Part shown: piece by piece, positions 1 to 62,729 of the stretch | How positions within the stretch are numbered: position 1 is the first letter of the stretch | Layout: the number at the start of each line of letters is the position of its first letter | NCBI GenBank assembly: GCA_048213135.1 | Contig: PS015133.1 | Span: 2,878 to 65,606 of the forward strand | Length of the DNA: 62,729 nt | DNA from: Reclinomonas americana ATCC 50394 | Lineage: Eukaryota | Direction of reading: 5' to 3' | Made by a program: the position numbers and the translations under genes | The notes under the pieces: model-generated | Seen by the model: the letters and a program-made list of their open reading frames with translations, nothing else | The model's database searches: none | What the model was told of the DNA's origin: nothing

Positions 1-295
1 TGAGACTGTGTGTGTGCGCGCGTGGCATGTGAGGTGGAGAGTAAGTTATTGGCACCGTGACTGTGTGCGCACATGCTAGTTTGTATGATCGTGATAGTGA
101 ACTTGAGGAAGACTGTGTGTGTGCGCGCGTGGCAAGTGAGGGAGAGAGTAAGTGATTGGCACCGTGACTGTGTGCGCACATGCTAGTTTGTATGATCGTG
201 ATAGTGAACGTGAGGAAGATTGTACGTGTGCGCGTGGCATGTGAGGTAGAGAGTAAGTGATTGGCATCGTGAGTGTGTGCGCACATGCTTGGTTG
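1..295. repeat. Tandem minisatellite, ~107 bp unit, ~2.7 copies, upstream of the first visible exon of the NACHT gene (probably intronic)
   Basis: The unit gactgtgtgtgtgcgcgcgtggca...ttggcaccgtgactgtgtgcgcacatgctagtttgtatgatcgtgatagtgaac repeats at about 4, 111 and 218. Confidence 0.85.
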
Positions 296-408
296 TGTGC
301 CTGTATGCGTGTCTGTGTGCGCCTTATTATCGAAATTCCTTTCCCCAAACTTGTCTTGCCTCTCTGTGTAGCCTCATTTTCCTTCCTTTCTGTCTCCTTT
401 TTTTGCAG

Positions 409-9196
<8,788 letters not shown>

Positions 9197-9347
9197 ACAG
9201 CGCAAAATAAAACAAGAGGAAAACAAACACTGTTCGTTTATTTGTCAACCCAACACGTAATGTTTGCCTGCTTTTTCATGATTCGTTGTGCACTTTCGGG
9301 GGGAAAAAAGGAGAGTGCGAGAGAAAGAAAAGAGAAATTATCCGGCC

Positions 9348-12300
9348 TCAAAAGTCCTCCTCCTCGTCCTCAAAGTTGTACTCGATGGCGTCGCCATTGA
9401 CGGTGCTCTGGAAGGGTGCCAGGGAGGCCACGGCCGTCGCTGTCGTCGTACCACCAGTAGGGGTCTCGCCGCGCGGCACTGGTCGCTTGCCGACACGAGC
9501 AGCAATGCTGCTGCTGCTGCTGCCGTTGCCACCAGCACCGCTGGCACCACCGGCCAGAGCGCCTGCCGGCAAGTTCTCCTGCGATCGTCGGTGGGCGGCA
9601 CTCGTCTCCAACTCGCTCCATCGCGGACCCCGAGCCGATGTCGGCTCCTCGTCTCCTGGCGAGCCGACAGTCTCCAGCGCCGCCGTGGTCGAGCGCGACC
9701 GCGGTCGCTCAGTGACCTCTTGACCGTCGCCGTGCACCGGTGAGAACACCGGCAGCCGACTGCGTGGAGCCGACGGAGTGGCCGTGTTGCGACGCGATTG
9801 CGGGCGTGAGCGTGTTACGCGGCCCGATCCGCTGCCATTGGCCGAATCCTGTGGACCGTGATCAGCAATCAGGGAGAAACCTCTCCTCTTGTTTCTGCAA
9901 TAAACACAATCGACAAACCGGCTGCGGGATGTGTGATACACCACCCGGCGGCGGCGTGGCCGTCAGGCGATCCATCATCGTATCGCGCTCGGCCAGGTTG
10001 CGATCCAGGTAGTGCACAGTGAGGTCGAGGCGGCGCACCTCCTCGCGCAGATTGTGCACCTCCGAGTTGGCCTGCTGCTTCTCGGCCTCTTGCTTCGCCA
10101 GCTCCTCCTGCAGTCGGTGCAACTCGCTCTGGATCTCATTGATACGACGACGCTTCTCCTCCACCGTGCTCTCCTGTGCAGCACGCGAGAGTTGAGAAGA
10201 GCGATCAAAGATGAGGAGCGAAAGGGAGAGAGGAAGAGGAAGAGGACCTTGAGTTTCGAGGAAATGTACAAGTGTCGCACGCGCTCCTTGGTCTCCTGCG
10301 TGGACGACAGCTTGCCGCGCAGATCGCGATTGTCGGCCTCCGTTCTCCTCAGCGCGTCGTTCATCGCCTTTTCGGTCTTGCGCATGCTGGCCACCTCCTC
10401 TTCCATCTTGATAATGTACTTGAGGTCCTAGTGCGCACAAGACACACATATGATTTGAGTGACGACAACAGACATCAAAGGAGCACCGACGCATCGCACC
10501 TTGACGGTGGCCAGTCGGCGTCGCAGTGCATTCAGCTTCTTCTCCAACTCCTCACGCTGCTTCTCGGCCTCGGCGTTGAAGCCGGCCAGCTCTGTTTCCA
10601 GCGTCTGTACCTGGGCACGCAGTCGCTCCGCCTCGGCCACCGCCTTGCGTTCCGTCTGCGCTGCCGCCGCTGCCTTTTCCTCGGCCTGCGGTGATGCAAG
10701 GAGGGAGGGAGAGATTAAGAGACGACTTCGAATCATTGAAATGCTCTCTCTCTCGAGTCACACCTCCTGCTTCTCTTCCATTGCATCGTGCACTTGCATC
10801 TCGAGAGCCTTGGCGCGATCCTGCTCGCGGCGAAGTCTCTCTTCGAACGACGCCGTCAGCATGCGCTTGTCGGCCTCCTGTGCATCGAGAAGAGCGTGAG
10901 TACTTCGGGGTGACTGGGAAGGAGAATCGCCATGCCCCTACGCAACCCAATCATCCATCGACGTGGGTTTTGACTGGGCGGCGAGCTGCGCTCCACGCTT
11001 CTCGGCCTCGGCGACGGCAGCCGCCATGGCGCGTGAATGCTCCGCCTTGAGTTCGGCACGCAACCTGTCAATCTCAGTGCGCTTCTCGGCCTCCACCTGC
11101 CGCAAACGCTCCTCCGCTTCGTGTGTTCGTGTGAGATTCTGCGAGCTAACCCGCTCGGCCTCGGCCACCGCCACCTCCAGCGCCTCCTTCTCGCCACGCA
11201 GGCGGGTCACTGTCGGTGCCCACATGGGCGACGCCTCGCGGTGGGGCTCGGCAAACAGCTGACGCGGCAGCTGGCCGTACTCGGCGAGCATCTGCTGCTC
11301 GCGGCCATTTGTCGGCACCGGGGCGTTGGTGCCGTAGAACGCTGGGTGGGGGAAGGGATGGGGTGAGAAGGAGGAGGAAGGGGGGAAAGGGGGGAAAGGG
11401 GAAGGGGAATGAGCATGTGAGAGAGAGAGAGAGATTGGGTCTCACTCTGCGTGTCTGGTCGGCAGATAGAACGTAGTTACTCCAAGCACACCCCTCAACT
11501 ATCTCTCTCCCAATCGCGCGAGTGCAGAGAGAAAGAGAGAGAGAAATAGAGAGAGAGAAACTAGTGGATACTTAACGACTTTCTCACATCTTCCTCTCTG
11601 AATCCACAAGTCGACTGCTCAACTTAAATCTCTATCACATGCACACACGAGAGAGAGAGAGAGAGAGAGAACACGCTGCACTGCAAACACCCGCGTGCAC
11701 GCAACCTCGATGTCACACGCAGTACAACTCACCACCCTCTATGTCTCTCTCTCTTTCTCTGGCTCCTTTCCCAGTTCTTCTATCACTCTCCACTTGCTCA
11801 CTCTTGTTTCCTTTCCCTTTCCCGTTTCCATTCCCTCTTTCTCCCATCGCTGACGCAACTGTTCTCCGCCTGCTCGGCACCCGCACCGCGCGACTTGCAG
11901 CCAAACACCAAATCGATCCACCGATGCAAGTTTTGCGTGACAAACACGCTCTCCAGTGCCTCGCGGTTCCTGAAAATGTACTCGGCGGCGCCTGTGCCAG
12001 GATTGGNNNNNNNNNNNNNNNNNNNNTGATATTGAGATCAGCACACCAAAGGGGGAGTGAATTGGATGGTACAAGACGACGCAACTGCCAGCCCACGGCG
12101 GCAGCTCCACGTGGTTGACGCGCGTGGAGTTCTGTGTGACACCAAAATCGAGTCCGCTAGAGTTGAGCAGGAAACCACCGTTGCCCTCGTAGAACTCGGG
12201 AATGAGCTGTGGTGCGCGCAACACATCACGGCGTTAGCGTCTTGAGTGCCCACCACCACGCAGAGCAATCAAGAAGTCACCTCTGCGTAGTAGTCGTTTG

Positions 12301-13738
12301 TGCCAAACGCATTGCGCCAGAGCGATGGAATCGACTTGAACAGTCGATCGGCGTTGTCGAATTTGCCCTCCGAGTATTTCAGCGCCAAGTCGGGGCCTGT
12401 GTGAGATGTAAACATCAGCAGCTTGCGTCACGGATTATTGCCATCGAAGCGCACTCACGATCGCGCAAAAGGAAACCGACGAGAATCGACGTGTTCGAGT
12501 ACAGCGTGCGGAAGAGGAATCGAGAGTGTGCTTCGTCGCGCATCTCGGCACTTGCTCTCTGCGCACACCTGGTGAGCAACTTCCACACACAACAACACTG
12601 CAGAGACTTTTTTTTCGCGCATACGCACCCTCAAGTAAGCGAGGCGCTGCTCATTCAGCGCGCCGATTGGCTTGGAGAGGTCGCGGAAGGTGCGCGGATC
12701 GTCAAAATCGAGCTGCGGGCTCTGGTAATCGGCAATCACCCAAGGCATCACGGGGTACACGGCAAAGTCGTTGAAGGAGCGCGAGGCCAGCTGATTGACG
12801 GCCACCAGGTAGTCGTAGTTGCTGAGGGTGCCGCGGACCCACGCTTCGCACACCCACTGGCTGTAGCGCTGGCTGTCCATAGCCGTGCAGTCTGGTGGGG
12901 AAAAGGGAAAGGGGGAAGGGGAAAAGTGAGGAGGGGGAGGGAAAGAGAAGAGAGAGAGAGAGAGAGAGAGAGACAGACGTACTGGCAGACATACAGACAC
13001 ACATTGCACGCACGCACGCACGCACACATACAGAGAGAGAGAGATAGAGACACGCACATACACACAGAGAGAGAGAGAGAGAGACAAACAGACAGACATA
13101 CAGACGCATACAAAGAGAGCGAGACAGATGGATACCAAGAAATTCATGCAAAAGTCGGCATGACAGAACACTCGCTCGCCTCTCTCAAACACACTCATTC
13201 GCTCACACTTTCCCTTTTCCACACACCTGGCGAACGCATAATGCGATCATAGAACGATCCCTGATCCCGCGCCGAGTCAAACTGGAACAGCACCGAGCCA
13301 CCCGAGTTCAAAAACATGTCCAGTCGCAGCTCCTGATACAAGTAGAGCTGACGGAGGACCAGCTTCAGATCGGTGATGGCCCAACGCGAGGCCAGCGACG
13401 GACACGCCAGCGGCACGAAATGCAGCGCGGTGCGCGTCACGGCAAAGAGACCCTCCACATGCCCCTCCCGAGTGATGCGTGCACACATGGCCGTCGGATT
13501 CACCACCTCCTCTCGGCAGTCCTTCAGGTACTGAATCGCAGCAGCCTCGCGCGACGTGCGCAGCCACTGCCAGCGACGCAGGTGAGCAAGATGTCTCCAC
13601 AGAGCGCGAGAGCACAAGACCAACCTGAATCGCTGCCTCTGTCGTCGCCGCGCACAGCGTCTGCTTCAGCTCGCCCAGCAACGCCATCACATCGTCCGAC
13701 TCGGCCGACAGCACGCCAAACTTCTTCAAGCCCGGCTT
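9348..13738 (-). CDS. PH-BEACH domain protein (FAN/NSMAF-like core) with a coiled-coil and low-complexity C-terminus, 5'-partial, multi-exon
   Basis: PH-like exon (ARITREGHVEGLFAVTRTALHFVP...SVLFQFDS). BEACH hallmarks across spliced exons: WVRGTLSNYDYLVAVNQLASRSFNDFAVYPVMPWVIADY, FRDLSKPIGALN, GKFDNADRLF, ELIPEFY, VELPPWA, LHRWIDLVFG, EYGQLPRQLFAEPH. These are followed by E/R/A-rich coiled-coil exons and end in EDEEEDF-TGA at 9348. Confidence 0.88.
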
Positions 13739-13800
13739 CTGCGCGACACACAATCACACCTCCTGAGTCACTCACAAACGCCTCCTACACGCGCACCCAC

Positions 13801-13935
<135 letters not shown>

Positions 13936-14994
13936 NNNNNNNNNNNNNNNNNNNNNNNNNNNNNNNNNNNNNNNNNNNNNNNNNNNNNNNNNNNNNNNNN
14001 NNNNNNNNNNNNNNNNNNNNNNNNNNNNNNNNNNNNNNNNNNNNNNNNNNNNNNNNNNNNNNNNNNGAGAAAGGAACAGCGGCTTTCCTGGTCCGAGAAG
14101 TGGAGAGTATTGCTATCCGGTAGGAATTCCAGGACCGGAGGCACGAGACGAAGAACGATCAACGAATTCCAATTCGCGGCTGCATTCGTGAGCTGCATTC
14201 TGGCAGCTCCAGGTCGGAAAGCCGAGGAGAAAACTAAAAGAGTTGTTCCTAATGAATGTAATTCAAGTTACACTCAAGGGCAAACGGCTTCCATCCACGA
14301 ATTCAAACGATAATGCAATGAATTCGAATTCGAATTCAAAAACCGCGACACCTTCGGTTCTGCAACTCGATGCAGACCAACGCGGGTAGCCCTCATCATG
14401 CTATACTCGTGCTGAGTGCAGTTCTCGAAACTTCGAGAACGATCGCGAAAAAGCGCATTGATCATGAAAATCGCTATCGATATCTGTATGTCAAGACTGG
14501 CCTTGTCTCTCGGATGCTGTGGCCGTGGCCATCAAGAACACGTTTCAATCACCCGCTTGTTCGTGTACCTTGCTGCATCGAACGCTGCGCTGAGAAAACA
14601 GAGGGAGTGTCGCAGTGATCGTGAAAGCATTTTTCCATTTGCTCATTCTCTCCTCCTCTCCCCCCCGAGCTCGCTGTACATGTGCGCGCGTGTTGATTGA
14701 GGAGAGAGCGACATGGTTCTTGCGTGCTTCGCGTTGTGTGCTATCTCTCCCTTCCCTCGCGATCGTTAGCCGAAAATGCATGTCACTCACTCGCTAAAAT
14801 GTCACTTCAATCTGCTTCTGGCTCGCACTGGAGGCGGCGCTTATCGCCACCACCACGGACTTCCTCTCAACAAGAAAGTAGAATTCCATAGAAACTCAAA
14901 GGGAAAAAAGAAAAAGAGGGGAAAAAAAACCCCCCATCAAATTGTACACGAAGGGCGCGCGCCCTCGAAAGAAAAACCCACTCCTCGTCTCTCC

Positions 14995-16712
14995 TCACGC
15001 CGCCTTGACGGTGCTCTTGCCCACCAGCACGAACGATGATGGGTCGGCATCCGGCCGCACCTTGCCGTGCTCGTCGTACAGTGGATTCGGCGTGTACGTG
15101 TCAAACAGATGATCCCACACATTCAGCACAAATCCGAAATTGGTCCCCGGCTGTGCAGACGCAGACGCACACGTCAGCAAAACACCTCGGCGAGTGGGCA
15201 CACACATGCGCACGGGTGGCGGCAGTGCGTGCGACATCACGCCCGACGACCGCCGCACGGTAAGTCGGCGGCGCAACATCGAAAAAATCCTGCTGTGAGA
15301 ACGCAACTCGCGCATGATGCACGTCGTGTGACACGGCGCCACCTCCAAGCGCAAACGGCAGCAGCCTGTCCAGCGAGAACCAGACATTGTGGCCGGCGTG
15401 CTCCTCGACCAGGAAGACGACCCACACCGCCACAAACACCCAGAACGACAGCGGGTGCACGCCAACGGTCACCGGCGTGACGACCTGGGTCAAAATCACC
15501 ACAGCATCTTCGGCAGGGTGCACCCAACCTGCAAGCGCGCGCACACACACACGCAAGCACGAGCAGAGAGAGCTGATCAGTGCGACTTGCCTCACATAGT
15601 GCGCGCGTGGCATCCGTTGTCATAGAGTGAGGCGCAGAGAGAGCGGGAGTGAAAAAGTGAAATCGAGAGGAAGCGAGGTCACGGTCGATTCGACTGGTCG
15701 CTCTGTGTGGCTCTTGGGAGAAGAGTGCGTGCGTGCACGAAGGAGCGATGCAGTGAGTGTGTGAGTGTGCGCTGGGAAGAGAGGAGCACGAGCGCAACAA
15801 GCCAGCTGCAGGGAACAGATCGATTCGATCGTGCAACACCACGTCGTGCGCGGCGATCTACACACTGATCCACACCACGGCGTCGGCAAACGGGCAAAGT
15901 GAGAGCGCGTGAGCAAGTGTGTGCGCGCGCGTGTGTGTGAGTAAGAGCAAGAGCGAGGGAGCACAAACCACGACAAGCGAGAAAGAGAAGCAAACCACGC
16001 GCTCTCCCTTCTCCCTCCCTCCCTCTCTCCCTCCTTCCCCCTCCCTCCCTCTCCCTCTNNNNNNNNNNNNNNNNNNNNNNNNNNNNNNNNNNNNNNNNNN
16101 NNNNNNNNNNNNNNNNNNNNNNNNNNNNNNNNNNNNNNNNNNNNNNNNNNNNNNNNNNNNNNNNNNNNNNNNNNNNNNNNNNNNNNNNNNNNNNNNNNNN
16201 NNNNNNNNNNNNNNNNNNNNNNNNNNNNNNNNNNNNNNNNNNNNNNNNNNNNNNNNNNNNNNNNNNNNNNNNNNNNNNNNNNNNNNNNNNNNNNNNNNNN
16301 NNNNNNNNNNNNNNNNNNNNNNNNNNNNNNNNNNNNNNNNNNNNNNNNNNNNNNNNNNNNNNNNNNNNNNNNNNNNNNNNNNNNNNNNNNNNNNNNNNNN
16401 NNNNNNNNNNNNNNNNNNNNNNNNNNNNNNNNNNNNNNNNNNNNNNNNTTCATGCACCGTCGGGAAGGTGTACGGCGGCGTTTTGGTATCCATGTTTTGC
16501 GTGAGGTCGAGATACGTGAAATACGTGCAAATGGCGAAAAAGACCACGAGACCGACAACCGACGGAAAGAGCCACCAGGCGACCAGTGGCGATCCATGCG
16601 TGACAATGAATGACCATACGGGTTGAAGGAGGCGCTTCTCGCTGGCTTGCGCGGCCACGAATCCAAAATATGCGCACGCGCACAACAGCATCGCACCCAC
16701 GGTCAAGCCCAT
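14995..16712 (-). CDS. Fatty acid hydroxylase / sterol desaturase family membrane enzyme, interrupted by a gap
   Basis: Hydrophobic N-terminal exon MGLTVGAMLL...FTYLDLTQNMDTKTPPY, then VHPAE, His boxes EEHAGH and HDVHHAR, spliced (donor 15307) to PGTNFGFVLNVWDHLFDTY, which matches the family's C-terminal N(Y/F)G..F..WD..F.T motif. The start codon is tentative. Confidence 0.85.
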
Positions 16713-17486
16713 GGCACGATCGGTGCGGTGCGAGTGTTGGACATGGGAGGGCGTGCCATCCTGCTCCTGGTTGCTGTTGTTGTGGCTGTTGTGGTGAGGT
16801 GATGACGTCGCCTGCATCATGTGCCACCAAAATCCGGAGTTATCTTGAAGCGGACAGGACGATGCTTTGTATCGATATATTGTTGTGTTGTTCATGAGCG
16901 CACACGAGAGAAAAAAGAGGGCAAGGGAAAGAGAATGAGAGAGAAGGTCGGGCAACGCGAAATCGTGATTGCTGGTGATTTCCGAAGTCGCAGTTTCGGA
17001 TTTTCTACGGAAGCGAAGCTCGATCATGCAAGCTGCAAAGTCGCGTTTGCTAGGTGCGCGATGCACGAGTGAGTCTGGGGGGTGGCGAGTGCGTGCAATG
17101 GCGGTGTGCTGGAGGCTTCCAAAAATGGAACTTGTCGGAATTCGAACGTCGCGTTGAATCTCCGCGCGCAAAAAATGCATGCATGCACTGTGCGATGCAC
17201 TCCTCTGTGCGCCTCTGGAGGGGTAGTCAGTGGAGGCTATCTGCCTCCTCGATCACCTCCAGCCGACAAACGCGCAGCAGCGCATGCAGCAGTGAGTGAT
17301 CTCCTCACATTAACATTGAGAAGAGCTCGTGCTGCAGTGGCCTCACCAAGACCGCTCCTTCTTCTCTCATTGTCTCCTCTCCACTCCTCGCTGCAGCACT
17401 CTTCACGCTCAACACACTGCACGAACGTCGCATGTATTGTTGTCGGATTGTCAATTTCAGGACACAGTCTTCCTCACTCGCCAACC

Positions 17487-18608
17487 ATGAGCGCCGAGTC
17501 TCCCATCGCCTCACAAAGAGCAGGTACTTTCCTCCTCCCTCCACTCACTCCGTCCTTCTCTCACTCACTGACACACACACACGTCTTTGCCTCTCTCAAG
17601 AATCAGACATTCGCAACTCTCCCGAGATGTTTGCGTGGCGCGTCCACCTGGAGCTGCAAGAGAAACTGCATCGCGAGCAAGCAGAGCGCGAGCGCCAAGC
17701 ATATCTCCTCCAACACGAGCGCATGTTGGCCGTTTCGTCTATCTTCTCACACTCACAGCACGCGCAATCGTCCAATCAACTTTTCCGCCTTGCGCAGGAG
17801 ATCATGGCCTCGGGTCCCTCTCCACTCACCGCCTCCCCCGCGCCTACACAAGCCTTATCCGTCGGTTACGCCAGCGATGAGCTGCGATTGGACGCGCAGA
17901 TCCGTCGACTCGGCCACGTGCTGCACGCGGCCAACTTGGGCACTCTGACGGGCGGTGGATCGGCATCCGTGGACGCTGTGGGCGCGGCATTGGCTCGCAT
18001 ACGCAGTGGCAAGTCACCGCCTTCTGCTCCGGCCTCGCCTGTTGTGCGAGCAATGACGCCACCACCGCCACCACCAGTCGAAACACGGCCGGACATTCGT
18101 CATTTGGTGGCCGATCCCAAGGTTCCATCGCTGCTGCTCTTGCTTCGGTGTGCTATCGGTGCTTACCATCTAGGTGTACTCTCAGAGTGCGTCAATGGTG
18201 CCGGAGTTGCGCGCGCTGCTGGCCCAGCGGCAACGCATTGCGCAGGAGGTGACGATGACGACGTCGAATTCGTCGTCGCCGGCGGGTTCGGCGCCGCAGA
18301 CGCCGGTGCTGGCGCCGGTGGCGAGCAAGGAGGACACGCCACCGCAGACGCCGGCGTCGTTTGCGGAGATGTTTGCGCGGTTGCAGGCGACGACGACCAC
18401 GCCACCGCAGGTGCCGTCGCCGCTGTTGAAGCCGTTGCCGGCGGCGGAGATGGCGGCGATCTCCAGTGGTGGTGTGGGGGGTGTGCCGTTGGAGCCGGTG
18501 GGTAAGCTGCCGGATCCGGCGGGTGCGCGGCCACCGCCACCTACCGGGCATGGTGGGTTGTCGTTGTTGTTGCGACAGGCGACGGGTGGCGGCAAGGCCG
18601 TGGCGTGA
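17487..18608 (+). CDS. Hypothetical protein with a short coiled-coil and Pro/Ala-rich regions, 3 exons
   Basis: accATG at 17487; exons about 17487-17523, 17601/17607-18121 and 18174/18186-18608 join in frame with GC3-rich codons. No domain recognised. Confidence 0.65.
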
Positions 18609-20035
18609 GTGGGGGAGTGTGTGTGGGGGGAGGAAGAAGGCATACTGCAAAGTGTAAGTATCATTGTGCGATTGTGCAGATAGTGTGAGAGAGAGGAGGG
18701 GGGAGGGAGGGGGGGAGGGTGGCGGCAAGGCTGAGGCGTGAGTGGGTTGTGGGTGTTGCTGCAGACCGCCAATTGCAAGTATCACTGCAATTGTGCGATT
18801 GTGCAGGTGAGAGTGAGGGAGAGAGGGGGAGGGGGAGAGGGAGAGGGANNNNNNNNNNNNNNNNNNNNNNNNNNNNNNNNNNNNNNNNNNNNNNNNNNNN
18901 NNNNNNNNNNNNNNNNNNNNNNNNNNNNNNNNNNNNNNNNNNNNNNNNNNNNNNNNNNNNNNNNNNNNNNNNNNNNNNNNNNNNNNNNNNNNNNNNNNNN
19001 NNNNNNNNNNNNNNNNNNNNNNNNNNNNNNNNNNNNNNNNNNNNNNNNNNNNNNNNNNNNNNNNNNNNNNNNNNNNNNNNNNNNNNNNNNNNNNNNNNNN
19101 NNNNNNNNNNNNNNNNNNNNNNNNNNNNNNNNNNNNNNNNNNNNNNNNNNNNNNNNNNNNNNNNNNNNNNNNNNNNNNNNNNNNNNNNNNNNNNNNNNNN
19201 NNNNNNNNNNNNNNNNNNNNNNNNNNNNNNNNNNNNNNNNNNNNNNNNNNNNNNNNNNNNNNNNNNNNNCTTGTCGGTGGATGGCCGACCCGACGATAAC
19301 ATGACAACAGGTTGCGCAATGATACAGTGTCGTGTCACATTGATGCCGTTGCTTGTGCGTTTTCACATTGCCGTGTTACCGTTTCCTCCGACAGCATTTA
19401 CGCTGGCCAGCAAAACCTCTGAGGCAGTCCGTTCTCCTGGAATGCGACGAGTTGACGCTTCAGCACGGACCGAGTCGTGGTCGATTTGCCCTATATATGC
19501 CTCCGACAGCGTTTCGCACTGGCCTTCAAAGCTCCAACCTGGCCTGCGTCTTGGCCGTGACATGTACAACCAGTGGATGCAGGTTCATTATCAAGATGCA
19601 GCAGAGGCCCTGCACGTGTGGGAGTTCATAATCGACACGTGGTGACAACTTTTGTCGGGTCCTTCCAAGCAAACCTCTTTTCTCAAAGTGCTGTCGCGTA
19701 CTCCGACAACAAAGCAGAGGCCGGCTTCCAGTGACCATGCTCCTCCACCAACCACGCGACTTCAGCGTGCCAGCTGCACCGTGGCGACCCGCAGACAACA
19801 TTTGTCGGATTAATATTTTCAGTCGTATGCCGTCTTGTTTCAATTGGACGTGAAGTCGACCCTGACCTTGTCGTCTCTTCGACTTTGACGGAGAGTGCGC
19901 CATTTGCTATATTGATTATATCGTTCGGGAGAGCGGTTACCATCTCACATGCTTCTCGTCGACTCAACAACGTCAACCGTCCCGTCACGCCAACAGTCAC
20001 GCAATTCTTCGACTCTCTCTTTGAGCACACCTCGC

Positions 20036-21221
20036 ATGTCAACACCTGCAAGTGCGGACTCCGCTGGTAAGTGTGACCTCTGACAAATACTCATGATGGG
20101 ATGGGGGACGCGCGCGTGAGCAAACACAAAATGTGACACGTGTCCAAGTGCACTTTTATGGACCTCTTTGTCTCAATCTCTTTCTGTCTTTCTTCTTTCC
20201 CTTTTGCCGCGCTGTGCTGTGCTCTGCGTGTGTATACTTCACCTTTCCTTCCCATTCATGTCCACGCGGACAGCAACCACAAATACATGTGCATGCATGT
20301 GGGAGGTTCTCACATGCACTTTCGTCGACTCACACATGCAACATGAATCTTGCAACGCGAAATAGGTGGCGGCCGTCTTCACATTGTGGTCGACGGCTCG
20401 TACGTGTACAAGATCGCACAAAAGTACGGCAAGCGTGTCGACTATGAAGCTCTGTGTGCCACATTGGAACGTGCCGCGGGAGTGCCGTGCGGTGCCAAGG
20501 TCTATGTGGACCACATTCCCAACGCCGACAAGCCCTTCTTCAGAGTTTCGTCTGTGTGTTGTGTTTGTCGCCAACTCGTCTTCGACCACCATGTTCATGT
20601 TCATGCGAAAAAAACAGCAATTACGTCACATGCGCTTCGAGACGGTCTCGTGTGAGATGAAGACGGAGACCAAGTACGACCCGGTGAAGAAGCAAGAGGT
20701 GCTGCTGGACACTTCCACTCTCCCCCTGTCCGCTTGCCACCTTGACTTACCACCTTTGTCGTGCAGTTCACATGCCGACTGCAAAAGGGAGGCGACGTGT
20801 ACATTGCGTACTACATCATGCTGTGGGCCTTCGATCCCAAGTGCTCGCACATTGCGGTGGTGGCGGGTGACGGCGACTTTTATCCCGTCTTCCGCTTTGT
20901 GCATCAGCACCCGAGCAAGCAGCTGCTGGTGGTGCACTTTGAGGAGGGTCTCTCCGACAGTCTCATGCCGTACGGGCATCAGTTGGTGCTCGATCGAATG
21001 CCCGATGTGCTGAAGTCGGTGGGTGGTGGGAGGGAAAGGGAAAGGAGAGGGAAAGGGAAGAAAGAGAGAGAGAGACAGGAAGTGAGAGATAGACAGAGAG
21101 AGACACACACGCGCAGAGACAATGGCAGGCAGAGAGACAGAGAGAGGAAAAGTGAGACAGAGAGCGAGAAAGAGAAAGAGGGAGACAGACAGAGAAAGAT
21201 GCACAACATACACATACACCC

Positions 21222-21252
<31 letters not shown>

Positions 21253-23936
21253 CGTGCCGCACGCTGTTGATTCTCTGTGGAAAGTCATTGGCTGACTTTG
21301 CACTAGCGCGATGCGATGTGAGCGCAAGTTCTTTGGTTGCTTCTCATAGATGAAGAGAATGAGAGTGTGATGAATGCAGAAGTTCCTCTCGTCAGATCGT
21401 ACTGTCTCGTTATTGACGCAAGAGTCGTTGCCTTTGGAGAAGCAGTATGATCATTACGGCTGTCAGCATCGCTCTCAGAATTCAGGTCTTCTTGTGTTTG
21501 CGTTTCTTTTCAACTCATTTCGTGCTTTGACTTCTGATCCCTTGCACTTGCTCCTTGCACTCGCTGTGCTCCTTGCACTCGCTGTGCTCCTTGCTCTCGC
21601 TGTGCTCCTTGCACTCGCTGTGCTCCTTGCTCTCGCTGTGCTCCTTGCTCTCGCTGTGCTCCNNNNNNNNNNNNNNNNNNNNNNNNNNNNNNNNNNNNNN
21701 NNNNNNNNNNNNNNNNNNNNNNNNNNNNNNNNNNNNNNNNNNNNNNNNNNNNNNNNNNNNNNNNNNNNNNNNNNNNNNNNNNNNNNNNNNNNNNNNNNNN
21801 NNNNNNNNNNNNNNNNNNNNNNNNNNNNNNNNNNNNNNNNNNNNNNNNNNNNNNNNNNNNNNNNNNNNNNNNNNNNNNNNNNNNNNNNNNNNNNNNNNNN
21901 NNNNNNNNNNNNNNNNNNNNNNNNNNNNNNNTTGCTCTCGCTCTGCTCGTTGTTCTCGTTGTTCTCGTTGCTCCCGCTGTGTTCCTTGCTCTCGCCGTGC
22001 TCGTTGTTCTCGCCGTGCTCGTTGTTCTCGCCGTGCTCGTTGTTCTCGCCGTGCTCGTTGTTCTCGCCGTGCTCGTTGTTCTCGCCGTGCTCGTTGTTCT
22101 CGCTGCGATCCTTCCTCTCTCTGCTATCCTGCACTCACTCCCATGCACTCGCTGTGCTCCTTTCTCTCGCCGTGCTCCATGCTCTCGCTGTGCTCCTTTG
22201 TTGCTTACTCCCTGCTCGCCTTCTCCCTTCGCCTTCCCTTTCCCTTTCCATCCTTCTCTTTTCCCGCCCTTCCCCTTTCACCTTCCCTCACTCCTTCTCA
22301 TCCTGTAGTCCTCCACCGTCTACGGCGACGCCTCGGTCGCCTACGTCCCACCGGCGACGGCCGCGGCCTCCACGGTCCTGCCCGTGCCCACCACCCACCT
22401 GCGCTCACTCTTTGTCGGCAATATGCCGCTGGAGGCCGCCACCGAGGAGAACATGCTGGAGCTGTTTTCGTCGTTTGGCGACATTACGAACATCAAATTG
22501 CGCCCGGTGGTAGGCAAGCCCTACAAGTACGCCAAGGTCACCTTCCGTCTGCACCGAAGCGCGGAGGAGGCTCTGAATGCCACCAACGGTTTCATGTTTC
22601 ACGGGCGCGCTCTGAAGGTGGAGTGGGACAATCCGCGTGCCAAGTTGGCGGCCGCCACCACGGGCACCGGCGGTTCGACGGCAGTCGGTCCGGCCAACCC
22701 CATGGGCGCTCGTTCGATGGGCCCGCCGCCTGGATGGAGCAGCGACTCGACGTCGCTTCTGCCACCACCGTCGCCGTACTGGCCGCAGCAGTACGCGGGA
22801 GAATCACCGACGCAATATGCCCCTGCACCACAGGAAGTGGTGGTGGGCTCACGGCGTGCTCCCACCGCCACTCCGTATGTGGTGAGTGTGTCATTGTGCG
22901 CGCAGGGAAGTTGATCAGAGATGCTGACTGTTCCTCGCAGCCTGTCGGTGTCAATCCGTACTCGCGACCATCTTCTGAGTCGCTAGCCACCACCACAACA
23001 CCCACGCCGTCGCCAAATCAGTCTCCTCTACCGACTTTTGTTGGCGGTGGGGGCGCCGCCGCTGTCGCACCCGCCCCAAATCCCGCGATGCCTCCGCCCA
23101 ACAGCACCGAGTTGTATGTGGGTAATCTACGTGCCGACTCGATCACTGCCGAGGCGTTGCGCGATCGCTTCGGCCGCTTTGGCGAAATTCGCGAGATCAA
23201 CGTGCGTGTGTGTGTGGGTGTGGCGAGACGCTCTGCTGACTTTGCCGCTTATCTTACGTGTCGCCGGCACAGATCTTCAACCCGAAGCGGTCGTCGAAAA
23301 TCACCGGCGCCAAGATCACGTTCTTCCTGCGACAGGCCGCTGAGCAGGCCATGTCTGCCATGCGCAACTCCACTGCCTTTGGCGGAGAACCCATGTTGCG
23401 TCGCACTCTGTCGGCGAGAGCGCCTTGCGAATTTCGTGTGCTGATTGTGCATTTCTTCCCACAACAGCAAGGTTGAATGGTACGGCTTCACCTCTGGCAG
23501 CAGCGCTCCGCAGCCGTCGATGGAGGACGTGGTGATGGGAGGGAGAGAACAGCCGCCACCACCTATTGATGGGTGAGCAATAGATGAGAGGTCGGCGATG
23601 CGCTCGTCGGACGATCAAACTAACTCTCTGTGTGTCATGTACTTTTTTCAATCACAGCTCCAACATTGAAGAGGTGCGTGAAGCCCGTCCTCGTCTCCTC
23701 GTGTGTGTTTGACTACTCACTGGCTTCGGTGCAGACTGTCCGCGCTCTGATGGACATGGAGTTGTGCGATGATCCGCAGCGCGTTCGTGATGTTCTCATG
23801 ACAGTCGGAAACTTTGATGTGAGTTTCCCATCGCCGTCTGTCCCCCTCATAGTCTTCGCCTCACGTTCCTCTGTGTGCTTGCTCGCAGCGTGCCGTGGAC
23901 TACTTCATGCACGAGCTCACTGGCGGTGGCCGGTGA
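20036..23936 (+). CDS. NYN (LabA/DUF88 PIN-like) nuclease domain, two RRMs and a C-terminal UBA-like domain, multi-exon
   Basis: ATG at 20036 (MSTPASADSAG). NYN motifs LHIVVDGSY..VDYEAL, QKGGDVYIA and IAVVAGDGDFYP. RRM1 SLFVGNMP...FSSFGDITNIKL...GRALKVEW; RRM2 ELYVGNL...FGRFGEI...GGEPIKVEW. Terminal VRALMDMEL...VLMTVGNFDRAVDYFMH resembles UBA; TGA at 23934-23936. Confidence 0.8.
21545..22110. repeat. 18-bp unit minisatellite in an intron, split by a gap
   Basis: Units ctccttgc(a/t)ctcgctgtg before the gap and gttgttctcgccgtgctc after it. Confidence 0.85.
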
Positions 23937-24190
23937 TTTGTTAACCAGCAGTCGCTATAGCGCACTGCCGTACTGTATGTTTTTTTAACCGCCCAGCGAC
24001 GCCCGAGCAGAGCCGACGGCGAGGTGCATGCCGCCTCCCCGTTTTCACCCTTTCTGTTCGCCGTTGCTGCGGCTTCTTCTCCAGTTGCTCCACTGGCTAT
24101 CTGTACCGTACTTAGTTATGAGCAACCTTTCCACGCAAGACGTATGAATGGAAAAAACCCTAGAAAAAACATGATTCAATGCCTCGCACG

Positions 24191-27100
24191 TCATTTTTTA
24201 ATTCTAGTCGACCTTGCCGGACGAGTCAGTGGGAAGCACTCCGCTATTGATGGACACCTGCTTGTGCGACAGCGACTGCTGTTGTTTTTGTCGCTCCGAT
24301 TCGTGCATGAGTCGCAGATACCGCCCGGGTTTCCACATGGGCGGCTGGAAGCACAGGGCAAAGAATACGGTCGAGGCAGCCGTGCCAACGGCAATCACCC
24401 ATCTTGGTGGTGGAGAGAGAGAGACGGGTGTAAGAGTGGGATGGGGAGAGAGAAAGAGAGAGGCTGAGGACAACTCACAAACACGCAATCATTCTCCCCT
24501 CGTCCGTGTTGGAGAACAAATCGCCTGCCACTCGCGTGAGATGAAACGTGTGCGACATCTGTGGCGCGTGCGCACACTCTCCTCACCAACATAGCTGTAG
24601 GCAATGGAGACGAACTGCGCCACAAAGAACAGCGCCTGCGACGACAGCACGTCGGGGATGGGGAACACGATTTCGACCGTGCACTGGGACAGAAAAGAAG
24701 AGTCAGTGGCTGCATACGAAGCTCCTCCCTTGCGTCATCGCGCGCACCTCCAGCAACACCGGCTGCAGTGCGGCCAGGAAGAATCCGCAAAAGCCGCCAA
24801 AGACCAGGATCAGCACGTAGTTCTTCGCTGCAATGGCGTACACAAAGAGGAACATGCTGACGGTGGTGGCCACCATGCACACGTTGATGAGCATTTTGTA
24901 GGAGCGCGTCTTGTCGCAGATGCGTGCGATGCCGAGCATGCCCGGGATCCCGGCCTGCGGCGTTGAGAGAGAAGAGCTGGTGAGTGGGGGAGTGAGGAGG
25001 AGGAGAGGAGGAGAGGGTGATTACCATGAGGAACACAACGCCAGCCATGGTGGTGGCAATCGGTGAGAATTCCTTGTCCAGGATGGGAACGATGAAACTG
25101 CGAGGAGTGAGAGTTCTTGAGATGCTGCGAATGAATAGAAAGGGGTGTGTGTGTGTGTGTGTTGTAAGAGAGGTGGGGACGAACGTTGCCAGTACCCAGA
25201 AGCCACCTGTTGGTGGAGGGGTGAGCAAAGAAAAAAATGTGAGACACGTGGGGGGTGGAGGAATGGTCAAACCGGCCGTCATCGCAAACACAATGAGGAG
25301 GACCCAGAAACTCCACAGGCTGACCATGCGACGCAGGGGTCGCCAGATCTCGAGCTGGGTGAGGAGGAGAAGGGGGAGGGTGAGTGGAAGGGTGGAAGGG
25401 GGCAAGGAGGACGGGGGAATGGGGAAGGGGAAGGGGAAGGGGATAGGGGATAGGGGAAGGAGAAGGGGAAGGAGAAGGGGAAGGAGAAAGGGAAGGGGAA
25501 GGGGAAGAGGGAAGAGGGAAGGGGAAGGGCAAAGTGAGAAAGAGCAGTGGGTCGAGAGGGAGGAGGACAAAGGGAAGAAGGAAGGGGGAAGAAGGAGGGG
25601 GAAGAGGAAAAAGAGAATGGGAAGGAGGAAATGGAAGGAGAAGTGGACAGAAGGAGGGGAGGAGAAGGAGAGGGGCAGAAGGTAAGGAGAAGGAGGAAGG
25701 AGAAGGCGAAAGGGAAAGGGAGAAAGAGAGTGGGAAGAGAGGGTAAGGGGAACGGGAAGGGGGAGGAGGAAGAAACGCAAGATATATCTGACACACAATC
25801 ATGACGAACGGAAGCCACAGACACGCTGTCGCTGATTGCTCCAGACATCTGAAAGCGACATATGACACGAATATACGACACGGAAAGGGCGAGGAGAGAA
25901 ATGGAACATGACAAGTGTCATTGTTAACGAGGTTGCTCTCACTTCCAGCAGCTTCCATAGAACACGAATACGCGAGGTCACATGCAGACAGACACCACTG
26001 TCGACAAATGTCAACAGACGATTTCCCAGCAGCTCTTTGACATGGATAGGAAAGCACACTTTCCCCTCCATGCAGTCCCACTCGACGACCACCTCACCTC
26101 CACATCTGCGGCGGCTGTCGATGGTGGAGTTGGCGGCTGCGTGCGGAACAGTACCAACGACAGCACACTGACGGCCGACGTGGCCACGCCCACGCCCAGC
26201 AGGAGACGGAATACATCGTCGTCGGTCTGCGAAAATGCCCATGAGCCGCACAGAGTGCGTCGGTTGTGACAGGCGGAACGCAACATGGATCACAGCGGCG
26301 GCGAGTACAAATCCCAGAGTGATTCCTGCAAGTACAGCGTTGAATCATGAAAGAAAGAGAGCGTGACAGCGAGATGGCGTGCATACCGACTTGATTGAAG
26401 ACGACTCCGAAACTTGTGGCACTGCAGAGCGCAAGCGAATGAGTGCACGGACGGGGGAAACGAGTCGCAAGTGCCGCACGCACATGTTCCACTCGCTTTC
26501 CGGGAACCAGTTTGCCGTGACTTTTGTCGGCGAGGCCAACAACAGTGGCTGCACGAGTGCGACGATGCTGTTGCCGAGCAGCAGGAACATGTAGCTGTGT
26601 GAGAGAAATGGGGTCAGCGCACACGATGATGGGAAGTGAGAGGCTCACGGAAATGGCCGCGCACCCCGACGGGCCGGGATGGATGACTCGCAGCATGGCT
26701 CCGACGGCATTGCCAACGGCGGCGACCGAGACCTGTCGCACATGTAAGTGTCGACTCGAGGATAAAGAGGAGGAGGAACGAAAGAAACGCAACAGCCGCT
26801 CGCAATCTGCGTTTCACGGAGAGTGAGGATGCAAAGAACAGCAAACATGGAGACAGCGATGGAGACGCACCCGGCGACTTTCAAGATCCACACGGCAAAG
26901 ATCATGCCCGGCAGGTATAGAATGTAGAATGTGGCAGGGAGCAGATTGAGCGCCTCGTCTGCGGCAATGTGAGTGACAAGACGTGAAGCGTGATGCAGAG
27001 CGAGACGGACCACTGATCTTGTACAGGCTTTGCACGCTCTGTGATCAAGGTCAGAGACAGATTCTTCGGCGGCAGCAGACATGGGACATGCGCAACTGTG

Positions 27101-27399
27101 GCGGCTGCCGATAATGAGATCCACACCAGGGCGCTGCTGCTGGCTGTGGGGGGTGGGGGGTGAGAACAGGGAGAGGACGGGGGGAAGAGCAGGAAAGGAA
27201 CGCAACTCAAGCCGCAAAACAAGCACAGCACCACCCATCGATACGCGTACTTTCTCCACGTGGTCGGTGACGCCGCGACAGGCGCAGCAGCGGTGGAATG
27301 GCCATGTTCGTTCTGATAGTGGTGGTCGCGCAGTGCCACCGTCACGTGTGCCTCATCGTCGCCGTCGGTGTGATCGTGGTGAACGGTCACCGCGGCGGT
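24191..27399 (-). CDS. MFS transporter, SLC49/FLVCR/DIRC2-like, 5'-partial, multi-exon
   Basis: Spliced peptides WRKYAYRWVVLCLFCGLTSSSALVWISLS, KVAGLRAAVSVAAVGNAVGAMLR, LLLGNSIVALVQPLLLASPTKVTANWFPESE, LFRTQPPTPPS, LGIARICDKTRSYK and GFFLAALQPVLLE fit the 12-TM FLVCR-type pattern. Confidence 0.85.
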
Positions 27400-28094
27400 C
27401 TGCGGGATGGGAAAGGGAGGGGGGAGGGAGAGGGAGAGGGAGAGACGGAGAGGGAGAGGGAGAGGGAGAGGGAGAGGCAGAGGGAGAGGGAGAGGGAGTG
27501 GGAGAGGAGAGGAGAGGAGAGGAGAGGGAGAGGGAGAGGGAGAGGGAGAGGGAGAGGAGAGGAGAGAGAGNNNNNNNNNNNNNNNNNNNNNNNNNNNNNN
27601 NNNNNNNNNNNNNNNNNNNNNNNNNNNNNNNNNNNNNNNNNNNNNNNNNNNNNNNNNNNNNNNNNNNNNNNNNNNNNNNNNNNNNNNNNNNNNNNNNNNN
27701 NNNNNNNNNNNNNNNNNNNNNNNNNNNNNNNNNNNNNNNNNNNNNNNNNNNNNNNNNNNNNNNNNNNNNNNNNNNNNNNNNNNGGGAGAGAGAGGAGAGA
27801 GAGAGAAAGGCGTCAGCATAATTGCAAGGGGACAACTACGGCAATGGTGAGCAGATTGCCAAGTGAGAAAGAGAGGGGCCAAGGAACACTCAGAGCGGAG
27901 CAGAGAGCGTGAAGCAAAATGAGTTGGTGAAGGGAAGGAAGTGCAAGAGGAGAAGAGAAGCGATTGAGCAGACTGCTCACAGGCCGTATGGGAGCAGAAA
28001 GAGAGAGCGGGCCCTCGAGAATGGAGTGAGGGAGGGATCTGAGGAAGATAGAGCGAGAAGAGAGTTGCAATCGATGTGCATTGGCTTGGGGAGA

Positions 28095-29030
28095 GTGGAG
28101 AGTGAGAGCAGAGTGAGAGGAGTGATCAGATTATAATAAGATTGCCCACTTAGAAAGCGAGTGAAGAGAGGGGAGAAGAAGAGCGATCGCTGGAACAAGT
28201 CGATAAAGCAATCGATGCTTCGTGAGAGCAGAGTGAGCGAAGTGAGCAGAGTGCACAGAAACACGCATAGCAACACTGAGGACGAAAAGAGAGAGGAGAG
28301 AAGAAGAGGAGAGCGATCTTCGCAACTGGTGAGCGATCAAGCAAATCGCCTTTGTGAGAGCAGAGTATGAGAGCAGAGTGAGAGGCGAGTGAGAGGAGTA
28401 CACAGAAACACTCATTGCAAAACTGAGGAAGAGAAGAGAGAAGACAAGAACAGAGAGCGATCTTCGCAACTCTGGAGATCGATCAAGCAATCAATGCAAA
28501 TCGCCTCAGTGAGAGCAGAGTGTGAGAGCAGAGAGTGAGAGGAGTGAGAGGAGTGAGCAGAGTACAAGAGGAACACTCACTACGCAACAACTGAGGAAGA
28601 AAAGAGAGAGGAGAGAAGAAGAGGAGAGCGATGTTGCAGATTGTGAGCGATCAAGCAAATCGCCTTTGTGAGAGCAGAGTATGAGAGCAGAGTGAGAGGA
28701 GTGAACAGAGTACAAGAGGAACACTCACTGCGGAAGAATGAGAGAGAAGAGAAGAGGAAGACAGCGATCTTCGCAACTGGAGATCGATCAAGCAAATCGC
28801 GTTTGTGAGAGCAGAGTGCGAGAGGCGAGTGAGCAGAATACAACAGAAATCACTCACTATGCAACCACACTGAGGAAGAATGAGAGAAGAGGGAAGAGGA
28901 AGACAGCGATCTTTGCAACTGGAGATCGATCATGCAAATCGCCTTTGTGAGAGCAGAGCGTGAGAGGAGTGAGCACAGAACCACTCACTATGCAACCACA
29001 CTGAGGAAGAGCACGCGCGTGAGAGAGAGA
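28095..29030. repeat. Degenerate tandem repeat, ~140-160 bp unit, ~6 copies
   Basis: The core gcaaatcgcc(t)ttgtgagagcagag recurs near 28341, 28496, 28655, 28792 and 28934, together with gagcgatcttcgcaactgg. Confidence 0.8.
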
Positions 29031-29353
29031 AGAGAGAGTGCGATTGACAACAAAGGAACAATCGCAAATGCAATCGCCTCTTGATATCTTTCTCTCTCTC
29101 TCTCTCTAAAAAGGCGCGAGAGAGTACGCAACGCTCATGACTATTACCACTGATCGCCACCAAAACAGCAGGAAAAATGGACGGAGGAAAAGGCGATGTC
29201 ATGGTGTCCTGCGCGCATTTGTCCCAGAGCGACTTGTGACAGTGAGAGAAAGGGCGCGAATGGTGTGTGTGTGTGTGAGAGAGAGAGAGTTAGAGAGTGA
29301 GTGGCGGAGGAATGCATAAGTTGCAATGTTTTCAATGTTTTCAAAGTTTGTTT

Positions 29354-29446
<93 letters not shown>

Positions 29447-30689
29447 GACGTACGTACGTCGTTCGTTCGTCGTGTTCGTACGGTTCGTTACGTAGTTTCG
29501 GTTTTACGGTTTACGGGTTTACGGTTTAACGTTTAAACGTTTTTAAATTTTTANNNNNNNNNNNNNNNNNNNNNNNNNNNNNNNNNNNNNNNNNNNNNNN
29601 NNNNNNNNNNNNNNNNNNNNNNNNNNNNNNNNNNNNNNNNNNNNNNNNNNNNNNNNNNNNNNNNNNNNNNNNNNNNNNNNNNNNNNNNNNNNNNNNNNNN
29701 NNNNNNNNNNNNNNNNNNNNNNNNNNNNNNNNNNNNNNNNNNNNNNNNNNNNNNNNNNNNNNNNNNNNNNNNNNNNNNNNNNNNNNNNNNNNNNNNNNNN
29801 NNNNNNNNNNNNNNNNNNNNNNNNNNNNNNNNNNNNNNNNNNNNNNNNNNNNNNNNNNNNNNNNNNNNNNNNNNNNNNNNNNNNNNNNNNNNNNNNNNNN
29901 NNNNNNNNNNNNNNNNNNNNNNNNNNNNNNNNNNNNNNNNNNNNNNNNNNNNNNNNNNNNNNNNNNNNNNNNNNNNNNNNNNNNNNNNNNNNNNNNNNNN
30001 NNNNNNNNNNNNNNNNNNNNNNNNNNNNNNNNNNNNNNNNNNNNNNNNNNNNNNNNNNNNNNNNNNNNNNNNNNNNNNNNNNNNNNNNNNNNNNNNNNNN
30101 NNNNNNNNNNNNNNNNNNNNNNNNNNNNNNNNNNNNNNNNNNNNNNNNNNNNNNNNNNNNNNNNNNNNNNNNNNNNNNNNNNNNNNNNNNNNNNNNNNNN
30201 NNNNNNNNNNNNNNNNNNNNNNNNNNNNNNNNNNNNNNNNNNNNNNNNNNNNNNNNNNNNNNNNNNNNNNNNNNNNNNNNNATTACGAGTAGAGAGAGAG
30301 AGGCACGCACTTGTTTGCTGTTGCATGCGTTGTTTGTGGCAATATTTAATGTGACACAGAGTGCATTCTCTCTCACTCTCTCACACACTCTCTCACACAC
30401 TCTCTCCTTGTTCTCCTTCACGCAATGCTGCATTGCATGTCGCTTCTTTTTGATTCTATGCATGCATTGCATCACTCGACTCGAATGCACTCTCTTTGCT
30501 GCAGCACTCGTGCATTCGTCATCATGCATGATGCCTCCACTCTGCTCTCTCTCATACATACTCTCTCTCTCACTCACTCTCTCAGCTCGCTTATCTCATG
30601 CATTTGAGTTCTTTCTCAGTCACTTGACTGTTCTTTGCGCGCTCACTCATTATTCACTCACGCCACACACGCGCACACATGCACATTGC

Positions 30690-31293
30690 TCTCACGTTCT
30701 ATGCACTGCATGTGAGGCATTTCACGTCTTTGCCCACTTGTCTGCCTCAGTCACTTGTCTCTCCGTGCTCTCACTTCTTCTCTCCCTCCCACACACGCAC
30801 ATACTCATTCGTTCTCACCCAGCTCGCTCGTTGCGCTGCATTTGAGGCATGCACTCATTCTTTCTTTCTTCCCCCCCCTCCCTCTCTCTTTCTCTCACCT
30901 CTTCTCTCTCGCGCGCACGCATGCACTCGCTCGTTGCGTTGCATTTGAGGCATGCACTCATTCTTTCCTTCTTTTCCCTCTCTCTCTCTCCGTGCTCTCA
31001 CTTCTTCTCTCTCTGACACACGCACGCACACACATTCATTATTCTCACTCAGCTCGCTCGTTGCAGTGCACTTGAGGCATGCACTCAGTCACTCTCATTC
31101 ACTTGTCTCTCTGTGCTCTCACTTCTTCTCTCCCTCACACACACACATACTCCTTCGCTCTCGCTCCGCTCGCTCGTTGCACTGCATGTGAGGCATGCAC
31201 TCTCATCATTCATTTGTCTCTCTGTGCGCTCACTTCTTCTCTCCCTCTCACACATGCATACTCCTTCGTTCTCACTCGTTGCGCTGCATTTGA

Positions 31294-31300
<7 letters not shown>
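30690..31300. repeat. Degenerate tandem repeat, ~100-125 bp unit
   Basis: gctcgttgc...gaggcatgcactc recurs near 30844, 30947, 31074 and 31190. Confidence 0.75.
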
Positions 31301-31330
<30 letters not shown>

Positions 31331-31491
31331 TCTTCGCATTCCCCGCCCTTCCTGTGTCCCGACCCTTTGCACTCACCCACTCATTGTCTCGCAGTCCGAG
31401 GCACACGATGGTGACTCCTCCGCTGCTTCCGCGGTTGCGTCTCAGCCTTCCCTTCCCCACTCTATCGTGCGTTTTGTGTCTGAGATGTGCA

Positions 31492-34006
31492 ATGTCACAG
31501 GCTGCTGTGCGCGACGAATCACAGCCCGTCGTTTCGGTAACGGATGCTGCTGCCGCTGTTGTTGAGGGCAAGGAGGAGAAGGCGGAAAAGTTGCGTGTGT
31601 TGTCCTTGTGTGATTGCTGTCCCTCTCGTGCTTGCCTTTTTCTCGTCAATCTCCTCTCCCCGTGTTGTCTACCTGCACCTTGTATCTCGTATTCGCCTGC
31701 CTTTTTTCGTCAATATCCCCGTCATCGCTCTCGCCCTCCCTTTTCGCGCATTGCATGTTTAAAAGCTGCTGTGCTCTCCACCGACAATGCATGCACGGTT
31801 GCTTGCACTGTGCTCCTCTCGTCTCTCGCGCATCTCCTCGCCTTCTTTTTGCCTCTCTTTCCGCGCGTTTATTGTTTTCGACCATGTCTCACACACCTTG
31901 TATCTCGCTTTCTCCTGCTTGTCAATTCTTCCACTACCTCCACTGTCGTACGCCAAGCTCATCTTCTCTTGTGCTCGCCTACTTGCCTTGCCATCTTCTT
32001 CTCCCCCTCTTCCCCATTCTCCCTCTGCGCCCTTCTCCCTCTGCGCCCTCACCTCCTCCCCACCCCATCACAGGAAAGCCTCCAGTCCACGCCACTCCAG
32101 CAAGAGGTCTCTTTCCACCCCCTTCTCATCGCCTCTCCCCACACCACTCACCTCTCTTTACCCCCACCACAGAAGTCGCAGTCGGAGTCCCGCCAAAAGG
32201 TGCTTCCCTTCCCATCTATTCCCCCCCTCNNNNNNNNNNNNNNNNNNNNCGGTCTGTTCAACACCGCCGGCGGAGCGCCCGCATTCAGCGCCATTCAGCT
32301 TTTGCAGGCGCAGCAGCAGCTGCAAGCGCAGCAAATGCTACTGCGACAGGCGCAGCTGCTGCGCTCCATGGCGGGCGGAGCAGCTGTGGGCACCACCGGC
32401 AACCCGCTGCACCGCGTCTACATTGGCAATATGCACCCGCTCATGTCGGAGCAGGAAGTGCGGCAGGTCTTCCAGCTCTTTGGGCTGGTGGCCGGCATCA
32501 CCATGTCGCCGACAGTTGCGTTTCGGGAGTGGACTGTCACTTATCAACTTTTCATGATTGATCTCACCGCTTGAGCAGGATCCCTCAACCTACCGCCACA
32601 AGGGCTGGTGCTTTGTCGAGTACGCCACGCCCGAGGCCGCCACCGCCGCCATTCAGATTATGGATGGTTACCCGATGGGCGGGCGCAACCTGCGCGTCGG
32701 GCGGCCTAATGCCGCTGCCTCGGCGCCCAAGTTGGCAGAGACCGTGGCCACCCTCTCGGCCTCCAATCCTCGTTGCGCTCCTTTTTGCTCAGACTATCGT
32801 GCAAGTGTGTGTGTGTGATTCTCACGCGTGTTTTATGTGCGCAGCCACTCCACCCTTTGACTTGCTGGCCACGGTGGCGGAGCCGATCTCACAACGCCTC
32901 GCACTCAGTTGCGCACCGACTGCTATCTTCTTGAACGATCGTCCTGCGCTCATGTGTTCATGTCGTCTGCACAGTTCCCGATTCGGCGGCGCCGGACGTG
33001 TTGAACCCGCGCGCACATCTGTATGTTGGATCGATTGTGTGGACCATTGGCGAGCCGGAGCTGCGCACGCTGTTCTCGCAGTTTGGCAACATTCGAGCCA
33101 TTCAGCTGTCGGTGAGTTGTGTTGCGCATGTGCGGTGGATGACTGTGCGTTGACCAATGTGCATGTGAACACAGCACAATCCAGAGACCAAGACGCACAA
33201 GGGATACGCGTGAGTGCTCAACAATCACCCCGCATCATGTGTTCGTGACTGCTAACTTCTCTCCCCTCGCCGCAGCTTTGTCGAGTACGAGTCGGAGGAG
33301 GCCGCACAAATGGCCATTGCCACTCTGAATGGCATGTCGCTCGGCGGTCGCCAGTTGAAGGTGAAATGCTTCGGCAGGATTGCGTACTGACTGATCGCTC
33401 GTCTGACCGATTCCACTGCAGGTCGGTCTGCCCAAGCAAACTGCGCCGACGCCCAACAACCCGTCGGAGGAGCCCACTGGCGGTGTCAATGTTTCGTTGA
33501 TGGAGCGAGAGAGTGTGCCCTTTCCAATGCTGACAATGCTTTGCAGGTGATTCGGCGTCTGCTGATTCTGCGCAACATGCTGTCGTGGGACGACGACGAC
33601 AGTGATTTGGAGTCGGAGGTGCTGAGCGAGGCCGTCAAATTTGGCGCGGTGGTTCGTTGACAGCGAAATGCATTCTTCTTACACTGGTAAGTTTCTCGCT
33701 TACTTTTGCCATCGCTGTGCCAGCTTTCGCTGCAGGTGGTGCGCATCCCGAACGGCGTCGGCGGCGGTCGAGTGGAGGTGTGGGTGTTGTACCAGTCGCC
33801 CACCAGTGCGTACACGTGGATTCTCGTTGGTGTTTTGCCTGCGGCTCACTTGCTTGTCTTTCTTTGCCCCTGCAGGCGCCGGTTCTGCGCAACAAGTCAT
33901 GCACGGACGCGTGTTTGGTGGTCACAAAGTCGTGGCCACACTGGTGCCGGAGGCGTCGACGGCCACGCAAGGTGCGGGAGGGGGGAAGTTTGGGGAAGGG
34001 AGGTAG
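31492..34006 (+). CDS. PUF60: PUF60-like (poly(U)-binding splicing factor) protein: RS stretch, two RRMs and a C-terminal UHM, multi-exon
   Basis: Spliced: RSRSRSPAK; RRM1 RVYIGNMH...ITMSPT|DPSTYRHKGWCFVEYATPEAATAAIQIMDGYPMGGRNLRVGRP; RRM2 LYVGSI...ETKTHKGYAFVEY...GGRQLKVG; UHM LLILRNML...DLESEVLSEAVKFGAV...MHGRVFGGHKVVA. RBM39 is the alternative assignment. Confidence 0.75.
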
Positions 34007-34634
34007 GGAGAGGGGCAGAGAAGGGGAAAAGGAGATATGTTATAGGAGGCTCCCTTCTGTCTTCTCATACAAAACACGTAAACACGTGTTAATAGAGAAG
34101 GTGACAGAGAGAGAGAGAGGAGGGAGAGCGGACGGGGAGAAGAGACACAGCGATGAAGCAGAGAACTCCGTTCGCTTTTGTTTTCTTGTTCCGCGTCGCT
34201 GTGCAAGACAGCGAGGTGATTGAAAGAAACAATGCTGTTCTTATTTCTCTCGCTTGATGTGTGTTTGTGTGTGCGCGCGCGTGTGTGTGTGTGCGTGCGA
34301 AGAAGAGATGCGACTGAACGCACATATTTGCCTGCGCCCTTTCTGCATTCACGCAGCTCCTGCAGAGAGAAAGAAAGAGAGAGAGAGAGAGCGAGAGAGA
34401 GCGAGAGAGAGAGAGAGAGAAAGAAGTCGCGCGGTTAGAGGGAGTCGGCAATGCTCTTCTGCCACTGTTCATCTCTTCCCTCATCACTGTGTGCTTATGG
34501 TGTCGATGAATGATACTCTTCCTTCCCTGTTTTCTCTCCCTTGCCAAAGCGATAAGCTGCGCGCCTCAGTCTCGATTTTCTCTCTGTCTTTGCCTTCGAG
34601 GAGTCCGTGAGAGCACAGAGCTGTTTCCACACGT

Positions 34635-34994
34635 TTAGCCGGAGCGAGGGAGAGAGATAAAATGCACAGTAATACTCAGTTCACTCACTCCATCCATCTC
34701 TTTTTCCTTTGTCACGGGGAGCAGTAAGTGTGCCTCGTTGGCACTCTCCGTCTTGTCTTTGCCTCTGAGAATCTGGATGGTTAGAAAGCATAGATGTGTT
34801 GTTGCACTCTTGCTATCACCGGACACGAGAGAAAGAGAGCGAGGGAGGGTTCGTTTCTGTTTGTAAAAATATTGTGCTAACAACTTCGCCACATCAGTTC
34901 CCGGTGTCGTCACGTCGTCCACAACGGTGGCTGGTGCTGGCGCCTCGTCGTCTTCAACTCCGGCAGCAGCGACGACTGCCGCAGCTCCCGTCAC
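34635..34994 (-). CDS. Possible orphan coding fragment
   Basis: 119-codon ORF with a protein-like segment (DDEAPAPATVVDDVTTPGTDVAKLLAQYFYKQKRTL); no ATG start or family recognised. Confidence 0.2.
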   Translation of the reverse strand: MTGAAAVVAAAGVEDDEAPAPATVVDDVTTPGTDVAKLLAQYFYKQKRTLPRSLSLVSGDSKSATTHLCFLTIQILRGKDKTESANEAHLLLPVTKEKEMDGVSELSITVHFISLPRSG

Positions 34995-35276
34995 TCTCCG
35001 TTACGTACCAACTCCTAGTTCAATCCCTCCTCGCTTCCACAGACCACTCACAGTTTGCCAACAGCGCCCGACTACGAGCCGGTGGGCAGCTTGGACGACG
35101 AGTAGTAAACATGCCGAGTAGATGATTCACACAACAACGTCGTTGTTCATTGTCACAGCATTCTACACGCCCTCCCTTGATGGCAATACCACTCTCCGCT
35201 CTCTCCGTGCGACCCAGCCCGTCCACTCTCCGTGGGAAGGTTACGGCGTGGACGGGCTGTGATGGGCCGCCATTGT

Positions 35277-35336
35277 GTCAGGCACCAGCCAGTGCACACC
35301 AAAACAGGGGGGTGGCCTTTGCGGCTGAGCCTTCAT
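35277..35336 (-). promoter_or_regulatory. Putative eukaryotic SECIS element (type II) in the 3' UTR of the selenoprotein gene
   Basis: The minus strand reads ATGAA-GGCTCAGCC-GC-AAA-GGC-CACC-CCCCTGTTTT-GGTG-TGCACT-GGCTGGTGCC-TGAC. It has an AUGA...GA core, a ~9-bp helix II (GGCUCAGCC/GGCUGGUGCC, one bulge), AAA 12 nt after AUGA and a CACC/GGUG mini-stem. It starts ~87 nt downstream of the stop codon. Confidence 0.78.
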
Positions 35337-35422
35337 ACGTGAGAGAGACAGAGAGCGAAATGCACACCAGAGCGGGCAGGGGGAATGCCAATGAGTGTGT
35401 GTGGTGATGACTGCGGAGATCG

Positions 35423-36990
35423 TTAGATCAGCATCACCACTGTGGCAAACGCCACAGCAATGGCCGAGGACACCGCAAAGACGTAGTTGGTCTCGCGGCG
35501 CTTCTGGTCACGGAATTCGCGCATGTGGCGCGGCATCGGTTTCTTCCCAGTACCCTGTGTTTTTTTTTTGGGGGGGGAGTGAGGTGCGGTGTATGTTGCT
35601 TTCGATGGATTGTAGAGACGCAACGTCGGGGTTCCATTGCTGGAAAGAGGAGAGGGGATGATAGTGAGCGACAGTATCAACAAAATGAGATCGTCAAGTA
35701 AAACACACGCTCACCCCGCGGTAAATCATGCCTCATTGGCCCTTCTGACCCATCCAGAACACGGTGAAGCCAGAGCCAAACGTCTGCAAGGAGGATGAGT
35801 GCCAACAACTCACTTCACATCTTGTAGCGACACACAACGCAACGAAAAAGAGCGCAGCGCCGCGCCACCACAGCTCGCGCTGTCCGTGCCACAGGTACGA
35901 CATGTAGAGCGAGGTCAGCACCAGCGCAATGCCGGCGTAGAAGCGGATCTTGCGGTCGATGGAGCAGGTGATGTAGCCGCGCTGCGGGGGAGGAGGAGAA
36001 AGGGTGAGGACGAGGGTGAGGAGAAGGAAGGAAAGAGGAAGGAGAGGAGGGTGCGAGAAGGAAGGTCAAGGATGGCGGGATGAAGGAGTTGGGGGTGTGA
36101 GGGAGAAGGTGTAAGAGTGAGGAAGCAGTCGGAAGGGCAAGGAAGGAGGGATGAAGGAGCTGGGGGGCTGAGGGAGAAGGGAAGAGCGAGGGAGAAGGGA
36201 CGGGTGAAGGAGCAGAGAACGGCAAGGGAGAAGCGAAGTGCGTGGACAATGGGAACGGGCGAGATAAGAGTACAGTGCGAGGTAGAAGACACGAGAGGAA
36301 GGGCGGAAAATGCGACAAGTGCAAGCATGCGAGTGCACAGCCAGTCACAATCAACAGCCAATAGACATAGTTCAGCAAGGTAAGAGGAGAGGTTGTCGCA
36401 GAACGCAAGGTGATGACAGAAAAGACTGCACGTCGATGACGGTCATGAAGGAGGAGAGAGTACAGGATCAAGGGAGGACGCTGCAACAGGATGCAAAGGC
36501 ACAAGAGAAGAGCACCGCATGCCATTTGTCAATCACATGCAGAAGGTGACACGAGAAGAAGAAGAAGAAGAAGAAGAGTAGACACTGCACGGAGAAATTG
36601 CAAGCACACAATGCATGCAAGCAATCAATCAATCAATCACGCAAAGAGAGAGAGAGAGAGAGAGTAAGGCACATGCACGCAAGGAGAACAATGTCTCTCT
36701 TGTTTATGACTCTCTCTTGTGTGTGCAAGTGTGTATGTGTGAAAGAGAGAGAGAGAGAGAGTGAGTGAGAGAGTGAGTGTGAGAGTGTGAGACACACATT
36801 GGAAGAACAGTGTCTCTCTCGCCCTCTTGGGACACACTCTCTCTCTCTCTCTCTTGTGTGTATGTGTGTGTGAGAGAGAAAGGCTGACACACATATCACT
36901 CTCTCTCTCTCTCCTCCTCACTCCTCACTGCACCTTGAGGTTATACTCGGGAGTATCCGGCACATCTGCCGCATCCACAGCACCACTCAT
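35423..36990 (-). CDS. Putative membrane selenoprotein (MSP-like), 136 aa, Sec at the in-frame TGA 35735-35733
   Basis: Exons 36990-36934, 35981-35844, 35783-35715, 35639-35625 and 35554-35423, all joined by phase-0 GT-AG introns, give MSGAVDAADVPDTPEYNLKRGYITCSIDRKIRFYAGIALVLTSLYMSYLWHGQRELWWRGAALFFTFGSGFTVFWMGQKGQUGMIYRGQWNPDGTGKKPMPRHMREFRDQKRRETNYVFAVSSAIAVAFATVVMLI-TAA. It has three hydrophobic segments and a downstream SECIS. Confidence 0.8.
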
Positions 36991-37079
36991 CGTGTAACGC
37001 GCGCTCTCTCAGCACACAACGACGGAAACAAAACAAGCAAGAGAGGACGAGAGGACACACAACAATCAACCATTTATTC

Positions 37080-38739
37080 ATGTTTTCTCGCGGCGCTCTT
37101 CATTGCCGTCGGCTTTTGTCGACAACGTCGACGTTTTCGGCAAAGGGGATCCGAGTGCCTACTGCTGGTTTCATTGCCATTGGCAATGAGGTGCTCACTG
37201 GCAAAGTGCACGATGTGAATACGTTTAATCTCGCAAAGTGTGCGTGTTCTCTCTGTGTGTGTGTATGAGAGAGAGAGAGATGGGAAGGGCGTAGAGTTGT
37301 CTTTGGTTGTCGCTGTTGCATTCTTCCGTCAATCACTTCATCAATCTTCAGCTTCTTTACGTGTTTCTCTTCATCTCCTCCTCTTTCTGCACTGTCTTCT
37401 TGATCTTCCAGTCTGCTTTATTCTCCTCCTCCTCCTCCTCCTCCTCCTCCTCCTCCTCCTCCTCCTCCTCCTCCTCCTCCTCCTCCCATCTTTATTGTTC
37501 CTCTCTTTCTTTTATATCATCGTTGTCTTGTTCTTCTTCTCCTTCTTCTCCTTCTTCTCTTTCCCTCCTCTTCCTCCTCCTCCTCTTCTTCCTGATCTTC
37601 TTCTTCATCTTCATCTTCTTCTGCTCCTCCTCCAATCCTCATAGTTCTTCTCCTTGTACTCCACCATCGTTGTGTTGTTCCTCTTCTTGTTCCTGTTCGT
37701 GTTCTTGTTTGTGTTCTTGTTCTTCTCCCGCTCCTCCTCCTTCTTCTCTTTCTTCTCGTCTTCCTCCTCCCCTCCTGCTTATCCTCCTCCTCCTCCTCCT
37801 CCTCCTCCCTTCCCTCCTCTCTCTCTCTCACACATCTCCCTTCCCTTCCCTCCCTTCCCTCCCTTCCCTCTCTTCTCCCTTCCCCCTCTCTCTCTCAGTC
37901 CTCTTCAAGCAAGGCGTCGACCTCCGCCGCGTCTCCGTCATCCCCGACGACCGCGCCGACATTGTGGACACGGCGAGGCGATTCAGCGAGCGCTTCGACT
38001 TTGTGTTCACCTCCGGAGGCATTGGACCCACTCATGACGGTCTGCTTTCTCTCTCTCCCGTCTGCCATGTGTGTGTCGTCCGGCTCTCATATGCGCAAAA
38101 AGATATTACGTACGAGTCGCTGGCGGCGGCATTCGACGTGCGGCTTGCCTACGACGATCGCGTGCTGCGGAAAATGGAGCACTACTACAAGCCGCGGAAG
38201 ATCGACGTGTACAGCAACCTGAACGTGAAGCGCATGGCGTTGCTGCCGATCGGCTGCGAGATTCTGTGGACGGAGGACTTGTGGGTGCCGCTGTGTGTGG
38301 TCAACCGGAACGTGCACATTCTGCCCGGCATCCCCTCGCTGTTCATGCGCATGATTGAGGCGCAGGCGGAGCGCTTCGTCGGGCCACCGAAGACGCGCCA
38401 GCTGCTGTACACGTTGAGTCGGGAGTCGGCGATTGCCGATGCGTTGCGCGAGGCCGAGGCCAAGTTTGATGTGGCGGTCGGTGAGTGGGGACAGAAGGGG
38501 GAAGAAGGGGGCGCTGCAGGGCGAGGTGGTGAATGACTCGGCAGGGTGCAGGTTCGTACCCAAAGTACGGCGACCCGGCGCAGTTTGGCTACGCGGTGAT
38601 GGTGTCGGTGGAGAGCATTCACGAAAAGGCTGTGCGCGATGCCGTGTCGTACATTCGCAAGAAGAACCCGGATCTGACGCCGGAGATGCCGTTGCCAGTG
38701 CCGGCGGCGGCGGCGGCGGCGGCAGGAGCGGCAGCATGA
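37080..38739 (+). CDS. Molybdopterin-binding domain protein (CinA / FAD synthase MPTb-like), probable mitochondrial presequence, 4 exons
   Basis: Exons 37080-37239, 37899-38039, 38103-38480 and 38552-38739. Motifs IAIGNEVLTGKVHDVN, VFTSGGIGPTHDDITYE, NVHILPGIPSLF and VAVGSYP; the N-terminus MFSRGALHCRRLLSTT is Arg/Ser/Thr-rich and lacks acidic residues. Confidence 0.9.
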
Positions 38740-39864
38740 GTGTGCGCGTGATGATCAGCAGGTCAGCGGGAAATATAGTGCTGCTGGTGATTCTGTTTAT
38801 GTGTACACTACAGCAGCACATGACGAGTCGGCACAACAGTGTGGCAACGATCTTTCACAGCAAGGCAGTCTTCAGCACTTGCTGGCAGGTCGCCTTCAAC
38901 CCGCAGTCCTCTTGCTTCTCACTGTGCAGCCACCGGTCAGTAGCTGCCGCAGTGTTGACAACAGTGCCAGCAACAACTACAACAACAACTGCGCCCACCA
39001 CCTGCTCAAGCCACCACCGATATGAGCCTCACCAACAACACGACAAGCTCTCTTTTGTTCAACCACCACCAATGACGACTTTGCTTTGCTTGCTTCACGG
39101 ATCCGGACCCGGCTTAGCTTTGTTTGCCTGGCTTATGGCCTTTTCCCGAATTCGATGTGCCGTGTACGATCGCAGAAAACGCTATGCAANNNNNNNNNNN
39201 NNNNNNNNNNNNNNNNNNNNNNNNNNNNNNNNNNNNNNNNNNNNNNNNNNNNNNNNNNNNNNNNNNNNNNNNNNNNNNNNNNNNNNNNNNNNNNNNNNNN
39301 NNNNNNNNNNNNNNNNNNNNNNNNNNNNNNNNNNNNNNNNNNNNNNNNNNNNNNNNNNNNNNNNNNNNNNNNNNNNNNNNNNNNNNNNNNNNNNNNNNNN
39401 NNNNNNNNNNNNNNNNNNNNNNNNNNNNNNNNNNNNNNNNNNNNNNNNNNNNNNNNNNNNNNNNNNNNNNNNNNNNNNNNNNNNNNNNNNNNNNNNNNNN
39501 NNNNNNNNNNNNNNNNNNNNNNNNNNNNNNNNNNNNNNNNNNNNNNNNNNNNNNNNNNNNNNNNNNNNNNNNNNNNNNNNNNNNNNNNNNNNNNNNNNNN
39601 NNNNNNNNNNNNNNNNNNNNNNNNNNNNNNNNNNNNNNNNNNNNNNNNNNNNNNNNNNNNNNNNNNNNNNNNNNNNNNNNNNNNNNNNNNNNNNNNNNNN
39701 NNNNNNNNNNNNNNNNNNNNNNNNNNNNNNNNNNNNNNNNNNNNNNNNNNNNNNNNNNNNNNNNNNNNNNNNNNNNNNNNNNNNNNNNNNNNNNNNNNNN
39801 NNNNNNNNNNNNNNNNNNNNNNNNNNNNNNNNNNNNNNNNNNNNNNNNNNNNNCTCCGACGAGC

Positions 39865-39911
<47 letters not shown>

Positions 39912-40209
39912 GGAACGTGCTGCCGCCTCAAGAGTGGCGTTCTTGTGTTGTTGATTCGGATACAGTTGAACTCGGTCATCAAGACAGCTGTTGCTTGTTG
40001 GCGGTCGACGTACGCGTCGAAGCAATTCAAATTGCATTCCTTGCCTCGCGATCACAGAAATCTCACATGGCCAAGAACTGGCAAGAGAACATACACAAGC
40101 AGCTATCGATAATTGCAAGACGAGCTTTACGCACACAGATGCACAATATCACATCGACGTCGCGTAACAACTGCCGTCCGTTGAGGACGACCAGTATTTC
40201 CTTCCTCTC

Positions 40210-43200
40210 ATGAGCGACGCAGACGACTTTCCCGTGCAAATCGCACGTGCCTCCTCACTGCGCGCGACAGCTGCAGAGGGCGATCAACCACAAGCAGGAG
40301 CAGGAGCAGGAGCAGGAGGGGAAGAGGAGTTCCCTCCACTGATGTTCTATGGATGGGGATTGGACTTTTTGCAGTCGACCGAGCTGCGAGAGCAGGTCGA
40401 GGAGCAGGAGCAGGAGGAAGAGAGGAAGTTGGGTGGATATTGTCATCATAATGGGAGAGGATGAAGGGATGAATGCCAGTCAGCCAGTCTCTCTGTCTCT
40501 CAGTCTCCATGTCTCTCTGTGTCTCTCATTCTCTCTCAGTCTCTCAGATTCGTTGTCTCTCTGCCTCTCAGTCTCTCTCAGTCTCTCAGTCTCCCTGTCT
40601 CTCTGTGTCTCTCAGTCTCTCTCAGTCTCTCAGATTCGTTGTCTCTCTGCCTCTCAGTCTCTCTCAGTCTCTCAGTCTCCCTGTCTCTCTGTGTCTCTCA
40701 GTCTCTCTCTGCCTCTCAGTCTCTCTCTGCCTCTCAGTCTCTCTCAGCCTCTCAGTCTCCCTGTCTCTCTGTGTCTCTCAGTCTCTCTCAGTCTCTCTGC
40801 CTCTCAGTCTCTCTCAGCCTCTAAGTCTCTCTCAGTCACTCAGTCTCTTAGTCACTCAGTCTCGCAGCCCTGAGTCTCTAAGTCTTCCTCTCCCTGTCTC
40901 TGTGTATCTGTTGCTCCATCTCTCAGTCTCTGTCTCTCTGCCTCTTAGTCTCTGAGTCTCTCAGTTTCTCTGTCACTCCTCGCAGCCGCTGAGTCTCTAA
41001 TCCTCTTTCTCTCCCCGTCTCTCTGTGTCTCTCAGTTTCTCAGTCCCTCTGTTGCTCCATCTCTCAGCCTCTCTGCCTCTCAGCGTCTCTGTCTCTCATC
41101 TCAGCCGCTCTGTCTCTCAAATTCGTTGTCTCTCTGCCTCGCAGTCTCTCTCAGGCCCTCAGTCTCTCAGTTTCTCAGCCTCTCAGTCTCTCAGCCCCTG
41201 AGTCTCTGTGCCTCTCTCTCTCTCTCTGTCTGCCTGTGTGCCACTGTGTCTCTGCCTCTCTGTCTCTCTGTCTCTCAGCCTCCCTGTCTCTTGTCTCCCT
41301 CCTGTTCTCTCTTCTGCGTATCATCTGTCCGTCTTCTCCCTTCTCCTCTCTATCCCTGTCCTTCTCCCTTTTCCTTTCCTTCCCCCTTCTCCCTTCTCTC
41401 CCTTTCCCTCACCCTCCCTTCTCCCTGCTCAGCACGCTGGACATCCTCAACGACTTCCTCGGCGACTACACCGGAGTCGTGCAGGTCGCCTGCGGCGACA
41501 CCCACCTCCTCTTTCTCACTGGCACGGGCGAGGTGTTCGCCGTCGGCTCGGGCGCGCATGGCAAGTGCGGTCAGGGCGACGCCAGCGACCAGTACTCTCC
41601 CGTGCAAGTGGAAGGCCTGCCGGAGGAGACGCCGGTGCTGTTTGTGGCCGCCGGCAAGGACTCCTCACTCTGCATCACTGCCGAGTTGCGTGTGGACGAG
41701 GGAGGCGGGCTCCCACACTCTCACTCACTCCTTCGCTTTCTTGCAGTTTCCGCGTGTGGGGTTGGGGACGTGGTGTCTCTGGTGAACTCGGGCACGGCAG
41801 ATCGGGAGCCGAGCTGACGCCAGTGCCAATGGCATTTGCACACGGTGGGCGCGTGTATGAGTGTGCGCTGGGAGAGTGCCATGGTGCCATGCAGATTGGT
41901 GCGTGCTCTAATATTCTCAATTCATACGAGCGCTGGCGGAGGACTAATGTGCATTGGGTGCAGAGACGGGAGAAATGTACACGTTTGGCGACAACACGCG
42001 CAGTGCACTGGGCATTGGCGAGGCCGAGTGCCATCTGGCGCCGCGCTTCGTGCCCGACTTGCTCGGCCTGTGCATGTCGGGCATGGCCTGCGGACCGCAC
42101 GTCACGGCAGCCATTTCTGATCAGGGCGCACTCTACGTGTGGGGCGACAACACTTATGGCCAGCTCGGACTCGGGCACACCAAGCGAGTACCGCGTGCCA
42201 CTCACCTCGACGTGGGCGACGCAGTGACCATGGTGGCATTTGGCGTAGGGCACATTGTGGTGCTGACGAGTTGCGTGAAGAGCAGCGGCGTCCCTCTTGT
42301 TCAAGTCCATGCTCTAGCACTTTCTCGTCCATCATCTCCAATCTCATTCTCTTCTCTCTCGAGTTTGTTCCTCAATACCGCCATGTGCACCACTCTCTCT
42401 CCCTCTTCGTCTGCATGTCTCGTCATCTTGTTTCAACCCATCCTTCCTCCACACCCACTTCTCTCTCCTCTGCTTTCCCGCTGCTTTCATTCTCATTCTC
42501 ACCCCTCTCGAGTTTATTCTTCATTACCGCCGCTCTGCCATGTCCATGCTCCTCCTTTTCTTCTTCTCTCCCTCCTCGTCTTCGTCTGCGTGTCGTGCCA
42601 CCACGTCCACTAATCTCTCCTCGGCTTTCATTCTCGTTGTCCTCTCGCTCGAGTTTATTCTTCAATACCGCCATCCATACTCTCTTGCTTCCCCTCCCTC
42701 GTCTGCATGTCTCGCGTCTAGTTTCAACTCATCCTTACTTCACTCACTTCTGTCTCCTTTGCTTTCCCGCTGCTTTCCCGCTGCATTCATTCTCATTCTC
42801 TCCCCTCTCGAGTTTATTCTTCAATACCGCCATCTATACTCTTTTGCTTCCCCCGCTCTCTCCCCATCTCCGTCTGCATATCCTCGCCTTGTTTCAACTC
42901 ATCCTTCCTTCACACCCACTTCGGTCTCCTCTGCTTTCCCGCTGCATTCATTATCATTCTCTCCCCTCTCGAGTTTATTCTTCAATACAGCCATCCATAC
43001 TCTCTTGCTTCCCCTATCCCTCGCCTTCTCCGTCTGCATATCCTCGCCTTGTTTCGACCCAGCCTCCCACCAACTTCACTCTCCTCTCCTCTGCACTGCC
43101 TTCATTCTTTTGCATTCGCCAATACGCACACATCAGCCATCACCCGATCGTGCCCGACCTTCTCATTTTCTCTCACTGCGCCGCCAACCACGGCAATTCT

Positions 43201-44267
43201 TCACTCCTTGTTTGATGCTCCTTATTCTCGTCCGTGCTAGTGCATTTCTTCAGCCCTCTCGAGTTGTTTTTCAATACCGCCGCGACCATGTCCATGCTCC
43301 TCCTCCCTTCCTTCCTCTTCCCTCACTACTTTTTTGTCTTGTTGCATCCCAACCAAGTCTGCTCTTCTCTCTTCTTCTCTTCTGCAATCCCTTCTCTCCC
43401 CCTTCATTCCTTCTCTCCCCTCTCGAGTTGTTTTCAATACCGCCGCGACCATGTCCATACTCCTCCTCCCTTCTTCATTCCTCTTCCCTCACTACTTTTT
43501 CGTCTTGTTGCATCCCAACCAAGTCTGCTCTTCTCTCTTCTGCACTCTCTTCTCTCCCCTTCATTCCTTCTCTCCCCTCTCGAGTTGTTTTTCAATACCG
43601 CCGCGACCATGTCCATACTCCTCCTCCCTTTCTCACTCTTCCCTCACTACTTCTGCGTCTTGTTGCATCCCAACCAAGTCCATTCTTCTCTCTTCTGCAC
43701 TCTCTTCACTCCCCCTTCATTCCTTCTCTCCCCTCTGGATTTGTTTTTCAATACCGCCGCGACCATGCCCACCCCTCTTATCACCCTTCCCCCTTCCCCC
43801 CTTCCCCCCTCCCTTCCCTCCATTCGCCTCACCCTTCCCCTCTATATAGAGAGCGGCGACGTCTACTGCTCCGGCCTCAACCTCAGCGGCCAGCTGGGAC
43901 ATGTCACCCCCGCCGACGCCAAACGCCGCCACCACTCGTACCGCCTGCAGCACGTCGAGTCGCTACCGGCGCCGGCTGTCCGAATTGGTGCCGCCGCCTC
44001 CTACACCTGCGCTCTGCTCGACGACCAGCGCCTCTTCCTGTGGGGTCGCCATCCCTCCACGCAACAGGCAAGTAGAAGACTTTCGCTGTATTCTCACGCC
44101 GTCTTCTCACACTCTTTGCCTTTTTCATATGTCCCCCCTCTAAAACACAGGTCTTTGATCAACCCGTGTGCATCAGCGGCCGTCATGCAGTGCAGAACTT
44201 TGGCTGCGGTGGTTCGCACCTTATCTACGCCGTCTACGCGCAGCAGCCGGATCGCAGCGATGTGCAG
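40210..44267 (+). CDS. RCC1-repeat protein, multi-exon, 3' end unresolved (probably continues into exon 44974-45218)
   Basis: RCC1 repeats after splicing: VQVACGDTHLLFLTGTGEVFAVGSGAHGKCGQG, VAAGKDSSLCITADFRVWGWGRGVSGELGHG, MACGPHVTAAISDQGALYVWGDNTYGQLGLG and VAFGVGHIVVLTKSGDVYCSGLNLSGQLG. Confidence 0.88.
40480..41285. repeat. (TCTCAG/TCTCTG)-based low-complexity array with ~82-bp higher-order duplications in RCC1 intron 1
   Basis: Dozens of tctcag units; the block tctcagattcgttgtctctctgcctctcagtctctctcag repeats at about 40541 and 40627. Confidence 0.85.
42330..43770. repeat. Intronic minisatellite, ~150-165 bp unit, ~9 copies
   Basis: The core ctcgagtt(t/g)...ttcaataccgcc recurs near 42358, 42507, 42648, 42807, 42968, 43258, 43423, 43579 and 43735, all inside intron 42270-43849. 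Confidence 0.88.
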
Positions 44268-44973
44268 GTACGTCACGAGTGTCTCTCTCTCTGTGCATGT
44301 GTGTGTGTGCGTGGGAGGGAGGGCGTAGAGCTCGTCTGCACGAGGCAAAGTGTTTTCTTTCGTGGTTTTTCGTCGGTACGGTTTCGCCATTTGCAGAGCA
44401 CGCGCTCCGCTTGTCGTTGTTTCCTCCGCAGTCTGCAACGCGAAGTTCTTTGTGTGTATACACGCACTCTCTCTTCTGCATGTCTCCCTCTCTCTCTGTT
44501 GCGTGTCTCTCGCCGTGTGAGTGAGTCATGTCCAGTACTCTCTCGTCTTGGCACCTCATTACGCTGTTTCATCATGATTACGAAACACGTATTGGTGCCC
44601 TTCTCTCCGTCGCAATATGCGCTATATGCGGATCGCATGTCTCCTCTCTTCCCTCGCGTTGCATGCGCGCGTGTGTGTGTTGCTGTTGTGCTTGTTTTTG
44701 GCGAAACATGCAACCATGACTCTTCTGGGAAAAATGACCGTTGAACGTGCGCGAGTGATACGACTCGTTCGCACCTTCTCTCTCTCTCTCACACACATAC
44801 GCTCCTTCTTCTCGCACACTTCTCACCTCCGCGTGTGCATCTGTGCTCTCCACGTGCGCTCTCCACTGCGTGTGTCTGATGTGATTGCCGCCGCCGGTAT
44901 CGTGCAATACCAAAGCGCATTTTCCTCTCATCACACTCACTCTTCTCACACACACACACACACGCTCTCGCAG

Positions 44974-45218
44974 TCTGCGTTTGTGCGCCTGCCAGTCGCA
45001 GCATCCACGGCCAAGTCACTGGTCAGACACACGACTGCGCACGTGGAGGCCGAAGAAGAGACGCAGCAGCAGCAGCAGCAGCAAGAGGATGTTGATGATG
45101 AGTCAGTACCGGCAGCAGCTGTGCCGGCATTCCGGTCGCCGGTGCCGCCCTCCTCTGACTCACCACCGCCACTGGTGGCCAGTCGAACAGGTAGTCGTGC
45201 TGGTAGTCGGCGCAGTGG
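44974..45218 (+). CDS. Isolated coding exon with a poly-Q and acidic stretch, likely a continuation of the RCC1 gene
   Basis: Bounded by ctcgcag| and |gtacgt; encodes SAFVRLPVAASTAKSLVRH...EEETQQQQQQQEDVDDE. Its phase-0 start is compatible with the RCC1 donor at 44268. Confidence 0.5.
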
Positions 45219-48200
45219 TACGTAACGAGATGCAGGAGAAGAGAGAGCGAGAGACGAGCGAGAGAGACAGACGAGAAGGCGTTCACCAATACAGCGCAAC
45301 AGTGTGTGTGTGTGTGTCATCTCAACAATCGAGCCCACTTCGACGACGTGCTGCTGCCCACTGTTGCTGGCGCGTCTCTCTCTGTGGTTGATGTGCGCGT
45401 TGTCACGTTCTGGCGTGCTTGTTGTCCTTTTTTTCGGCGGCAGTTTACTGTCTGTATCTCTGTGATGTGTGTGCGCGCGTTGCTCTGCTTGCACGACTGC
45501 GTGGGGTGCTCCTGTGTGTGGCTTATACGCGAGGGGGTTCTTGATCACTGCGCGGCCTTTTTGGAATTGTTTCCTTCGCTTCAGGGAACGAAGCCTTCAT
45601 GTCCACCCCACGCCCTCACCTCGGCCCCACTCGCTGGCGCCTCTGCATGTGCACTTGTCACTCGTTTCTTGTATTGTGTGCGTGTGCGTGCGTTGTGTAT
45701 CGTGTCGTGGTCGGCGATGAAAGAGATATCTGTTTTCGGTGTGGTCGCTGGGTGTCATGTCGCCACACCGGCGGGCACTGCGCCGGCGCCGGTGTTTTGC
45801 ATGCCGGCGTGCATGGTGAGTGCTCTGCAGCATATATTTTCGCTGTGCTGAGGTCGGCGACGGGGGTGGTGGTGGCTGGGCTGCACAAGAGTTGCGCGGC
45901 ATGCCAGCGGTTGGTTCTCCTCCTGTATTCGTTGGTTCTGCATTCTTCCTCCTCTTTCTCTGTCTCTCTACAGACCAGCTCTTGCAGTCCGCCGTCGTCG
46001 GCACTCGTGTGCGTGTTTATTTTCTCTGCACGGTTGTTGGTGTTTGTGGCACATGTCTCCGAAGCTCTTTTTGGCACTCGTCAGCCTCTGTCATTCCCCT
46101 GTGTGGTCCGACTTCTGGGAACGGTGGAGGTGACGATGTTCCTCGGCCATATTTTATTGCTGTTGTGGGGATTCTGTATTTCATACGCCGCGATGCACTG
46201 TCACTGGAGTTCTCGCCCTGCTGCTGTGCTGCCACGAGGTGCGGAGAGTGGCTGTGCTTCTCCCGTTTTCCTGGCTCCTTCTGGTGAGTGTCATCAATGT
46301 CGACGACATGCAGATCTCTTTTCCTCTCCCTCTCCCGTTTTCTTCGCCACTCTTGTCGAATGCCTTTGGAACTGCCTCTCATTGTGGTGCCACGCTGCTT
46401 GTTATGATGAAGATGTACACTTTTCTTATTCTGTTCCTCTTCCTTTTCTTTTTTCTTTGCCATAATCGCCTGCTTTCACTCCGTTTGAGTTTCCGACCTT
46501 GCGATCCCTTTTTCTTTTCTCGGTGCAGTCTCCGTGACAGCGCCGCTCTTTGACTTTGTTCTCTCATTCTCCCTCCCTGCCACTCACTGTGATGTCGTCG
46601 TGTTGCTTTCCGACACACTGTTTTGTGATTCGCTGTTTTCTGTCACCGCTGTATTGGCATCTCGCACCACCGCCGCGCCGCCTCACTCTAGCAGAAGATT
46701 GGTGAGTCTCGCAAGCAGTGAGTGCTGCTCACCTGCGGCCGCTGCTGCTGCTTTGCGCGTTGTCGTTCGGAGGACGATCGATATCGAGAGATGTGTGTCC
46801 ACACTGAGCCTCACTTTCCTTTGTTTCCCTGCCCCGCGAGAATCATCGTGTCGCCGTCATTCGCAGTACAATGCCAGTTGTCTGCGCAGGGGATTGCTTG
46901 CACCTCGTCTGCTGTCGCACACAGAACGATTGTGAAGATATTGGTCGGTAAAATCGCAGAATCCTGCATGCACTGCATTGCATGCACACTCTCTCCCGCC
47001 CCTGCCCGTGCTCATGTTGTGATGGCGCGCCCCTCTTACCATTCTTGATGTCAGCGGAGAAGATGGTGTTGCGGGAAGGTGCTGCCACACAAAGGTTCTG
47101 CCGACGGAACGAAAAAAACATGCACTCAAAAACTCCGCGCCGACCACAGACCCCCCGTGCACATACAGAGCTACCCGGGTGGGAGGGGAAGCTGCACAAA
47201 CGTCCCCGGGGAAGGGAATCAGACCAAGGCGGGTGCATAAAAAAAAGTCCTACGGCGGCCACTGCTTTCCATTTATGACCAGCGAAGCATAATCACAGCT
47301 CATCGTTTCCCCCGAGAGAGAAGAGAAGGTACCTGCGTACAACACACGCACACACGCACACATATTCTCTCTGGCCGTCTCTCGTGCACTGCATCTGTCG
47401 CGCTTATATGTCCCTTTTTCTTGCGCGTCAAGGCACACCACCAGCTTCTTCGCGGGATTCAACGCTGCACACTCACTCACACACTCGCACACACAATCTC
47501 CTTCTCTCTCTCGTCTGTTGCAGTGTGGCAGAGTTCCGTTGTTGCACATTGGCGCGCGCGTGTCCTTGTGGGGAGTGGGGAGGGAGAGAGAGTTTGTGCA
47601 CGCACGCGTGAGAGAGAGAGACGCGTCGGTTGATGCAGCAGTGACTTTTCGTGGCTGTTTGTCGGAGTGTTGTCAGGCAGCTGTCGCTTGTTGTCTCTTC
47701 CATCGTGTCTGCCTGTTTTCTGCATAGTGTGTATGTGTTGGTGTGTGCGTTATAAGGACGGCGGCGGCATCTCACACTGCGCGATGACTCCGATATGCAT
47801 GAACTTTTTTTCGTCGGACACACTCTACTTGCATTTCATTTGCTCACTTTTGTCGCTCTCTCCACTCGTGGTGCACAGTGACTACGCGTAGTGCACTCAC
47901 TGTGGTGTTGCATTACCGTGAGTGATTGTTCAGCGCGCATCGCGACGACCTGTCCGTGTGCGCGAGGGGCAATAACTCACTGTTGCCGCATATGAGATGT
48001 GTTCGCATTTCTGTTACAAGTGGCCTCGTGCTGTGTTCTGCAGTCCACCTACTCCTCCTCCCCCTTCTCCCCCACCTCTTCCTGCTCCTCCTCCGCAGTC
48101 AGCGGTGTGAATGAGACATGTGATGCACCTTTCCACTCTCTTGCGCTGCAGCTCACCTTTATGTGATCATGACTGTATGCTCCTGCTGCATGTGCCGCAG

Positions 48201-50089
48201 CTCTCTCTCTCTCTCTCCCTCTCGTGCGCTGTGCCATGGCCTCTCGCAGCGCGGTTTCACCTTTTTTGTCTGCACACGCGTTTCATCATTATTCCGTGCT
48301 TGCTTCTTTCTTTCTTTCTCATCCCGGTCTCATTAACTCTGGACAAGCTGGTTCCATGGAAGTTTCTCCTCCTTGCATGGTTGGCATCGTCGTGTTGCAC
48401 GTGTGGGCGTGTGTGGGTGGGTGTGGGCAAAAAAACGCCAACGCATGCATGGGTTCAACTTGGTTGTGCTCTGACTTCACTTTCGTTATTTCGGCCTTGA
48501 CTTGACTGCCTCTTTTTTGTGTATCAGTCTCTGTCTCTGCGGGTGTGTGTACTTGTTGTCACGGGGTGTGAGAGAGAGAGGTATGTGCACTCTTTTATGA
48601 GGTGCCCGCCATTCACTCGGGCGTATTTGCCTTTCTTGATGCACGTTCTCTCACCAATTGTGTGGGGAGTGTTTTCGCCAGTCAGCGCATGTGCGTGTGT
48701 GCACATACGTGCGTATGTGTACAGTCTGTACGTGAGTGTGTCGTGTCGACGTCGTGTCTTGTTTCAGTGAGTGCCGGAGCCGGGCGCCGCTGTATTGGTT
48801 TCCGTCGATTGTGTTGTTGTGTTGCTGTGAAGACCCGCCACTGCCTCTTGGTTGTTCACTGCATTCCTCCGTTCCTCTCCTCCGATCGTATTGCACCGAG
48901 CATGTGCGTTGCCTACCGATCATCTCTCTTTCGTCTGTCTCCCACCTCATCGATAGCACCGTCCTGTGTTTTCGTTTCGTGCCGTCCGTTGTGCCCCGTG
49001 GCCATGGCCGCTCACACTCACTCGCCTGTCCCCGCTGCTACCACCGCTGCTGCTTTGCATATGCGGCCACGTCTCACTGCCTCCTCCACCCCGTCAATTC
49101 ATCTGTCGCCTCCTGCAAGCGGTAGCGGAGATGGGCGTGGCGAACATGGTCGCGTGCGGCCTCCCTCTCTCGCTCTTTTGCTCGTACCGCCTCTCTCTCT
49201 CTTTCTTCCTCTCTCCTCCTCTCTCGCCCTGTGTACACTGCACGAGTGCCCAGTGTTTGCATGCAGTGCAGATTCAATAAGCACATGCTTGCAGATGCCG
49301 GCGCCGGTGTCTGTCGCCCTGCATTGCCTAGCGGAGACATGCTGACCCGTGTGGGAAAAGCCATTGCTCATGCCTGCGTTGTTGCTTCTCTGCGTGTCTC
49401 TCACTGCTGCTACACTGCTGCTTCTATGTGTGTGCTCTCTGCTGTTCTACTCCAACATCGCTCTTCTTCTTCTCTCACATGCCGTTTCCCACACTGCACT
49501 CCTCGGCTCCCGCTTGTTCTTCTCACGGTTCAGTCTCTCTGCTCTCCTTCTTCCCTGTTCTGTCTCTCTACACCTCTCTCTTTCTCTCCTGCATGCACGT
49601 CTTGCCGCCTGCCTGCGCCTTCTGCACATGTCTGGCCCCACCAGGCCTCGTTCGACAGAAAAGCACTCTGCTGGTCCTTACTCTCTCCTGTTCACTCATG
49701 CTCCCGTCCGTTCTATCACTCTCCGTGCTCCACTCTCTCCCTCTGCCTCTGCCTTTCGTCGATGTGTTGTTGTTGATCGAGTAACCAGCTGGTGGAACAA
49801 GTGTCTTGTATTTCCAATCGTTTCTCTTTTCGATTGGGTTGACTGCCCCGCCCGCCCGCTTGTCTACTCTGACGCTCCTTTGTGCCCTCTCTCCTCCCTC
49901 TCTCGCTCTTCTCGCAGCAGTGGGCCTGAGCGGAGACAAGTCGGTCGCCACAAAAGAAAACCAAGGTTTGCCTTTTTCAACGTAACCACCATCACCATCT
50001 GCAATACAGAGATAGACTCGTACTAGAGCATCACTTGTCGTCCTTTCGTATGCCGAGAGATATACAGACAACTGTCATGACAACTGGCG

Positions 50090-50123
<34 letters not shown>

Positions 50124-51708
50124 GTTGTTCTTCTTGGTGTATGCATGTCTACCTCTCTCACCACTCTCTCATGCACTCTCTCTCGCTCTCTCTCACGCAC
50201 ACACTCTCCATCGCTTGCTCGTATTGCGTCGCCCTCACCCCTCCGTGGGACGAGATGACGGCGCCGGTCGTTGTGCGGACATGTCCTCTTCCTGGTTCTC
50301 TTGCATCTTGCACGCGCGCGCACACACATACGCACAGTGTGTGTGAGAGTGTCCTCGCTCTCCTCTCTCTCCCCCTCTCGACTGTCGCTCTCGATTGCGT
50401 GTGCCTCTTGTCCATTTGACCGTTGTTCTGTTTGCCTTGCGCGAATCTTTTTGCATCTCAGCGGTGATGCTGTTTCTGTGCGCCCTCTTGGCGCTACGTG
50501 TGGAGAGGGTCGGTCTGTACAGTCTGTGTGTGTGTGTTTGTGCTTGGCGTGAGAGACGTGGGTGAAAATATGCTTGGTTGGTATCGCCTTTCGCGGGAGG
50601 TAATTCGAACATTTGGACACGCGACTCGCAGTTTTGTGTCGTCAGAGGCATGTGCGCAGGATCTCTTGCTGCAGTCGCCTTCTTGTGACTCTCTCTCTCT
50701 TCTCTCATTCTCTCTCTCAGTGCATCCGTTTCATCTCTGCAGATCTGCACGTCACTGACCTTTTGTCGGTTTCTTGTCTGCCCTTCACCCCTGTTGTCCA
50801 TTTTGCCTCCTGCTCTTCCTGGTGTGCAGTGAGGTGTGAGATGCTGCGGGTGCACCTGCTGCAGCAAGAGAGGACGCCACAGAGAGTGTATGTGTGTGCT
50901 TAAAAAGTGCAGTGCCCGCTATTCGCGAGTGGACATGCACAACCCCAGCTGACTCACTCACTCTCTCTCTTCCACGCACCACGTGGCGCTGAGTTCCTCC
51001 CCTCCTACCTTCCCCCCACCTCTTCTTCCCTCTCTGGCATCTCTCTGTGCTTGCAAGCCTCTCTGGCACGAAGAAGAGCGCTGTGTGTGTGTTGTGGCCA
51101 CGCGACGCCCGTTTTCTTCTCCCTGCATCGCCTGGTTTTTGTCATTCCTGGCAAGCGCCTCTAGCCGCCACCCTGTCCGCTTCCTCCGCCTGTCTATCTC
51201 TCTCTCCTTTACTTTGCATTTTTGCGCTTACGCGCACGTATGTCACGCGAACAGCCGTCACGATATATAATGTGCGGAGCTCAATCGCTTTTCTTTTTGC
51301 CGTTTTCTGATTGGTGTGTCTCCCCGTGTAGTGGCGAATGCATTCAAGAGAGACACAGTGTGCAGCATCCACTGGCGACACTCTGCGCCTCACACTCACT
51401 CTCTCGCCCATGCGATACCCATATTTGGCAGTGGGAACTCTTTCACATATCGTGTTGTCTCCTCTCTCGCTCTCCCTTTCTCTTTTTCTTTCGTGTGTGC
51501 GCGATACCGTCCGCCTTCCGTGTTCGTCGCGTAGGTCGCGCAAAAACAGCACGCCGCACACACACACATCGGTTGTTTGTTACTGACTGCGTGCTTGTCT
51601 TTTGTGTTGTCCAGTATCACAACTTCTCTCCCCCTGCGGTGGCGGTTACGACACACGCAACACTCGCCACAGCAGCAGAGGTGCTGCGCGTCTGTGCATG
51701 ACGGCTAG

Positions 51709-53874
51709 ATGAATCGCGCACATGGAGCCCACGATGACGAAGACGAGGACGACATGCCCGCCACCTCCACCTCAACAACAACAACAACGACAGCACCACC
51801 ACCACCGCCACCACCGCCGCCTGCTCCTCGATCCGTACCAGCACATGCACGACGAATGATGGAGGACGAGGCCTCGGCGTCGTCGTCGTACTCCTCTTCC
51901 TCATCCTCCTCCTCGTCTTCCTCCTCGTCATTATCGCGACCGCGCGCCCGTATCGCCGATGTCAATGCGACCGCCGCCGCCCTGCTCATGGTTCCGCAGG
52001 GCAGCGGGCAAGGTCACCGTGCTGCATCAGCTACCGGGCGTCGTGGTGTGGTGGGCCTGGCACGACTGGAAATGCTGCCGCCGGAGGAGTGTTCGCCGGA
52101 GCTGTGTGCACTGCTGGTGCATGCCGCGCGGCACGTGCGAGTGCGCTTCCGTCCTAGCACCGAGCGTAACAAGCCCGCCAGTGGCTCGTCGTCCACCTCC
52201 ACCTCCACCACAACGACCACCACCACGGCAGCGAACCGCGTGTCGCCTATCACCACTGCTGCTGCGCCTCCTCCAGACGACAACGGCGGCGGCGACGAGT
52301 ACAACGGCGCGCCTAGGTCGGATGCAGGCGTCACATGCAGCGAGGTCATTGTGCTGCACCCGGCCTTCACTGCGGAAGCCACTCCGAAACGAGGTGCCGT
52401 CCGCACGGCCAAGCGCCTAGTCGTCGGCGCTCTCCGCACCATGGTCAACGACTTTATCCGAGCACACACCACCGAGTTGCGTTGGCCATTTGGGGGAGGA
52501 GGAGGATACGACAACGTCGATATTACTGCTAACAAACTCCGTTTGTTTTTCTTGTGTCTGTTTCTGTGTGCAGGATTCCAGAGTTGCAAAAAGTTGCGTG
52601 TGTGTGTCAGTGGCACCGGCATGGTTACATGTGAAGTTTCATCGTTGTGTGCGCGCGTGCTTGCGTTCGCGGTCTGTGGTTTCTTCTTGCGTGTTCAGTC
52701 GGTGTGAGATACAGTATCTTGCCGGTATTCCTGTCGTGTCAGAGTGACGCAACACTCACTCTTGGTCCCCTACAGACCTCGCTCGTGTGGAAGACGTTTC
52801 TGCAACACGCCAGCATCCTCGACACGAAGCGTTTCTACGATGCACTCGACTGGGAGGGTGAGTTCAGTTGGCTATGCGCGGTTTCATTCCCTCTCCTCAC
52901 TGACTCGTCTTCCCTCGACAGGAGACGGAGTCACTGTGGTGTTCTCCACATCGCCACTCGGCCAGCAGCTAATGGAGCTCTCGCGACAGCTCGACTCGAT
53001 CGACATGTGCATCACCACTCCGCACACGGTGACCATCACCACAGCCACTGGCGGACGCGCGCAGACTCCCACCACCACCGTCACCATCACCACCACAACA
53101 ACAACAACAACGGCGGCGGCACCGATGGACGAGCACATGTCGGGCGCCTCGTCCGCCTCTGGTAGTCGCCGCAGCTCGCCACGGGCTCGGCAGAGCAAGC
53201 GCGGAGTTCGCGGTCGACGCATGCAACCGTCGCCCAACACCTATCTGGACCTGGAGGCGTACGACGTGCATCAGCAGGCCGGCGACGAGGACTCGGAGGC
53301 CTCGTCGGTCTCTCGCGCCTCGTCGTCCTCTCGCTCCATGCTGCTCACCGACGACGTCGACGAGGACCACGACATGATGCCGCCCTCTGTCGAGTCCCTC
53401 TCACGTCGCTCCTCGCTCTCCTCGCCACCTCCCGCGCACCACGCCGCTCCATTGCCATCGCCACTGCCAGCGGCCATTGACTCGCCGCCATCGGTCATGG
53501 ATCGCGACGAGGAGGCCGCGCACATACAACGCACGCTCACCCTCGCCGCCGTGGCTGCCAGCGCGTGGAATGCCTCCTCGCGTCGCCTCTCGCCTCGAGC
53601 CGCCACCTCACCGCTGCGAGCGGGGGCAGCACGAACGACTGCCATACCTCCTCAACCGCCACCACCACCACCGCTACCACTTCCAGTGGTGACGCCAGCA
53701 GTTCCGCGCACTCCGACGCCCGTGGAGGCCTCGTTTGAGTACATGCTGAGCGAGACGCAGCGGTTGTGGGCGCGACAGCAGTTGCTGGCGCAGCAGCAGC
53801 AGCAGCAAGGAGGAGGGGGAAGTGCGAGTCCGAGTGCGAGGAGTGACACCACGCCGCCTCCTCCTCCCAAGTAG
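51709..53874 (+). CDS. Hypothetical low-complexity (S/T/P-rich) protein with small globular segments, multi-exon; 5' end uncertain
   Basis: GC3-rich exons about 51709-52540, 52574-52592, 52776-52857 and 52922-53874(TAG). One internal junction (52593-52775) was not resolved. No domain recognised. Confidence 0.6.
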
Positions 53875-54389
53875 ACCGTGTGTTGTAGAGCAGTTTTTTT
53901 TATTCATCTCCTCTTGCATCATAATCCTTCTCTCTCTGTGTGTGCGCTTTGCCTCTCTCTCTCTCTTTAATGCCCTCTCTCTTTCCTTACAATGGTAGTT
54001 TGAATAATGGTGTTTGCGTTTCCCTGTGGTCAAGATGAGAGAGCGAGAGAGAGTGTGCGTTTGCTCACACGAGAGACCGAGTGTCACACAATGTGGAGAG
54101 CGAGAGTGCGTAATAAATGAGCTTGAGGAGCTGACAGTCAGAGTGTGTGGAGGGGGCAGGTGTGCGTGTGTGAAGGGAGAGTGGGTGGGAGGAAGAACGG
54201 TGAGTGGAGGTGTAACGAACTTGAAGAATCTGCGGCGATCACTGCGGGACATGTGCAGGTGGATGTCCTCTTTGCCGAGCGACACACTGCGTGCATTGCA
54301 ACAGTAAGGTGAAGAGCAGCACGTGCACGCGGTTGGGTGGTGGCGATGATGGTTTGAAATTGCTGGATTCGGAGGTGCAATATTGCAGT

Positions 54390-54855
54390 TTACGTTTGGT
54401 GATGTGATGCGTGTTGGATCGCAGCGGGTAGAGGAAGAGAGAGAGAGGAGGGAGGGTGTGGGTGAGCAGCATGTTGAGATGCTTCTGTGACATGAGGCGC
54501 TAGTACACGATGAATGCGCAAAATGTAATCATGAAACTGGCTTCGATTTTTGAATACCGGAGCAGCGTGTGTGATCGTCTCTTCGTCTACGACTTCAGAG
54601 AGACCCAATGATCGCCACAGTTGAGGATCGTTCAGGTGGCTTGCTCGCCGAAGAGAGGAAGCCAACAGAAGCGAACCGATAAGACTTGGTGTTCGCTTCT
54701 CTCCTCTCTCCCAGCGTTCATGGTTGTCGATGTGGGAGAAGCAGTGCAGAATGGTCCTGCAGAATCAGAATCAACATGCTGCTGCCGAGGCCACAGACAA
54801 CCCAGGCAGCCGCGTGTTCGGGAGAGAATTCGAACAATCCGTGTCGTTTTCCATG
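54390..54855 (-). CDS. Possible orphan coding region
   Basis: Open frame TILHCFSHIDNHERWERGEKRTPSLIGSLLLASSLRRASHLNDPQLWRSLGLSEVVDEETITHAAPVFKNRSQFHDYILRIH follows an acceptor-like ctgattctgcag. Codon usage is less GC-biased than in neighbouring genes. Confidence 0.25.
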
Positions 54856-55379
54856 TTGGTGAATGCATCGAGAGGTGAACGAACGCAGGGAACCCATCTG
54901 CTGCTCATCTTCCGTTGTCTGTGAGGTATGTACGAGTAGCCTATGTTGCAAGAAGTCGTCGTGCCTTGTCGAAATCAACATGCATGCACAATTGCAATCC
55001 GACACTTGCATTCCTGAACTGCCTTCCCCTGAGCATGCGTTCCCCCACTCGCCTTCCATCTCTGCCGCATTTTACCTTACGCGCATCTGCACTACCCTAA
55101 TCATTCACCGGCTCCACACTTCCCGCGGGCGGGCCCGGCAAAAAGTCGAAATTTCATTTGTGTCCGGTCGTCGTTCGAATCGCCTCGGGCCCGCTTCCTC
55201 AAACAAAATTTTCTTCACACACTGCACGAGAGAGAAGAGAAGGCCACAACACACACCTAAGAGACCGCGCTCTTTCACACACACGCACACGCTCTCTGTC
55301 NNNNNNNNNNNNNNNNNNNNCACGCGACTACATAACAGCTGGCGATCGCGTGTACTCATGATCACCTCGCGCCACGCAG

Positions 55380-57534
55380 CTGACATGCGAGCATGTGTTT
55401 TGCGGGGATTGCATCCTGAAGTGGCTGGCGCAGGCGTCGACGTGCCCCGTGTGTCGCCATCGTGCGCACATGGGTAACGTGGCGCCTGTCGATCGCGTCA
55501 TTGGGCAGCTCATTGGCGATCTGCGTCTGCATTGTGGCAACTGGGAGCCGACGCGACCCGACGACGCGGCCGTGTCGTGTCCGTGGGTGGGCGAGTTGTC
55601 GGCGGTCGATGCACACATGAATGAGTGCGGCTACGTGCGGGTTCGCTGTGATCATTGTCGGCGGGAGCACAGGCGACGGGAGGCGCGGGAGCATGCGGAG
55701 GTGTGTCATCGACGACCGGTGCCGTGCACGTACTGTGGGGAGATGGTGCCGCGGGAGCGCATGGCGTTGCATTGCGATGCCGAGTGCACCTATCTCCACG
55801 TACAATGTCCGAATGGGTGCGGTCGTCGCGTGAAACGCGAGGATGTCGGCGCGCACCTCGAGCAGGTGAGAAACGGGGAAGCGGATTTCATGGCGCTTTC
55901 GTGTCACACTGACTTGTTTTCTTGTTCTCCCAGGCCTGCCCGCTGCAAGAGGCACCGTGCGCCTACGTTGAATTCGGTTGCTCGCATCGCGGTCTCCGCG
56001 TGGATCTGCCGAACCACGAGAAGGCGGCCGCCGCGCATCACCTGCAACTCGTCACCATCAACATGAGCGAGGCGCTGCAGAACCAGGACGAAGTCATTTC
56101 GGTGCTGCGTGCTGAACTGGCGTCCAGAGACAGCCAGTTGCGTGCATCCACTCTCCAACTCTTCTTCTTTCATGCATTGAGATCTCATTTCTTGCACACC
56201 ACAGGATCGATCAGCTGCGCCGCGATGTGGCCGCCATCAGCGAGCTGCTTCCGGCACTGGAGCTGGTGACGGGGCGGCGGCGCATGGTGCAGGCGTCGCC
56301 GAATAACTCGGCTGTGCTGCTGGCCTCCTCCGAGTACTCTGGCAACACCGCACCATCAGCGTCCTCGCCGTCGCCAGTTCCTGCGCACACCGCCGTCCGC
56401 ACCGACCGACCACCCTCTGGCCGCTCGCTCTTTCACCCGTACAACGCGGGCCAGTCGCTAGCCGCCGCCATGTCGTTGCCACCACCGCCACCACCACCGC
56501 CGCCACCTCCGCCGCCACCTCCGCCACCACTGGTTGCCGCTCCCTCGGCGGCAGCCGGGCACGCGCATTTGCATCTGCAGAACAACCACCACCACCACCA
56601 CCACCACCACCGCTGCGATGAGCAAGACTCTGGGTCGTCGTCGTCGTCCGCCGTGGTGCCGCCAGCGCGGTCACCGTCGTGCCAGGCCGCCCTCCGCGAG
56701 CTGCAACAGGAGACTCGCGAGTTCACTCGACAGATTCGCACGCACCAACAGCAACAGCAGCAACAACAACAGCAGCAGCAGCAGCAGTCACAGCAGCAAC
56801 AAGCGCCTCCTCCACCGTCGCCGCAGTCACCGCGCCAGCGCCGACACACAGTCGCTCATGTCGATTCGGCGGCGTCGTCTTCGTCGTCGCCAAACGCACA
56901 CAATGCTGTTGGCGCGAGCGGCTCCTCGTCGCCACCCCCCTTCGAGGTAACGGAGAGCGTGAAACTGTGTTGGAGTGTCGACCACGGTTGCAACTTGCAC
57001 TACCGCGACAATCTGCGCACGCTCTCGAACACCAACTGGCCCGGTGGCACCTCCGTGTGCACCGACCTGATCATGACGGTCGGCAATCCGGACCTGTCGC
57101 CTCTCGCCGCCGCCAGCACGGTGTTCACCACCTTTGCCGACATGCTCGACAATGCTGCTGCCGTCGGCGGCAGCAGCGGTGGTGGTGGTGTCGCGTCGTC
57201 ATCCTCGTCACCGTCACCCCGTCACACCCGTCCATACGGGGCGCCACAGCGTGGCACCTTCTCCATGGAGGTGGGCGTGACGTCGACCGGCTTCATCTGG
57301 GGCGCCGCGATTGGTGTGGTGACATTCCATCAGTTTAGTGCGGAGGGCATGTGGTGCGGCAAGGTGCCGACCAGCTACGGCTACTGGAGCAACGGCAGCG
57401 TGTTCGCGTGCACTGGCCGCGACACGGACGAAGACACCGCATCGTTGCCGCTGCCGGCCCTGCGCGCGTCGATCGAGGTCTCGGACGACTCGGACAGCGT
57501 CAGCGGCGTGAGCGACGACCTCGCCTCGGGCAGT
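55380..57534 (+). CDS. RING finger, TRAF-type zinc fingers, coiled coil, P/H/Q-rich linker and SPRY-like domain; putative E3 ligase, both ends in gaps
   Basis: Exons 55380-55865, 55934-56136 and 56205->57534. LTCEHVFCGDCILKWLAQASTCPVCR is the second half of a C3HC4 RING. CPWVGELSAVDAHMNECGYVRVRCDHC and HCDAECTYLHVQCPNGC are TRAF zinc fingers. FSMEVGV...AAIGVV...GMWCGKVPTSYGYWSNGSVF is SPRY-like. Confidence 0.82.
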
Positions 57535-58286
57535 NNNNNNNNNNNNNNNNNNNNNNNNNNNNNNNNNNNNNNTTGGAAAGTTGGGCAAGGGGGTTTGTCT
57601 TTGAAGTTACTTCACGACACCAAACTGCTTGATGTCCTCAACCTCCAGTCATACACGCAGGGGGGGGTGTAGGTCGGTGTATTAATACTTTAAAAGAAAT
57701 AATGCCCGGCATTCCGAAGCAAAAAGAAATAATGCTGCTCGAGAAAAACATATAATGCCTCGCTGCAAAGTGCCTAGAAACGGCAGGAAACGTGGTTCAA
57801 ATTCGAAGCGGCTGCCTTTTTGTGCCTAGCATGAACGTGTTGGGGGACCTGACGCAGCAGCTACGTAGGTGACCAGGTTCTACAAGCGCCCGCTGTCCGA
57901 GGACAGTCGACAAGTTGGCTTTGGGGAGAAACAAAGCGTCGAAGTTCACAAGTCAATCTGTCTGATCGATCGCGACGGAACTGTAATTCACCGCATAGCA
58001 GCCCTATTCTGGGAGAAAAAAATAGCGGCGCGCTCCGCGCGCAACACTTTCATAGAAGTGCTAGTTTTTTTACATAGAGAGGGGCGCGCGCGCGTGGAAC
58101 TCGACTTTTACGGCTTCGACGATGTGAAATTTCAAGTGTCGCGAAGGCTGCGCTGGTGGCAGACGCATGCGGACGAGTGTAGGGGTCGCTTGGGCAGCAG
58201 GGGCCGAAAAGTTATAATGCCAGGCCAAAAGAAAAAATACTTTGTCCCCCACCCCCCCACGCAGGTAACGCACCCAGGAGAACGCA

Positions 58287-59410
58287 ATGTCAATCAAGGT
58301 GTGGCGTGCATGTTCTTTGCTTGTGCTATGCACCTCTCTCACTGTGACACACAGGTCTTGAGAGGGCACACCGCGCCAGTGCACTGTGTTGCCGTCACTC
58401 CCGATGGTCAGCGCATTGTGAGTTGCGGTCGAGACAGCACCGTGCGTGTGTGGTCTCTGGCGAGTGGAGCGCAAGTGCAGCAGTTCGAGGGACACAGAGG
58501 GTGGGTGAACTCTGTCGCTGTCGCACCCGACGGTCAGCACGTTGTCAGTGGCGGTGATGACAAGACCGTGCGTGTGTGGTCACTGGCGAGTGGGGAGGAG
58601 GTGCTACAGATGGAGGAACACGCTCAGTATGTGAACTCTGTTGCCATCACTCCCGACGGCAAGCTCATTGTGAGCGGGAGCGCTGACCGGACTGTGCGCG
58701 TGTGGTCCATGGCAAGTGGTGAGGAATTGCGAGTGTTGGATGGACACGCATATGCGGTGCAGTGTGTCGCCATCACGCCCGACGGCCAGTACGCTGTGAG
58801 TGGGGGTGACGACTTTGTACTGCTCGTGTGGCCACTGCTGTCACGTGATGAGGCGGTACGGCGGTTGGAGGGACACGCGAGTTACACGGAGTCCATCGCC
58901 GTCTCCCCCGACGGGTGTCACGTTGTGAATGCGGGCAACGACGGCGTGGTGCGTGTGTGGTCGCTGGCGAGCGAAAAGGAGGTGCGGCGACTGTACGAAC
59001 ACACTGGCGCGGTACACGCTCTCGCTTTCACTCCCGACGGCCAGTACTTTGTGAGTGCAGGTTTGGACAGAACAATACGCATGTGGTCGCTGGCGAGTGG
59101 GGAGGAGGTGCGACGGTTGGAGGGGCACGCTGATTGGGTACAGTCTGTCGCCATCACTCGCAACGGCCAGCACATTGTCAGTGGCAGTCGTGACGACACG
59201 GTGCGTGTGTGGTCGAGTGCATGCGGCATTGCTTGCTTGGAGCTCGACTGCGTACGATCGGGGTTGTTGGCCGTGCAGGAGATGCAAGATGAAGAGGAGG
59301 GCGCGGAGGATTCGCGGTGCCTGCCCGAGCTGGTACTGCGTTGTTTCATCGTCGAGGAGGCCGAGGTCGTGGTGCATCGGTGCCTTGTTGATCCTGACTT
59401 GTCTTGGTGA
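58287..59410 (+). CDS. WD40-repeat protein (7 highly similar repeats plus a short C-terminal tail), 2 exons
   Basis: Exon 58287-58298 (MSIK), intron 58299-58354, exon 58355-59410. Repeats follow the pattern GH...V..VAVTPDGQ.IVSG..D.TVRVWSLASG. The start is supported by the same exon/intron layout in the adjacent paralogue. Confidence 0.9.
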
Positions 59411-59729
59411 TGGTCGGCGACAGTGTCACTCGTGTTTTCGTTTCTTTGTAACCATGCTCTTCTTGTCTCCAAGATTAGCCAGTGAGCCAACAAGGTTTGC
59501 TGCGCAGCGAAACGTGCTTCGTCGATGTTCTCCTTCACTCTTGACGGTTCATACTGTTCTGTTGCTCATTCGTTGCTGGCACGATCCTTGTTCCGATCGC
59601 TCTGCTTTACAAAGTACGCGCACTCCGCAAGCTATGTCGTACCCGTGTATTGGAGGTGGCGGGGCGAAAAAACGTCACGGAATGCGCATGACGAAGACAA
59701 TCCACCGTCCCGCACAACAAACACAGGGA

Positions 59730-61045
<1,316 letters not shown>

Positions 61046-62729
61046 ATGGCAACCAAGGTGTGGGATGTACTCGCTGCTTGTGCTGTGCACTTCTCTCACC
61101 GCGACACGCAGGTCTTGAGAGGGCACACCGCATCGGTGCTCTCTGTTGCCGTCACTCTCGATGGTCAGCGCATTGTGAGTTGCGGCCGAGACAGCACCGT
61201 GCGTGTGTGGTCACTGGCGAGTGGAGCGCAAGTGCAACAGTTCGAGGGACATACGCACGCGGTGCTCTCTGTTGCTGTCGCACCCGACGGTCAGCACGTT
61301 GTCAGTGGGGGCGACGACAAGACAGTGCGCTTGTGGTCGCTGGAGAATGGCAAAGAACTGCGACGAATGGAGGGACACACTCACTGGGTGAATACTGTCG
61401 CTGTCTCTCCCAGTGGTGAGCACATCNNNNNNNNNNNNNNNNNNNNNNNNNNNNNNNNNNNNNNNNNNNNNNNNNNNNNNNNNNNNNNNNNNNNNNNNNN
61501 NNNNNNNNNNNNNNNNNNNNNNNNNNNNNNNNNNNNNNNNNNNNNNNNNNNNNNNNNNNNNNNNNNNNNNNNNNNNNNNNNNNNNNNNNNNNNNNNNNNN
61601 NNNNNNNNNNNNNNNNNNNNNNNNNNNNNNNNNNNNNNNNNNNNNNNNNNNNNNNNNNNNNNNNNNNNNNNNNNNNNNNNNNNNNNNNNNNNNNNNNNNN
61701 NNNNNNNNNNNNNNNNNNNNNNNNNNNNNNNNNNNNNNNNNNNNNNNNNNNNNNNNNNNNNNNNNNNNNNNNNNNNNNNNNNNNNNNNNNNNNNNNNNNN
61801 NNNNNNNNNNNNNNNNNNNNNNNNNNNNNNNNNNNNNNNNNNNNNNNNNNNNNNNNNNNNNNNNNNNNNNNNNNNNNNNNNNNNNNNNNNNNNNNNNNNN
61901 NNNNNNNNNNNNNNNNNNNNNNNNNNNNNNNNNNNNNNNNNNNNNNNNNNNNNNNNNNNNNNNNNNNNNNNNNNNNNNNNNNNNNNNNNNNNNNNNNNNN
62001 NNNNNNNNNNNNNNNNNNNNNNNNNNNNNNNNNNNNNNNNNNNNNNNNNNNNNNNNNNNNNNNNNNNNNNNNNNNNNNNNNNNNNNNNNNNNNNNNNNNN
62101 NNNNNNNNNNNNNNNNNNNNNNNNNNNNNNNNNNNNNNNNNNNNNNNNNNNNNNNNNNNNNNNNNNNNNNNNNNNNNNNNNNNNNNNNNNNNNNNNNNNN
62201 NNNNNNNNNNNNNNNNNNNNNNNNNNNNNNNNNNNNNNNNNNNNNNNNNNNNNNNNNNNNNNNNNNNNNNNNNGCGAGTGGGAGTTATGACAACACTGTG
62301 CGCGTGTGGTTACTGGAGAGTGGAGAGCAAGTGCGACGGCTGGAGGGACACTCTGCAACAGTGCACTCCGTATTTTTCGCCCGCAACAATCAGCACATTG
62401 TGAGTGGCAGCGGTGATGGCGCTGTGCTCGTGTGGTCTGCGGCAAGTGGCGAGCAAGTGCGACGGTTGACTGGGCGGACTGGCACAGTGTTGTCTGTCGC
62501 CATCACCGTCGACGGTCAACACATGGTCAGCGGGAGTGTGGACAAGACCATACTCGTGTGGTCCATGGTGAGTGGCAAGGAAGTGCGACGGTTGGAGGGA
62601 CACGATGGAGCGGTGTGGTCTGTCGCTGTCACTCCCGATGGTCAGCACGTTGTGAGCGGCAGTGATGACAAGACTGTACGCGTGTGGTCGCTGGCGAGTG
62701 GGGAAGAGGTGCGACAGTTGGAGGGACAC
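61046..62729 (+). CDS. Second WD40-repeat protein, tandem paralogue, gapped and 3'-partial
   Basis: Exon 61046-61057 (MATK), intron 61058-61111, then VLRGHTASVLSVAVTLDGQRIVSCGRDSTVRVWSLASGAQVQQFEGH, near-identical to the first copy. More WD40 repeats are in frame from 62274 to the window end; the segment after the gap could belong to a third copy. Confidence 0.85.

Follow-up and report, generated by a model that had tools for sequence, protein, structure and literature searches.

A SECIS-like hairpin behind a candidate small membrane selenoprotein gene of Reclinomonas americana, with a predicted long-range helix I

Textbook SECIS elements are stem-loop-stem-loop structures whose 3′ strand is the non-bulged one, and they must bind the L7Ae domain of SBP2. 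Through this domain SBP2 binds the kink-turn core and brings in eEFSec together with the Sec-tRNA (PMC2746813), and helix 1, which closes the internal loop, is important for recoding (PMC2761289). Published limits for the type II form place the unpaired AA 10–13 nt from the core and 15–39 nt from the GA (PMC2375036). The 3′ core of eukaryotic SECIS elements follows the consensus KGAW, and SECISearch patterns place helix 1 beside the core (PMC3753652). A k-junction, described in another context, is a kink-turn whose non-bulged strand carries an extra helix, and L7Ae failed to fold the two k-junctions tested (PMC10573300); that paper makes no mention of SECIS.

Here we analysed a 62,729-nt stretch of the genome of R. 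americana ATCC 50394 (the window, to which coordinates refer unless stated otherwise), in which an earlier note had proposed a type II SECIS hairpin serving an upstream TGA-containing gene. With a probability that we put at about 0.88, the hairpin functions as the SECIS of a small membrane selenoprotein of 136 aa with Sec82, one resembling the algal "hypothetical protein 3", for which we know of no function since 2007. This selenoprotein was described from Ostreococcus in the supplement of Lobanov et al. 2007 (PMC2375036) and is probably the same as the "Hypo" family of PMC7539508.

The hairpin and how far its scores exceed chance

A hairpin with an AUGAA…UGAC core is present at 35336–35277 on the minus strand (Table 1), and its first A is nucleotide 87 after the TAA stop at 35425–35423 (86 nt between), in agreement with the distance of 87 nt in the earlier note. 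Like the eukaryotic type II SECIS (RF00031), it has an AUGA/GA core (NUGA…GA; AUGA at 35336–35333, GA at 35279–35278), an AA 12 nt above the core, a helix II and an apical mini-stem (helix III), and it is placed behind the stop of a TGA gene. The AAA, at 35320–35318, is unpaired and exactly 12 nt from the AUGA, as had been claimed, and the AA-to-GA distance is 38–39 nt; both values lie inside the published limits. The CACC/GGUG mini-stem was also recovered, lengthened by two G–C pairs to six pairs. Helix II, by contrast, had been described as 9 bp, and folding gives 11 predicted pairs (the closing A–U included) with one bulged U and pair probabilities mostly of 0.89–1.0. Unlike the type II elements, the hairpin has UGAC in its 3′ core, which fails KGAW at the last base, C, and it has no local helix I; a three-way junction that closes 68 nt downstream is predicted in its place. 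The weakness of helix I noted earlier by eye is borne out by 3.6 expected flank pairs in the short construct, compared with 17.9 for the O. lucimarinus element. The match to the eukaryotic SECIS consensus thus extends to the core, the AA spacing and helices II and III, and stops short of KGAW and an adjacent helix I.

Taken alone, the hairpin is only moderate evidence for a SECIS. The stability of the 60-mer is ordinary (−22.5 kcal/mol, z = −1.13), with 24 of 200 shuffles equally good. A match to a SECIS model was obtained in part: the full Rfam SECIS_1 model (RF00031) is covered, but at 17.4 bits (E = 0.54), under the gathering cut-off of 35, and in a SECIS_1 scan of 6 kb the hairpin was absent among the matches at E ≤ 10. 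SECIS_1 is insensitive here, since over 11 loci the two best family SECIS elements reached 25 bits and that of O. lucimarinus did not appear among the matches. Our own rule-based scan ranked the hairpin first of nine SECIS-like sites in the window (10.5 versus 8.0). When the 400 nt behind the stop were shuffled, any site appeared in 17 of 1000 sequences and a site as good in 0 of 1000. A covariance model built from seven algal SECIS elements, which also missed several family elements, placed the hairpin 8th of 32 (E = 1.2). Its 60 nt carry no change relative to the second copy of the locus, compared with 12 in 256 nt of flanking UTR, a difference that is weak alone, and no AATAAA lies between the stop codon and the hairpin.

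Table 1. Features of the locus in window coordinates
Feature	Position	Strand	Basis and remarks
SECIS upper part (core, helix II, apical AAA, helix III)	35277–35336	minus	folding, Rfam, rule-based scan
Non-Watson-Crick core, 5′ strand AUGAA	35332–35336	minus	sequence; AUGA mostly unpaired, p 0.61–1.0
Core, 3′ strand UGAC	35277–35280	minus	sequence; G and A unpaired, p ≥ 0.98
Helix II	35280–35332	minus	35332–35322 with 35280–35291, bulged U at 35284 (folding)
Apical AAA, unpaired	35318–35320	minus	12 nt after AUGA; sequence and folding
Helix III (type II mini-stem)	35294–35316	minus	35316–35311 with 35294–35300, p about 0.87
Long-range helix I, 5′ strand, CU-rich	35337–35358	minus	predicted, folding
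Long-range helix I, 3′ strand, GA-rich	35189–35208	minus	predicted; 68 nt after core; outward to about 35389/35157
Inserted 62-nt hairpin (third arm)	35209–35270	minus	predicted, most pairs p ≥ 0.98; 6-nt linker, 3′ side of internal loop
Exon 1, ATG at 36990, predicted	36934–36990	minus	GT donor; unchanged in second copy
Exon 2 (Cys25, first helix, start of second)	35844–35981	minus	profile alignment, second copy
Exon 3, with in-frame TGA	35715–35783	minus	sequence
TGA, codon 82, predicted selenocysteine	35733–35735	minus	profile alignment; kept in second copy
Exon 4, 15-nt micro-exon, conserved Trp	35625–35639	minus	AG/GT boundaries; puts family motif in register
Exon 5 (basic linker, third helix, TAA stop)	35423–35554	minus	sequence
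Probable TAG stop of convergent RRM gene	35103–35105	plus	read by eye

The upstream gene and its protein family

The gene comprises five predicted exons with GT–AG introns and 136 codons, with one in-frame TGA at codon 82; the model requires a 15-nt exon and the splicing out of a 60-nt intron that is itself in frame. Contig C95 carries a second copy, probably the other allele, which is about 90% identical overall and retains the TGA, with four changes in 411 coding nt (three of them silent) and 61 in 1073 aligned intron nt. On the Kyte–Doolittle scale only the last helix is strongly hydrophobic (2.5), the first reaching 1.3 and the second staying under 1.2.

Direct protein searches with the exon 2–3 frame returned no relative at the thresholds used. 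Two matches to this frame in a representative library were both unrelated repeats and were set aside, and hhalign with the exon 2–3 fragment reached 0.7% only. In the full gene model, G-x-U-x5-G-x-W-[DN]-x-D-G-x-G stands in register with Ostreococcus hypothetical protein 3, and the 136-codon gene carries the family motif G-x-U-x5-G-x-W-[DN]-x-[DE]-G-x-G with TGA. Scanning metagenome DNA for the motif yielded at least 120 loci, and the matches listed comprise 62 with TGA, 29 with TGC and 29 with TGT. Among these listed matches, 41 TGA loci are clear members and four are divergent with U-G as here; all 45 carry TGA at the Sec column, and none of 58 TGY matches scored as family. SECIS-like sites occurred in the 3′ flanks of motif loci in 7 of 25 cases in sense and 0 in antisense, compared with 2 of 50 decoys (duplicates included). 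Fifteen of 45 database relatives were inspected; 11 stop exactly before the Sec codon, two carry C and one W. The divergent TGA members (L032, L082, L083 and L112), which have U-G and not U-N, are nearest in motif to the gene described here.

A prokaryotic family was found with a second pattern in which both Cys were fixed, so that their invariance is not independent. Its matches are open in frame in 86 of 101 cases, and hhalign supports homology to the algal family at 97.9%. The hosts are Chloroflexota, Actinomycetota, Halobacteria and others, with members in Microbacterium and Halogranum. No Pfam family scored above its cut-off in the eight members scanned, NCBIfam gave no family match, and the family is unnamed in Pfam and the Atlas. 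Gene neighbourhoods disclosed no functional theme, the clusters being mostly opposite-frame ORFs and lineage synteny.

A profile combining 85 prokaryotic with 33 algal proteins, from which one stray match and the divergent members were excluded, scored the predicted product at 26.2 bits, with a pairwise E of 2.7e-10 and a nearly gap-free alignment over residues 34–135, in which Sec82 falls on the Cys/Sec column. This score was reached by none of 3000 shuffles, nor by any of 3000 that kept the motif, and the best non-family ORF of 7444 scored 12.1. With the motif masked, the protein scored 7.5 bits, equalled by 2 of 3000 shuffles. The prokaryote-only profile gave 14.0 bits (0 of 3000 shuffles) and the algal-only profile 17.0 bits, versus 16.1 for a motif-selected decoy. 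The similarity to the family is remote, at about E = 1.6 when scaled to 5.8 billion proteins. The profile alignment starts at residue 34, and of the N-terminal N-I-[DG]-x-x-E-R-x-x-R signature D-R-x-x-R-x3-G alone matches, by eye.

Structure models of one algal and one prokaryotic member (pLDDT 93) contain three long helices with a small strand nearby, and in both the Cys/Sec stands directly after the second helix. With a family model, Foldseek gave no match at E ≤ 0.001; the best VIA hits, at Z 6.4 (rmsd 7.4, 115 aligned) and Z 6.8 (rmsd 5.2, 91 aligned), were dismissed as common helical arrangements. PDB sequence searches gave nothing significant, and the algal protein had no match among plasmids and prokaryotic genomes. 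The Atlas, queried with an algal Cys-form protein, gave leads at 0.82–0.83 only.

The candidate shares with hypothetical protein 3 the register of the Sec motif, a conserved Arg before helix 2, a SECIS in the 3′ flank, a predicted three-helix layout and a basic linker preceding the last helix. It differs in its short N-terminus without the long algal leader, its N-terminal Cys, its five exons and the remoteness of the similarity, and in that the algal SECIS elements mostly have a local helix I. With the prokaryotic three-helix family it shares length, predicted layout, an N-terminal Cys and a Cys aligned with Sec82, whereas theirs is Cys rather than Sec, and the N-terminal Cys lies about three residues off, by eye. 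MSP, like the product predicted here, is a small membrane selenoprotein of protists, but it has G-x-U-C-W-P before its helices (supplement of Lobanov et al., PMC2375036), and this motif is absent here, so identity with MSP was rejected. A YgaP-like transmembrane domain (PF11127) was likewise not accepted, at 15.7 bits against a Pfam cut-off of 25.3. Weak PF11127 matches occur in two of 26 algal-type and one of eight prokaryotic members, and a remote link to PF11127 is possible. No paper combining selenoprotein and DUF2892 was found in literature that covers few subscription journals.

Selenocysteine machinery and the predicted long-range helix I

The genome contains two copies of tRNA-Sec (72.3 bits, anticodon TCA) and encodes SepSecS and eEFSec. 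Further in-frame TGA genes with SECIS elements are those of TrxR, GPx and MsrA, with TGA at the known Sec sites, and paralogues of these genes use TGC. With the alignment of Sec82 on the Cys/Sec column and this machinery, a type II-like SECIS for the upstream TGA gene, with predicted read-through, is well supported; the earlier proposal stands in this form, with the amendment that helix I is non-local.

Folding in a context of 293 nt predicts that helix I is formed at long range, with a hairpin inserted as the third arm of the junction (Table 1). An adjacent helix I is not predicted, at 0.1 local versus 9.8 distal expected pairs, and the branched region is the most structured of 79 window tiles (z = −7.7, the next being −3.95). 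Predicted closure was compared, with the core kept open, in five TGA genes (this one, TrxR, GPx, MsrA and CAP-Gly-MsrB). Seven of nine gene copies, from four of the five genes, closed distally, on a strand 44–100 nt away, with 6.7–10.1 distal pairs and at most 0.2 local pairs; the MsrB candidate closed locally. Fifteen elements of other organisms, hand-picked from family loci with long flanks, without duplicates and many of them related, comprised 12 with local closure, two with distal closure (one an uncertain candidate) and one unclosed. One family SECIS from another organism (L078 1186–1256, minus) has a predicted distal helix I with 8.5 distal pairs, so that branching may also occur outside this genome. 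In short constructs, local flank pairs were as few for GPx (3.2) as for this element (3.6), and TrxR and MsrA, with 15.2 and 13.3, have local alternatives. The folds were left intact by 22 of 25 between-copy substitutions (null 17.2, P = 0.008), a test that is biased in that the structure was predicted from one copy. On these folding predictions, we give the branched helix I of this element a slightly better than even chance of holding in the cell.

Based on these data, we propose a mechanism in which SBP2 would bind the tandem G·A core of the hairpin and eEFSec and Sec-tRNA would be recruited, whereupon the UGA lying 251 nt upstream in the spliced transcript would be read as Sec. Helix I would be supplied at long range, and the element would form the side arm of a three-way junction that resembles a k-junction. 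In the predicted topology, as in a k-junction, the kink-turn core bears an additional helix on its non-bulged strand; unlike in a k-junction, a 6-nt linker comes before this helix. Because L7Ae did not fold two k-junctions, this linker or the host SBP2 would have to make room. In the protein, Sec82 would lie at the membrane surface, directly after helix 2. It may serve as the nucleophile of a redox centre, with Cys25, on the same side of the membrane, as the probable resolving partner. This pairing is suggested by the prokaryotic relatives, which have an N-terminal Cys together with the aligned Cys; we rate this reading of the protein at just short of even odds.

The long-range pairing has a competing explanation, namely that the element is a type II SECIS of the ordinary sort, its helix I weak or missing, and that the distant pairing is a by-product, arising from CU/GA repeats or from a general tendency of gene ends to be structured, and has no role in Sec insertion. 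The long helix does consist of CU/GA repeats, which are common in this genome, and of 60 flank shuffles 2 reached the distal pair count of this element, 8 that of GPx, 4 that of TrxR and 20 that of MsrA; yet in all four the total folding energy is better than in 60 of 60 flank shuffles. Structured 3′ ends are likewise found in a control MsrA with its active site in an N gap (z = −3.4), but those of two confirmed Cys genes are unstructured (z = −1.3 and +0.3). The local alternatives of TrxR and MsrA, the local closure of the MsrB candidate and the compensatory changes between copies, single-sided only with no double-sided ones seen, agree with a by-product, whereas the lack of a local helix I in this element and in GPx does not, given the importance of helix 1 for recoding (PMC2761289). 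We regard the by-product explanation as plausible at odds somewhat below even. A functional branched SECIS as a trait of this lineage, with helix I strands 44–100 nt apart and still read by SBP2, would mean that such elements arose in four or more unrelated selenoprotein genes here; we put this extension forward tentatively.

Two further alternatives would do away with selenocysteine altogether. If the TGA were a true stop, of an 81-residue protein or a dead gene, the hairpin would have arisen by chance, perhaps within the 3′ end of the convergent gene. The weak stand-alone scores of the hairpin would suit such an origin, as would the closeness of the two convergent stops, some 317 nt apart, and the folding of the opposite strand of this 3′ region (z = −2.95). 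However, the family motif runs past the TGA over two more exons in register, exons 4 and 5 are unchanged in 147 nt between the copies, and the listed family loci have TGA throughout (45 of 45, with 0 of 58 TGY matches in the family), which makes a true stop improbable. A variant code in which TGA is read as Trp or Cys, with the hairpin irrelevant, could draw on the C and W residues of the three inspected relatives mentioned above; set against the Sec tRNA with its TCA anticodon, SepSecS and eEFSec, and against the GPx, MsrA and TrxR genes, which all have a SECIS, carry TGA at their known Sec positions and have paralogues with TGC, it is hardly credible. A functional SECIS of a hypothetical-protein-3-like selenoprotein is the explanation that we favour.

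The base finding is modest, because the SECIS and the protein family are of known kinds, as is Sec decoding. The branched arrangement was not found described: no SECIS with a three-way junction or a non-canonical helix I turned up in literature covering few subscription journals. If the favoured reading is true, the family reaches from algae to an apparently non-photosynthetic protist and is tied to a prokaryotic two-cysteine membrane family, whose Cys-form members in culturable prokaryotes (Microbacterium, Halogranum) make the function of hypothetical protein 3 testable. The host is probably non-photosynthetic, since no chlorophyll a/b-binding (light-harvesting) gene was found in the genome, which is not proof of absence. 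If the branched form is true, it would be under-called by searches that demand an adjacent helix I; this would reveal a blind spot in pattern-based SECIS searches, and counts of selenoproteins in related protists may be too low. The 2007 pipeline removed "Y-shaped" candidates, a term left undefined there (PMC2375036). A natural three-way-junction SECIS in several genes would also allow a direct test of the role of helix I and the internal loop in SBP2 binding.

Other selenoprotein genes and neighbouring genes

Several observations concern the other genes of this genome. The Sec GPx (L135 1–1330, contig C760; L150 5583–5656 minus, contig C22) has an N gap between its exons and the SECIS, and its TGA was read in the other copy. 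In its SECIS the AAAA lies 15 nt above the core and the apex is branched, so that the element would escape the usual 10–13 nt rule. The MsrA with G-U-F-W (L278–L280, contigs C7507 and C7513) is a Sec form with a clear SECIS, and its 3′ UTR is strongly folded and branched (z = −6.5). TrxR, with a C-S-T-U-G tail, has its SECIS at L153 2234–2282 and L154 2240–2288, with two between-copy changes located in helix II. The SECIS candidate of CAP-Gly-MsrB (L148 2674, L149 2621), whose assignment is uncertain, shows a run of A 17 nt above its core, and its top is branched. A third MsrA (L276, L277 and L282; contigs C87 and C884), the control mentioned above, has its active site in an N gap in both copies and may be another selenoprotein or a counter-example. 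Pfam Sep15_SelM and Rdx gave 0 matches in this genome. Most eukaryotic genes found come as two near-identical copies, and the megabase contigs C1 and C2 carry intron-less GPx, MsrA and MsrB genes, which suggests bacterial DNA in the assembly.

On the plus strand, a three-RRM gene (window 31763–35105), which we take to be PUF60-like, converges on the candidate gene, and as the two share the 3′ region of about 317 nt between their stops, their transcripts may overlap. The divergent neighbour (window 37150–38600, plus), presumably CinA/FAD synthase-like by its motifs, has a molybdopterin-binding domain and starts about 160 nt from the ATG of the candidate gene.

Follow-up and report, generated by a model that had tools for sequence, protein, structure and literature searches.

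We identified, on the minus strand of a 62,729-nt stretch of the Reclinomonas americana ATCC 50394 genome (hereafter the window), a reading frame that runs through a single in-frame TGA and is followed downstream by a SECIS-like element. We consider this locus to be probably (about 0.7) a true eukaryotic selenoprotein gene in which the TGA is read as selenocysteine (Sec). More specifically, the mRNA would be spliced from four or five exons, the single UGA would be decoded as selenocysteine by the ribosome, and a SECIS stem-loop approximately 90 nt into the 3' UTR would recruit the Sec-specific elongation machinery. Such a gene would be truncated or overlooked by standard annotation. Directly visible in the DNA are the TGA, the reading frames, junctions compatible with splicing, a biased codon usage and the SECIS-like element; the splicing itself is our prediction. 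The spliced frame starts at the ATG at 36990 and ends at the TAA at 35425-35423, and the locus comprises the following features:

36934 to 36990, minus strand: exon 1, 57 nt, 19 codons from the ATG at 36990; donor AAG/GTGCAG
35982 to 36933, minus strand: intron 1, 952 nt, GT..AG, with GA/CT/CA microsatellites throughout
35814 to 35981, minus strand: exon 2, 56 codons, encoding Cys25, an xIDRxxRxxxG motif, two hydrophobic helices, Cys69 and Cys74
35784 to 35813, minus strand: intron 2, 30 nt, GTGAGT..TTGCAG, open in frame for ten codons (VSCWHSSSLQ)
35715 to 35783, minus strand: exon 3, 23 codons, holding the in-frame TGA; acceptor CTCCTTGCAG/ACG, donor GGG/GTGAGC
35733 to 35735, minus strand: in-frame TGA, Sec92 of the 146-residue model, context K-G-Q-U-G-M
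35640 to 35714, minus strand: intron 3, 75 nt, GTGAGC..TTTCCAG, length and signals typical of the window
35625 to 35639, minus strand: exon 4, candidate 15-nt micro-exon (QWNPD) whose skipping also keeps the frame
35555 to 35624, minus strand: intron 4, 70 nt, GTTGCG..ACACAG, with weak signals and an A-rich acceptor
35423 to 35554, minus strand: exon 5, 43 codons plus TAA, encoding a basic stretch and then a C-terminal hydrophobic helix of 20 residues
35266 to 35345, minus strand: type-2 SECIS-like element with AUGA at 35336-35333, an AAA bulge, a mini-stem and a 3' UGA at 35280-35278

All four introns have GT-AG boundaries as read from the sequence (36933/35982, 35813/35784, 35714/35640 and 35624/35555). 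Together, the exons make up 441 nt and encode 146 residues with Sec at position 92. An earlier sequence-only reading of this DNA had proposed a Cys25/Sec82 redox pair in a protein of 136 residues; its Cys25 is correct, while its Sec position and its length are both ten too low. That reading had also reported that coding-like sequence continues in the same frame past the TGA, and this is what we observe: the TGA at 35735-35733 shares its frame with the upstream open reading frame (...FWMGQKGQ), and GMIYRG reads on in frame after it. The TGA stays in frame whether intron 2 is spliced or retained.

Exon 1 is the sole in-frame ATG exon 5' of exon 2, and the open reading frame of exon 2 has no ATG before RGYITC. 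With a codon log-odds score of +5.1 and a GC content at third codon positions (GC3) of 0.53, it is the weakest of the exons. A neighbouring FAD-synthase-like gene likewise starts with a short exon and then a long intron, in its case of about 650 nt. Exon 2 scores +14.1 with a GC3 of 0.80. The 30-nt intron 2, far below the 63-75 nt of introns elsewhere in the window, has a codon log-odds of -0.4 and may be retained as ten codons. In exon 3, GC3 is 0.75 upstream of the TGA and 0.83 downstream of it.

The two introns after the TGA had been described as clean phase-0 introns. Both are bounded by GT-AG and keep the frame, but the description is too generous for intron 4, given its donor and acceptor. 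Comparably weak signals (GTCTGC...AAAAAG) are found in a homology-verified 63-nt intron of the neighbouring gene (approximately 38040-38102). The 15-nt micro-exon (35639-35625) and the hydrophobic helix ending in TAA (35554-35423), both part of the earlier description, are present in the sequence. Exon 5 has a GC3 of 0.77 and scores +12.0 in the predicted frame, the two alternative frames reaching -5.5 and +1.7; the exon has no start codon of its own except an internal Met, which would leave 37 codons. Unspliced read-through from exon 4 to a TGA at 35508 was considered and rejected (log-odds -4.6, GC3 0.56).

Taken as a whole, the sequence after the TGA reaches a codon log-odds of 15.6 over 54 codons, a value matched or exceeded by 3.6% of 8000 random stop-free stretches of the window, a null that itself includes real genes. 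The codon bias past the TGA is similar to that of the upstream exons (0.28 bits per codon in exon 5, 0.25 in exon 2). Effectively, coding sequence goes on past an in-frame UGA, along a predicted splicing path. Other genes of the window end in an ordinary TGA stop, so the genetic code is not reassigned. This argument was already made in the sequence-only reading from TGA codons at 9348, 14995, 24191, 38739 and 59410; all five are TGA codons, and two of them could be confirmed as true gene ends, namely 59410, which ends a WD40 open reading frame, and 9348, where an acidic tail is followed by non-coding-looking sequence.

The proposal that a selenoprotein gene is cut short here at a UGA gains support from the SECIS-like element, which has the right core, spacing and strand. 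Located 87 nt 3' of the TAA on the coding strand, the element has the layout AUGA, 12 nt, AAA, 38 nt, UGA. The published primary SECISearch criteria are NTGA, 10-13 nt, AA, 15-39 nt and GA (PMC2375036); the spacers of 12 and 38 nt fall within these ranges and the core motifs agree. In a constrained fold, helix II comprises 10 bp and has one bulge, the mini-stem comprises 6 bp, and no stable helix I is predicted. The full Rfam SECIS_1 model (positions 1-64) aligned to the element with AUGA, AAA and UGA in place and three of the five helix I pairs formed, at 17.4 bits, short of the gathering score of 35. The corresponding Rfam E-value of 1 refers to a search of 331 nt (662 strand-bases) against 4227 families; for SECIS_1 alone, rough arithmetic from this value gives approximately 0.05 expected matches per whole window and fewer than 0.001 per kb of one strand. 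The folding energy of the whole element is no better than that of shuffled sequences (z = +1.1), a measure that is uninformative for kink-turn elements.

A pattern scan of both strands of the window returned two hits, of which the element at 35345-35266 is the best with a score of 11. Among 40 simulated windows, none contained a hit with a score of at least 11, and hits with a score of at least 10 averaged 0.05. The second hit, at 8635-8596 on the minus strand, was rejected as it lies antisense to the WD40 gene. For more than 1 kb 3' of the gene there is no Pfam-recognisable coding sequence, and there is therefore space for a 3' UTR. Across the whole window, no Rfam family reached its gathering score and ARAGORN found no tRNA.

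If the TGA were instead an ordinary stop, the gene would encode a DUF2892-like protein with two helices and about 91 residues, or 101 if the 30 nt are kept, and the rest would be a 3' UTR with a chance coding look and a SECIS-like hairpin. TGA does end other genes in the window, bacterial DUF2892 proteins are complete with two helices at 60-70 residues, the SECIS match lies under the Rfam threshold with a weak helix I, and the word-index, HMMER and metagenome searches returned no homologue with conservation beyond the TGA. We nonetheless regard an ordinary stop as unlikely, since it needs two independent coincidences. The frame that follows the TGA is splice-compatible, codon-biased and helix-encoding, and about 4% of the null, real genes included, score as high; furthermore, a right-strand SECIS-pattern match lies less than 100 nt from the alternative stop, with a score that 0 of 40 simulated windows equalled. 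The truncated product would moreover end one residue short of the G-x-U-G context.

The main mRNA could also skip exon 3 or otherwise splice out the TGA, for example by joining the donor at 35813 to the acceptor at 35555, which would give a product that lacks Sec, is about 118 residues long and retains the three helices. Altogether, 44 single-intron alternatives drop the TGA yet reach the same TAA, and one of them is this join of the strong exon 2 donor to the exon 5 acceptor; it is in frame, uses the strongest donor (GTGAGT) and shares its acceptor with the Sec model. Skipping could also be favoured if the 30-nt intron 2, compared with 63-75 nt for the others, is too short to splice, but retention of these 30 nt keeps the frame, so that shortness by itself need not lead to skipping. 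The acceptor and donor of exon 3 are both strong and its GC3 is 0.75-0.83, and a SECIS-like element would be useless to a Sec-free mRNA, which makes this outcome rather improbable. We give still less credence to the idea that the locus is a gene copy in decay or without function, or to an assembly or base-calling error that turned a TGC or TGG into TGA. The protein is without detectable relatives in the word-index, HMMER and metagenome searches, and 16 runs of N in the window indicate a draft assembly; against decay or error, the in-frame stop is single, every exon retains its codon bias and the splice sites are intact, and an error yielding exactly TGA with a SECIS-like element 3' of it would be a further coincidence.

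Under the selenoprotein reading, the product would have about 146 residues, or 156 with intron 2 retained. The 146-codon model contains cysteines at positions 25, 69 and 74 and one in-frame TGA. A Kyte-Doolittle scan finds three hydrophobic segments, at residues 33-49, 55-78 and 125-146, the last with a peak of 2.41, and the product is accordingly a predicted three-pass membrane protein. The N-terminal motif and first two helices would form a module with a distant likeness to YgaP-like/DUF2892, a membrane domain of bacteria; Sec92 (K-G-Q-U-G) would sit in the loop that follows, which is basic, rich in Gly and about 46 residues long, and the C-terminal helix would act as an anchor. From the positive-inside rule, we infer that the N-terminus, Cys25, Cys74 and Sec92 would all face the cytosol. 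Sec92 would then most likely be a redox-active selenol, with one of these cytosolic cysteines as its presumed partner.

The likeness to DUF2892 comes from exon 2, which matched the Pfam family YgaP-like_TM (PF11127) at E 0.0076 and 16.8 bits, below the cut-off of 25.3, over profile positions 7-47 of 66. No other Pfam family was matched at E-values up to 10. A local profile built from 40 DUF2892 members gave 8.7 bits, from the N-terminal motif only. The protein shares with DUF2892 the order of xIDRxxRxxxG, a helix, a WW-containing loop and a second helix, and helix 2 ends with a Cys, either Cys69 or Cys74, at the position that spacing would assign to the invariant Cys of the family; Sec92 lies about 18 residues past this position. 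Unlike true members, of which six score 77-88 bits against PF11127, it lacks the G-W-C-P-L-Y motif and has in addition the Sec loop of 46 residues and a third helix.

The sequence-only reading had proposed that bacterial homologues carry Cys at the position of the Sec, and our comparison with DUF2892 speaks against this. By spacing, the invariant Cys corresponds to Cys69 or Cys74, and a profile of the G-W-C-P-L-Y motif run on residues 50-112, the Sec region included, scored at chance (-1.8 bits; 47.5% of 2000 shuffles equal or better). Global alignments disagree on the invariant Cys, with two placing it at Cys74 and one at Sec92. Literature searches found no paper joining DUF2892 and selenoproteins; judged from titles and the beginnings of abstracts, none of the papers on YgaP and selenocysteine concerns a YgaP or DUF2892 selenoprotein, and by title none of those on DUF2892 concerns eukaryotes.

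We searched for relatives of the spliced protein in several collections. A word-index protein search gave one candidate, and none was scored. HMMER, run against 1.84 billion representatives, found no true relative: its two matches, one a subtilase carrying Ig domains and the other a repeat protein, were discarded as spurious on their Pfam content. Neither of these protein collection searches turned up even a truncated form of the protein. A scan of JGI metagenomes produced 506 pattern matches, of which tblastn confirmed 0. In the PDB, a sequence search matched only designed TIM barrels and antibodies (E 0.007 or worse), and a search of NCBIfam returned no match.

Among known families, SelK and SelS (SELENOK, SELENOS) are ER membrane selenoproteins with one helix and a G-G-U-G end, in which Sec lies 1-2 residues from the C-terminus. 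Like them, the candidate is a small membrane protein with Sec in a Gly-rich, basic and probably cytosolic segment and in a G-x-U-G context. It differs in that its Sec is internal, followed by 54 residues that include a helix, and in having three helices instead of one; the SelK_SelG Pfam profile gave no match even at E-values up to 10. Literature retrieved for the term membrane selenoprotein deals, among the matches listed and as far as their summaries indicate, mostly with VIMP/SelS.

The sequence-only reading had likened the layout to that of MSP, a membrane selenoprotein described from Ostreococcus, Chlamydomonas, Volvox and Dictyostelium (Lobanov et al. 2007, PMC2375036; Jiang et al. 2020, PMC7539508). 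By description, the candidate resembles MSP in being a small, predicted Sec-containing membrane protein of a unicellular eukaryote. The neighbouring FAD-synthase-like gene has its best named relatives among green algae, which hints weakly at the lineage. According to the earlier study, MSP carries two Sec residues (PMC2375036), whereas the present gene has one TGA. The two studies present the family almost solely in its Sec form (PMC2375036; PMC7539508); in view of Cys25, Cys69 and Cys74 here, a change from Sec to Cys is possible. Any MSP entries among the 1.84 billion representatives were not matched by the spliced protein with HMMER at E 0.001 or better.

We tentatively suggest, as a possibility that we would not yet favour, that the gene represents a new family of eukaryotic membrane selenoproteins, in which a DUF2892-like module kept its Cys and gained a cytosolic Sec loop and a tail anchor, in a protist lineage that lacks close relatives among the proteins of public collections, and with a type-2 SECIS almost devoid of helix I. 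If real, the gene would add a membrane selenoprotein in a nearly unsampled eukaryote, and the lineage would retain the Sec machinery. It would also connect a eukaryotic selenoprotein with DUF2892, a membrane domain of bacteria, and a selenol beside the cysteine of the DUF2892 domain would suggest that the job of the family is thiol/selenol chemistry at the membrane face.

Two other open reading frames in the window were compared with public proteins. The WD40 frame matched generic repeat proteins only. The neighbouring FAD-synthase-like frame has best matches at 45-47% identity, and its best named matches are from green algae, at 43-47%.

The minus-strand locus at 36990-35423 is probably (roughly 0.7) a real, unannotated selenoprotein gene. 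Its exons total 441 nt and encode 146 residues with the TGA as codon 92, so that the 136 residues and the Sec at position 82 of the sequence-only reading are miscounts; its numbering of Cys25 is correct. As that reading had claimed, the TGA is followed in the same frame by GMIYRG, and the three hydrophobic segments it described are seen in a hydropathy scan (residues 33-49, 55-78 and 125-146). The TGA, the frame, junction-compatible exons, codon bias and a SECIS-like element can all be read directly at the locus.

Exons, introns and in-frame TGA of the candidate gene, with one intron of the neighbouring FAD-synthase-like gene
ATG at 36990, minus strand: exon 1, 57 nt, ending AAG/GTGCAG
Between exon 1 and exon 2, minus strand: intron 1, 952 nt, microsatellite-rich
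35981-35814, minus strand: exon 2, encoding 56 residues
35813-35784, minus strand: intron 2, 30 nt, GTGAGT..TTGCAG, open in frame
35783-35715, minus strand: exon 3, carrying the TGA
35735-35733, minus strand: in-frame TGA, context ...FWMGQKGQ-TGA-GMIYRG
After exon 3, minus strand: intron 3, 75 nt, GTGAGC..TTTCCAG
35639-35625, minus strand: exon 4, 15 nt, encoding QWNPD
After exon 4, minus strand: intron 4, 70 nt, GTTGCG..ACACAG
35554-35423, minus strand: exon 5 (last), GTGKKPMPRHMREFRDQKRRETN, then a 20-residue hydrophobic helix, then TAA
About 38040-38102, plus strand: 63-nt intron of the FAD-synthase-like gene

To score coding signal, 1684 codons were tabulated from seven ORF pieces of the window that have Pfam support. 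On this table exon 2 reaches +14.1 bits (0.25 per codon) and exon 5 +12.0 bits (0.28 per codon), the remaining two frames of the latter giving -5.5 and +1.7. The 54 codons 3' of the TGA score +15.6, a value reached by 3.6% of 8000 random stop-free stretches drawn from the window itself, real genes included. Reading on unspliced from exon 4 to the next stop scores -4.6, and this alternative was therefore dropped. Intron 4 has weak splice signals. The intron of the FAD-synthase-like gene, placed by alignment to four homologues, has donor GTCTGC and acceptor AAAAAG; the organism therefore does use sites as weak as those of intron 4. The short exon 1 and the intron of about 650 nt in the same neighbour parallel exon 1 and intron 1 of the candidate gene. 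At 30 nt, intron 2 is far below the 63-75 nt of the other short introns, and the mRNA may retain it; the TGA stays in frame whether it is spliced or retained.

A SECIS-like stem-loop starts 87 nt past the TAA on the coding strand, with all primary SECIS features present. This is evidence absent from the sequence-only reading, which named no SECIS.

Core of the SECIS-like element
35336-35333, minus strand: AUGA, followed by a 12-nt spacer and AAA
35280-35278, minus strand: UGA, after a 38-nt spacer following the AAA

Both spacers fall within the ranges that SECISearch allows (10-13 and 15-39 nt), as given in the consulted portion of PMC2375036. Helix II is 10 bp with one bulge; an internal bulge holds the AAA, and a 6-bp mini-stem comes next, giving the type 2 form. 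Rfam SECIS_1 aligns over its full length at 17.4 bits, half of its gathering score, with E = 1 for a search space of 331 nt on both strands multiplied by 4227 families; by our own arithmetic, SECIS_1 alone would be expected about 0.05 times per whole window and well below 0.001 times per kilobase of one strand. A crude SECIS pattern scan of the whole window on both strands returned two matches, of which the candidate's element is the top one (score 11), and 40 Markov-simulated windows gave a mean of 2.08 matches at scores of at least 8, 0.05 at 10 or more, and none at 11 or more. The other match (8596-8635, minus strand, score 10) is antisense to a plus-strand WD40-repeat gene (7828-8843) and was thus taken as chance. 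Helix I has three of five pairs in the Rfam alignment and no pair in a constrained fold, and the overall fold energy is not better than that of shuffles. Seven bases past the element (minus strand) begins a perfect 12-bp inverted repeat, CAGCCCGTCCAC / GTGGACGGGCTG, with a 21-nt loop (35215-35259), which restricts the space for helix I and could be a 3'-end or stability element.

TGA is an ordinary stop in this organism, given that the codon is present at all five gene ends named in the earlier reading, two of which we could confirm as real ends. That the TGA at 35735-35733 is likewise a plain stop is unlikely, and the SECIS-like element counts against it. The same element speaks against a Sec-free splice form as the main product, which we hold to be somewhat less likely again; 44 single-intron variants do drop the TGA while keeping the same end, the best joining the exon-2 donor to the exon-5 acceptor. 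Least likely is a dead gene or a base error at the locus.

Homology searches with the candidate protein yielded one candidate and no scored match in a word-index search, no true relative by HMMER against 1.84 billion representatives (two matches, a subtilase with Ig domains and a repeat protein, both judged spurious), none confirmed of 506 pattern matches in a metagenome scan, and no useful match in PDB or NCBIfam. Only one family gives a signal, namely PF11127 in Pfam (YgaP-like_TM, formerly DUF2892), and in exon 2 only (E 0.0076, 16.8 bits, cut-off 25.3; profile positions 7-47 of 66). Bacterial members were fetched with G-W-C-P-L-Y, which we take to be the motif of this family: the scan of bacterial genes gave 102 loci and 41 clean small ORFs, 40 after removal of one false positive (L076), and all six ORFs tested are PF11127 at 77-88 bits. 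The candidate protein shares the N-terminal xIDRxxRxxxG, the helix after this motif and the WW before helix 2, but lacks the Cys motif; a Cys-motif profile scores -1.8 bits on residues 50-112, matched or beaten by 47.5% of 2000 shuffles. The invariant Cys sits near profile position 52, which by its spacing corresponds to Cys69/Cys74, where helix 2 ends; of three global alignments, two put this Cys on Cys74 and one on Sec92. These results give no support to the proposal that bacterial homologues carry a Cys where the candidate protein has Sec. As judged from sequence, the protein shows a putative, distant DUF2892-like module, and Sec92 lies about 18 residues past it.

MSP is, according to the consulted portion of Lobanov et al. 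2007 (PMC2375036), a predicted membrane selenoprotein that has two Sec residues and occurs in Ostreococcus, Chlamydomonas, Volvox and Dictyostelium; the candidate gene does not have this pair of Sec residues. According to an excerpt of Jiang et al. 2020 (PMC7539508), the family occurs almost exclusively in the Sec form. Any kinship between the candidate protein and MSP is at most putative. The candidate gene probably belongs to the eukaryotic UGA/SECIS selenoproteins. Its mRNA would be spliced as in the exon model, and SBP2 and eEFSec, recruited by the SECIS-like element, would have Sec inserted at UGA92. The positive-inside rule predicts that loop 79-124, which is basic, is cytosolic; the cytosolic face would then carry Cys25, Cys74 and Sec92 as well as the N-terminus, and the C-terminus would lie outside or within a lumen. 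Sec92, in a Gly-rich K-G-Q-U-G context, may pair with a nearby Cys as a selenenylsulfide; our guess favours Cys74, at the membrane edge.

The FAD-synthase-like gene (MoCF_biosynth, PF00994; 37155-38536, plus strand) is divergent from the candidate gene, with start codons about 165 bp apart. It is a housekeeping gene; searched over 37895-38536 (plus strand), its best matches in a 5.8-billion-cluster collection are only 45-47% identical, the best named being green algae (43-47%), with Phytophthora at 36-39%. That collection seems to contain no close sequenced relative of the organism. Within intron 1, a (GA)n/(CT)n microsatellite with palindromic arrangement (36743-36855) is matched below threshold by numerous miRNA models from plants and animals (for MIR533, 42 bits, where the gathering score is 80); these matches are a composition artefact. 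The window holds 16 N runs of 20 to 857 bases (5122 in total), several within long ORFs, so gene models across it are incomplete. Further genes were recognized by Pfam.

Other Pfam-supported genes
12458-13665, minus strand: BEACH/PH_BEACH protein
22309-22911, plus strand: RRM protein
55362-56063, plus strand: RING and TRAF-type zinc-finger protein
57869-59407, plus strand: seven-bladed WD40 protein, TGA end at 59410
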